Positions 1-64,000 of a DNA stretch of 64,000 bases are shown here, piece after piece. Source of the DNA: Hypanus sabinus (lineage: Eukaryota). The notes beneath the pieces were generated by a model. The model was not told the DNA's origin. It made no database searches and saw nothing but the letters and a program-made list of their open reading frames with translations. Position numbers and translations under genes: made by a program. Where the stretch lies: NCBI RefSeq assembly GCF_030144855.1, contig NC_082706.1, forward strand, positions 42,470,001-42,534,000, in the 5' to 3' direction. Position 1 is the first letter of the stretch; every line of letters starts with the position of its first letter.

Positions 1-244
1 GAGGGATGTGGATGTGGGGTGGAGGGAGCGTGGGTGTAGGTGGGCAGAAGCATGCAGGGAAACCCCTGGAAGCTCGGTTCTTCTGACAGAGCTGATCACC
101 TGGGACTCCAACCACCAGTTCTGGTATAGATGAGTACCTGCGTACTGGAATGTTCTGTGACCGAGATGGTGCTCTTCCAGAGCTGTGTGGGTCCCTGCTG
201 ACCCACTGACTGCAGCAATGAGGGATCTTGAGTCCACCTGCTTC

Positions 245-945
245 AGAAGGGCGACCATCGTACCAGTGCCCAAGAGCAGGGCAAGCTGCCCCGCAACTAT
301 CATCTGGTAGCATTCACATCGACTGTGATTAAGTGCTTTGAGAGATTGCTCATAATTAGAATTAATTCCCGCCTGAGCAAGGACCTGGACCCACTGCAGT
401 TTGTCTATTGCCACAACAGATCTACAGCAGATGCAGTCTCACTGGTTCTCCACTCGGTCTGGACAACTGCAATACCTATGCCAAACTGCTGTTCATTGGT
501 TACAGTTCAGCAATCGACACCAACATCCACTCAGTATTAATCTAAACTCGGGCTTCTGGATCTGACATTCTCATCGGGGCACCTCCCTGTGAACAATCAA
601 GGATGCATGCTTAGCCAACTCCTCTACACAAGACTATGTGGCTAGGCACAGCTCCAATACCAGCTAGCAATGCCCCATTAAAAACGCTCACCATCTGGGA
701 CATGCCCCCTTCTCATTACTATCATCAGGAAGGAGGTAAAGGAGCCTGAATATTGACAATCGATGATTGAGGAACAGCTTCTTCTCCACCATCAGATTTC
801 CAAACAGACAGAACACTCACTACCTTACTATCCCTTTTATGTACTATTAATTTTTATAACTTGTCATAATTTGTCTTGCACTGTACTGCCACAAACTGAA
901 ATATTTCACAACTTAAGTCAGATAATAAACTTGATTCACATTCTG
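245..945 (+). mobile_element. Decayed Rex1/Babar-type LINE RT and 3' fragment
   Basis: ORF 325..540 reads KCFERL...LDPLQFVYCHNRSTADAVSLVLH, typical of Rex1 RT; ends near AATAAACTTGATTC. Boundaries approximate. Confidence 0.7.
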
Positions 946-1764
946 TATGTCTTAACCATTCACATACTTATTAGAATACTTTGTCAGTGTTGTGCAAGTC
1001 AATGTCTCAACCAACCACTCTAATACCATCCTCTGGGGCAAAATAATGGCCCTTCTGAACCTTCTTTAGCCCCTCTTCCTAAACAGATACCCATTAATTT
1101 TAGACATCTTTGCTGTAGTGAAGGTGACTCCTTATACACCCCCTCCCCCAACATACTGGTGTACACCTGTATCAGGTCACCCTCAGCCTCCTCTGCTCTC
1201 AACTCTTCCATCACTGGAGTGCTGTGATCCAGGTCAAAATCAAATCCTTCCTACAGTGAGGTGACCAGAACTGCACACAGTATTCGAGCTGTGGTTTGAC
1301 CAAGTGTTGGGTCATAACCAATTGTCTTAATTATTTTGTGCCCAAGTTGTTGCAGGCAAGGATTCCATGTGCCATCTTCAGTATCAGAATAGGATGTCGT
1401 CATATCTTGCAACAGCAGTATAGTCCAATACTGTAAACTTCAAAAGATAAATAAATTATGCCTCAGATTATTAATGGCATTCTGAATCTCAAACTAATGA
1501 AGAACATCTGCTGGTGTTCCTTCTTCAAGATCTCGGGCTAAATCGCCTGTGGTATTGGCACCCAGGTACCTGACACCGCTCGCCCTTGCACATCAACATC
1601 CCCCCCCCCCCACCTCCATGACAACTGGTGTGTGTTCTCCCAACTCCTCCCACCTCCCTCCCTGCAGTCCATAATCGTTTCCTTTGATTTGCAAATGTTG
1701 AATGCATTGTTTTTGCCACATCCGGGAGCCCGTGCTGCCACGTATTGGTGTGCTCCCACACTGT

Positions 1765-1912
1765 TGACGTCACCAAGCGTCACAATGCAACTCCCGCCAC
1801 ACTCGTTGAAACGTCACTGCCCCGTTGCAGAATCCGAATGAGAGCAACCCGGAAGGGTCAGCCCAATCGATTGATGACGTCACAGTATCCCGTCCCTACT
1901 GTCGTGACGTCA
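1765..1912 (+). promoter_or_regulatory. Proximal promoter of FAM187B-like gene 1 with a CRE cluster
   Basis: TGACGTCA at 1765-1772, 1875-1882 and 1905-1912; CGTCA half-sites at 1778 and 1812; CCGGAAG at about 1849; CCAAT at 1863; all within 200 bp of ATG 1964. Confidence 0.7.
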
Positions 1913-1963
1913 CCGGACACCTGAGTGATCGAGGCTGCCCCAGTCCGCGCACCCTCCTCCCCG

Positions 1964-3238
1964 ATGTACGGCCATGCTCCGCTGTTGCTGTCGCTGGCAA
2001 TGCTGGCGCTGCTTGGTGGCCTGCCACACCTGCTGGAACGGAACGGCGGCGTGGCCGAGTGCCCGGGGCCGGGGGGCGACTGGGACTGGGGCGCCGGCAG
2101 CGGGAGCGCGCCCTGCTCCCTGGCCTTCCTTTCGCACAACCCGCTGAGCCTGCACTGCCCGGGGGCGTCGGAAGCCGAGGAGGGCACGTTACACTGGCAG
2201 TACCTCAATTTGAATCGGTCGTCGGGATATCAGCCGTATACCATCGCCGGGCCGCGCGGCCTGCGCACCGTGCGGGGCCCGTTGGGCAAATTGGGCAGCC
2301 GAGCCACGATGCGCGGAGGCGTGCTGTTGCTGTCGCGGGCCTGGCCCTCTGACTCGGGACTCTACCTGTGCAAGGCGGGTGCCGCCACCCTGGCCGCCTA
2401 CCATGTTGACGTGCAAGACTCGGCGCTGCTGCACGTTTCGCACCGGGCGCTGGGCCAGGCTCCGCTGGGCAACCAGAGCGTGCAGCTGGCGCCCGGCCTC
2501 GCCACCCTCCACCTGCATACCCACTGGGCGCCCTGGCAGGACTGCGACCGCTGCGGGGCCGCCGGCGAGCGCAAGCGGCTCGGCTTCTGTTACGCGCTGC
2601 TAGTAGGAGTCGGCGATGAAGATGAAGAAGAATTAGAGGAAGAAGCAGAAGCCCTGCCATGTGGACTCATGCAACTGCGGCTCGGCGAGGCACTGCCCCG
2701 GCGCGGCCCGGAGATCCGCTATGAGACCTGCCGGCGTGCGTGCGCTGGGGACCGGAGCCTGGGCTTACCTGGGCCGACGGACACCGGCACCTCCCTCGAT
2801 TGGCTGCAGCCCCGCACGTTGCTCCTGGAAACGATGCTGCTGGAGCCGTACGAGGAGGCACGCATGACCTGCCCGGGCGCTTCCGTGTACACGCCCGTCT
2901 CCTGGCAACGTGACGCAGCTCCGCTCACCCGGCATGCGCTTCTGCACCCCTGCAAGGGCAGCCGCCATCGCCTGGACGACGCCACGGGCGGCGGGGTCTA
3001 CCGCATCGTCAGCGTGCGCGCCTCCGATAGCGGCGTCTATCGCTGCTGGGTACGCGGGCGCCGCGTCGCCGTCTTCCACCTCGAGCTACCCGAGCCACTG
3101 GCCGCGGACGGCAGCCGACGCCGAAACACCCGCCAGCTGCTCGCCATCGTCCGTGCCCTGATCGGCTCCTTCATCCTGGCCTTCACAGTTGGCGCGCTGG
3201 CCGAACTGCTGCACGCCTGCTGGTGCGAGATGATGTGA
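1964..3238 (+). CDS. FAM187B: FAM187B-like Ig-domain type I membrane protein, paralog 1 (424 aa, single coding exon)
   Basis: Uninterrupted GC/CpG-rich ORF; first ATG is 1964 (track start 1925 is GTG). Signal peptide, Ig domain (C...W...DSGLYLC), family block YHVDVQD..LHVSH..LGQ.PL.N and WAPWQDCDRCG..GERKRLGFCY, second Ig (CPGASVYTPVSW...DSGVYRC), C-terminal TM helix. These blocks match my recollection of FAM187B better than FAM187A. Confidence 0.85.
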   Translation: MYGHAPLLLSLAMLALLGGLPHLLERNGGVAECPGPGGDWDWGAGSGSAPCSLAFLSHNPLSLHCPGASEAEEGTLHWQYLNLNRSSGYQPYTIAGPRGLRTVRGPLGKLGSRATMRGGVLLLSRAWPSDSGLYLCKAGAATLAAYHVDVQDSALLHVSHRALGQAPLGNQSVQLAPGLATLHLHTHWAPWQDCDRCGAAGERKRLGFCYALLVGVGDEDEEELEEEAEALPCGLMQLRLGEALPRRGPEIRYETCRRACAGDRSLGLPGPTDTGTSLDWLQPRTLLLETMLLEPYEEARMTCPGASVYTPVSWQRDAAPLTRHALLHPCKGSRHRLDDATGGGVYRIVSVRASDSGVYRCWVRGRRVAVFHLELPEPLAADGSRRRNTRQLLAIVRALIGSFILAFTVGALAELLHACWCEMM

Positions 3239-6200
3239 CTTCAACCCCTCTTTCACCCGGGATCGAGAGGTGCAGAGGGTAGGTTTGGAGAGGGTGGTAC
3301 TGGGAATGCGGACAGAAGAACGGGGGTGCATTACAGAGACTTTGAGATGTGGGACTGCACCAGTGTCGCTGGACTGCATGGGTAGGGGCTTTTGGACTAA
3401 ACTGGGGAGGTTGGTGCATCCTTGAGTGTCCCACATGGGGAGAGGCAGGCATGCATTGACCCACCTGAGTGGTTGTGCGAGACACCAGAGTGTATTGGAG
3501 TGTCTGGGCGGATCCTTTGACAAAGGCAGACCCACATGAGGAGACGCCAGATGTCAGTGGCATCAGGGAGCTTTGTTGGAAAGGACCAGATGTGTTGGTG
3601 CAACTGTGCTGCATCAGAGAGACCAAGTAGCTTTGCTGCACGTTACATTGGGAGAATTGCCCTTGTCCCTGAAGGACAGTACTGCTGATCCGCCCAAGGT
3701 AGAACACAGCATTGGATGCATTGGTGTGAGTTTTCTGCATTGAAGGTACTGATTGAGCTGGCTGCAGCAGAGCTGGATTAGGGTGACTTTCTGAGCTGCA
3801 TTGACCACACTGGCATGCTGAGGTGCATTTGCAAACTGCATTGAGAACTGCTTTGAATGCAACTCCGTCAAGGGTGAGCACTGGTCGCCACTTTACTAGG
3901 CTGCATGGGAATCTCTGGAGAACAATTTCACTGCATCTACAGATGCACTGGAGAACCCCACTCCTGCTAGCAAAGCCACCTCGGGCAGCTTCTAGAGGAC
4001 AATCTCCTGGTGTCAGGCTGCGTCTTGCTCAAATTCTTCAGTAATGCACAGTCTCAACAGCACCTATGGGAGCTATTCTCAAGATCTTCCTGTGTGCTGG
4101 GGACCATACCCAGGACCCATTGGACAGGTGTCTCCATGCCCAAAGCCAGTTGGACCCTAATAATTGTTCTGAGCTCTGAAAGCACCTCGAAGGATGAGAC
4201 CGATTCCAAGATCCAGATATTGACACAGGATGCTTCTCCCAAGTTTAGATTTATAGACGGCTGCGATAACAGATTAAAACAACTTTGAGGTTCATGGACA
4301 TTTACAGTATGAGCAACTTATTTGTATGACTGGGGGCATCTGGGTGTTGGTGGGCACACAGTAATGGTGGAGTGAAAGTTCAAAAGTATTTACAGCAATC
4401 AAAACAGGCCAATTGGCCCAACCCATCTATTCTGATCAAGATGTCTGTTATCCTGTGTTTGGCCTATATCCCTCTAAACCAGATTTCCCAACCTTGTATA
4501 TGCTATGGACGAACACCATTAAGCAAGGGGTTCATGGACTCCAGGTTGGGAACCCCTGCTCTAAACTCTTCCTGTCTTTTAAATCTTATTGTACCACTTC
4601 CTCTGGCAGCTTGTTACATATACCCACTAGCACCTGTTCTTGGAGAGAAAGAACTTTTCCCCTCACCATAAACCTGCACCCTCCAGTTTTAGACTCACCT
4701 ACCCTGGGGGAGAAAAGTCTTAGCATCCAGCGTACCTACTCCCTTCATTGTTTTAAGAAGCTCTATAAGATCCTATTCAGCCTCCGTCACTCCAGGAGAA
4801 ACAACCCCAGCTTCTCCTTATAACTCAAGCCTTCCATCCAGGTAACATCTTCGTGAACCTTTCCTGCACCCTATCCAGCTTAATGACACCCTTCTTATCG
4901 CTGGGCAACCAGAGCTACACACAATACCCAAGTACAGTCTCACCAGCATCATGTAGAGCTGTAATGTGACGTCCCAACTCCTCTACTCTATGTCCTGAAT
5001 GATGAAGGCAAGCATGCTACATGCCTTATTCACCACCCAGTCTACATGAAGCTAGAAACGTACTTGTAAACCCTAGAATCTCTGTTCTGTTAAGAACAAC
5101 CCATCAGTAATTTGGAACTCCTGATTTAGTCTGAACTCTGGACCAGTACTTAAGACTGTGAACAGAACCAGATTCTGGATTCTGGGCCTGAAAGTGCAGC
5201 CAAATCCAGTGTCTGGTGTCCTGGTGTATTTTTGTCACTCTTTGCACTCAGTGGGTTCCCTCTACAATTTTATGTTCTACAGTGAAATATGTAAAATATA
5301 AATGAGATATAGGTGTGTTTGGCAATTAACAGTTGTAACATCCACTAGTTTGGAAATTCCCTATCCATTCCTCTCATAACTTTATAAACTTCTATGAGAT
5401 TTCCTCTTCACCTTCCACTGCTCCAGAGAAAACAACCAAATTTGTCTGATTTCTTCCTAAAACTCATGCTCTCTAAATCCAGACTGCATCCTGGAGAACC
5501 TCTTCTATACTCTCCAAAGCCTTTGCATCTTTCCTGTAATATGGTGACCAGAGCAAAAGGCAATACATGAAATGTGGCCTAACCAGAGTTTCAGAAAGCA
5601 GACACATTATTTCCCGATTCTTGAACGGGATTATCAAACCAGCTGCTGGAGGAAACATAGAAGATCGAGCAGCATCTGTTGGGGAAGGAGGGAGTTGTTG
5701 AGAGTTGCTGAAGCCCTGAATCAGGATGTGTCTCACAACCCTTCCCTCTTTTTCCTCTCTCTTTTTCTGCCTCCATCTATCATCCTCCTGCAGGTGTCGT
5801 CCAGCTACACCTGTTCAACCCTACCAAGCCCAAGCTGCCCATCATCTTGCAGTGGTTTCCCTAATTTAGCAGGTTAAGGAGGTTCGGCTTGTCGCTGAAC
5901 AGTCTAGCAAACTTCTACAGATGTTTTTTGAATGTGTTCGGACTGGTTGAATCATGATATGGTATGGCAGTTCCAATGTGCAGGAATATAAGAGGCTGCA
6001 GAGAGTTGTGAACTCAGCCCAGTACATCATGCTAACGTCCCTCCTCACCATTGCGAGTATCTACGTAAGGCACTGCCTCAATAGGTAACATCCATCTTCA
6101 AAGATCCCCACTTCTGGGACATGCCTTCTCTCAGCTTCCACTGGGCAGGAGGCATAGAGGTGAAGTCCCTGAAGTCCCACAACAGCAGGTTCAGGAACAG

Positions 6201-6925
6201 CTACTTCACTTCAGCCATTTGGTTCTTGACACAGCTGGTGAGGTGCTAATCACTACCTAAATATAGCAAAAATCTAAAATGATTTTATTTGTTCCAGTTG
6301 TTTCCTTGTAATTGATGTGCAATTCATATTTTCCTTGTGAATGTTGTGTCTCTGATACTCTGTGCCTATTATGTTGTTGCAAATAAGCTTTTCATTGCAC
6401 CTATGTAGACATGGACTTGTGTGTCTGACAATAAACCACGTTAACTTTAAGCAGAGAAGGCTGATGTAGGGACCTGATGGGGGTCCAGACAGTCACTCTT
6501 GCTGGATTTCAGCAAGAGCTGCCCCATGGCAGACAGTAGGAAGAAGGCAGCGTATACTCCTGTCGGGAAGCTGAGGTGAGAAGATGCAAAACTAGTTACA
6601 TTAGAATGGGTTAATAGAAGTATAAATGGCCTGTCCAATGTTCTAGAGTAATTCAGCACGTAAGTAGGCTCTTCATTCCATCAAGTCCTGCTGACCTCAG
6701 TCCCCCATGTGCACCCAATCCCATTACAATCTCCCCATATTGATGTCAATGACACAACTCCCCACACCCCACCCCCACAGAAACACAGATCAAAACCCTC
6801 ACCCACAGACTCGGGGGGGCAATACACAGCAGTGAATTAACCAATCATTCCTACATGTCTTTTGAATTTGTGATGTGGGAGGAAACCAGAGCACCCTGTG
6901 AAAACTGGGGCTCACAAGGAGCGCG

Positions 6926-6928
<3 letters not shown>

Positions 6929-6968
<40 letters not shown>
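6929..6968. repeat. (AC)20 microsatellite
   Basis: Directly visible. Confidence 0.95.
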
Positions 6969-6970
<2 letters not shown>

Positions 6971-8879
6971 CCAGTGACCCATCATTGGTGGGGTCTCTCT
7001 CTTTCTTCTCTGTTCCACTCTCGCACTCCATCTCTCCCCCCTCTCTCCCCCTCTCCTTTTCCCCCATCCTCTCTCCCCCCTCTCCCCTTTCTCTCTCTCT
7101 CTCCCTCTCGCAGATGTTAATTTGAAGCCGTTGTCTCTGGATCACTGTGGCACCTGCTCTACCCACTGCTCTGCTTTGGTGCTTTGAGGTGAAATCCAGC
7201 CAGGTGAGTGGATGAAGCAAAGAAGACACTGTGAAAAGTCAGGGAGTTTTGAGACCCAGCGCTGGGTGAAAGGTGGCCGGTGTTCACACTGGCTGAAAGC
7301 TTGAGAATGAGTTGGACTGGATCCCGACCGAGCAGCTGTGCAGAGCGGATCACCAGCTGTTGCTGCTCGTTCCCATTTGAACAGTGTATAGCAGAATAGG
7401 CTTGTGGTGAGAGGAGGGAGCAAGAAGAGAAAGGGAGAGAAGGAGAGGATGGGCATGGGAGATGGGGAAGGACGAGGGGGAGGGGAAGGTGGAAAGAGGA
7501 GGCTGGGCAGTTAGTGAGGTGGGAGGGTTGAAAGGGAAGAGGACAGGGGAAAGGATGAGAAAGATGAGAGAAGGATCAAGGGGCGTTTGGGGAAGGAGAG
7601 GGAAGGAGAAGGAAAGACCAAGACGGTGAAAGGATGCAAAGGATTAATAATTGAGTCTATGCATCATCATCACAATATGTCAATGCTCCACTCTCTTTTT
7701 CTCTGTCACTCTCCCACTCTCGTGTACTTCTGGCTCTTGTCCCTCTGGACAAAACCACGTTTTTATCCAACTGTGTTTTGAATATTGTTATTGTGTACGT
7801 GACTCTGGCCTCTCCACCACCCCTAGTGTCAAGAAGTTACCGCATCAGATCCTCTTTAAACCTTTCCCCTCTCATCTTAAACTTGTAACCTCTACTTTTT
7901 TTATTTGTCTCTTCCGAGAAGATGCTGTTCATTCACTCCGTCTGTGTTTTGTTCACTTCGAAAAGGTCACCCCACTGCCTCTTAAGCTCCAAGAAATACA
8001 CGCCTATCCTTCCCAATCTCTGCATCTAATTCAGGCCCTGAAACCTTCTTAGCATCTCCATAAACTTTCTCTGTAGCCTTTCCTATAAAAGGGTGACCAA
8101 ACTACACAGCGGCAGCCTCACCAATGTCTTGCACAGCTCATTGACCATCACTGAAAACGATGTCTGTCGCAAGTCGGTTTGCCCCCGTCGACCCGCACCA
8201 ATTCTTACAGACACTCCATAGAAAGCAACCCGTCCCGATCTTATCGATAGCGGGGTCAAGGGATATGGGGAGAGGACAGGAACGGGGTACTGATTGTGTA
8301 TGATCAGCCATGATCACAGTGAATGGTGGTGCTGGCTAGAAGGGCCGAATGGCCTACTCCTGTACCTACTGTCTACTGTCTATTACCGCATCGTACGACA
8401 ACTGCTCCGACTGTGACCGCACGTAACTGTAAAGAGTTCTGGACACATCACGGAAACCAGGCCTCGCTCCACTTCTCGCTGTTTGAGTAAAGCAGGCAAC
8501 ATGATTAAAAACCTCACCCCTCCCACCCCACGGACATTCCCTCTTCTCTCCCTCTCATCGGTCAGAAGATAAAAAAAACATATGTATCACCAGGCTCAAG
8601 GACAGCTCCTACCCTGCTGTTTTAGGATTTAACTGAACCTCTTCTACGAGCTTTTGTCTTCCTCATCTTTCAGATCCCTTCCCCTCCGACCTTTCCCACC
8701 CACCTGGCTTCATCCGTCACCTAGCGGTCCTCATTCCCAGGTCCCCTTTTTAATTCTGGCTTCTTCATCCTTTTCAATCCTAAAGAAGGGTCCCGCCTTA
8801 AAACGTCGACAGTATATCCTTTTCCATAGATGCTGACTGACCTGCTGATTTCCTGCAGTATTTTGTGTGTGTGACTTAC

Positions 8880-9030
8880 TAGCCAGCGGGTCTTCGAACT
8901 GTGGGAGGAAACCCACACGTTCTCGGGAAGGAATGTAGAAAGTCCTTACAGCATTGGAATTAAACCTCGAACTCCGACTCCCCGAGCTGTAATAGCGTCG
9001 CGCTAACCGCTATGCCACCGTAGCGCCTCC
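8880..9030 (-). mobile_element. tRNA-derived SINE fragment (V-SINE/HE1-like)
   Basis: Reverse complement begins GGCGCTACGGTGGCATAGCGGTTAGCGCGACGCTATTACAGCTC with A/B-box-like motifs, followed by TGTGGGTTTCCTCC. Confidence 0.65.
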
Positions 9031-10094
9031 AAGTGGCAAGAGACAGCAATAAATCAATTGCCTCTGTAATGCCTTCAGAAATTCACGCGTGTTGAGGATC
9101 AGTTTGCCATTCAAAAATAATATGGAGAAGGTAAGATATGAGGTAGGGGGAGAAAGTCAACGTCAAGTTTATTGTCAAGTCCATGTATGCACCGGTGCAA
9201 TGAATAACTCACCTGCAGCAGAGTCACAGTCACACAGAATCAGAGGCACAACATTCTCAAGAAAAACATAGCTGTATAATTATATTTTATATTATTTAAT
9301 ATGTCCATGTACAATATTTTTATGAATATAACATAGTAAACTCAAATTATACACCAATTTACAAGACCCCAAAAGCCCATTGTAGTGCAAAGTGGTTCTA
9401 GTATTGCTGTACTGAGGTAGTGATTAGGATTGTGCTAGTTGGTTCAAGAACCGAATGGCTGAATGGAAGTAGCTGTTCCTGGTGCTGTGGGACTTCAGGC
9501 TTCCGCACCAGCAATCTGGCTGATGGGAGCAGCGAGAAGACGGTACGGTTCAAATGGCGGGAATCTTTGCTTGTTAAAGCAGCGCCTCCTGGAGATTCTA
9601 CCGACAATGGGGAGGGATGTGCCCGTGATGTATTGGGCTGAGTCCACTCCACCCTGAAGTTTCCCAAGTTCCTGTGCCTTCGAATTGCCGTACCAGACCG
9701 TGACACAACCAGTCGGGATACTTTGAACAGGATATGTGTGGAAGTTTATACAAGTGTTCGGTGACAAGAGAAGGGGAGCGAGGTCTCCCGGAGTGCCGAC
9801 AGGTTGACTCGCTGTCGAGCTGAGCTGGATATTTTTAGTAGAAAATTGGGCGATTGAAATTAACACACTCAGGGAATATCAGAACCCGTGGAAGTATCAG
9901 TTGGTCGCAACGGATGTCCATAGTCGTGTTGGAGACACTGGGAGATGGTGAAAACTGTTTGGACGGTTTCGAGGCAGGAGGAGATACCACCAGTCAACGG
10001 ACTAGTCTAATCGCCAACAACAGGAACATTCTTCCTTCCACAATATTTAATCTAGACCGAACAAAACTCCTCAATGTTCAGTGACCTAATGCCA

Positions 10095-10405
10095 GGTCTC
10101 ACACCCCTCGGACTCCCTAGAATTAGATTCTAGTCTGGGACCGATCCAGCATCGGAAACTCAGTGGATAGACTCCTCGAAATCGGGCTGACCACTAGCCA
10201 ATCTACATATATAAACCCACAACCCCCTGGATTAGATCCTAGCCTATAAACAACTCCCGTCGATCTATAACATTCCATAACTCTCCCCACCCCCCGCGAC
10301 CCCCTGGATTAGATGTCAGCCTATAATCCTCTCCCAGAGATCCGTTATTCTATATATAAACCCCTGAACCCCTGGATGAAATCCCAGTCCGTGACCCACT
10401 CCCTG
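10095..10405. repeat. Degenerate ~65-bp tandem repeat block A
   Basis: Recurring CCCCTGGATTAGATCC-AGCC ... TATATAAACCCC units. Confidence 0.75.
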
Positions 10406-10414
10406 ATTTGTAAA

Positions 10415-13200
10415 AGACGCACAAAATCAAAAAGGGTCTGAAGGTGTTCTATTTGATTGTGCACAGTATACCGTATAAGGTAGATGAATTTGCAGCACAG
10501 TTTCAGTTTGGCAAGTTGATGTTGTAGGCATCACTGAACCGTGGCTGAAAGGTTACAGGTGGAAGCTTAATATTCAAGGATACAGATTGCACTGAATGGA
10601 CAGGCAGGAAGGCAGAGGGAGCAGCACTGCTCTGTTGTTAAAAAATGAAATCAAATCATTAGGAACAAGTGATATAGGGTTGGATGGTGTTGACTCATTG
10701 TGGACAGAGCCAAGGATCTGCAGGTGTAAAAATACCCTGATGGGAGTTGTATACAGACCCCCAAAGAGAGGTAAGGTTGCGGCCTACAAATTACAATGGG
10801 GATCGAAAGTACAAGCCAAAAGGGCAAAGTTACAATTGTCATGCGCAACTTCAATATGTGGGTAAATTGGGAACATCATGTTGGTGCTGGTTTCCAGGAG
10901 AGGGAATTTCTAGAGTGCCTCTGTGATGGCTTTTCAGAGCAGCTCGTGATCCCACCAGTGGATCAGCCATTCTAGACTGGGTGTTGTGCGATGAACTTAG
11001 AAAGCGAATGTGATCATAATGTTACTGAATTCACCCGGAAATTTGAGAAGGAGAGGCTAAATTCAGATGGCTCAGTATTTCAGCAGAGTAAAGGGAATTA
11101 CAGAGGCATGAGAAGGATGTTGGCCAGAACTGATTGGAAATGAATACTAGTAGTGATGACGGCACATTAGCAATGGGGGAAATTTCTGGAAGCAATGTGG
11201 AAGGCACAGGAGATATATATATTCCACAGAGGAAGAATTATTGTAAAGGAAAGATGACACAACCATGGCTTGTGTCATCTTAAAACCATTGAGAGGGCAT
11301 ATAATAGAGCAAAAATAGAGTGGTAAGAGGTTTAAGAAGCTTTTAAAAAACAACAGAAAGAAATTAAAAGGTCATGAAGAAGGTAAAGATGGAATATGAA
11401 AGTAAGCTAGCCAATGATATTAAAGAGGTTACCGAAAGTTTCTTCTGGTACATAAAGTGTAAAAGAGAAGCGAGAGTGGATATCGGACTGCTGGAAAACA
11501 ATGCTGGAGAGAAAGCAATGGGGCACAACAAGATGTTGGACAAATTGAAAAAGAATTTTGCGTCAGTTTTCAAAGTGGAGGACTCTAGCAGTGTAGTGGA
11601 AATTCCAGGTGTCAGGGGGCATGAAGTGAATGAAGTTACAATAACTAGAGAAAAGGTTCTTGGGAAACTAAAAGGTCTGAAGGTAGATAAGTCACCTGGA
11701 TTAGACGGCGTGCACACCAGAGTTCTGAAAGAGGTGGCTGAAGAGATCGTGGAGGCAATAGTAATGATCTTTCAGGATTCACTAGATTCTGCAATGGTTC
11801 TGGAAGAATGGAAAATTGCAGATATCACTCCACACTTGAAGAAGGGGGAGAGGCAGAAGAAAGGAAACTATAGGCCAGTTAGTTTAACCTCTGTGGATGG
11901 GGAGTTGTTGGAGTTGATTATTAAGGATGATATCTCAGACTATTTGGAGGCACGTGATAAAACAGGCCCTACTCAGTATGGTTTCCTCAAAGGGAAATCT
12001 TGTCCGATAAATCTGTTGGAAGTCTTTGGAGAAATAACAAGCAGGATAGACAAAGGAGGATCTGTTGATGTTCTGTACTTGGATTTTCAGAATGCATTTG
12101 ACAAGTTGTTACACATTAGGCTGCTTACAAAGCCATGAACCCATGATGTTACAGGAAAGATTCTAGCATGTTTAAAGCAGTGGCTGATTGGCAGTAGGCA
12201 AAGGGTGGGAATGGAGGGAGCCTTGTCTGACTGGATGCCACTGATAAGTGATGTTCCACAGGGGCCTGTGCCGGGACTGATACTTTTTACGTTACATATC
12301 AATGATTTGGATGATGGAATTGAGAGCTTTGTTGCAAAGTTTGAAGATAAGTTGAGTGGCAGTTAGTAGGGAGGCTACAGAAGGACTTAGATAGATCAGG
12401 AGAATGGGCAAAGAAATGGCAGATGGAATACAATGTCAAAAAGTGTTTGCGCTTTGGCAGAAGAAATGAAAAGGTTGAATATTTTCTAAATGGAGAGAAA
12501 ATACAAAAAAAAAACTGAGATGCAAAGGGCCTTGGAAGTCCTTACACAGCATTTCCTTAAGGTTAATTTGCAGGTTGAATCTGTGATGAGGAAGACAAAT
12601 TCAATGTTTGCATTCATTTCAAGAGGAGTAGATCAAAGCAAGGATGTAACGTTGAAACATTATAAAGCGCTGGTGAGACCTCAAAAGGAGTATTGTGAGT
12701 ATGTTTGGACCCCTTATCTGAGAAAAGATGTACTGAAACTGGAGAGGGTTCAAAGGAAGTTCACTGAAATTATTCTAGGATTGAATAGCTTTTCATACGA
12801 AAAGTGTTAGATGGCTCCGGGCCTGTTTTCACTAGAATTCAGAAATATCAGCGGTGACTTAATTGAAATCTATATAATGGTGAAAGGCCTTGATGTGGTG
12901 GACGTGGAAGAGTCTAGACCAGAGGGTTCAGCTTCAGGATTGAGGGACATCCTTTTAGAATGGAGATGAGGAGGAATTTCTTTAGCCAGAGAGTAGTGAA
13001 TCAGTGGAATTCTTTGGTAGCTGTGGAGGACAAGTTTTATGTACATTTAAGGCAGAGATTGAGAGATTCTGGATTGGTCAGGGCTTGAAGGATTATGGCG
13101 CGAAGACAGGAGTTTGGGGCTGAGAGGAAAATTGGATTAGCCATAATTAAATAGCGTAGCAGACTCGATAAGCCAAATGGCCTATTTTTGCACCTATATC
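10415..13200 (+). mobile_element. CR1 LINE, near-complete degenerate ORF2 (APE endonuclease and RT) with 3' end
   Basis: ORFs 10596..10865 (GVVYRPP), 11374..12138 (DKSPGLDGVH, GNYRPVSLTS, YLDFQNAFDK) and 12490..12810 (YKALVRP, LERVQRKFT); many stops and frameshifts. Confidence 0.9.
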
Positions 13201-13204
13201 TACG

Positions 13205-13994
13205 CCTAAGTATGTTATCCAAACAAAAGGAAAAGTTAAGCGTTTCTACAGCGAGTCCATCATTCGTTGGAAAGTCTGTGCTGCATTTTCAGCCCCAACA
13301 GCATGCTGCAGAAAAAGAAGCCAAAACGGGGTTATCACGGCTATTTTTTGGAATGTCCTCCAAGCACACAGACACCTGATGGCAGCTCTTAACTGGATCG
13401 ACTTTGGCAAAAAATAAATTTCCGACTGACCGTGCCGAAAATTCTAGGATTTGAGAGAGCTGGTAACAATCGGGGTGGTGGTCTCCTTAGTGCGTCGGTA
13501 TTCGCCTCATAGGCGGCAACACCATCCGATTTAAGAACCATATGGAGGAGCGATTCGACCAACGTTCCATGTTGGCAAACTCAGCCTTCGCGGTTGCAAT
13601 CTTTTCTGGGCCCATTCTACGCGTGCGGCACGGACTGGCGGGCCAGTTATGGGAATGTGGTGCTCAACGCCATACTTTGAAACTACAGTGAAGCATGCGG
13701 GTTTAGTGATGTTTTCGTTGACCGACATGCTCAATAACTCGGGAATTGTCCTAGAGAATCGGGGTCACCAATATAGGTTTTCACAATTAAAACGACATGA
13801 GTTGTTTAACGTTTAATTAAAAAAAAACCGTACAGCTGATTATTGAACTCCAAAAACCTGAACAGAATGCGCGGCAAAAACCCTTCACGTAAGTACGTCA
13901 TCACGTCAAACCAGCCTCTTAAAGTGACACGCCAACTCTAATGTCGGTTGTTGAAAATTGTGTACACTTAATAGTCCAATTGCAACACCATACA
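13205..13994 (-). mobile_element. Ty3/Gypsy relic: LTR, PBS and RT fragment
   Basis: Minus strand encodes GVEHHIPITGPPV and an FGLKNAAQTFQRMMD-like RT motif; PBS TGGTGACCCC at 13761-13770; LTR-like 13772..~13994 resembles 30400..30607. Confidence 0.75.
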
Positions 13995-14232
13995 ATATAA
14001 CCTCCCCTGGATTAGATCACAGCCTGTAGCGCCCCCCTTGGGGACTTGTTAATCAATATATAAACCCCCGAACGACTGGATTAGATCCTACCCTGTAACT
14101 AACTCCTGGGTATCCTTTCAATCAGTGGATTAGATCCCAGCCTAGAAACTACACCAGGGGAGCTGATATTTTATATATAACCCCCTGAAATCTATAGAGT
14201 AGATCCTAGGCTGTAACCCACTCAGGGGTTCT
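13995..14232. repeat. Degenerate ~65-bp tandem repeat block B (same family as block A)
   Basis: CCCCTGGATTAGATC-CAGCCTGTA ... TATATAAACCCC units. Confidence 0.75.
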
Positions 14233-14517
14233 GTCAAAGGGATTGTTTCGGTTGTCTGTACGCCGTTTAGGACGTGCAAGTTTGGAAGGGGTTGTCTTAA
14301 AACCGGGTCAAAAATCAGCGCCTTTTACCCTTTTAGGACATGTGCAAGTGTAACGTTTCGCCTCTAGTTCTGCACCAGGACGTCGTCGAACGTACGCTCT
14401 GTTTCCATTGTTGAGGCAGAAGACCATTGTCCGTCACTTGGAGATGTAACGTAGGTGATTTGGCGGATGGTCTAGGGAACCAGTGAACCTGCCTTTTCTC
14501 TTTAGGACTCTAGGGGG

Positions 14518-15741
14518 ATGGAAACACAGCTGACCTGGGTCACATTGGTAATGTCCCGAATTCTTCCAATCACACTGCTTTTGACCAGCGCTCTCTCGGC
14601 GTCCGCTGGTTCTTCGAACTCCTGTGACCCAAACCGGTCGTGCCTAATCCCGTTTCTGAGCCGCAACCCGGCCACGCTGATCTGTCCCAACGTCCCTTCC
14701 GAAGCCGGAGAGGTGGCCTGGGCGTACTCTAACAGCTCGGAGCCCGGCTCCGGGGCGGTGGTGCTGGTGGGAGCGGGGGCCGTCCCGCTCGGAGGAGGAA
14801 GTCTGGGCGACCTGCAGTCCCGTTGCCGGTTCTCCCCGCCGCACATCTCCATACGACCCGCCACTGTGCGGGACTCCGGCGTCTACCTGTGTCAGATGGA
14901 CGGCAGGACTTTGGCTTACTACGAGGCGGACGTCCAGGATGTGGAGAAGGCTCACCTCTCGGGCAAGCCCGTCGGAGTCCCGGCGCTACCCAGCACCTTC
15001 CGAGAAGTAAAGGGGCAGCACTGGAAACTTTTCACCGTCTGGAACGCCTGGCAAGATTGCGACCGGTGCGGCGCCCCGGGGGAAAGGAGGCGCCTTGGTT
15101 TCTGCTACGCCCGTCCCGTCGTTGGGCAGGAGCAAGCCGTGCCCTGCGGAATCGCGGCTTCAGCCGGGCGTCCCGAGCTGGCCAGTCGGGGTCCTGAGAT
15201 AGCGCTGGAACCCTGCCAGGTGCCGTGCCTCACAGAATCGCCTTACGAAGCGCACGTCAGGCGCTTGGAGCTGCCGGGTCGAAGATTCGTCCCGCTCGAC
15301 CTACCCCGCACCCTCCTCATCGAGACTTACCTGGTCAACGTCAACGGGAACGCGAGCCTCAAGTGTCCCGGCGCCTCCGCCTTCACCCCGGTCTCCTGGC
15401 GGAGGGACTCCGTCTACATAACGCGGGACGAGCTGTCTAGACGGCGGGGGAGCACTCATTCCTTAGACGAGCTCACCGGGCGCAGCGCCTACACCATTGC
15501 CGGGGCACAGAAAGATGACGAGGGTGTGTACAGGTGCTACGTGTCCGGGGAACTGGCCGCTTCTTTCCACTTGAAAGTGCTGGATCCTTACAGGAGAGGA
15601 GCGGCGGCAGAGGGCAACGCCATAAGCGCTGTCTGGTACTTCTTGGCTACCGTCTCGATGACCTTCGTGCTCCTGGGATTCCTGAGCTTTCTGTACATCT
15701 ACTGCACCCAAGTGCGACGGCACCAGGTCGTTCACTGGTAG
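14518..15741 (+). CDS. FAM187B: FAM187B-like Ig-domain type I membrane protein, paralog 2 (407 aa, single coding exon)
   Basis: Intact ORF: signal peptide, Ig (DSGVYLC), YYEADVQD, WNAWQDCDRCGAPGERRRLGFCY, second Ig (CPGASAFTPVSW...DEGVYRC), TM helix. An acceptor-like CCTTTTCTCTTTAG ends at 14505. Alternative ATG at 14551. Confidence 0.85.
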   Translation: METQLTWVTLVMSRILPITLLLTSALSASAGSSNSCDPNRSCLIPFLSRNPATLICPNVPSEAGEVAWAYSNSSEPGSGAVVLVGAGAVPLGGGSLGDLQSRCRFSPPHISIRPATVRDSGVYLCQMDGRTLAYYEADVQDVEKAHLSGKPVGVPALPSTFREVKGQHWKLFTVWNAWQDCDRCGAPGERRRLGFCYARPVVGQEQAVPCGIAASAGRPELASRGPEIALEPCQVPCLTESPYEAHVRRLELPGRRFVPLDLPRTLLIETYLVNVNGNASLKCPGASAFTPVSWRRDSVYITRDELSRRRGSTHSLDELTGRSAYTIAGAQKDDEGVYRCYVSGELAASFHLKVLDPYRRGAAAEGNAISAVWYFLATVSMTFVLLGFLSFLYIYCTQVRRHQVVHW

Positions 15742-18700
15742 CAGTCCACCCGTAACGAGTTGTCCGCTTGTAATTCATAAGGGCATTCAGCCCGTTTTAG
15801 TTCCCGCCAGCCCTCAAAGCGGTAGCATCGATTAGGTCCCTCCCTGAAGCCTATTGTCTCTCTCAAATTGCCCCACTCATTCACGCACATACTCTCAAGG
15901 ATAACAAACACACTCTTTGTAGGAGTGTGAGAAGGAATCCCACAAGGAGAATGTGTAAATTCCTCGCGTACGTACGCGGGCAAATGCACACGCAGACCAC
16001 GCAGATCGGTACTGGGAGACGTGGTCCCTGCTCCCCGATTCCCACACACACAGAGGGCCGGATCCTCCTCTTAAACACCCCGACTGTCCCACACAGATGC
16101 AGGGTTTAACTGTGGACCTCAAATGCCCCTGGTAGAGATCAAACTCTTGCCATGGAGCTGAGAGGCAGTGATTCTACCCGCTACGCCACTAACCCTACCC
16201 TTCTGCTGAAAAGCCATGAACTCAATGCGCGGCTTCCTTTACAAACAACGTTAAACTTCTCATTGAAATTTTATCCCGGACGGTCTTAATTAGTCAATGC
16301 TCCCCACTTCATTAAAGTTGTCTTATGTTAAAGAGTGTGGTTAATTGAAAATGTACACTTTTATTAACTACCTGCAACTCAAGAGAAGGTCATTTACCCT
16401 TTAAGGTAATACAGCATGGAGACAGGCCCTTTGGCCCAACGTGTCCCTGCTAACCGATGCCCATCTAAGCTAATCCCACTTGCCCGCAGTTTGTCCATAT
16501 TCCCCCTACAGCCATGTATGACTTTAACATTTTTAATGTATCTGCCTCAACAATTTCCAAGTACCAACCACCCTCTGGGTAAAGAAGCTTCCCCTCATAA
16601 CTTCTGCCCTCTCACTTCCGCCCTCTAGTTTTTGGTTCACTTCCTCTGGGAGAAAAGACTGTGCATTTCCTCAGTCAATATTCCTCACAGAGAGAGTCAT
16701 AAGTGCATGGAACACCCTGCTGGAAGTGGTGGCAGGAGCATCTTTAGAATGTCCTCCTTCAGTCTTTTATGCTTCATTGAATAAAATCTTAGCCTGTTGA
16801 ACTTCTCAACTCAGGGCTCCAGGTTCTGTCAACTTTCTGGTGAATCTCTGCACTCTTTCCAGCTTAATGATATTGTTCTTATAGCATGCAGAGCTGGGCA
16901 GAGAATCGGCAGTTAGAGTTCAGTCCAGAAAAGTGTGAAGTAATGCACTTTAGAAGGTCAGATCTATCTATTTTTTTATTATTATTGAGAAATGGAATAG
17001 CAGACAGCCCAGTTTTGAAGGGCTTATGTACGGAGTTTTGGATGCTGGCACATGTTCCCACATTGGAATCTAATTCCAGGGAGCCTGGGAGATGTGAGGC
17101 TGCTACTGTTACACAGAAACACTCTTCCAGAATTTGGACAATGAATACTGAGGTGTTTTATTCAGTCCAAATGTAACGTTGTGGAAGCAAGAACGTTCCT
17201 ACCATTGGTCTATTGATCAGTGGCATGTCATCCTGCATTGAATCATATCCAAACCATTGACATCACCTACCACTGGTAATTATGTCAGGCGTCTGCTGAC
17301 TGGTGGAGTGGCATTTGCAATTTTCCGGAAGTATTCCAGAATCCAGTGTTTCTTGAAAGGTCGTCACTAATGCCTACTTCAGCCAGCTCTTCCAGAACCC
17401 TGGTCCAGGAGACTTACATTCTTCAGACCTTTCAGCTCGAAGCTATCATCAGACATGGAATGGCACAGCGGACTCCATTGGCTAAATGGCCTAATTCTGT
17501 TGCTAATTCTGTTTGTTATTAAACTGGAAAGAGTGCAGGAAAGACTCACGAGGATGTTACTGAGAATGGGGGAGGGGGCTTGAGTTATAAGGAGAGACTG
17601 GATAAGCTGGGACTGTTTTCCTTAGAGTGAAGGAGGCTGAGGGGTGACTTTAGAGGTTTTGAAAACCATGAGGGGTGTTCATAAGGTGGACCATCACAGA
17701 CCTTTCCCCAGGGTAGTGGACCCTAAAACATGAGGGCACAGGTTTAAGATGGGAGAGGTAAGAATTAAAGGAGCAGAATTTTCACCCAGAGGGCATTGGG
17801 TGTATGGAATAAGCTGTCAGAGGAAGTGGTAGATGTGAGTACATTGACAATGTTTAAGATACATTTAATCCGATCCATGAATGGGAAAAGTTTAGAAGGA
17901 TATGGGACAAACCGAGAAAATGGAAAAAGGCAAGGAGACAACCTGGTCAGCATGGGGGATGTGGGCTGAAGGGCCTGTTCCTGTGCTGTATAATTCTCCA
18001 ATTCTACATTGGCTGGGGTTTCGGAAACTGATTGGTGACCTTACTGAAAGATCTCAGTCCGTAAAGGGTCAGAATAGGGGAGATGAAGAGCTGTTTTCCC
18101 CAGTGGGAGAGTCTCAGTCAGGTGGACAGTTACAAGATCAGGGAATGGTTATTTATAATTGGGACACATCAGATCTTTAGACAGATGCTGGGGAATCTCA
18201 GCAATTCTTTGCCCTGGCATGCGCTGCAGGCCAGATGACCAGCAGAGGGAGCAGGAGAAATGGAATAGGAGTTGAAGCAACTGGCATCTCACAGAATGAG
18301 ATCAAGAGATTCGAGAAGTTACATCGCCACTTTATAAAACTCTGGTCAAGCCACATCTGGAATATTGCATTTAGTTCTGGTCATGCCATTACAGGAAGGC
18401 TTTGGAGAGAGTGCAGAAGTAGCACAGCCCTCCTCACCATCGAGGATATCTTCAAGATATGGTGACTCACAAAGGCAGCATCCATCACTGTGGACTCTCT
18501 CCATCCTGGACATGCACCCTTCTCTTTACTATCATCAGCAAGGAAGTATAGAAGCCTGTAGACACACACTCAACAATTCAGGAACAACCTCTTCCCTTCT
18601 GCCATCAGACTTTTGAATGGACCATGAACCCATAAGCCCTGCTTCATTATTCATGTTTTGCATGTTAATTATTTTTGCAACTTGTATACCTTTATGTCTT

Positions 18701-19458
18701 GCAGAGTACTGCTGCCACAAAACAACAAATCTCATACAAGTGTCAGTGCTAATAAACCTGATTCTGATTCTTAAAAGCAAGGTTATATTAATACAGCCAG
18801 GGAGTGGTGAATTGGAACCAGGAACCACAATCCATACTTCCACCAGAGGGCAATGTGGAGCCACATCTCTCCCCAACAATGGCAGAGTCACAAAGTACAG
18901 AAAAAGGCCGTCTGGCTCAACTGGTCTATGCTGACCAAGATTCCGATCCAAACTAATCCCATTTACCTGTGTTTGTCTTATATCCCTCTAAATATTTCCT
19001 AGTCATGTACCTGTCCAAGTCATTCTACGTGCTTCAACTACTTTCTCTGACAGCTCTTTGGCTGAAAAAATTTACCCCTCCTTTTTCTCTAATTTCACTT
19101 TAAAATTATGCCCTTTGGTTTTTGCCTCAGTTTCCATGGGATTGTGACCATCCACCTGATATACAACCCTTACGATTTTATAAATTTCTATAAAGTCACC
19201 CCTCAGCTGCCTTTACTCCAGGGACAATAGCCCCAGCCTATTCAGGGACTATTATAACCCAAGCCCTCCAGTCCTGGTAACACCCTGGTGAATCTTTCCT
19301 GCACCCTTTCCAGCTCAATGACATCCTTCTTAATGCTGGGCGACCAGAACTGCACACAGTACGCCAAGGCCTATCGCACCAATGTCTTGTACAACGCTTC
19401 ACACAGAGGATGGTGGATATATGGAACAAGTTTCAGGATGGAAAACATTGTGGCACTT

Positions 19459-21870
19459 ACATAGAAACATGGAAAACCTACAGGCCTTTCAGCCCACAGA
19501 GCTGTGCTGAACATGTCCATAGCTTAGAAATTACCCAGGGTTACCTGTAGTTCTCTATTTTTCTAAGCACCGTGTACCTATCCAGGCCTACACAACTGCC
19601 ACCGGCAGCCCATTCCATGCACTCACCACTCACTGCGTGAAAAACATACCCGACATCTCCTCTGTACCTTCTTCCTAGCACTGTAAAACTATGCCTTCTC
19701 GTGCTAGCCATTTCAGCCATGAGAAAAAGCCTCTGACTATCCACACAATCGATGCCTGTCATTATTTTGTACACCTCTATCAGGACACCTCTCATTCTCT
19801 CTCGGTCCAAGGAGCAAAGACCGAGTTCACTCAACCTATTCTCATAAGGCATACTCCTCAGTCCAGGCAACATCCTTGTAAATCTCCTCTGCACCCTTTC
19901 TATGGTTTCCACATCCTTCCTGTACAGAGGCAACCGGAACTGAGCACAGTACTCCAAGCAAGGTCTGACCAGGGTCCTATATAGCTGCAACATTACCTTT
20001 CAGCTTTTAAACTCAGTCCCATAATTGATGAAGACCAATTCACTGTATGCCTTCTTAATCACACAGTCAACCTGCGTGGCCGCTTAGAGTGACCTATGGA
20101 CTCAGACCCCAAGTTCCCTCTGATCCTCCCCACTGCCAAGAGTTTCATCATTAATGCAATATTCTGCCATCAGATTTGACCTCCCAAAATGAACCACCTC
20201 ACACTTATCTGGGTTGAACTCCATCTGCCACTTCTCAGCCCAGTTTTGCATCCTATCAATGTCCTGCTGTAACCTCTGAGAGCCCTCCACATTATCCACA
20301 ACACCCCCAACCTTTGTGTCATCAGCAAATTTACGAACACATCCCTCCATGTCGTCATCCAGATCATTTATAAAAATCACGAAGAGAAGGGGTCCCAGAA
20401 AAGATCCCTGAGGCACACCACTGGTCACTGGCCTCCATGCAGAATATGACCCACCTACAACCAATCTTCGCCTTCTGTGGGCAAGCCAGTTTTGGATCCA
20501 CAAAGCAATGTCCCCTCGGATCCTATGCCTTCTTACTTTCTCACTACGGCTTGCATGGGGTACCTTATCAAATGCCTTGCTAAAATCTGTATACACTACA
20601 TCTATGGCTCTACCTTCATTCATGTGTGTAGTCACATCCTCATGAAATTCAACCAGGCTCGTAAGACATGAGCTGCCTTTGACAATGCCATGTTTACTAT
20701 TCCTAATCATATTATGCCTCTCCAAATGTTAATAAATTTTCTAGATCTCTATCATTACCTAGCTTTTTGAACCTTTCGTAAGTTCTTCTTGACTGGATTT
20801 ACAACAGCCTCTGTGCACCACTGTCCCTGTACCCTACCATCCTTTCCCTGTCTCATTGGAACATACTTATGTAGAACCTCATACAAATATCCCCTGAATG
20901 TTTGCCACATTTCTTCCCTACGTTTCCATGAGAACATCTGTTTCCAGTTTATGTTTTCAAGTTCCTGCCTGATAGCCTCATATTTCCCCTTACTCCAATT
21001 AAACATTTCCCTAATTTGTCTGTTCCTATCCCTCTCCAATGCTATGGTAAAGGAAATAGAATTGTGATCACTATCTCCAAAATGCTCTCCCACTGAGAGA
21101 CCAGTTCATTTCCCAATATCAAATCAAGTACAGCCTCTCCTCTTGTAGACGTATCTACATATTGTGTCAAGAAACCATTCTGAACACACCTAACAAACTC
21201 CACCCTATCGAAATCCCTCAGTATAGGGAGGTGCCAATTAATATTTGGGAAATTAAAATTTTCCATTACAACAACCCCATAATTATTACACCTTTCCAGA
21301 ATCTGTCTCCCTATCTGCTCCTCAATGTCCCTGTTACTATCAGGTGGTGAATAAACATCGCCCTGCAGAATTATTGACCCCTTCCTATTCCCAGCTTCCA
21401 CCCACAGACTCCATAGACAACACCTCCATGACTTCCTCCTTTTCTGCAGCCATGACGCTAATTCTGATCAACAGTAGTACATCCCCACATCTTTTGCCTC
21501 CCTCCCTGTCCATTCTGAAACATCTAAAGCCTAGCATTTGAAGTAACCATTTCTGCCCCTGAGCCATCCAAGTCCCTGTAATGGCCACAACATCATAGCT
21601 CCCAATGCTGATCCACGCTCTGAGCTCATCCATTTTATTCATAATAATCCTCACATTAAAATAGACACATCTCGAACCATTGGGCTGAGTATGTCCCTTC
21701 TCTATCATCTACCTATCCTCCTTTTTGCACTGTCTCCAAGCTTTCTCCATTTGTGAGCCAACCTCCCTTTCTTCCGTCACTTTAGTTCAGTTCCCACCCC
21801 CAGCAAGTCTAGGTTAAACTCTCCCCAATAGCCTTAGCAAACCTCATCGCCAGGATATTGGTCCCCTCAG
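19459..21870 (-). mobile_element. CR1 LINE with degenerate ORF2 and an internal deletion near 20740
   Basis: ORFs 21385..21708 and 21042..21401 (APE), 20755..21093 (GDSDHNSI), 20102..20725 (SGVPQGS, FADD) and 19541..19993 (LYRTLVRP). Confidence 0.9.
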
Positions 21871-22324
21871 ATACAATGATGACCTTTAAAAGACACTTGA
21901 TCAGGTGATGAGCAGGTGTACAGGAGTGAGATAGATCAGCTGGTCGAGTCGTATTGCAACAACAATCTTGGTCTTACTGACAGTGTGGGCATTTCTCAGA
22001 TTACACAAGGTTATCACAAGGGAAAGGTGGTCTGGAAGAGCAGGATTTATATTTATTCAGTAATACAAGAAAGAAATACATGGACGATGTATAGGCAATA
22101 CTGTTATTCTAACCATTCCCCCTTCAACAGCTTGCTCACCGTATTGTATTGACTTGGCTTGCATATCACATAGACAGATAGGATGCAACATGCACGGTCA
22201 ACCTGAACAATGGAGGGCCTTAGAATGCATTTTCCTAACACATAGTATTGGGTTCAGGGGAACACAGGTTCCCATCAAATCACACACTAAATTTATCAGG
22301 AAACCTATCAAACACCCCCTCCCA

Positions 22325-22800
22325 CATCTACAAGGAATGAATCAGTTTTGTGATGGGACACTCTCCACTTGCCTGGGTGGAGTTAAGTACATGCTCTGCA
22401 TCTGCCACATTACCTCCAACTCTCTTCCAACACCCACCCCCTACCCCCGTCAAGGCAAAGTCAGGAGTGTTATGTGACACTCTCCATTTGCCATGCCAGA
22501 GTTCATCCATGCACTCCACATCCACCACATTAACATTTACCTGCCTCCCTCAAAGGACAAGGCAGCAGTGTGATGGAACACTCCCCACTTGCCTGGGTAG
22601 AGTTAGTTCATGTATTCCTCATCCACTACATTACCTTTCCCACATATGCAAAGCATGGAGCAGGAGTGTGATGGGACACTTCCCATTTCCCTGGCTGGGC
22701 ACGGCCTCAATGACTGTCAAGAAGCTTGACACCATCTAGGATCCAGTAGTCTGTGCAATCAGCACCCTATCTATTCTCCCAAAATACTCCCTTCACCACT
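22325..22800 (+). repeat. Four degenerate tandem copies (~110-120 bp) of a LINE-derived segment
   Basis: GAGTGTGATGGGACACTCTCCACTTGCCTGGGT-like core near 22348, 22465, 22567 and 22663. Confidence 0.6.
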
Positions 22801-23689
22801 GGTGCATGATGTTTGCAGTGTACACCATCCTTTAAATGTTGTTAATGTACCTGTTGTCTTTTAAATGCCATTAGCGTACCTGTCTCAACCACTAACTTAA
22901 ATTATTCTAATTTAATAATACCTTTTGCAAAAAGCTTGCCCCTGGATTCCTAATAGATTTCTCCCCCCACCTTAAACCTAGATATTGATTCCCCAAACCC
23001 TGAGAAAAAGACTGTAAGCATTTACCCTGTCTCTGCCTCTTGTGCTTTTATACTCCTCTATAAGATCACACCTCAGTCTGCAGCATTCTGTAGACTATTC
23101 TCTAAGTGTGACCTCAATAACATCTTGCGCAACTACACCACAACATCCCACTAGCCAGACTGTTATGACTGATGAGGCTAGCATGCCAACACCTTCTTCA
23201 CCATTCTATACAACTGTGACTCCACTTTTAAAGAACAATGCCCTTTTACTCCAAACTTCCCCTATTCTACAACACTTCCCTGGGTCCTACTGTTCACTGG
23301 TCAAGTCCCATCTGGATTTGCCTTCCTAAAATCCAACACCATGCACTTATCTGATAAAATCAGTTTGCCATTCTTCCAGAAACTTCTACAGGTGATCAGG
23401 GTTTCTGTAAAAATGGAACCTATGCATAACATAACTCATTCCATCAACTCTCACCAACTTTTAATGATGCACTATAGCAAGAATCTTATTGGGAGGCTTC
23501 ACAGCTTGGTATGGCAACTGCTCTGCACGTGACCACAAGAAACTCCAGAGAATTGTTGACACTACTCAGCATAACACAGATTCCCCTCCGTGGACTCCTT
23601 CTAATTGCCTTGATAGAGAAGCAAAAGAATGAAATATCCCACCTACCCTGGAGACCCTCTCTTCTCCCCTCCTCCATCATATATCAGAA

Positions 23690-25525
23690 AATAGATTAAA
23701 ACTGACAACACTGAATCTATGAACTGGATGGTGTCAAAGAGCCTCAAACTGTCAGACCAGAAGTGATTGAACAGTATGACATTGAACTTCTGAAGTTCGA
23801 CAAGGATACTGGGAAAGCAATTCTGCCTGACGCGTTGAGAACAGAAATACTAAAGCCGGGTTCGAAGTATTTTCAGAACAGTGAGGGGCCTTTAATGCCA
23901 ACAAGTAACTGCTCAATGAACAAAATTTGGTTTAAGAGTAAATTGGGAAACGGTCATGGTGAGGAAGTGACTCGCTCATGGCTGGTCTATTCCCCTTCTT
24001 AAAAGTCTGCATTTTGTATCTGTTACCTTCTCTATTCCCAGTCAGATCATCAAATCTTATTGGAGCAGGAAAATGGATTCAACCAGTGGAAAGCACCTGT
24101 GAGGATTAGTCTTCATGAAAATGCCAAGAATCATCGGAAATGCTTCACACAGTGGAAAGAAATGCAAAGAAATTTAGCTGGAAACAGAGGAGTTATTCAC
24201 GCGGTATTTCAGTCACAGATTGTGAAGGAAAAGCGGAAGTGGCGTGCTATCTTGACGAGAATCCTTCACTGCATAATATTACTTGGAACTCAGAACCTGG
24301 CTTTGCGAGGACACGGGGAATCACTTCAGCTAGACAATGACTCCAATGTGGGAAATTTCCTTGGCTTACTGAAACTACTGACCATTTTTGACCCTGTCAT
24401 AAAAGAACACTTCACTCATTTGGAAAGACATCCTGCATCCACATCTTATCATTCACCAGGTGTCTAGAACAAATTCATCCACATGATGGCATCCACTGTC
24501 CACCAGTGTTTACTGAGAAGCATTCGTAAAGCCTATGGTCTCATGTTCAACACGACTCCTGATCAGGCAGATGTCAGAATTTTATCCATGAGCAGATGTC
24601 AGAATTCGTGAGGTATGTGGAAGTTGATTTTGAGAGGAAAACAGTCCGTGTTAGAGTCCTTCATTAATTTTATCCAGATAAGCCAGAAGGATGCTGAGAG
24701 TTTGGTTGAAGACATCTAGAAACAACTAGAGAAGAATGAAATGGAGCTATCGGTCACAGTGCTATGACAATGTTGCTGTGATGGCTGGACACAGAAGTGG
24801 TGTTGATCAAAGAATAAATGAGAAAAACAGCCTGGTAGTGTTTGTTAATTGCCACAATCACTCACTCATCTTGGTGGGTGTACCTGCAGACAAGCAGGAT
24901 ACAATGATGGTCACATTTTCTGGAACCATCGAAGCTCTCTACATGTTCAATGCAGCACTGGGAAAAACTCAAGAACACCGTGCCTACGGTTGCTAAGTCA
25001 GTGTCCGAAACCAGGTGGAGTGCAAGGACAGAAGCAGTGAAGCCCATTAACAAGTACCTTGAGGAGATACTTCAAGTTCTCCAGGACATGATAGACAATA
25101 AAAACAAGACCAGTGAAACAAGAAGTGATGGAAGGCAGCTGTACAACTGCACGTTGAGTTACGATTTTCTGACTTTGCTAGGATTTTGGAACAAAGTACT
25201 CATTCGCATTGACCGTACTCAAAAGAGGCTGCAGGATCCTGGCATGAACTTCCATGATGCTGCCCTGGATTTGAAAGCCCTCTGGGATCATATTTATGAT
25301 GAAAATTTGGTCAGTGAGTCACTCGAAGGAGGAGTAGGGCTCTATCAAGAATGGAATATTGAAGCTGAAAGACATCAGAGACGAAATAAACGAATGGCTA
25401 ACGAAAACTTGCCAGATGCTGAGTTAATAGTTAAGGAGGAAATGGAAAAAGTCATGAAAGGAACAGTCCACCGTCTTCACAGAAATGGACGAAAGGTTCG
25501 CTCATTTATTTGCACGACACTGACG
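23690..25525 (+). mobile_element. Decayed hAT transposase (ZMYM1-like: TTF zinc finger, DUF4371, RNase H-like core)
   Basis: RSWLVYSPS*KSAFC, QNLALRGH...GNFLGLLKLL..FD, SQCYDN.AVMAG, FVNC.NHSL.L and SETRWSAR motifs split by stops and frameshifts; no TIRs identified. Confidence 0.85.
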
Positions 25526-25598
25526 AAAAGATTAACGAGCTTGATTTGTATTTTCGAGCTGACATTATGGTAAATTTATCTAAAAGATGGAGGTCAGA

Positions 25599-25986
25599 TG
25601 TCAGAAACACACTGAGTCTCAGCAATTTGCAGAACGGTAAACTTTATTTTTCGAGTCTGCAGAGTCGGACCCAACCAGCTCCTGCTAGATTGAGTGCCGA
25701 ATTACACTTTGCACAGTTTTTTATACCCTACATTCTTCTTTAATCTCATTACAAAATTACAAATGTGATTACCCCTTTGGCCCACTTATCAGCCTCAGCG
25801 CATTAACACCGTTATTGTTCAACCGTTAAGCATGTCTTCCCGTTACCCGTATCGCTTCTTTAATCAGCAAGCTATTGTTTCATCCTGATTTTGCAAATTG
25901 GTTTATACGTTGCCCTGCAAGTTGCTTTGCACGTTCTTTCTGTGTCAGCACATTCTAAATGGACTCCTTAAGAATCATTTCTCTCA
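25599..25986 (-). repeat. ERV 3' LTR (388 bp)
   Basis: Identical by eye to 29674..30061; preceded on the minus strand by PPT AAAAAGAAAAAGGGTGG. Confidence 0.95.
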
Positions 25987-26016
25987 ATCCACCCTTTTTC
26001 TTTTTAGAATGTGCTA

Positions 26017-26541
26017 TCAGTTGGGCTTTTGCCACGGGTTTACATAGGCTTCTTCCTCTAGCTCTATTTCCCTTTGTAGGAGTACCTGAACAGGATCAGC
26101 TGGGGCCCCTGGTTGCATGACTTGTCTTGCCACCCGAGCTACTAGCTCCCGCAAGCAGGGGATCAGACATGGTAGCAGAAGGAGGACCATCAATCCCCCT
26201 CCTATAACCCCTAAAGCGGTTCGCCACCAGCCTCCTTTCAACCATCCGTCCAGCCAGTCCCAATACCCCAGCGGCTTCCAGGTCTGTACCGGCACGTGGG
26301 CTAGTTTCCTTATTTTATCTGATATTTTTTTGAACCACCTTTCCGTTGTCATCTATCTTTCAGCAGCAGTTGGTTAGATTAAACTTTCCACATACTCCTC
26401 CTTTTTGTTGTAGTCATAACATTTCTCGTTTACATGCGAGTGTGATACAAAGGACCCTGGAAAAACCGTCATGCCCACCCTTACCGTCGTCCTGCACTTA
26501 TCACATCCCCCTTCAGCGCTTCTCAACAATAGCAGTATATA
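26017..26541 (-). pseudogene. env: ERV env remnant: signal peptide and SU start joined to the TM C-terminus
   Basis: MYILLLLRSAEGGCDKCRTT..., then after a junction near 26400 GGVCGKFNLTNCC*KIDDNG and RKLAHVPVQTW followed by a TM helix (LLLLPCLIPCL). Confidence 0.85.
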
Positions 26542-26558
26542 CATTACAGTCCCAAAGT

Positions 26559-27150
26559 TCAATCTGTCCGTCTTTTGAGCTTTAGCACCATCGGGTCTTC
26601 TCCCTGGACGCAAGTCCATTCTGCACCTTCTTCGGGCTTTACGGGTCCCTTGATTCTCGCGGCGTGGGTCCACCCTTTTTCTTTTGTCCTTACTGCGGCT
26701 TCGGTGGTCAGTAGCACCTGGAATCGGCCTTCCCACTGCTGCTGTAACTTCTCTGGCTTCCAAGTCTTAATCAGGACCCAGTCACCGGGCTGAGTTCGGT
26801 GGAGTGCGAAGTCCAGAGGTGGGGTTTGTGCGAGTAACCCCTTCCTGCGCAATTCTGCAAAAGAACGAGACAGTGCCTGTAAATAGTCCCTTACAAAGAC
26901 ATCTCCCCCTTGCAGGGAAGGATAGCCCTCCACCTTGTTCCAATATGGAAGGCCAAACAACATTTCATAAGGGGATACTCCTATATCTTTTCGAGGAGCC
27001 GTGCGGATTCTTAGTAGGGCCAGGGGTAGACACTTGGTCCAGGGTAGCTTGGTTTCCATTAGTTTTGTCAATTGCTTCTTCAAAGTACTGTTCATCCTCT
27101 CAACTCTTCCTGAGCTCTGAGGGTGCCAGGGGGTGTGCAGCTTCCACTCG
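26559..27150 (-). pseudogene. pol: ERV integrase C-terminal half
   Basis: WQLHTPWHPQSSGRVERMNSTLK, ALLRIRTAP, SPYEMLFG and WEGRFQVLLTT; the HHCC domain and the first two catalytic Asp residues are missing. Confidence 0.9.
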
Positions 27151-27154
27151 CCTT

Positions 27155-28430
27155 CTGATGTTTGTCGGGCTCCCCTGTTGATTCTCCGTATAAGAACTGT
27201 GCCGGGTTACAACTATTGTTCTTTTCAAAGCTTAAATCATCCCCGACCATCAGAATGGTTTCGTATTTCAGTATGCGAGAGTCCGTCAACCACCGCTGAG
27301 CTTTTTGGGCTAAGAGGGTGCTAACGGAGTGCGGGGTATTCATTCTTCCCCCAAAGGTTAATTTCCGTGCTTCTTCTACTAGTACGGCTGCTGCCGCTAC
27401 GACTTGTATGCACGTCGGCCATCCCCGGGATACCGGGTCTAACATTTTTGATAAAAAGGCCACAGGTTGCCGCTTTCCTCCTTTTTCTTGGGTTAGTACT
27501 CCTAACGCAGTTCCTTCATTGTTTGTTGCATACAGCTGAAAGGGCTTTTCCAGTGCTGGCAGTGTTAATACCGGGGCCCGAATTAGTTGCCCTTTTATTT
27601 TCCTGAACTTCTGTTCTTCTTCTTCGGTCCAGCTGATCATTCCCCGGTCTTCCTTTGCCAATTTGTCGTACATAAACTTCACCAGGGGGGTATAATTCTC
27701 TATCCAAATCCGGCAATAGCCCACTAAGTCCAGAAATTGTCTTATTTCCTTCTTTGTCCTGGGAAGCGGTATTTTAGTTATTCCCGCTATTCTTTCTGGG
27801 GTTATTTGGCGGTGCCCTTTACTGACTCTGTGTCCGAGATATGTTATTTCCTTCTCGACAAATTGCAGTTTCTTCTTGGACACCCGCAATCCTTTTTCTC
27901 CTAGGTAATTCAGGAGTCTTATAGTATCGTCTCGCACTACCTCCTCTGCTGGTCCCGATAGTAGTAGGTCATCGACATACTGTAATAGTTGGTTCTTTTC
28001 GGTACAATGGAATCCAGCCAATACTTGCTCCAGTACCTGTTCGAATAGGTTTGGGGACTCCGTGAACCCTTGGGGCAAGACGGTCCACCGGAGTTGCTTC
28101 TTCCGCCCAGTGAAGGGATTTTCCCATTCAAATGCGAACATATCTCGGCTACCTTCCTCCAACGGGCAACTCCAAAAGGCATCTTTTAGATCTATCACAC
28201 TGAACCATTCATGTTCAGGAGGTATTTTGCTCATTAATGTATCGTGTTTGGACTACCGCATTTAAGCCTCTCAGATCTTGAACCATTCGATACGTGCCGT
28301 CGGGCTTTCGGACCGGTAGGATGGGGATATTAAAGGGTGACATACATTCTTCCAGGAGTCCATCTGATACTAATGTCTCAATTACAGGTTGTAATCCCCT
28401 CCTCCCTTCCATGGCAATGGGATATTGCCG
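27155..28430 (-). pseudogene. pol: ERV reverse transcriptase (polymerase, connection and tether; RNase H deleted)
   Basis: RQYPI, YRMVQDLR, IDLKDAF, LPQGF and QYVDDLL; one frameshift near 28235. Confidence 0.92.
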
Positions 28431-29361
28431 TCTTCTCTCTTCTGCTTGTTTGTCCCACTGTGGGTCGTTTACTGGAAATTTCCGGTCCCCCGGTAACTCA
28501 TTCGGCTGTTCCCTTCCCCAAATTGATATTGCAGCTTGTCGTATCATTTGCCTCTCTTGTGCAGAAAATAGCGTTCCCATAATCGCATGCATTTCTTCCC
28601 AAGTGTAAACATTAGGTCCTAAGAATTGATCCAACTGTTCTGCCAGTCCCATCGGATCTTCTAATAAAGTTTTCATATCTTTCTTAAATCCTCGTACTTC
28701 GGTACTTGTCAGAGGGACGTTTACAAATCCTGTTCCTCCCCGTTCTCCTCCCATTGGAACCTCTCGAAGGGGACACAGCTGTACCTCTTCCTTTTTTAAT
28801 TCGTCTTTCTTTTTCTTATCTGCTCCTGTCACACTCCTTGTTTCGATCCTTGCTTTTGCTTTTTCCCTAACATCCCTCTCTTCCCTCTTCAGGTCTATTT
28901 CTTCTGTTTTTTTCACTTTCTTCACGTCCTCCCTCTGCTCCCGTAAGGGGCGCAGAAGGCTGGACATAGGGAGGGGGTAAATGATCGAGTAGGTCCCACT
29001 TCCGCTCACCTTTAATGCCCAACTTAAAACTCTTTGTTGTTACTCCTGGCCAGGGAGCCCAACAAAAAGCATAAGCAATTTCTTCCGGTTTTACATTTGG
29101 TTTTGAATTAACGTAAATGTTTAAGGCTTGTCGTACCCAATCCTCCTCAGACCCAAGCCGCGGCCACCAGACCGCAGGTTTTTCTATCGGCTGTTTCGAC
29201 CAAATTAAACAGTACTGTATCATTTTTTTCTTTTGTTTCCCTTTTAGTCTTCCACATCCCCAATTCTCAAACATTCTACCGAGGGGGCTATCAGGAGGAA
29301 CCCCCGGGTATGGTCCCGGTCTCTCCGTTTCCTCTTTCTTTTTAGAGCCACCCCCTCCCAT
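28431..29361 (-). pseudogene. gag: ERV gag remnant (MA, late domains, CA N-terminal part)
   Basis: MGGGGSK myristoylation start, PPDSPLG..W, PPPY and PSAP late motifs, frameshift, then GFVNVPLTSTEVR...QLDQFLGPNVYTWEE...DPQWD. Confidence 0.88.
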
Positions 29362-29652
29362 CTTATTCCGCTCTTACTTAATCAGGAGGACCCCCGGGTA
29401 GCGATCCCGGTCTTCTCCGTCCTTACTTATTCCCGCACCTTTCTACTATAATAGTAGGCACTTACCCGGTGCGTCCTGGGGACTTCCAGTACCAGGTACT
29501 GTCCCCTTCTCCCCGTTTACCGCTCTGCGCTGTCCGGATATCACTCGCTCAAGCCGCGTTGGAGCGACGAGCAAGGAGTCAGGGACCGCCAAACTCGGCG
29601 GGGTGCACCGTCTCCGATGTCCTTCCTCGTGTCCACCGCGGCCGGAGTGTGG

Positions 29653-29670
29653 ATCCCGGACGAGCCCCCA
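29653..29670 (-). promoter_or_regulatory. Primer binding site for tRNA-Pro
   Basis: Minus strand TGGGGGCTCGTCCGGGAT is the 18-nt MLV-type PBS-Pro, 3 nt after the 5' LTR. Confidence 0.95.
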
Positions 29671-29673
29671 CGT

Positions 29674-30061
29674 TGTCAGAAACACACTGAGTCTCAGCAA
29701 TTTGCAGAACGGTAAACTTTATTTTTCGAGTCTGCAGAGTCGGACCCAACCAGCTCCTGCTAGATTGAGTGCCGAATTACACTTTGCACAGTTTTTTATA
29801 CCCTACATTCTTCTTTAATCTCATTACAAAATTACAAATGTGATTACCCCTTTGGCCCACTTATCAGCCTCAGCGCATTAACACCGTTATTGTTCAACCG
29901 TTAAGCATGTCTTCCCGTTACCCGTATCGCTTCTTTAATCAGCAAGCTATTGTTTCATCCTGATTTTGCAAATTGGTTTATACGTTGCCCTGCAAGTTGC
30001 TTTGCACGTTCTTTCTGTGTCAGCACATTCTAAATGGACTCCTTAAGAATCATTTCTCTCA
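29674..30061 (-). repeat. ERV 5' LTR (388 bp) with TATA box and polyA signal
   Basis: Minus strand GGGTATAAAAAA (about 29792-29803) and AATAAA (about 29718-29723). Confidence 0.95.
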
Positions 30062-30134
30062 ATAGATATTTGGACAGGAGCGCAATTTCAGTGCTTGCCA
30101 TAGGCGATATTTCCGCAGATACGCCCGTCCGAAA

Positions 30135-30607
30135 GTTCAAATTTTATCGTGTTTATCGTGTTCAGGGGGGTTTTCTAGTAGACTCACCACTCTAGCAGCC
30201 GTGGATTTGCTGAGCGACGCTACCACATTGAAATTTTTGGTACTGTTGGCGGACATTTCTGGCAGCGCGACCTGGGCCTCGGTTTGTACAGACCAAGCAA
30301 CGGCATTTTGTTGCCAGAAACTCCGGCAGTTTGAAAGCGACTGCATTGGCCGACACGTTCAACAACTCTGGAATCGGCCTCCAGCATTGCGGTCACCAAT
30401 GTAGGTTTTCGCAAATAAAAACTACGAAAGCGTTTTAGTTGATGAACTACCGTAACCACTCATTTACTCTGAACACTGAAATCTCGCACGGTAAAAAGCT
30501 CATTACGTAATCACGTCATCGCGTCAAGACAGCCTTCCAAAGTGAACCACAACCCAATGTCGGTGGCTGTGAATTTCATATGTTTCCACCAATTACCTTA
30601 CACTACG
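30135..30607 (-). mobile_element. Ty3/Gypsy relic: LTR, PBS and gag N-terminus
   Basis: FWQQNAVAW.VQ.EAQ.AL...VV.LLENPPEHDK gag motif; PBS TGGTGACC at 30391-30398; LTR begins TGTAGG at 30400. Confidence 0.75.
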
Positions 30608-31471
30608 AGACTATTAAGTTGTTCCCTAGTACAATAAGTTAGACTCTTAACCTCAAAACCTACCTCTTTATGAACTTGCGGCCACTTCGTATGGATTGGC
30701 AACACCCCCTGCTGCATAGGTACACTGGTGTATCACAAGATGTGTGCTTAACTCCGAGCCCTACTCACTTTATGATTGTGTAGCTAAGTACAGCTCCGAT
30801 GCCAAAGTAAGTCTGGCTGAATCAAAAGTGGTGACGAATCAGAATATGGAAGGGAGACTGAAAATCTTGTCGAGTGATGCCACTACAACAATCTCTCACT
30901 CAATAGCTGCAAAATCAAAGAGCCGATACGAACTACAGGACAAAGAAGCAGGGAATACATTAGCCTGACTTAATAGGGGGACGGAGATGGAGAGGGTCAG
31001 TAGTTTTGAATCCCTTGCCATCACCCTCCAACAATCAGGCTCCTGAACCAGCCCCGGATAACTTCACTCACCACTTTTCTGAACTGATCCCACAACTGAA
31101 GAACTCACTTTCAAGGACACTTTACAACTCATGCAATCAGTATTATTTATATCTGCACGTTTTTTTTTTGCAGGTTGTTTGTTGGTAGGCCTTTGACAAT
31201 TTATGGACAGTACCTCACAGCTGTCGGGTAAAGAGCCAACATTCTCTGTAGCTGTTACACTTTATACTGCATTGTTATTGTTTTAACTTACTCTACCTCA
31301 ACGCACTGTGGAATGATTTAAATGGTATAAACAGTGCGCTCTGTAAATGTGACAAAAATTAAACCTTTTCCAATTTGGAGACAAGTTGTTTTCAATATAT
31401 CTTACCTTGCAGAATACAGGACTCAAAACAATCAATGATCAATTTGATCCTCTTCTTGTTAAACCCAAAAC

Positions 31472-31911
31472 CACTCAATGCCGACTTTATTAGCTACACC
31501 TATACACTTGCACATTAATGCAAATATCTAAGCAGCCAATCATTAGGAAGCAACTCAATGCATAACAACATGCAGATATCGTCAAGTGGTACACTTCTTC
31601 AGGCCAAACATGAAAATAGGGAAGAAATGTGATTCTAGGTGACTTTCATTGTGGAATGATTATTGGTGCCAGATGGTTTGAGTATCTCAAAAACAAATGA
31701 CCTCCTTGAATTATCACACACGATAGTCTCTAGAGTTTACAGACACAAAGGTGTGAAAAACAAAAAAATAACATTGAGTCAACAGCAGTTCTGTGGGCGA
31801 CTATGACAAGTTTTGAAGTGGATGGACTACCACAGCAGAAGACCATGAACCTACACTCAATGGCCACTTTTATTAGGTACAGGAGATACTTAATAAAGTG
31901 GCCACAGAGTG
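31472..31911. mobile_element. Non-autonomous Tc1/mariner element
   Basis: TIR-like CACTCAATG(G)CC.ACTTTATTAG at the left end and TAATAAAGTGGCCACAGAGTG at the right, with an extra TIR copy at 31855; the interior resembles a Tc1 transposase start. Confidence 0.7.
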
Positions 31912-33234
31912 CAGTGTTTTATTCTGAATCAGTGCCATTCAAATTAAAGCACTTAGTTATTTCATTGTCTTTTGTGTCGGTGGCTGAATATTGGGTCATT
32001 TTACATCCAGACCTACATCTGTCATTCACAGTGGGAAGACAATTGAGGCACATAAAGGGATTTATGAGATCTCAACACAAGAATAACTAGAAACCTGAGT
32101 ACAGTGGGAGGCTACAGAGCAGAGGATATTCCACTGGTTTGACGGCTCACCTCACCCACTTCACTGTTCCCGTTGTGCATTCCCGGAATTGAGTGTCTCG
32201 GCTGTGATCTGGAAAAGAAAGAAGATATAATATAGGACATAGAACACAGAATATAGAACATAGAATACGGAACATCGAACATAGGGCTTAGACACAACAA
32301 GGAACATGGAGCACAATATAGGACACAGAACCTGGAGCATAGTACATCACAGGAACAGGCTCTTTAACACTTAAGTAAACTTGTAATTCAATGCCTAATC
32401 ATTTTCTCTCTGGGCAGTCTATATTCCTCCATTCTCTGCACATCCATGTGCCCGTCTAATTGACTCTTACCTCCATCACCCTGTCATACATACATTATAG
32501 GTACCCACCACTCTCTTTGTAAAATACTTCTCCTTTAAACTTTCTTCTTCTCATCTTAACCCCGAAAGAAAGCTACCAACTGTATTTATACTCTCTTAAT
32601 CATATAGACTTCTATCAGGGCTCCCCTCAGCCTCCACCGCTCTAGCTTGTCCAACCTCTCTTTATAGATCATGCCCTCTAATCCGGGCATGACCGGGCAT
32701 AATCCTCGGGAATCTGTCCTGCACCCTCCCCGAAGCAGCAAGAGCCCTGGGAAAAAATTATAATGTTATGATAGGCATATAGAGAGGGTAATTGGCTTGA
32801 GTTTAAATTACTAATGCCGGAGGGCCTTGAATTTAAGGAGGGAGGAAAAAGGTTCAAAGAAGATGCGCAGACGAGTGACGGAGACGAGTAGATAGAGGTG
32901 ACGGAGACGAGTAGATAGAGGTGTTTCAGAGGCTATTAAATAGGCACAGAAGTGTGTGGGGAATGGACATTCTGTAAGAAAAAGAGATGTAGTTCAATTT
33001 GGAATTGTATTTGGCACAGCTATCATGGGCTGAAGGGCCAAGTTCCTGTGCTGGACTTTTCTACCTTCAATGTCTCATGTTATATGTTGTATTACAGTGC
33101 TTACATCCACATCTGTTTCCAAATTATGACTTTAATTTGTGATCAGATTGGGATTAAGATTGCTTTATTATTGTCACAGTGAAAAACAGTTTTAAATGCT
33201 ATTCATACAGAATATTTCATCACATGGTTAACAA

Positions 33235-33960
33235 CTAATAGGGATAACCCTGGGAAATATAAACTAGTTACTTACATCAGTCATGGGAAAATTATTGGTG
33301 AGTATGATCAGACAGAGAATTTATGAGCATTTGGAAAAGTATAATCTGATTGGAGATAATCAACGTGGCTTTGTGAAGGGGCAGGTTGTGCTTCACGACC
33401 TTTTCAGATTGACCTTTTCAAAGAACTGACAAAACAATTTGATGAAGGCAGAGCAGTGGATGTGTATGGATTTTAGTAAGCTGTTTGACATCGTTCCCCA
33501 TTGGAAACTCATTCGATAAGTCAGGAGTGAGATACAGGGGAACTCAGATGTGTGGAATCAGATTTGGCTTGCCCACAGAAGGCAGAGAGTGGTAGCAGAT
33601 GGTAGTTGGGTGACCAGTGGTGTCTTGGAAAACCCTGTTCTTCATGATTTTTATAAATGACGTATAAGGAAATGGGAGGCTAGGTGAATAAGTTTCCAGA
33701 TGCCATAAAGGTTGGTAGTGTCATCAGAGTGCTGTAGGTTACAACTGGACATTGATAGGATGCAGAGCTGAGCTGAGTAGTGGCAGATGGAGTTTAACCT
33801 GGAAAGAGCGAAGGTCAAACTTGACGATAGACAAAAGATAAATGGTAAAATTCTTAGCAATGTGGAGGAGCAGTTGAATCTTGGGGTCCAATTCCATAGA
33901 TCCCTTAGAGTTGACGTGCGGTTCATAAGGTGGTTAAGAGAGCACATGATGTATTGGTCA
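33235..33960 (+). mobile_element. CR1 RT fragment
   Basis: Decayed GNY..V.L, DFSK.FD and WQMEFN motifs. Confidence 0.75.
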
Positions 33961-33974
33961 AGGTCTGTCAAAGT

Positions 33975-35620
33975 ATAAATATGTCACCATATACAACCTG
34001 AGATTCATTTTCCTGCAGGCATACTCAGCAAATCTATAGAGGATCAATGAAAAAAACTAGAGTGCTGGTGACAACAAACAGAGTAAAACGCAAATGCAAA
34101 TAAATAGCAATAAATAACGAATACACGAAATAACAAGGTAAAGAGTCCTTAAAATGACATCATTGGTTGTGGGAATATCTCAGTGGATGGTTAAGTGAGT
34201 GTGGTTAATCCCTTTGACCAAGAACATGATGGTTCTGGGGTAGTACCTGTTGTTGAACATGGTGATGTGAGTCCAGAGGCTCTTGTACCCTCTACCTGAC
34301 GGCAGCAGTGAGAAATGAGCATGGGTGGTGAGAATTTCTGATGATGGATGCTGCTTTCCTACAACAGCATTTCATGTCGATTTGCACAATGGTTGGGATG
34401 GTTTTACCCATGATGTACTCTGCCGGATCCCCTTCCTTTTGTCCGATTTTCCATTCAACTCTCTGGCATTTCCATACGAGGCCATGATGCATCCAGTCAA
34501 TAGTCTCTCCAACACATCTAAGGAGGTTTGTCAAATTTTTAGATGTCATGCCAAATCTCTGTAAGCTCTTAAGGATGCTGCCATGCTTTCTTCAGAATTG
34601 CACGTATATGCTGGGTCCAGGGCAGGTTCTCTAAAATAGTAATACCAAGGAATTTAAAGTTGCTAACATTCTTCACCTCTGATCCTCCAATGACGACTGG
34701 CTCATGGGCCTGTGTTTCCATTTCCTGAAGTCTACGATCAGTTCCTTTGTCTTGCTGACATTAAGTAAGAGTTATGACACCACTTAGCCAAATTTGTAAC
34801 CTTCCTCCTGTATGTTGATGCATCACCACCTTCGATTTGGCCCACAACAGTGCTGTCATCAGCAAACTTGAATATATTGTTAGAGCTGTGCTTAATCACA
34901 TGGTCGTAGGTGTAACACAAGTAGAGTTGGGTCTTCTACCTTTTACACACAGCCCTCAGGTGTACCTATGCTGATAGAGATCATGGAGGAGATGTTGCTG
35001 CCAATCAAAACTAACCGGGGTCTGTGAGTGAGGAAATCCTGAATCCAATTGCACAAGGGGGTACTGAGGCCAAAGTCTTGGAGCCTATTGATTAGTTTTG
35101 AGGGGATGATAATATTAAATGCTGAACTGTAATTGATAAAAACAATCCTGATGTATGTATCTTTGCTGTCCAAATGTTCTAGGGTTGAGTGAAGAGCCAG
35201 AGAAATGGCATCCGCTGTGGACCTGTTGCTCCAGGACGCAAATGGGAATTCAGCAACAGGTCAGGCAGGAGTAGATATGCTCTATCACCCGCCTCTCAGA
35301 ACACTTCATTACTGTGGATGTAAGTGCAACCGGGCGATTGTCAATGAGGCAGGTCACCACGATTTTCTTGGGCACCGATATAATTGAAGCCTGCTTGAAG
35401 CAAGTGGGTACCTCACATTACCAAGCGAGAGTTTAAAGATCTCAGTGAACACTCCAACCAGTTGGACAGCACAGGTCTTTAGAACATGACCAGGTACCCC
35501 GTCCGGTCCAAATACTTCCCTTGGATTCACTCTCCTGAGGGCTACTGCATGTCAGCTTCAGATCATAGGATCATCGGGAGATGTGGGTGTCTGCAATTAT
35601 TCCCCCATGTTCAATGTGAG
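33975..35620 (-). mobile_element. Rex1/Babar-type LINE, decayed RT and 3' end
   Basis: ORFs 34943..35173 ([25 protein letters not shown]), 34738..34920 (FKFADD) and 34292..34549. Confidence 0.8.
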
Positions 35621-36289
35621 CACAGAAGGTATTGAACTCAGCCGGGACTGAAGCTCTGTTGTCCTCTGCTTGCTTTAATTTGGTAGAGGTGGTAGCATTC
35701 AAACCCTGCTAAAGTTTCCAAGCGTCCTTCGTTGATTCCAGTTTGGTGTGCCTATGAGATGGCTTTACAGAGCCATCCACCTCAGCCTTGAAGTGACTTT
35801 ACAGAGATCACACCTGCACCTCCTTACAAGCAAGAGAAAATCTGCAGATGCTGGAAATCCGAGCAACACACCTAAAATGCTGGATGAACTCAGCAGATCA
35901 GGCAGCATCAATGGAAAAGAGTACAGTCGACGTTTTGGGTTAGTGACCCTCTGTGTGCTGGGGCTTAGTGTTGTGTTTAAGCTTCTGCATTGGGGTCGGT
36001 TGGAAGAGGATCAGGGTCATCAATTCAGGATCGGTAAAATAGTGGAAAGTCGCAGCAGGTCAGTCAGCATCTGTGGAGGATTGAAACCAGGTTAAGACCC
36101 CTCTTCAGACCTACGAAAAAGTATAAGCAAGCTTTTTTAAAGTTGTAGTGATGGATTTAAGAACAGGAGGTAGTGCGGATGGAGGAGATGTAAGCTCACT
36201 GTGTACATCAACCTCAGCCCACCCACGACAGTCCTTACTTCCTTAATCGTTTCTTATTTTTGCTTCACCCAATTCACTCAAAACTATAT

Positions 36290-36512
36290 ATAGGTGCTGG
36301 CAAACAGGCGTCACAGGCGCTGGCAAACACAGACAATGACGGAAATTTACCAGGAATGTGGGGAAAACCCAGCGATGTTGAAACCTTTGCTCATCCAATC
36401 CGCGGGCATCATCAGATTGAATAGCACTGGGAGCGACGCTATTTAAGACTGCTAGGAACGAAATTCTCAAACGACCCTCGAGCGCCCTGGATGTGACGCT
36501 CTGCAGGTGAGT
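36290..36512 (+). promoter_or_regulatory. Candidate promoter and non-coding first exon of the tectorin-like gene
   Basis: Non-repetitive CpG-containing patch with two GCTGGCAAACA motifs, CCAAT at 36395, TATTTAA at 36440 and donor CAG|GTGAGT at 36506/36507. Confidence 0.4.
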
Positions 36513-37069
36513 GAGTGGTAAAAAACGCGAGAACAGGGGATTTTTGAGGGAAGGGGTCGATTGCACCGGGAGGAGTAAGCAGGTTAAATCGAGGGTCCAG
36601 GAAGACGCTGCGGTTTCAGTGAACAGAACGAACCTCGGTTACTAGTCAGGGATGCTCCGAAAACCGTCCCGATCTCCCAACCTCTCCCACACATGAAAGG
36701 GTCGAGAACGGCAGGGTGGTGCAGTGGGTGGAGATGGTGTCTCCCTGTGTCAGCAGTCAATGGTAGGTCAAATGCATTTGTCCGCGCTGGGTGTAATGGT
36801 ACGCCAGCACCCACAGGCTATCCCTCAGCCCCGACAGCTCCATAGGAACCCCTTTCCTACACGGACTGTGACGGTTTGAGGGTGGAGGCAGCTGGAACCA
36901 CCCCCACTCCACTTTGTCAGTGGACGGGGCGAGAGGGGAGATAAATTTTGGCCAAAGGACGGAAATAAATAGATTAAAGAGCTGTTGCGGAAGAATAGTT
37001 TGAGATGTCTGTGATTTAAATTGGTTAGGTACAACTTCGATCATCTCGAACATAAAAAATGTAGCATAG

Positions 37070-40000
37070 GAAAAGGCCTTTGAGCGTGTTAACATGAACC
37101 AACTGGCTCGGCTTTAGTCTATCAGGTGTTTCGATCACATAATTCAGAGAGTCTGTTTTCTTGATCACCTTGTACGGCCCTTGAAATCTCGCCTGTAGGG
37201 GGTTGGTAACTACAGGGAACTGGACCAAAACCTTATCGCCCACTTGAAATTTTTGTTCTCGGGTTCGTTTATCATACCATTGTTTCATTTCAGTCTGGGA
37301 GTCTTTAAGATTTTGCTTTGCTAACTCGCAAACCTTATAGAGCCTCTCACGGAACCTCAAAACATCGTCAATCATATTGACTTGCACATTTAGACCAGAC
37401 CATTTTTCTTTGAGTAAGGTTAGGGGTCCTCTGGGCCTGTGACTAAAAACGAGCTCAAACGGACTGAACCCCAGAGATTCCTGAACCTTGTCCCTCACTG
37501 CAAATAACAGAAGTGGTAATGCATCATCCCAGTCTCGAGCGTTTTCCTGACAGTAGGTTTTAATCGTGGTCTTTAAAGTCGCGTGGAATCCTTCCAACGC
37601 TCTTTGAGATTCCGGGTGGTATGCAGAGGCTAGAATTTGTTTAACTCCCATCCGTGTCAACATTTGCTGAAATGCACGGGACGTGAAGGTACTCCCCTGA
37701 TCTGACTGTATCTGTCCAGGTAACCCTACCGTGGTGAAAAATTTAATGAGTGCCTTTACTACCGCAGGAGTCCTAATGTTTCCCAGGGGCACAGCCTCTG
37801 GGAATCGAGTAGCAGCACACATCATGATCATGACATACTGCCGCCCACTCGCAGTTCTAGGCAGGGGACCCACAAAATCCACGAGGATTCAGGACAAAGG
37901 CTCCCCAAAGGCAGGTATGGGTCTGAGGGGTGCCTTAGGGATAACCTGATTTGTCTTTCCTACCACCTGACAAGTATGGCACCTTTTTCAATAGTCAGCA
38001 ATATCTTTCCTCATACTTGGCCAATAAAAATCTTTCATAACCCTCTCTACTGTCTTCCTTACTCCCAAATGTCTACCTCGAGGTCCCTTGTGAGCCAAGT
38101 TCAAAACCTCATCCCGATAAACCTTCAGAACTACCACCTGGTGTACCACCGCCCAGTCCTCATCCACTGGCACCGTGGTCGGCCTCCACTTCCTCATTAA
38201 CACTCCCTCCTTCAGATAGTATCCCTCTGGTTCTTTATCAATCTCTACTTCAGAAAGAGCTGATTCTTTCAACACCACAAGCTCCTCATCACGACTCTGT
38301 TCCTTTATAAAGTCCCACCTTGCTAATGATAGATCTAGCTCCTCTCCTTTACTCCCTTTAACCTCACTATTCTCCGCTTTACCACCCTCTAACCCCTCTT
38401 GGTACAGAGTCGGTAAAAACGTCTCCGCTAAATCAACGCTGGACTCATTTAAACTGGCTCCTTTCTCAGCCGCCTTTCTCGACATGCTGCGAGTGAATGC
38501 GCATGCGGGATAAATCTTGGAATTTATGGGCGGGTCCTCAGCGCTTACAGGCTTACTTGTTAGTTTCACTGCTGAATACACGTCACCACCTGCCAGATCG
38601 TGTTACCAAGTAGGACGTCCACGCCCTCCATCGGTAGTTTCGACCTATTTCGACTGGTCCAGATACCAGGTCACATTTCAGAAACATCCTGTGCAAAGGT
38701 ACGGCCTCTGTCCCTTTTCCGATACCCATTAACACAACCTCTCCAGTCTCAGTCTCCGGACCAAAATCCAGCACCTTCCTGAGAATCAATGACTGATCAG
38801 CCCCAGTGTCCCTATCCGCACTGGAACTGGGGTTTCTCCTTCCTTCACAGACACTGGCCCTTCCGAGATAAACTTCTCACGCCCCTCTTGTGCTCTTTCT
38901 ATCTTTGCCTTCCTCATCGATCTGCTGACCGACTCAATGCAACCGGTAGGGACTGCTATTTTCCCTTTTCCTGTCTCCTTCTTCGGAGCAAAGCACTTAG
39001 ATGCTCTATGACCAGCTTTCCCACAATTATAACAGGTAAAACGAGGAACCTTCCTGCCAGCCTGCTTTTCCTCCTCCTCACCTTTTCCACTAGCTCCCGG
39101 CTTATTCTCTGCCTTAGCCGGTGGGCTTTCTCTACCGTCCCTACTGCCTCTCTGGTAGTTCTTGTTTGAGGAAAACTTTGACTTGTGGGTTAAGGCGTTC
39201 TCGTCTGCTAACTTGGTAGTCGCAGACAGAGCCTCCATCTCCTTCTCATCCAAGTACATCTTCATACTCTCAGGGATACAACCTTTGAACTGCTCTATCA
39301 GCATTAACTGTAATAGTTTATCATAATCTCCAACAACCCCTTTTGAGGCACACCAACGTTCACAATACATTTGCAGCTCACGGACAAACTCTAAATATGT
39401 GTGGTTCCATGGCTTTCTCAAGTTCCGGAACTTCTGCCGGTATGCCTCTGGCACCAACTCCTAACTCCTCAGTACAGCCCTTTTTACTTCCTCATAATTC
39501 CTAGACTCCTCCATGGACAATGCCGGTTACATTTGCTGAGCCTTCCCCCTAAGTACGCTCTACAACAGAACAGCCCATTTCCCCTTAGGCCAGTTCTGAT
39601 TCACAGCCACTTTATCAAAATGGAGGAAGAACTTATCGACATCCATCTCCTCGAATGGAGGTACCAACTGAATCTCCCGACCAATCTTGAACCCCTCATT
39701 TGGGTCTGCTGCCCGGTCTCTTACCTGCTGTACCTTTAATTTCTCTATTTCCAGCTCATGCTGCTCCTCTTTCTCCCTTTCCTCCCTCTACTTATCAGCT
39801 TCCTCCTTCTGCCTTGCAGCCTCTTCCTTCTCCCTTTCAGCCTCCTCTCTCCTCCTTTCAGCCTCCATCTCCTTTATCCGGAGCTGCCTTTTCTCTTTCT
39901 CCTCAACCAACCTTAATTTTTCCATCTCTAACTGAACCTCCCCCTCGGCTGGTTTCCTATCAGGGAACAGGTCCAATACATCCGATGTGAACACACCCTC

Positions 40001-40571
40001 GGATACATAATGCATAGATATTACTCTCTGTATATCCAACTTTCTCATCGACGATTTCACCGCCGAGAGATTTAATCATTTCGCAACACTCACCAATTCC
40101 GCCTTCCTGTCATTCTCCAATGCCCCCGAAGTCGGATCTTTAAAAAATTTGTCTATTTCCATCTCTGCTGGTTTCCCGTCTCGTTATCCACGCAACCAGA
40201 TCAGATAAGGGACTTTTGTCCCGATTTTTGCCCCCCCACCCCCAATTTGGTAATCAAATCCCAGAAGACGAGGCCCCAATTTGTTACATACCCCGTAACT
40301 GGGTGTCTGACCAGCAGAGAAAGGAGAATCCGTTGGAGTCTGGTGGTACTATATTCAAAAGTGTTTATTAGTAAAATAAGCAAATCAATACCAATAATGC
40401 AAATATATAGATTACACAAGTCAGCAATAATAAACCTAAAAGTGTAGGAATAATAATAAGCAATAATAAACAAGCTCTATCGATGTCTAGGTGTAAATGA
40501 ATTGTCATAAAAAGTATAAAGTTCAATTCAATTCATGCGTGCTGAGGTAGATATGGTTGTTGTGTTGTAAT

Positions 40572-40642
<71 letters not shown>

Positions 40643-41261
40643 GTGTAACAGCAACTGTTGCAGTAGGCAAACCTTTTACTCCTTTCTTAATCCGTCGTGT
40701 CGGATTGACAATTCATAGCCATTCAGCTATGACCCCTCTGTCATTCAGCTAGACCGTTCTTCTGTGGTGAGCTCGTCACTCTGGCATGAGTGGACATACG
40801 CACAAGTCCCCACCGGCCCTGCTATAACACTGTGAGTTTAACTTACCGATCTCCTGGTTCGGTCTCCGAATCCCCCAACTTTCCTGTGGGTTCCAACACT
40901 CAATCAGTGTCCACTGGTGTGTCTGAAGGGAGTCTCTCCAGACCTGTCTTTTATCCCTACTCACGGGGTCTCAGCTATCCATCAATTTTGAATGACTGCG
41001 TCCATCAAACCAGCCCACTCCTGCAGTCCACTGAGGAATGTTAATGAGCAAAATGGTAGAAGACAAATAACCCTTGCTGAAGTCATAATACCGTAAATCA
41101 CCAAGTTTCTCTCCCCTCTCTTAATTGTAGCAGATGTTCTTGCATGGTTTTTCATCTCTCTCTCTCATGAGCAGCATAGCAACAGTAATGGTTCATGATT
41201 CTCAGGGGGGGATGGGTAACTGCACCCCATTGTCCATCAGATCAGTTCATCGCTCATAACA
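37070..41261 (-). mobile_element. Gmr1-like Gypsy LTR retrotransposon, 3'-truncated (LTR, gag/SCAN, CCHC, PR, IN)
   Basis: ORF 38786..39457 has PEAYRQKFR...LIEQF (SCAN-like capsid) and CYNCGKAGH..SKC; frameshifted RDTGA protease; HHCC and rve integrase (37025..37882) follow protease directly; degenerate PBS-Pro at about 40257-40278; no RT or second LTR. Confidence 0.88.
40282..41261 (-). repeat. 5' LTR of the Gmr1-like element (~980 bp), containing (GA)n at 40574..40638
   Basis: TGTTA...TAACA inverted termini adjacent to the PBS. Confidence 0.75.
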
Positions 41262-41524
41262 TATGTTATTAAACTGGAAAGAATGCTGAGAAGGTTCTCA
41301 GGGATGTCGCCAGGACAATAGGAGCTGAGTTATCGAGAAAGTATGGATAGGCTCAGACTTTACCCTTCAGAGCATGGGACATTGAGAGGTGATTGGATAG
41401 AGATGTAGAAAATTATGCAGGGCTGACATAGGGAGATTCTACACAGTCCTTTTCCCAGTGTCGGGGAATCAAAAACCGGAGGGCACAGTTCAAGATGAGA
41501 AGGGAAAGATTTAGTAGGTCCCAC

Positions 41525-41990
41525 TAAGAAGCACCTGGCCGTTGTCTCCTGTACCATCACTGAGCTTACTGACTCTGGGGACCTCTCAACCACTACCAAC
41601 AACTTCATACCTGCACCTCCCGTTTCTACCTCTCAAGTAGCCTGAACCTGTTTGTTCAGGTAAACCCATTGTTTCTGCCTGCTCCTGCTCCATCGAACTC
41701 GTGTCTGCATACCTCAACTCTGTTTTATCAACCCTGGTTCAGTCTCTTTCTACCTACATGTGAGATACTTCACACACTCTTGGCCTTTACAAATACCTTA
41801 ATTTCCCTGACACTGATTCTCATTTTAACTCTGCATGTCCAGTCCCTATACACATGCATCACCCATCAGGATGTCCTAAAAGCCCTCTGTTTCTTTCTGG
41901 ACAACAAACCAAACCGAGTTCCCCTCCACCACTTCTCTCCTCCTCCTGGTGGAACCAATCCTCACTCTCAATAATTACTTCTCTGGCTCC
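41525..41990 (+). mobile_element. Penelope-like element RT fragment
   Basis: Decayed GKPIVSACSC-like, DVQSLYT.I.HQ..L.AL.FFL and LTLNN motifs. Confidence 0.6.
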
Positions 41991-42239
41991 TTGGCCATGC
42001 AGGCACTGTTCTGGAATAGTTTCAATATTTCTTGCTTATTCATTTATATTATTTTTTCTCCTTTTTGCATTTGCAGTTTGTTGTCTTCTGCACTTTGATT
42101 GAATGCTCTAGTTGGGTGGTCTTTCATTGATTCTGTTAGAGTTACTATTCTATATATTTGTTGAGTATGCCCACGAGAAAATTAATTTCATGGTTAATCA
42201 GTGATGTATGTGTACTTTCATAATAAAATTTATTTTGCT

Positions 42240-42500
42240 GGCCATTCGTTATAGCAGTCTCTTAAACTCTTTGGAGTTAAATGACTGCAGTTCAGAAGCG
42301 CCACCAAGAATATTCTGGAGGCTGCTGAAAAGGCCTTGCGGTGGCTTTGGGTCCGGAGGGGGATCGGTGGATTAGTGTGCCAATTGGACACAAGTCGGGG
42401 GCTGATCACCCCTGGCTGGATGGCCCAGGTGAGGCTGTCTCATAATTAAAGACCCGAAACATCCTATGACCCTGAATCCAAGTAGCACCAGAAGGTGTAT
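42240..42500 (+). mobile_element. 3' fragment of an RLE-type (HERO/R2-group) non-LTR element
   Basis: Encodes ...ILEAAEKALRWLWVRRGDRW, resembling the HERO C-terminus. Confidence 0.55.
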
Positions 42501-45500
42501 TCTACAACTTCTTTGTACCTTGAACGTTGAACCTGTTGCTACTGGGGAAGAGCACTGGTGATAAGCCAACTGTTGAGCTCCACGCTATTGTACCAATCAG
42601 TTACTACAGTTCTCACTACTTGCCTTTATTGCAATAAGGTTTTAATTGCTATTTATATCGTACTTTTCTTGTCATGTTAAACTGGAATAGGAATTGGTAT
42701 GTTATTGTCACAAGTACCTCGGTAAGTACAGTGAAAAAATTGTCAGAATCAGAATCAGGTTTATTATCACTAATACATGTCATGAAATTTTGTGTTTTGC
42801 AGCAGCAGTACAGTGCAAGGCATAAAAAACTATAAGCTACAAAAATAAATAGTGCAAAAGTGACTAGTGAGACAGTGTTCATGGTTTCACGCATCATTCA
42901 GAAATCCAATAGTGGAGGGAATGAAGCTGATCTGGAATCTTTGAGTGTTTGTCTACAGGCTCCTGTACTCCTCCCTGATGTTACTAAGGTGAACGGGGCA
43001 TGACTCAGATGTTGAGAGTTCTTAGTGAGGTACTGCCTATTGAGGATGTCCTCAATTGTGGGAAGTGCTGTGCCTGTTTCAGATGTCAACTTCCACAGCC
43101 ATTTGCGATCCTATAAATTGGAGCCTCCATACTCTGTGGCGATGTAACCAGTCTGAATGGTCTGTGCCATACTTCTGTAGTAATTACTGGGCTTTGGAGA
43201 TATTCGAAAACTCCGCAAGCTCCTAATCTTGCAGACTGCTGGTGTGGCTGCGTCAGTAAAATAATAGAAGAATAAATTCCAATAGCTACAGATAAACGGG
43301 GAAGGTGCAGTGTCATCTACTTTATGTTTGATTACCTGCCAATAAAACTAACTGTTTCTCTGTACTTATTCTGTAGATTTTAAGATTTCTTTATCTGCAA
43401 GCTTGACATGTCAAGGCAGTATTGGCCAAGCCTTTCTATTGTTCACAGACAATTCCTATGAGAGAAGGCTTCCTTACCTAAGCTGCTGGAACTAGTTTGC
43501 AATGGATTGGTACTGGTTTATTATTGTCATGTGTACCACGTTTCAAGTAGACAGTCTGGTAAAGAAGGCATATAGGAGGCTTCTCTAAACTTAGATAATT
43601 AGATACAAGGCTTCTCATTGGTTGTGGTATCGGGTATAGAAGAGTCAGGAAGTCACACTGAAGCTGTAGAAAACCTTGGTTAAGGACACACTTGGAGTAT
43701 GTTGTGCAGTTTTGGTCACCCCATTACAGGAAGGGTGTGGAAGCTTTGGACAGGGTGCAGAAGGTGTTCACCAGGATGCTGCCTGGATTAGAAGGTATGA
43801 GCTATAAGAAGAGGGTGGACAAAAAACGGGCTGTTTTCTCTGGAGCAGAGGAGGCTGAGAGGACACCTGGCCTGTCTATTAATTGGAATTGGAATCGGTT
43901 TATTACTAAAGGTACCTTTATGTACCAAATGTACAAAGAAAATCATTACATAATGCATCGAAGTAGAACAAGGTAAAACAATAACAGGATGCAGAATAAA
44001 GTATACCAGTTAGAAAGAAAGTGCAGTGTTGGTAAACAGTAAGGTGAAAGATCATAACAAGGTAAATTGTGAGGTCAAGAGTGTAATTTTATCAGTCAGG
44101 AGGTTCATTCAACTGTCTGATAACAGCAGGATAGAAGCTGCCATTGAACCTGATAATATGGACTTTCAGACTTTGGTATCTTCTGCCCGATGGGAGAGCA
44201 GAGAAGAGAGAATGTCCAGGGTGGGTTGGGTCTGCGATTATCCTGTCTGCTTCATTGAGGCAGTGGGAAGAGTAGACAGCCCATGGAGGTGAGTCTGGTT
44301 TCTGTGATGTGCTGAGTTGTGCCCACAACTCTCTGCAATTTCTTGCGGACTCGAACAGAGCAGTTGCCGTAGGAAGTCGTAATATATCTGGACAGAATGC
44401 CATCTATGGTGTATTGATAATCGTGGTAAGCTTCAAAGAGGACCTGGCCAATTTCTTTAAAATCCTGCGGAAGTAAATGTTTTGGTGAACCTTTGTGACA
44501 CATGGTCTCCATCTGAGGGGGACGTGCCCTTTTTTTATCCTCCTGAGGATGTGGAGGCAATCGCCAGTTTCTTTGTTACTGGCCTTACTTTTCATTCATG
44601 CTTGCCTGCTTTCTCTTTGCAGTAGTCACTGTTGAAAGTGGCACTGGTGACCACTACTTCGATGAACATTGAATAAAATAGCCACAACAATAAGATTTGT
44701 GCCTCATTCTTTTATTCCAAATATTTTCCTGGACAAAATTATCGCCAGCATCACCAAGATTTCAAGAAGAAGCTGCTGGATTGTTTTACTGGCAGCAGAC
44801 GAGGTTGAGTTCCAGTTGACACACAATTGACCGTGAGAGATTGGGCCCAGGTCCACAGCTCCTTGAAAGTGGCCACACAATTTGAAATGTTGATAAAGAA
44901 GCTTGCTTTCATAGGTTGGAGGGTTGGGTACATACTCAGTAAGTCAAATTGCAGCTGTAGAAAATTCCATTTGGACCGTTCCTGGAGTATTAGAACAGAG
45001 AACAGAGTACAGGCCCTTTGGCCCACAGTGTTCTAACCTTTCTCTCCCACATAACCCTCCATTTTTCTTTCTTTCTTGCCTTTCTAAGAGTTTCTTCAAT
45101 GTCCCCAATGTGTCTGCCTTTACCACTATTCCCCGGGAATGTGTTCCATTACCCACCACTCTCTGTGTAAAAGAAAATCCAGCTCTGACTTTCCCCCTGC
45201 ACTTTCCTCCAGTCACCTGAAACTAACATCACCAAGTATTAGCCATTTCTGCTTTGAGTTTAAGGTGAGGGGAAGGGGGTAGGTTCATATGAGATGCATG
45301 GAACGAGTTTTTTTATTACAAAGAGAGTGCTGGCTGTCCACTCTATCCATGCGTCTTATCATCGTATAGGCATTATCACATCACCTCTCCTCCTCCTTCA
45401 CTCCAAAGAGAAAAGCCCTAGCTCACTCAATCTTTCCTCATTAGGCATGCTCTCAGAGTCAGGCAGCATCTGGCAAATCTCCCCTGCAACCTCTCTAAGG

Positions 45501-47202
45501 CGTTCAAAGCCTTCCTATAATGTGGCAGCTGGAAGTGAACACAGTACTCCAAGTGTGGTCTAACAAGATAATAAAGCTGCAACATTACTTCATGGACGAT
45601 GAATTCAATCCCCCAACTGATGAAAGCCAACACATCATACATTATACTGTCTGCAGTTCGGGGCCCCCTATTACAGGAAGGATATGGAGACTTTGGAGAA
45701 GGTCCAGGAGAGGTTCAGCGATATGATGCCTGGATTAAAGGGTATGAGCAATTAGGAGAGCTTGGACATGCAGGGTTGTTATCCTTGAATAGCAGAGGTT
45801 GAGTGGAGATGTGATCGAACTTCAGAATCAGAATCAGTATCAGGTTTATTATCACTGGCATGTGTCGTGAAATTTGTTAACCTAGCAGTTCAATGCAATA
45901 CATAATATAGCAGAGAGAGAGAAAAAAAACATGTAAATCAATTACGTATATTGAACAGATTATTAAAACATGTTTAAGAACAGAAATACTGTATTTTTTT
46001 TAAATGAGTTAGTGTCCAAAGCTTCAAAGCTGTGTAAGTTGATGAGAAGTAGAGACAGAATAGCCAGCTGTATCTTTTTTCCCCGAGGTCAGATTGTTTA
46101 ATAGTAGAGAGCATACATCTGAGGTGATAAGGGGGAAATTCAAAGGAAATGTATGGGGCATGTTTCTTACACAGAGAGTGGTGGGTGCCTTTGGCAGAGA
46201 TGACGGTGGAAGAAATTTACCAAATAACAAACCAATTTACCAATTCAAATAAATCAGAGGCATTTCAGAGGTTGTTAGGCAGACAGATGAATGTGAATAG
46301 AATGGAAGGAAATGGATCACATGTGGGCAGATGGGATTTAATTCATAACAGCCCCATGATCAGCACACACATGGGCTGAAGGGCATGCACCTGTTCTGTA
46401 CTGTTCTTTGTTCTACCAAGTAATATAATTCAGGTATAATTATATACAAGCATCTGTATTTTTAGCATCAGATTACTCCATGTAATCCCAGAATACCGTT
46501 GCCATAATTGGATCTCAGTCCTGTCCCAGTTTAAGATTGGGTTAACAATCTCCTAATGAATTGCTCTCTTCTACTATTCCCCCTTTTACTCATGAAATCA
46601 CCATGGCAATGTTATAGCTGTGTAACATTTACTAAGGTCACATAGTACTATTTACTAAGGTCACAGCTGGAGCATAGTACTATTACTCTTATTTAGCAAA
46701 TAATATGATGCTGACTGCAGTCTAGAAAAACATTATAATTTATAGAATAAAAGGGTAGTCCTAGCTCCAGGGGCAAATGAAATTGTTTTGGAGTTCAGAG
46801 TTCAGAAGAATAGGGAGTGACAACACTGAAACATTGCAGATATTCAAAGAACAGGGCAGGGTGTGTCACACTACACAGAAACAGGCTTTTCAGCCTTACT
46901 GCTAGAGCAAAGTGGGCAGTATCAGTCCCCGAGCCCTGTGTCAATCCCTCAACTGATCCCATTGGCCAAATCCTCCCACAACCCTGTATCAGAGCCAAAC
47001 CAACCCCAGTCAAAGTCATGACAAAAGCTCATCCCATGGAATATCTCATCGGCCTTCACTTGTGATGTTTAAAGAATGTTATTATTTGCTCCTTTAATAA
47101 AGACCTGCCATCTATTGATTTCTGCAAAAGATTTATGCATTACTGTGGAGTTTTAGTGATAGTTAATATATCCCTGATCTATTTTCCTTGTTTAGCTTTA
47201 CC

Positions 47203-47242
47203 ATGGGAATCCAATCAGCAAGACTGTTGCTGATATGTTACC
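47203..47242 (+). CDS. Alpha-tectorin-like coding exon 1 (signal peptide start MGIQSARLLLICY)
   Basis: Acceptor TTTTCCTTGTTTAG ends at 47195; Kozak ACCATGG; donor GTGAGT; phase 1. Confidence 0.65.
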
Positions 47243-47338
47243 GTGAGTGTTTGGAACATCAAGATTTGACAAATATAATATTACTGTGTAGGCAACTGTT
47301 ACTAAACATTAAGTGAACTTGGATATCTTTTCTATTAG

Positions 47339-47502
47339 NNNNNNNNNNNNNNNNNNNNNNNNNNNNNNNNNNNNNNNNNNNNNNNNNNNNNNNNNNNNNN
47401 NNNNNNNNNNNNNNNNNNNNNNNNNNNNNNNNNNNNNNNNNNNNNNNNNNNNNNNNNNNNNNNNNNNNNNNNNNNNNNNNNNNNNNNNNNNNNNNNNNNN
47501 NN
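47339..47502. other. Assembly gap (164 N)
   Basis: Run of N. Confidence 1.
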
Positions 47503-47912
47503 GAGAAGAAGGGAGAGGCCAAGAGGGAGGGGGAGGGATGGGATGAGGGCGGGGGAAGGGGGAGGGAGTGGGAGTGGGAATGGGAGTATGGGAGTGGAAG
47601 AAGGGAGGTAGAAGAAGAGGGAGAGATCTCAAGGATTCTTCTCGGGGCTGCTGTTTCCGCCCACCTACGGAGAATAGACGAGTAGTTTAATCTGCTACTG
47701 TGAATTTCCTGCACCCAGCACCCCCTCCTACGGGTCGGTGGGAATTCAAGGAGAATGAAATGGGATTGACGACATTGTGAGTCTGATGGTTGTCTGAGGG
47801 GTTTGTTATCGTTCTATACAACTCTATGACACTTCCTACTTAGAAACAATTTCATTGGATCTGAGGTAAAGTTTTCGCATCTGTCTAATGCGCGTTTCCA
47901 TCTCCCCCACAG

Positions 47913-47951
47913 TTTTCCTATCGGAGGTAGCTTTCACGGTGTTCTCCTTGG
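47913..47951 (+). CDS. Alpha-tectorin-like coding exon 2 (LFLSEVAFTVFSLG)
   Basis: Branch-like CTAAT, pyrimidine tract and CAG acceptor; G|GTAAGT donor; 39 nt, phase 1-1; completes a hydrophobic signal peptide. Confidence 0.65.
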
Positions 47952-50939
47952 GTAAGTCATTGCAAAGTATTATCGTGTCTTCCTTTACGAGGTTTGTTGG
48001 GTGCCTACGCTCTGAGCGCAGCGGCTGTCCCGAGTTCTCCGTTATACACCTTTTCAGCTCCGTGCTCCATCTCACATCGACCTGTCCGTCCTCGGACATC
48101 TTCACCACCGGCCTCAGGCCCAGCTGAGTATTGTGTATCTCTGGGAAGGATGAACGTTGACATTTTAAAGCATCACGGAACTGTTCCCATAACCGATGGA
48201 CTCACTGTCCAGGACCCTTCACAGCATTTACTCGATACTTATTGCTTATTTATTTATTATTAATATTATTGTGTTTTTCCTATTTCATATGTGCAGTTTG
48301 TTATCTTTTGCATATTGATTGCCTACCCATATTGGGTGCGTTCCTTCATTGATTCTGTTATTGTTATTAGATTTATTGAATCTCACGGTTATACACTATA
48401 TGGTAAAGCAAATGCACTTTGATAATAAAATTTCTTTGAACTTTTAAAGTTAAATTAGAGCTTATTGTAAGATGAACAAGTCCATGTGTGCACAGGTGCA
48501 ATAATAAACGTACTTGTAGCAGCAACACAGACACAGAGCATCAGAGACACAACATTCACAAGAAGAAAGAGAAATTAAACATAAATTATGCACAAGTGTT
48601 GCAAGAAAGAAATGAATCGGAACAAAACAACAAAGCCCTTTATGGTTCTAGTGTTGCTATACTGAGGTAGTGATCGGGGTGTGCCGGATGGTTCAAGAAC
48701 AGAATGGTTGGTTGAAGGGAAGTAACTGTTCCTGAACTTGGTGGTGTGGGACTTCAGGCTTCTGTACTTCCTGCCAGTGGAAGCTGCAAGAAGATGGCAT
48801 GGCCTAGACCAGATGGTGAGGATACTTAATGATGGATATTAATAAAACATAGCAGCAGAAGTAGGCAATTCCGCCCAACGAATTTGCTTCAGTCTATGAT
48901 AGCTGATTCATTTTGTTGCATTCTTAATGCAGCAACTGATGGATTCAACTGATGGCGCAGTGAAATGTGCCCCTGATATATTGAGCTGAGTCCACTTTTC
49001 TCTGCAGGTACATGAGCTTGAAGCCCATGCACCACCAGATTAAGGAACAGCTACTTCCCGTCAGCCTTTTGCTTCTTGAACGAACCGGAACAACCCTAAT
49101 CACTGCCTCAGTACAGCAACAGGAGTAGCATTTTATACTTATTTTAAGATTCTTATTTTAGTTTTCTGTTTTTTTTTGCAAAATTGTGTTTATGTATAAA
49201 TTCATGTTTTTCCTGTGAATGTTGCTCGTCTATTGCTCTGCGCGTGTGATGCTGTTGTGAGCAAGTTTTACTTTGCACCAGTGAACATGTGGACTTGTGC
49301 ACCTGAAAATAAACTTTACTGTGTCCTTGACTTAGGCACTGCTGAGTGTTTGAATTGCCATTCCAGGTTATTTCCCTTTCATGCTTGGCTTCTGCTGACA
49401 CGAGCGGTAATTTCCCCACATCAAACCCAAGAAGAATTGATTCTAGCTAACTCCTTGATCTCAACTTTGTGAATACCATCTAAAACCATACCAACCAGAC
49501 AAACCAGCAACAACAATTATAATCTTATTTGCAGTAAACACAATAACCGTGTTTGCCCATATTATATACTGTACTCCTCTACAAGATGTTACAAAGAGTT
49601 GTACAGGTTTCCGTAAGTAAATAATACTATTTATTTATTTACTTAGCTATAAAGCGAAGAACTGGCCCTTCCAGCCAAACATCAAACCTAGCCTAATCAT
49701 GGGAGAATTTACTGATTAGTAGGTTAATGACTAATTAACTTACTAACCGGCACTTTTTTTTGGACTGTGGGACAACACTGGAGCACCTGGAGGAATCCTA
49801 CACATAAACAGGGAGAACGTAGAAACTCCTTAAAGAAAATGCCGTTATTGAACTCTGAACTCTGACACCCTGAGCTGTCATTGCATCGGGCTAACCATGA
49901 ATTACCATGGCACAAGTTAAAAGCACACAAAATCACTCCACATGATAACTGTACATAAAACATAAAACATTATAGCTCTTCAGCCCACAATGTTCTGCCA
50001 AACTAACTAAACTAATCCCTTCTGTCTACACAATGTCCATATCCCTCCATTCCCTGTACATTCATTTGCTTAGCTAAGAGTCTCTTAAATGCCTCTATCA
50101 TATCTGCCTCCACCATCACCTCAGGGAGCACATACAGGCATCCACCACACACTGTGTAAGAAAACTTGTCCCGCACATCTCCTTTGAACTCCCCCCCCCC
50201 AACTTCAACACATGTTCTCCAGTAATAGATGCCACCTCTCTACTCTATCTGTGCCTTTCATAATCTTAAAAACCTCTATCAGATCTCCCCTCAGCCCTTG
50301 CCACTCCAGAGGAAACAACACATGTATGTCCAACCTCTACTTATAGCGACTGCCCTCTAAACCAGGCAGCATCCTAGTGAACCTCTTTTGCACTCTGTCC
50401 GAAACCTCCACATCTTTCCTGTTTATGGGCGACCGTAACTAAATTCAATACCCCGATTGTGACTAGAGTTTTATAAGGCTGTAACATAACTTCCTGACTC
50501 TTTCAAAGTATGCTTGACTGAAATGGTCAGCACAGATTTGATGGGCCAAAGAGCCACTCGCTATGCAGGAAAAGCGTGTTGACACTTCTAGGCAGATATG
50601 AATTTAATGCAAGATAGAATCAAAGAAAGAGAGATAGATTCCCTGAAAGTGGTGATACAGGTGGACAGGGAGTTTGGTATTCTGATCCGAGTGATAAGAA
50701 CAGGACTGGAACGTTATGTTACAGTTGTACAAGACATCAGCGAGACTGCACGGAGCATTGTGTTAGATTCTGGTCGCCCATCTGCAGGGAGGATGTACGG
50801 TACTGGAGGGCTTGAGTATAAGGCGAGGATAGATAGGCTGGGATTGTTTTCCTTGGAGGAAAGGAAGATGAGGAGTGATGATCGCACTGCCTCAGTAAAG
50901 AAGCATTGAACAAGATGGGTGGAACCATCCATATTCCAA

Positions 50940-51270
50940 GCCTACACCAGTATCACTCCCTAACTCTTCCTACACTACATCGACAACTGCATTGATGCTG
51001 CCTCCTGCATCAATGCTCAGTCCGTCGACTTCATTAACTTCAACGCCGCCGTCAAACTTACCTGGTCCATTTTCGACATCTCCCTCCCCTTTCTCAATCT
51101 CTGGAGACAGTCTATCTATTGATATCGTTTATACACTCTCACAACCACCTGGACTATGCCTCTTCCCACCCTGTCATTTGTCTTCCTCTGTCTCCGCCGC
51201 ATCTGCTCTCAGTAAGAGGCTTTTCATTCCAGAACTAATGAAATGTCCTCCTTCTTGAAAGAAAGAGTCT
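50940..51270 (+). mobile_element. Penelope-like RT fragment
   Basis: LFLHYIDNCI (YIDD-like) and F.WSI motifs. Confidence 0.6.
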
Positions 51271-53429
51271 TTGAAAGAAAGGATGCATCCTCGAAGGAGT
51301 GCATGTTCCCGCCTGTCGCAATCCCAGAATTTGCCGTAAGAACTATTTTCATTCATTCCTATGTTCTAGTAAAAGAAAGCCTCTTGCTACATGAAAGAGG
51401 GGTGTGGTACGAGAGGGCATAACTCCAGGTGCAAGCGGCCTGGGGAGGAATTCTTTTCAATTTTATTTTGGTCAGGGTGACCTTAATTCTAGAGCACGTT
51501 AGTGGGAAACTGAAGGATTAGGAAGACTTCAAAAAGAAGGGAAGAGCCACAAAGAAATCAATAAAGAAATGGAAGGATGATTATGTAAGTAAACTAACAT
51601 AAAATAGAAAGAATGGACAGTACAAGTTTTGGTATTGATATAAAACGGTAACTGTGGCTTAAGGGAACATGTGAACTTGTAAGATGATAAAGGGTTATTA
51701 ATAATAGGTTTTATGGATATATCTGAGGCCTTTAGTGACTATTTTCTGTTGGGTTTCACAAAGACACGTCTAACATGCCAAAGACAGATGTTATGGCAGC
51801 AATGGGAAGGGAGAACCTCGATGCAGTCATTGACACTTAAGAGTGCAGTGATCAAGAAACTGGTAGACATGCCCGCTGGTCCCGGTGGGATGCATTTAAG
51901 GACACTGGAAGAATTAGCAGAAGTTATAATATATAAGTATGTATATACCACATGAGATTCAATTTCTAGCAAGAATTTACATACAAAGAAATACAATGGA
52001 ATTTATGAAAAGTTATACAAAAATAAAGGCTGACAAAGAATCAACGTGCAAAAGATGACATATCTGTGCAAATACAAAAAAATGATAAATGACAATTGAT
52101 AAAAATCGATGGATTCTAGTTAATTGAGACACAACAGGACCAGTACATTTTAGCTTAATTAAGCATCTGTCCCTCTTAGCTGAAGTTTCATGGAAGTAAT
52201 TAAAATGGTATCAAAAGATAAACTACCATTTAACTGAATAACTTATTATGTATTTCAGTGAAATATGGAGCAAATTAGAACTCTACCAATACTACTGCAG
52301 CACTATAAAGTTGTGTACACTTCCTAATGGAGGAATTCATCCAGAGTATGAGTGCTTTTGAGTGATTTGTAAATGAACAAAATTAGTGTATTTTTCTGAT
52401 CTTGGACATTGGTGTTTCTGTACCAGGCTGTGATGCAGCCAGTCTGGATACTGTCCACTGAGTACCTATGGAAGTTTGTGAAAGTTTTAGATAACAAGCT
52501 GAATCTACACAAACTTCTAAAAGGACAGAGACGTTGTCGTATCTTTTTGATGGCATTTATGTGGTGGTTCCAGGACAGATACCTGAAATGATAATGCCAA
52601 ACAGTTACTGACCCTCTCAACCTCTGATCCCCTAATGAGGACTGCTTCCTTGGCCTCAGACTTCTTCCGAATATTCTCGATAATCAGCTCTTTGGTTTTG
52701 CAGACATTGAGTGAGAGATTGGCACCATTCGGCCAGATTTCCTTCTGTTCTCATGTAGGTCAGAGTTCACTCTGAACAGTGAAGGACTGGGTCCTGGGAA
52801 GCTCTGGAGCTCAGGCAGGGTTTCCCAGATCCCGAACAACGTCTGGGATTATAAAAAACCATTCCTCTGAAACCACCTATGCTCTCCCTAAACCTTTAGA
52901 CGTCTCTGCTCATCGAGTTAGTGGAAGCAGGCCTTTCAGCCCAACCAGTCCATGCAAACCACGGTGTCCAGTCCAAGCTAGTTCCATTTTCCTGCACTTG
53001 GTCTAAATCCCCCAAAACCTTTCCGATCCGTTCACCTTTCCAAATGTCTTTTAAAAGTTGTTATTGTACCTGCCCTCATCACTTTCAGTGGCTGCTCACT
53101 TCACATATAAACCACCCTTTGAGTAAAATGGTCGTATTAAATCTTTCCCATCCCACCTTGAACCTCTGCCCTGAAGTTCTTGGAATTCCCCGAAAGAAGG
53201 GAAAAGACAATGCCCTCACCCTGTCTATCCCCCTCATGGCTTTGTTACGCACAAAAAGCCACCCTTCATTCCCCAACACACCTCGGAATAAACAGCTCAG
53301 TTCAGGCCCTTTGGCCCATGCTGCGTGCTGGCCTTATAAGCTACACGAAGAATCATCTATCACTTCCCTCCGATATAGCCCTCCATTTTCTATCATTCAT
53401 CTGTCTATCTAAGAGTCTCTTTCCTCCAC

Positions 53430-54215
53430 TACCAATGCTGTCCTCACCCGTCTCTCTTCCATTTTGTGCATGTCTGCCCTCACCGGCCTCTCTTCCATTT
53501 CACGCATGTCTGCCCTCACCCTATTGTCCCACCACCACACCAGTGAAAGGGACCTTGTCCTCACCTACCACCCCACCAGCCTCCGCATGCGTCACGTAAT
53601 TCTTTGTAACTTCCACTATCTTCAACGGGGTCGCACCGTCAGCACAACTTTCCCTCCCCCTGCACGTTCTGTGTTACTACATGACTCCCTTGTCCACATT
53701 CCCTCCCATCGATCTCCCTCCTGAAATTTATCCTTGCAAATGTACAAGTGCCACACCTAGTCCTACACCACCTCCCTCACTACCATTCAGTGCCTGAAAC
53801 AGTCCTTCCAGGTGAGACGACACTTCACTTGTGAGTCTGCTAGGGTGATCTACTTTATCTGGTGCATCCAGTGTGGCCTCTTCTATATCGGAAAGACCTG
53901 ACACAGATTGGGAGATCACTTCATCCACACTCATACACTCCATCCATCAGAATAAGCAGGATAGCCTGGTAGCCACCCATTTCAATTCTTCTTCCCATTC
54001 ACATTCCAACATGTCAATCCATGTTACTTCACCCCTCTCCATCTATTGGTTTCACTATCACCTACCACCTTGTACTCCCCACTCCCTTCGTAAACTATTT
54101 CTGACTTCCTGTCTCTTTTTCCAGTCCTGTTGAAGGGTCTGTGCCCAAAATGTCGACTGGTTACTGTTCTCCATAGATGCCGTCTGGCCTGTTGAGTTCC
54201 TCCACATTTTCTGTG
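53430..54215 (+). mobile_element. Penelope-like element, GIY-YIG endonuclease and 3' end
   Basis: FQVRRHFTCESARVIYFIWCIQCGLFYIGKT*HRLGDHF near 53805-53925. Confidence 0.75.
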
Positions 54216-55081
54216 CCTGGCATTGAACAAGATGGGACTTTTCTTTATGGAGTGACAAAGGTTAAGGGGCAACTTGGCAGAGGTGTATAAAATTATGATC
54301 TTGCATCTTATTGCCCACCAGCACTTCAGTTTCTTCGTAAATGTAACACTTAATTTGTTCTTTCCTCAATGCATCATTGCAATGAAATGATCTGTATGGA
54401 TGGCATGCAAAATGAAATTTTTCATTATATCAGGTTACATGTGACATTAGTTAACCAATACACTTCACAGTGTTTATAGATAGGACTCACAGTTGTTTAC
54501 CTCAAGGTAGAGGAGTTGAAAACTACAGGGCATAAGTTGAAAAAGAGAGGGTGAGATTTAAAGGGATGTTTTTCTCAGAGAGAGTGTGAGTATATGGTAT
54601 CAGCTAACAGGCGAACTTGAATTGGAATATTCTTGTCACATGTCTCGAGATGAATCTTGCATAAAGTCCACACAGATCAGATCATTAAACAGTGCCTTGA
54701 GGGAGAACGAAGTAAAGTGGTTACTGAAAGCAGAACAAAGTGTAACAGATACAGAGAAAGCACAGTGCAGACAATAAGGTGCAAGGACCATGAGGAGAAG
54801 AGATTGTGAGGCTAAGAGTTCCTTTCATTGTACTGAGGAACCATGTAATACTTCCATAACAGCGGAGTAGAAGCTGTAGTTGAGCTTGTGGTACATGTTT
54901 GCAGGATTTCAGGTGTCTTCTTCCCAATGGGAGTGACGAGAAAAGAGAACATCTGGGGTGTGGGGGGGAGGGTTGGCTGGGGTATTTGATTACACTGGCT
55001 GCTTCTTATGTCATATTCAAGAATAATTTTAATGCTGCCTATTTCTGTAATTGTGAACTCAATGTTGCTGTGATTTTACAG

Positions 55082-55212
55082 GCGATTTGTTCTACCCATT
55101 TGGTACCAGTAGTGGCGATATTACCAATCTGGTCAGCGATGATGGAAGCTCCCCAAACATATCCATCTCAACATGGTTCCCATTCTTTGAAAGATCCTAC
55201 AACTCCTTGTAT
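55082..55212 (+). CDS. Alpha-tectorin-like coding exon 3 (DLFYPFG...DDGSS...FPFF...SLY)
   Basis: TTTTACAG acceptor and GTAAGT donor; phase 1-0; typical pre-NIDO motif that joins to VNNNG. Confidence 0.85.
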
Positions 55213-55227
55213 GTAAGTGCACTGGTG

Positions 55228-56356
55228 CTCTCAAAATACATAAGCCGAAAGCTGGGAAATCAAATGAACTTGGCACAGGGTCATATTACATCATATGAAA
55301 ATGTTGAATAAATGGTCTCCATAACTTTTCAAATTTAATAGAAGTCTCAAAAGTACCACTTCTAATTTTTTCTAAATTTAAACATAACATAGTTTGAGAG
55401 AACCAATTAAGTACAGTGGGAGGATCAATTTCTTTCCAATTCAACAATATAGATCTTCTAGCCATCAGAGTTAGAAATGCAATCATTCGACGGGCTGAAG
55501 AAGATAAATGCAGTGAATCTAACATTGGTAAACCAAATATTGCGGTAATAGGATGAGGTTGTAAATCAATATTCAAAACCGTAGAAATAATATCAAAAAT
55601 ATCTTTCCAATATTTCTCCAAAAATGAACACGACCAAAACATGTGAGTTAAAGACGCAATTTCAGAATGACATCTATCACAAATAGGACTTATATGAGAG
55701 TAAAAATGAGCTAATTTATCCTTGGACATATGGGCCCTATGTACGACCTTAAATTGTATTAGTGAATGTTTGGCACATAACGATGATGTATTAACTAATT
55801 GAAGAATTCTATCCCAATTCTCACTAGAAATACTAAAACTAAGCTCTCTTTCCCAATCCTGTTTAGTCTTATAAAGAGGCTCTGAACGTATCTTCATAAT
55901 TATATTATAAAGTATAATGTATAAAGTATAAAATATAAGCTTATGTATTTTGAGAGGACCGGAAGTGACGGCATTGATGAATACTTATTTTTGTGAGAAA
56001 TTATAAACAGCCCGTTTTTTTTCCTTCTCTTTTGTTTTTTTTCTTTTATATTACTTATTAGTTATAGTTATTAGATTAGATTAGCTAGTTCCGCATTACA
56101 TAAATTTTGTTTGTTTTTTTTCTTTCTTTTTTCTGTTTTTTTTTATATTATATATTATGAAATATTTAGATTTACTATGTCCATACATATATCTTATGGC
56201 TTATGTCTTGGTAAACTCATTTATATTGTAACTATTATGTATGTTTTTTTTTCATATGTAATGGAATGTGTATGTTGGTAATTTCTTTATCAATATATCA
56301 TCTGTATTCTGTCCATATTACTACTAATAATAAAAAGATTTAGAAAGAAAAGAAAA
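55228..56356 (+). mobile_element. L1/Tx1-type LINE, 5'-truncated with a 5' inversion and 15-bp TSD
   Basis: TSD GTAAGTGCACTGGTG at 55213-55227 and 56357-56371; inverted ORF2 C-terminus (55286..55897 on -, CDRC...HMFWSC); sense 3'UTR from 55939 with AATAAA and a GAAAA-type tail. Confidence 0.9.
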
Positions 56357-56734
56357 GTAAGTGCACTGGTGGGTTTTGGGATGAGGTGGCTTCGTCCTGG
56401 TGAGGAATAGATAGAGTCGACCAGCTGGTGTCTCTTCCCCAGGGTAGACATGTTCAAAACTGGAGGGCTTGTTTCTGAAGTGAGAAGGGGTACTTTCCTG
56501 GCAGATGTGGCGGCAAATCTTTTACAAACAGATTAGAGGGTGGATGGAGTGTGTTGCCAGGAATGGTGGTGGAGGCAAATATGCCAAGGCATTTAAGCGG
56601 CTCCGAGATAGGTGGTCTACAAATGTGCAGAGAATAGAAAGATATGGGGATTGTCTTGGCAGCCAGGATTACTTCAGATAGGCATTGTTACCTATTTGAT
56701 TAGTTCAACACAGCCACAGGGTTGGAGTTGGGAA

Positions 56735-57655
56735 TGCTTCTTTTCGTGATACCTGTCAATGATTTGGATAATGGAATTGATGGCTTTGTAGCTAAAAGTG
56801 ATGAGGATATAAGGTTAGGTCGTGTTGAGAAAGCAGGGAGTCTGCAGAAGGATTTAAATAGTATCAGAGAATGGACAAAGAAAAGGTAGTTGCAATATTG
56901 TAACTAATATAGCAGTAAAACTTAGACTATTTTCTAAATGGGGCAAAAAGAATCAGATATCAGAACTGCAAACACGCCTAGGAGTCCTTGTGCAGGATTC
57001 CCTAAAGGTTAACTTATAAATTGAGTCAGTGTTAACTTATAAATTAAGGCAAATGCAATATTAGCATTCATTTCAAGAGGACTAGAATATAAAAGCAAGT
57101 GTTTAATTCTGACGCTTGAAAAGGCATATTTCAGACTGCACGGAGTATCATGAGCAGCTTTTGGCCCATTATCTAAGAAAAAATATGCTAATATTGGAGA
57201 GACCCCGAGGAGGTTCAAGAGAATGATGCTGGGTGTGAAGGGGTTAAAGTATGAGGAAAGTCTGATGGCTCTGGGCCTGTACTCGCTGAAGTTTAGAAAA
57301 ATGAGAGGGGGTCTCATTGAAACCTATTGAATAGTGAAAGGCCGAAATAGAGTGGAATGTAGCGAGGCTGTTTCCTATAATGGGGAGAACCTAACAACAG
57401 AGCACACTGCATTAGAATTGAGGGACGTCCATTTAAAGCATAGATTGTTTTTTTATTTAAGCTAGAGTTCTGTGAATCAATGGAAATCGTGCCAAGAGCC
57501 GCTGAGCATGCCAAGTCATTTGAGTGTATTTAAAGCGAAAGCTGATTAAGTTCTTGATCAGTGGATGGGGTTGAGAGGGATAATAAATCAGCCCCGATGG
57601 GATGGCGGAGGAGGGTTGATGCATCGAATAGCTCGATTCTGTTATGTAGTGACTC
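56735..57655 (+). mobile_element. CR1 3' fragment
   Basis: VNDLDNGIDGFVAK motif and CR1 3' end similar to 12300..13200. Confidence 0.75.
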
Positions 57656-57840
57656 TGAAAAGACACAGGAGAGAGAATATGGGGGTAGAAGCTGGAGCAA
57701 CAAACAATCTGGAGGATCTTAGTATGTCGAGGAATATCTGCTTTTGCGTGGAATTGAAGGAACTGTTGACGCTGGCGCTGTTCTTACCCTCGCTGGTAAG
57801 GCGTGGGGTGTGCTGTACCGATTAACGCTAACAATGCTGA

Positions 57841-58185
<345 letters not shown>

Positions 58186-58701
58186 TAATCCGGTACCGTA
58201 CCATTTGAGAACTCAATTGTTCGTCAGGCAGTTTATTATTTGATGCTCCTCGCCCCCTTTAACCAACTGAGACCTGGTTTCTCACTCCTTCTCGACACAG
58301 GGAGACTCCAATTCCCGTTCCTGTGAATCCCACCCGACCCCGTTTCCCGCCCTCACTGATTTAACCTTGGTGTTATACTACCGCATTAGATTAAAAAGCT
58401 GTGAACTAAAACTGTTTCTTAGTGACAATACGTCAATGTAATATCGACGGAACTCAGCAGGCCGGGCAGCATCGGTGGAAAAGATTTTCGGGACGGTTCT
58501 TGCCAAGACCCTTCATCAGGACATCAGCAAACGTCGACCTGTTACTCTTTTCCATAGATCCTGCCTGGCTTGCTGAATTCCTCCAGCATTTTGTGTGCGC
58601 TGTTTGGATTTCCAGCATCTGCAGATTTTCTCTTGTATGTAATATCGAATCCTCGGCGCCCTTTCACACTTTGCGTCACAGTGACTGTTTTTACATTGTA
58701 G

Positions 58702-58911
<210 letters not shown>

Positions 58912-59022
58912 TAAGCTCCGCCATTCCACCGTAGCTGCTCTATTGTCCCTCACAACTCATTCTCCTCCCTTCTTTCCCTTCCCCACCTGCCACTACACCC
59001 CACCCACCTTATCCCCAAATAG

Positions 59023-59182
59023 GCTGGCTTCAACAGCGGGGACTCCCTGAACTTTTTCTCGATTCCTGGGTCCCACACGCCAGAGATAATCGATATCGAG
59101 ACAACCAGCAACGTGGACGAACCTGGTCGATGGGTCTTCAGGGCGGATACATTCAAAGCACTCGAGGGTTGTATAGATAATG
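59023..59182 (+). CDS. Alpha-tectorin-like coding exon 6 (NIDO end)
   Basis: AGFNSGDSLNFFSIPGSHTPEIIDIETTSNVDEPGRWVFRAD...GC; 160 nt, phase 0-1; not called by the ORF track. Confidence 0.9.
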
Positions 59183-59539
59183 GTAAGGAATATTAAATTA
59201 AATTAGCGAATTAAACCACTGTTTTTCAATAGGATAGCTCTCTTCCTCTCCCACACACTTCCACTCTGTCCTATCTCTGTCTTCCCCTCTAACCCCCGAG
59301 CCCCAAGCGCCTGATTTCTAGTTTGAGGAGAATATAATCTGCACTTAAGTTCCACTTCTAGCTCTTGTGATCACAGTTAGACTCTGAACTGATTATATCT
59401 ACTTAATTACGCTGAAGTTGATATTAATCTGATAGCGATTGAGACTAAGGGGCGATCTTACAGTGATGTTAAACTCATGACGAACATAGATCGTAATAAT
59501 ACTTAATAAACTGGGAAGAGCGCAGAAAAGATTGATATT

Positions 59540-60910
59540 GTCAACACCTGAGGGACTGAGATTTCGGAACAGGTTTGACAACCTAGGACTTTATTCCTTG
59601 GAATGTAGGACACTGGGAAGTGATTTAGAGGCGTATAAACCACGAGTTTATAAATATGGTGAATAAACTGGAATGGAGACACAAGAACTAGAGAGCACAG
59701 ATTTATCGTTAGAGGGGAGAAAAATAACAGGAAATTGAGGGCATCTTTCACTTAGGGGGTTGTCCATATGTGCAACTAGCTGCCAGAGGAATTTGATAAG
59801 GCAGGTTCGTGGACAGCAGTGCAAAAAGACACTTGGACAGATACATGGAACGGAAAGGTATTGAAGAATGTGGGTCAAACGCTGGCAAGTGGGTCTGGGG
59901 ACCTTGTTCTGCAAGTAAATTGAAATAAACCTGAAAGAGGTCTGAGAAAATTTACAAGGATATTGCCAAGACTTGAGGATTGGAGTTATTCAGACAGGTT
60001 GAGCAGGTTCCGACCTTATTCGCTACAGTGCAGAAGAATGGGAGGGGGTTGGAGAGGGAGGTGGGGAGTTTGTATAGATGTGTGTAAAGTTTGAGGGTTA
60101 TAGATAGGGTGAGTGCATGCAGAACTAGATGTTACCCATTAATGTAAAATACTTAAGGGTAAGGGGATTCTAAAGGAGAACCTCTTCACTAAGGGGGTGG
60201 TGTGAGTGTGGAATAAGCTGCCAGTGGAAGTCGTAGGTGTGCGTTCACTTATAACATTGAGGAGAAGCTTAGAAAGCTTAGATCGTTGAAAGTAGCACCA
60301 CAGACAAATAGTATCGTTAAGAGGCACATTTGCCTTCATAAATCAATGCATTGAGTACAGGAGATGGGATATTATGGTTAAGTTGTATAAGACAACACTG
60401 ATGCCTATTTTGGAGTATTGTGTGTAGTTTTGGCCACCTACCTACAGGAAAGGATGAAAGAGTAGAGGGAAGATTTCCAAGGATGTTACTGGGTCTGGTG
60501 GACCTGAATTGTAAGGAAAGATTGTATAGGTTTGGACATTATGCTGTACCTTGGAACGTAGAAGATTGTGGGGAGATTTGATAGAGGTATACAAAATATG
60601 CGGGGGATAAATACGGTGAATGCAAGCAGGCTTTTTTCCCACTGAGCTTGTGTGGGACTGCAACCAGAGGTCATGGGCTAAGGGAGAAAGGTGAAAAGTT
60701 TAAGGGGAACATGGGAGGAAACTTCTTCAGCCAGAAGGTAAAGAGCTGCCAGCGCAAACGGTGCATGTGAATTTGCGAAGTCTGGATGTAGGAGTTTGGA
60801 GGGCTATGGTGCCGGTGCGGGTTGATGCGAGGGGACAGGTTAAATGGTTCGGCATGGTTAAGATAAGCGGAAGGGCCTATTTCCGTGTTGTGTTTTTCTA
60901 TAGTTCCATA
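59540..60910 (+). mobile_element. Stacked CR1 3' fragments in an intron
   Basis: Repeated CR1 3'-end motifs (GATTTGATAGAGGTATACAAAAT; GAAGGGCCT...TGTTGT). Confidence 0.7.
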
Positions 60911-61554
60911 ACTCTAGATACAAGAACGAAGGGAAAGTGTAGAATTGGACTGAAAACCAATCGGTGGCAGGAATCAAAATGTTGGAGGGTAAAGTACAGA
61001 ACGCAAGACAACAGCAGTAGAAGCGGTTCGCTGTTCTGCCGTTCAATATGACAAAGGTTGATCTGCCCCGAGGTTCATCTCCTCTCCTGTTCCCCGGTCT
61101 CTGCTGCCTTCAATTCTGAAAGGGAGGAGATTGTAAGGTAGCCCTCCTGCAAAATAATTAGAATCAAAATCAGGTTGTTTTTTTAATCACTGACATACGT
61201 TGTGAAAGTTCTTGTTCTGTTGCAGCCGTCCAGCGCAATACTTAAGAGTACTATACGTTACAATAAACAACTAAGTAAGATAATGAATAAATATGGACAA
61301 AGTTCATACTGTAGATAAATAGATAAATTAGATAGATGGATGGATAGATAGCTGGATAGCTAAAGACACCATTAGAGAAATTAAATAGTGCAAAAGAGAA
61401 ATAGCGCGCTAGTGTTCATGGGTTCACGAAGCATTCAGAAATCAAAGCAACAAATTCCGTGTCATATGTCAATGATAATAAACCGGATTCTGATTCCTGT
61501 TAACCTGAGAGGTTGCTCCGGAGTAAGTGTGTAACGCATTAAATATTTCCGCAG

Positions 61555-61964
61555 GAATGTACATTCGGGAAAACCAGACAGTATGGGTCAATGGAAGCTG
61601 CCAAACCAAATGTAAATGTTCCTCGGAAGGGTTGTTAACGTGTGTTTCTGAACCGTGCGGCGCGGCAGAGATCTGCGTTCCTGCTCCACCGTTCCACGCC
61701 TGCCGCCCAGTCTCGATGAAGACCTGCGACGTTTACGGAGACCCCCACTATTACACCTTCGACCAGAGGGTCATCCACTTCCAGGGGACGTGCACCTATG
61801 TCCTGTCCGAGCTGTGTGATGGACTGTCAGACTTGACCTACTACAGGGTGGAGGGAGCGAACGAGAACCGCGGGAGCGTGGCCGTATCGTTCGTGAGACT
61901 CGTCCGTCTCCTGGTCTACGGAACTGAAGTTATTATGCTCAAGGGGACTACCAACTACGTCCTG
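61555..61964 (+). CDS. Alpha-tectorin-like coding exon 7 (VWC-like and VWD start)
   Basis: C..KCKC....TC....C...EIC, then TCDVYGDPHYYTFD...FQGTCTYVL; 410 nt, phase 1-0. Confidence 0.92.
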
Positions 61965-62271
61965 GTAAATCGGCGGGAGAATAACTATTTCAGTTCATTA
62001 ATTTTAGCTCGAAATAGTTGGAATTCCTCCTGATGCCGGACGCTCTCTTGGCGGAGAGTGATTGGGATTGAATGTTTGTGGTTCGATGTGGGGCAGTGCG
62101 ATTCGTTTCAGGGCTGAATGATAAGGCAGTTGGGAGAGCGCGGGTCATGGGTTTAGTTTGGGGACTGACAGTGAAGTGGGAGGGAATGAGGCAGTGGGAT
62201 GAGTTATGGGACTAATGCGGGGCTGTGTGATTTGTCGTGGAACTGATACAGTCCTGACGATTGTCTTGCAG

Positions 62272-62842
62272 GTGAACGGGACCCGGAGTTCCGTCCCGGT
62301 CTTCCTCGAGGATGGCCGACTCCAAGTCCGGACCGCCGGGTTCACTATGAGGGCGACAGCGGACTTCGGACTGACCGTGACCTACGATGGCTCCCACCAC
62401 GCCTCGATCACCCTGCCAGGATCCTATCACGGAGCCGTCTGTGGGATGTGCGGGAATATGAACGGGGACCCCTCCGACGACTTGCGCACGCGCAGCGGGA
62501 ACCTTACGACCTCGCCGGGGATATTCGGGGCCAGTTGGAGGGTGGACGGCGATGGCGGAGGGGACGTATGCCGGGACTCCTGCACAGATGGGTGCGGAGT
62601 CTGCACCGAGGCGGAACGCTACTCGTTGCCGTCCTCCTGCGGCCTCCTCCGAGCCCAGAACGGCCCCTTCCGACATTGCCATGCCGCTATCGACCCTCAG
62701 GATTTCGAGCAGAGCTGCGTCTATGACCTGTGCGCCACCGGCGGCCTGGAGGCCAGCCTCTGCCAGGCTCTCTCCAGCTATGCCGAGGCGTGCCGCTCTG
62801 CTGGGATGAGGCCAGAGCCCTGGAGGACCGAGACATTCTGCG
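62272..62842 (+). CDS. Alpha-tectorin-like coding exon 8 (VWD end and C8); gene continues beyond the window
   Basis: DFGLTVTYDG...CGMCGNMNGDPSDD...GPFRHCH..IDP..F..SCVYDLC...LCQALSSYAEAC...WRTETFC; 571 nt, phase 0-1. Confidence 0.92.
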
Positions 62843-62944
62843 GTAGGGTCCGCCTGTCGGAAATATCACGGTATCACAGCACGGAAGCCCTCTAGCTTGA
62901 TTCCCCAGCACCGGGGGTGGGGGGTGGGGTGGTGTGGGTGGAAC

Positions 62945-64000
62945 TGCACGCTTATACTTTATCTATGCCCCATTTATGAGTATTCCTCAGTTTCTATGAT
63001 CCAGTGAATAAAGTCCCAACCTGCCCAACCTCTCCCCATATCTCAGGTCTTCGAGTCCCGGCAACATCCTCGTAAATCTCATCTGCTCCCTTTGCATATT
63101 AATGACATCTTTCCTACAGCAGGGTGAGTACATCATTTCTAATATGGCCGCAACAAAATCTCCCATCTCAACTCCTCTGCTCAGTGATCTGGCTGATGAA
63201 GGCAGCGTGCCAACCGCCCTCTTCGCTGCTCTGTCTGCCCGTCTCACAATTTTTAGGGAACCTGTACTTGCAGGTTCTTGCATTCTACAACGCTCTCCAG
63301 CACTTTAACGTTTACTGTGAAAACAGTGACCTCCTTTGTCTTCCCAAAACGCAGACCTCATACTTATCCGTATTAAACTTCACTTTCTATTTCTCAGCCC
63401 ACCTACGTCTCCAATCTTGTAAATCCTCGCATTAGAACTATGCCTTCTACAAATCATTGATGTAGATCAGAGTGACAAACTTTGAAGTCGAGAGTCACAG
63501 CACAGATCTCTGAACACCACCAGTCCCCGGCTTCCAATCCAAGAAAGAACCAACACCCTCTGCATCAAACCACTGAGCAATTCTGCATCTAATTTTCCAG
63601 CTCTCCCTGAATCCCCTGAGATCTCTGGTGTGACAGCGAACTAATCACTGGAACGAGTGGGATGTCTCGCGAGGGTTTGTTAGAAGCATGGGAAACCTAC
63701 AGCGCAATACAGGCTCTTCGGCCCACAATGCTGTGCAGAACATGTACTTATTTTAGAAATTTTCTCCGGTTACCCATAACACTCTATTTTTCTAACGTGC
63801 ATTACCTTTTCAGGAGGCTCTTAAAAGACCCTTCGTGTCCACCTCCACCACCATCACGGGCAGCCCGTTACACGCACTCACCACTCCCTTGCGCTTTTAT
63901 AAATTAAGCGACAACTTTCCCCTGACATCTCATCTGTACCTACTTCCAAGCTTTTTAAAACTGTATCCTCTCGTGTTAGCCATTTCAGCCCTGGGCTTCA
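62945..64000 (-). mobile_element. CR1 fragments
   Basis: ORF 62987..63283 (REQMRFTRMLPGLEDLRYGERL); 63690..64000 resembles the CR1 3' end at 19470..19720. Confidence 0.75.

Follow-up and report, generated by a model that had tools for sequence, protein, structure and literature searches.

A deleted class I provirus of the stingray Hypanus sabinus, probably copied by a helper when it was already broken

The koala element recKoRV is reportedly a class I provirus that was disabled and then remobilised by an intact relative, and it is said to be a recombinant with an unrelated element and part of an ongoing invasion. In the mouse, IAP IΔ1 carries a 1.9-kb gag-pol deletion, and both IAP IΔ1 and ETn/MusD are described, in the available portion of the source, as able to dominate new insertions (PMC1331978). 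Among bovine ERVK[2-1-LTR] copies, 85% are non-autonomous vs 15% competent, with copying in trans (PMC10924933, in the sections available). For cartilaginous fishes, the ERVs described in the accessible text of PMC4422223 are old (over 50 My) or single fragments. A pan-vertebrate screen for invading ERVs covered 13 cartilaginous fishes and, in the part of that paper at hand, the 37 host orders it names include none of sharks or rays (PMC10435555); Hypanus, Hemitrygon and Mobula gave no match in 12 of its 14 supplement files. Our search of the literature on stingray or Hypanus retroviruses and on HERV-I in sharks, with most subscription journals and Repbase/Dfam outside its scope, found no paper on the family considered here, which Repbase or Dfam may already list. 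The mechanism at issue has precedents in IAP IΔ1, bovine D-type elements and recKoRV; in the literature searched we found no report of it in rays.

The window, by which we mean the whole 64-kb stretch of Hypanus sabinus DNA that was analysed, holds on its minus strand an element of ~4.5 kb (25599-30061). A first-pass annotation had described a provirus with identical 388-bp LTRs and intact primer-binding site, polypurine tract, TATA, polyA and splice donor. The LTR pair (25599-25986 and 29674-30061) does agree at 388 of 388 bases, and all of the other signals were located on the minus strand. The sole N run of the window (47339-47502) is far from the element. In viral order, followed by the flanks, the features are:

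29674..30061, minus strand: 5' LTR, 388 bp, TG...CA; TATA at 29800, AATAAA at 29723
29653..29670, minus strand: primer-binding site, starting 3 nt after the LTR
29362..29652, minus strand: leader, with splice donor GT at 29465
28438..29361, minus strand: gag, comprising MA (starts MGGGGS), a p12-like part and the CA N-terminal domain; frameshift near 28910
28430..28445, minus strand: deletion junction 1, which keeps the reading frame and removes the C-terminal part of CA, NC, protease and the start of RT
27171..28437, minus strand: RT polymerase and connection domains (from Pfam and relatives), YVDD intact
27141..27174, minus strand: junctions 2 and 3, with RNase H loss near 27170, integrase zinc-finger/core loss at 27148-27141 and a short integrase remnant between
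26559..27140, minus strand: integrase C-terminal part, with the last catalytic Glu region and MLVIN_C
26404..26544, minus strand: env start, signal region and first SU part, matching residues 9-79 of a shark Env of 593 aa
26396..26403, minus strand: deletion junction 4, at a putative 8-bp direct repeat; ~390 codons of SU and the TM start lost
26017..26395, minus strand: TM remnant with cysteine loop, membrane span and tail; stop near 26360, frameshift near 26325
25987..26005, minus strand: polypurine tract (about 26005-25989) plus AT
25599..25986, minus strand: 3' LTR, the same 388 bases as the 5' LTR
30062..30066, plus strand: upstream junction, AT and then 3 bp of duplicated target bases; loose ends of run X6 at 30064
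24003..25598, resuming at ~30064-30130, plus strand: target, a putative decayed hAT-like DNA transposon (DUF4371 E 0.0015, below cut-off)

From its position, the leader is likely to be the packaging region.

The annotation had also placed a class I retrovirus in a cartilaginous fish, and for this ray the assignment holds: the RT is closest to MLV-type enzymes and MLVIN_C scores above cut-off. The best PDB matches of the RT are the p80 RT/RNase H chains 4mh8, 4hkq and 5dmq (E about 2e-87), which we take to be MLV/XMRV, and weaker matches are foamy Pr125Pol (2e-24), 7sr6 (1e-10) and HIV-2 (6e-10). Gag_p30 reaches E 3e-5 in the shortened window copy, below cut-off, and exceeds the cut-off in two H. 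sabinus gene models (P0202, P0259). The TM remnant retains its cysteine loop, and its best named Env matches are ERV3-1 Env-like (57%). In the RT phylogeny that had been proposed as a check (44 rows, none dropped), the window falls inside a 34-row clade of shark, ray, bird and squamate sequences with support 100/100, where its RT groups at 100/100 with ERVs from sharks, skates, birds and squamates. Such a clade agrees only with the host range of HERV-I/HERVIPADP-like elements. The interior viral strand is 31.5% A, and the primer-binding site is presumably of the tRNA-Pro type, not Ile. According to the part of PMC4724089 available, primer-binding site use is an unstable trait, and an A content over 31% is a HERV-I/HERVIPADP-like marker that other groups have in common. 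The label 'HERV-I-like' would fit these features, as judged against rows that include no named HERV-I sequence.

All three large deletions listed by the annotation were confirmed against relatives, but the site near 27155 proved to be two, the loss of RNase H (~207 codons) and that of the integrase zinc finger and catalytic core (167 codons), separated by a remnant of 22-30 bp; the total is four, with ~45% of the proviral genome gone. Junction 1 alone removes an estimated ~1.1-1.2 kb, judged from relatives, and the junction 4 loss includes the immunosuppressive motif, which is present in relatives. A Pfam scan of the element gives a partial Gag_p30 below cut-off, RVT_1, RT_RNaseH_2 (which here is the connection/tether domain), MLVIN_C and, weakly, rve_3, and RVP, RNase_H and rve were absent from the same scan. 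The smaller lesions reported earlier were recovered too: frameshifts in gag, RT (near 28240, a small deletion) and TM, and the TM stop. A further small deletion in RT, near 27340, is in frame. A change in the 'FEQ' motif of RT, considered as window-specific damage, was rejected, as P0132 and P0202 carry the same change.

The central question is whether this damage preceded the insertion. We compared the window with nine H. sabinus gene models, four of which span CA to RT (P0132, P0254, P0202, P0259); gene models may contain invented introns, and the comparison was made at the level of predicted protein. The gag-RT junction matches the window to the residue in two of the four (P0132 and P0254, on records of 212.3 and 167.9 Mb), and the remaining two have in common another in-frame CA-RT deletion. 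The NC/protease region is missing from the window and from all four. Across the nine models, RNase H is intact in five, the integrase core in four and the protease in none.

Four of 20 listed public runs (X2, X5, X6, X7) were also compared with the window; 14 others (shares 0.10-0.78; labels A, E-M plus an invertebrate metagenome) were left out of the evidence. In run X2, high-depth contigs span three of the junctions, with the caution that summed contig depth is not equivalent to copy number: gag-pro in contig 27689-28468 (depth 524, 31 letters on the short side), RNase H in contig 27145-27332 (depth 795) and env in contig 25989-26425 (depth 1210 beside 1244 upstream). The latter two crossings have 22-30 letters on the short side, below the 31-letter bar. 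Junction 4 is common to most of the family signal in this run. Run X5 crosses the gag-pro junction with 30 letters on the short side, and its contigs also support junction 4. X2 and X5 have deletions in common with the window; X6 and X7 show other ones. Both LTRs of the window lack a 40-bp U3 stretch (near 29806 in the 5' LTR) found in part of the family, and the form without it is a minority path in X5 (depth 7.5 vs 22).

The search for copies with identical junctions, suggested by the annotation, was therefore positive, for the gag-RT junction among the models and for three junctions in the run contigs. Since other copies also carry the junctions at gag-pro, RNase H and env, those deletions predate this insertion. 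The claim that the damage came first accordingly stands for three of the four large deletions and not for the integrase-core deletion and the small lesions, which are confined to the window among the models and runs compared. The deletions also appear to be nested, since P0254 carries junction 1 with RNase H intact and X2 and X5 retain the integrase core. Judged from its sequence, the element cannot copy itself: it keeps the marks that act in cis (LTRs, primer-binding site, leader, polypurine tract) and has lost NC, protease, RNase H, the integrase core and most of Env, and with protease, RNase H, integrase core and Env missing a helper is required. We think it probable that this is a non-autonomous element and that a helper copied the provirus while it was already broken. 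Counting against this reading are the imperfect target-site duplication and the failure to find an intact helper.

A rival account, which we regard as unlikely but as having a real chance, accepts the same helper-copied family and holds that the copy at hand matches its siblings in age (millions of years), that the family is extinct, that the private damage arose in place and that chance or gene conversion accounts for the LTR identity. The provirus had been called very young and the virus recently or currently active, and neither was borne out: with slow shark rates, 0 differences in 388 bases leaves room for an age of up to 17.5 My at 2.2e-10 per site per year, the shark-like rate assumed in the accessible text of PMC4422223, or to 3.8 My at 1e-9; a rate of 7e-10 per generation has also been given (PMC10587355). 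Identical LTRs are a poor clock in slow-evolving hosts. A large family will moreover hold some chance-identical LTR pairs, and this copy was picked for identity. The RT end branch of the window (0.014) is no shorter than those of its siblings (0-0.014). Amino-acid distances of 2.1-3.6% between window and siblings are on a par with those among the siblings in RT (1.9-2.6%) and larger than theirs in integrase (0-2.0%), which would also fit an older copy. Finally, the family occurs at about 98-98.5% identity under two other organism labels (differences at 24 of 1646 letters for X7 and at 33 of 1883 for X6).

Against an old copy stands the contrast between the LTR pair and the interior. Our list of window-only substitutions was reduced from 22 to 16, six being removed because X2 or X5, or X6 and X7 together, match the window there. 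The 16 lie in 3687 internal bases, vs 0 in the LTR pair; if all of them postdate insertion, zero LTR differences has P 0.03-0.05, and counting six window-only indels as well lowers this to 0.01-0.015 (overall, P 0.01-0.05). The spectrum is also non-CpG. One of eight C>T/G>A changes falls at a CpG site (P 0.03 at a 5-fold CpG rate, 0.13 at 3-fold), and CpG o/e is 0.73 in the element vs 0.42 in the enclosing hAT (0.41 in the window). These 16 private substitutions, one at CpG, modestly favour copying damage over in-place decay (P about 0.02-0.05), and the window copy was likely made late in the history of the family, within the last few million years.

Could the LTR identity, and perhaps the AT at 30062-30063, instead be an artefact of assembly or polishing in which the two LTRs were forced into a single sequence? 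Relative to family contigs the LTR has no substitutions (0/200 in X2, 0/216 in X5), and 21 of 3646 interior letters differ from X2 (~0.6%), a difference that would also follow from homogenisation. Two interior frameshifts lie in A-runs, and the identity runs two bases into the flank, the AT at 30062-30063 equalling that between the polypurine tract and the 3' LTR. There is no clean target-site duplication: three bases are duplicated (25596-25598 and 30064-30066), with AT beside the 5' LTR. This AT is likely an unremoved viral end, and the three matching bases plus AT would fit a 5-bp stagger with two bases replaced; a viral end base in place of a target base beside the left LTR is known in 1 of 15 XMRV clones (PMC2857682). 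The assembly kept the private interior variants, so the locus is resolved in it, no N run is near, and the recurrent junctions are independent of LTR identity. We give an assembly origin only a slim chance.

That copies inserted full-length later lost the same segments independently, at repeat hot spots or through spliced RNA, is very improbable. Short direct repeats are predicted at three junctions, 8 bp long at env and at integrase and 5 bp long at RNase H, and contigs of X5, X6 and X7 all stop at 27170. Yet the gag-pro junction, with at most 1 bp of exact repeat, recurs to the residue; the X2 RT and TM contigs have no other entry path at those junctions; and intact siblings, going by their proteins, would have a Gly codon and no obvious GT donor there. 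We see next to no chance that same-junction copies are segmental duplications of one old locus, which the imperfect target duplication might suggest, given that X2 depth is 450-1450 in the interior vs 12-41 in the flank past the LTR (0.15 in the last bin) and that siblings carry different further deletions.

The target was assigned to a FAM200-GTF2IRD2-like cluster (54% of members, score 0.92), a weak indication of a hAT-like element. The flank motif is single-copy in the window, so no empty site can be read within it, and the listed contigs of the four runs contain no piece joining LTR to flank.

Returning to a helper-copied element, that claim holds for the three deletions whose junctions recur, and the helper itself was not found. 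An intact one would carry the protease that the nine models lack; no full-length element turned up among the models and run contigs compared, though X5 and X6 contigs hint at other possible paths into RT. Among the 39 matches of the TM search there was no full-length Env closer than 57%; the best was 67% over a 204-aa Logan protein, from a database clustered at 50% that may hide a closer Env. A viral contig collection scanned with P0259 gave no relative, no RNA run containing the element was among the listed runs, and scans for tRNAs and bacterial promoters were empty, which is not informative here. In the history we propose, deletions would have accumulated stepwise as reverse transcriptase jumped between short direct repeats, beginning with env and gag-pro, continuing with RNase H and ending with the integrase core. 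The shortened RNA would have been packaged by Gag-Pro-Pol of an intact family member, which may have acted through Env, by reinfection, or within the cell, its reverse transcription would have made the LTRs identical, and integration into an old hAT-like element may have been followed by slightly faulty repair at the U3 end. It is conceivable, though we doubt it, that stingray germ lines still harbour a mobile class I retrovirus which has spread across several ray species and is dominated in each by its own deleted parasites. On that reading the in-frame Gag-RT fusions of two separate deletion lineages may be favoured by co-assembly with helper particles, and the literature searched would hold no earlier record of an ongoing retroviral invasion in a cartilaginous fish. 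The junctions offer markers for copy counting and polymorphism typing, and the family a fish test case for the proposal that ERV families die out because of their defective copies.

How does the locus compare with known systems? No foreign segment is seen in it, unlike in recKoRV. It resembles elephant-shark CmiERVs as a retroviral insertion in a cartilaginous fish, but those are of snakehead- and epsilon-like types, with ages put at over 50 My (PMC4422223, accessible text). With HERV-I/HERVIP-like ERVs, the lemon-shark fragment and chicken ChiRV1 it has in common A-richness (31.5%) and ERV3-1-like Env matches (PMC4724089 and PMC4422223, available sections), whereas human HERVIP LTRs diverge 10-19% (PMC4724089, same sections) and the ray pair is identical. 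As in Wang and Han's invading ERVs, identical LTRs serve as a mark of youth; in the part of PMC10435555 at hand that status also requires intact genes and polymorphism, and the ray copy lacks intact genes. Like mouse IAP IΔ1 and ETn/MusD, it is an ERV with internal deletions in which LTRs and packaging parts survive and which needs complementation in trans; the mouse elements are class II, env-less and proven active (PMC1331978, available portion), whereas the ray element is class I and has env remnants and several nested deletions. Bovine D-type elements likewise include non-autonomous copies propagated in trans, but they swap a central segment for old retroelement sequence where the ray element has plain deletions, and their activity was measured in sperm (PMC10924933, sections available). 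The locus points to what may be a large, low-divergence stingray class I family in which deleted forms are dominant, as in mice and cattle.

The provirus retains two LTRs that agree at 388/388 bases, as the first-pass annotation had noticed, and its primer-binding site, splice donor, TATA box, AATAAA and polypurine tract all lie where that annotation had placed them. Three large deletions had also been described; the sites are all real, and the count is four because two middle gaps had been merged. Gaps are defined here by comparison with relatives of the element.

25599-30061, minus strand: provirus, 4463 bp
29800, minus strand: TATA box
29723, minus strand: AATAAA
29670, minus strand: primer-binding site (PBS)
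29465, minus strand: splice donor
near 28437, minus strand: deletion of the CA C-terminus, NC, protease and RT start, in frame, estimated at about 1.1-1.2 kb
near 27170, minus strand: deletion of RNase H, about 207 codons
27148-27141, minus strand: deletion of the integrase zinc finger and core, 167 codons
near 26400, minus strand: deletion in SU and TM, about 390 codons against relatives
about 26005, minus strand: polypurine tract (PPT)

By our estimate some 45% of the genome would be lost, about 3.5 kb out of roughly 8 kb. Frameshifts in gag, RT and TM and one stop in TM add to the damage. Contig end positions suggest short direct repeats of 8, 5 and 8 bp at three of the junctions; such repeats are expected of reverse-transcriptase jumps. 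Pfam matches in the element comprise part of Gag_p30, RT, the connection domain and an MLV-type integrase C-terminus, with no match for protease, RNase H or the integrase core. The PBS is presumably of the tRNA-Pro type. The provirus is a class I element, because the closest solved structures to its RT are p80 RT/RNase H chains (E about 2e-87); class markers were taken from PMC4724089.

Did this damage precede the insertion, as was first proposed? For the gag-pro, RNase H and env deletions the proposal is borne out, since their junctions recur in gene models or contigs; the integrase-core deletion was seen in the window alone. The comparison took in nine gene models of this family from H. sabinus, four of which span CA to RT, and in two of these (P0132 and P0254) the gag-RT junction matches that of the window to the residue. 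The other two (P0202 and P0259) have another deletion in common, also in frame, which joins the C-terminal part of CA to mid-RT. That both observed gag-RT deletion lineages are in frame may reflect annotation bias or selection.

Parts of the element occur in 18 of 20 listed public runs (13 studies), with at least half of its words in five and a best value of 0.78; contigs of four of the 20 (X2, X5, X6 and X7) were compared over 25989-31500. Single X2 contigs span three of the junctions: gag-pro (depth 524, 31 letters on the short side), RNase H (depth 795, 25-29 letters) and env (depth 1210 vs 1244 upstream, 22-30 letters). Only the gag-pro crossing reaches the method's bar of 31 letters; by our reasoning, the other two are the maximum that a contig can offer at a branch point. 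Depth past the LTR falls to 12-41 and then to 0.15 in the last bin, a contrast with the interior which shows that the deleted form is much repeated, though depth is not copy number. In X5 the gag-pro junction is crossed with 30 letters at a depth of 18.8, vs 31.6 in RT. Loose ends flank 27141-27148 on both sides in X2 and X5, where the integrase core is retained, and record 10 of X5 holds 527 further letters. Because P0254 retains RNase H and these two runs retain the core, the losses were nested, and among the forms seen the window has lost the most.

X6 and X7 carry the family at about 98-98.5%, but other gaps dominate: RT depth dips to about 22 vs 120 and about 70 vs 370-480, and the env joints are 26166-26419 and 26239-26406. 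Over window 26166-26419 and 27800-28446, differently deleted members of the family prevail under the two coded organism labels of these runs. A contig end point at 27170, common to X5, X6 and X7, hints at a common RNase H breakpoint.

Parts of a helper, an intact relative acting in trans, can be sought in the same material. RNase H is intact in five of the nine H. sabinus models and the integrase core in four, and record 19 of X6 continues upstream of RT for 670 further letters. None of the nine models holds a protease, database protein searches found no complete Env belonging to it, and the models, contigs and protein matches compared included no full-length copy. From the near-fixed env deletion in X2 it follows only that the passengers needed no Env of their own, whether or not mobilisation itself required one.

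Overall, the mechanism first proposed is better supported than the original reading could show, and the youth of the insertion is less so. The window alone carries 16 substitutions and six indels, vs none in the LTR pair; were all of them post-insertion, P would be 0.03-0.05 for substitutions and 0.01-0.015 with indels, values affected by the copy having been picked for its identical LTRs. Only one of eight window-only C>T/G>A changes lies in CpG context, and CpG observed/expected is 0.41 in the window and 0.73 in the element. Both results, the second with a CpG rate assumed for rays, lean modestly towards copying errors before the last integration. As an absolute bound on age the LTR pair is weak: 0/388 differences permits 0.77% divergence, which corresponds to 17.5 My under the 2.2e-10 per site per year that PMC4422223 assumes and to 3.8 My under 1e-9; for the epaulette shark, PMC10587355 gives 7e-10 per generation. 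Against youth, we count the 2.1-3.6% of residues that differ between window and siblings, and an RT end branch no shorter than theirs. The window LTR shows 0/200 and 0/216 substitutions against family contigs, a pattern as compatible with homogenisation as with youth combined with selection on the LTR. A 40-bp U3 stretch (window 29806) is carried by part of the family and missing in both window LTRs, so at least two LTR variants exist.

The element RT is identical to that of one H. sabinus gene model (137/137 residues), and relatives follow in Hemitrygon (83-86% identity), Rhinoraja (70-74%) and Leucoraja (61-71%). The host is most probably H. sabinus. In an RT tree of 44 rows the window clusters with four H. 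sabinus copies (support 99/97), nested in a clade (34 rows, support 100/100) whose members are ERVs from sharks, rays, birds and squamates; as the comparison set held no named HERV-I sequence, "HERV-I-like" serves as a lead. Retroviruses of cartilaginous fish are scattered across the tree (PMC6001957). The P0092 cluster of Leucoraja erinacea (little skate) has 16 members, among them several 882-aa Pol models that belong to a related ERV. In Chiloscyllium (bamboo shark) the P0276 cluster includes several Env models of 593 aa, so that further elasmobranchs may likewise carry young class I families related to this one.

The provirus interrupts the 3' part of what weak matches suggest is a decayed hAT-like element. 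Its target duplication is imperfect, with three matching bases, and an AT adjoins the 5' LTR, the same dinucleotide as between PPT and 3' LTR. This AT is likely not host sequence, because six X6 contigs depart from the window at 30064 with letters resembling the opposite flank. The simplest reading would be cleavage with a 5-bp stagger, followed by gap repair that retained the unpaired viral end, of which a one-base version occurs in one of 15 XMRV proviruses (PMC2857682). An assembly slip is a possible source of the AT. Mobile elements are nested over window 24003-25598 and 30064-30460, where the hAT-like element around the provirus abuts a DUF7041 fragment. The window also has two FAM187-like genes with immunoglobulin domains (1925-3238 and 14506-15741), each in a single frame and separated by 12.5 kb. 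Among named matches, those nearest to a FAM187B-like gene of the window come from sawfish (68%), skate (61%) and electric ray (56%), and at 90% the gene falls into one cluster with a protein of Mobula birostris.

30137-30459, minus strand: DUF7041 fragment, which we take to be a likely retrotransposon gag
37025-39460, minus strand: decayed LTR retrotransposon (SCAN-domain gag, zinc knuckle, integrase)
47339-47502: run of 164 N, the only gap in the window, adjoining a purine-rich low-complexity stretch
61527-62895, plus strand: exons with TILa, VWD and C8 domains, presumably of IgGFc-binding protein or tectorin type

A search of largely open-access literature listed no paper on the family, which may nevertheless be recorded in subscription journals or repeat databases. 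The provirus is not an invading ERV (ERVi) in the sense of PMC10435555, because its genes are broken; the term also calls for insertional polymorphism. In its mode of working it may instead be likened to IAP IΔ1 and ETn (PMC1331978), to the bovine D-type elements (PMC10924933) and to recKoRV.
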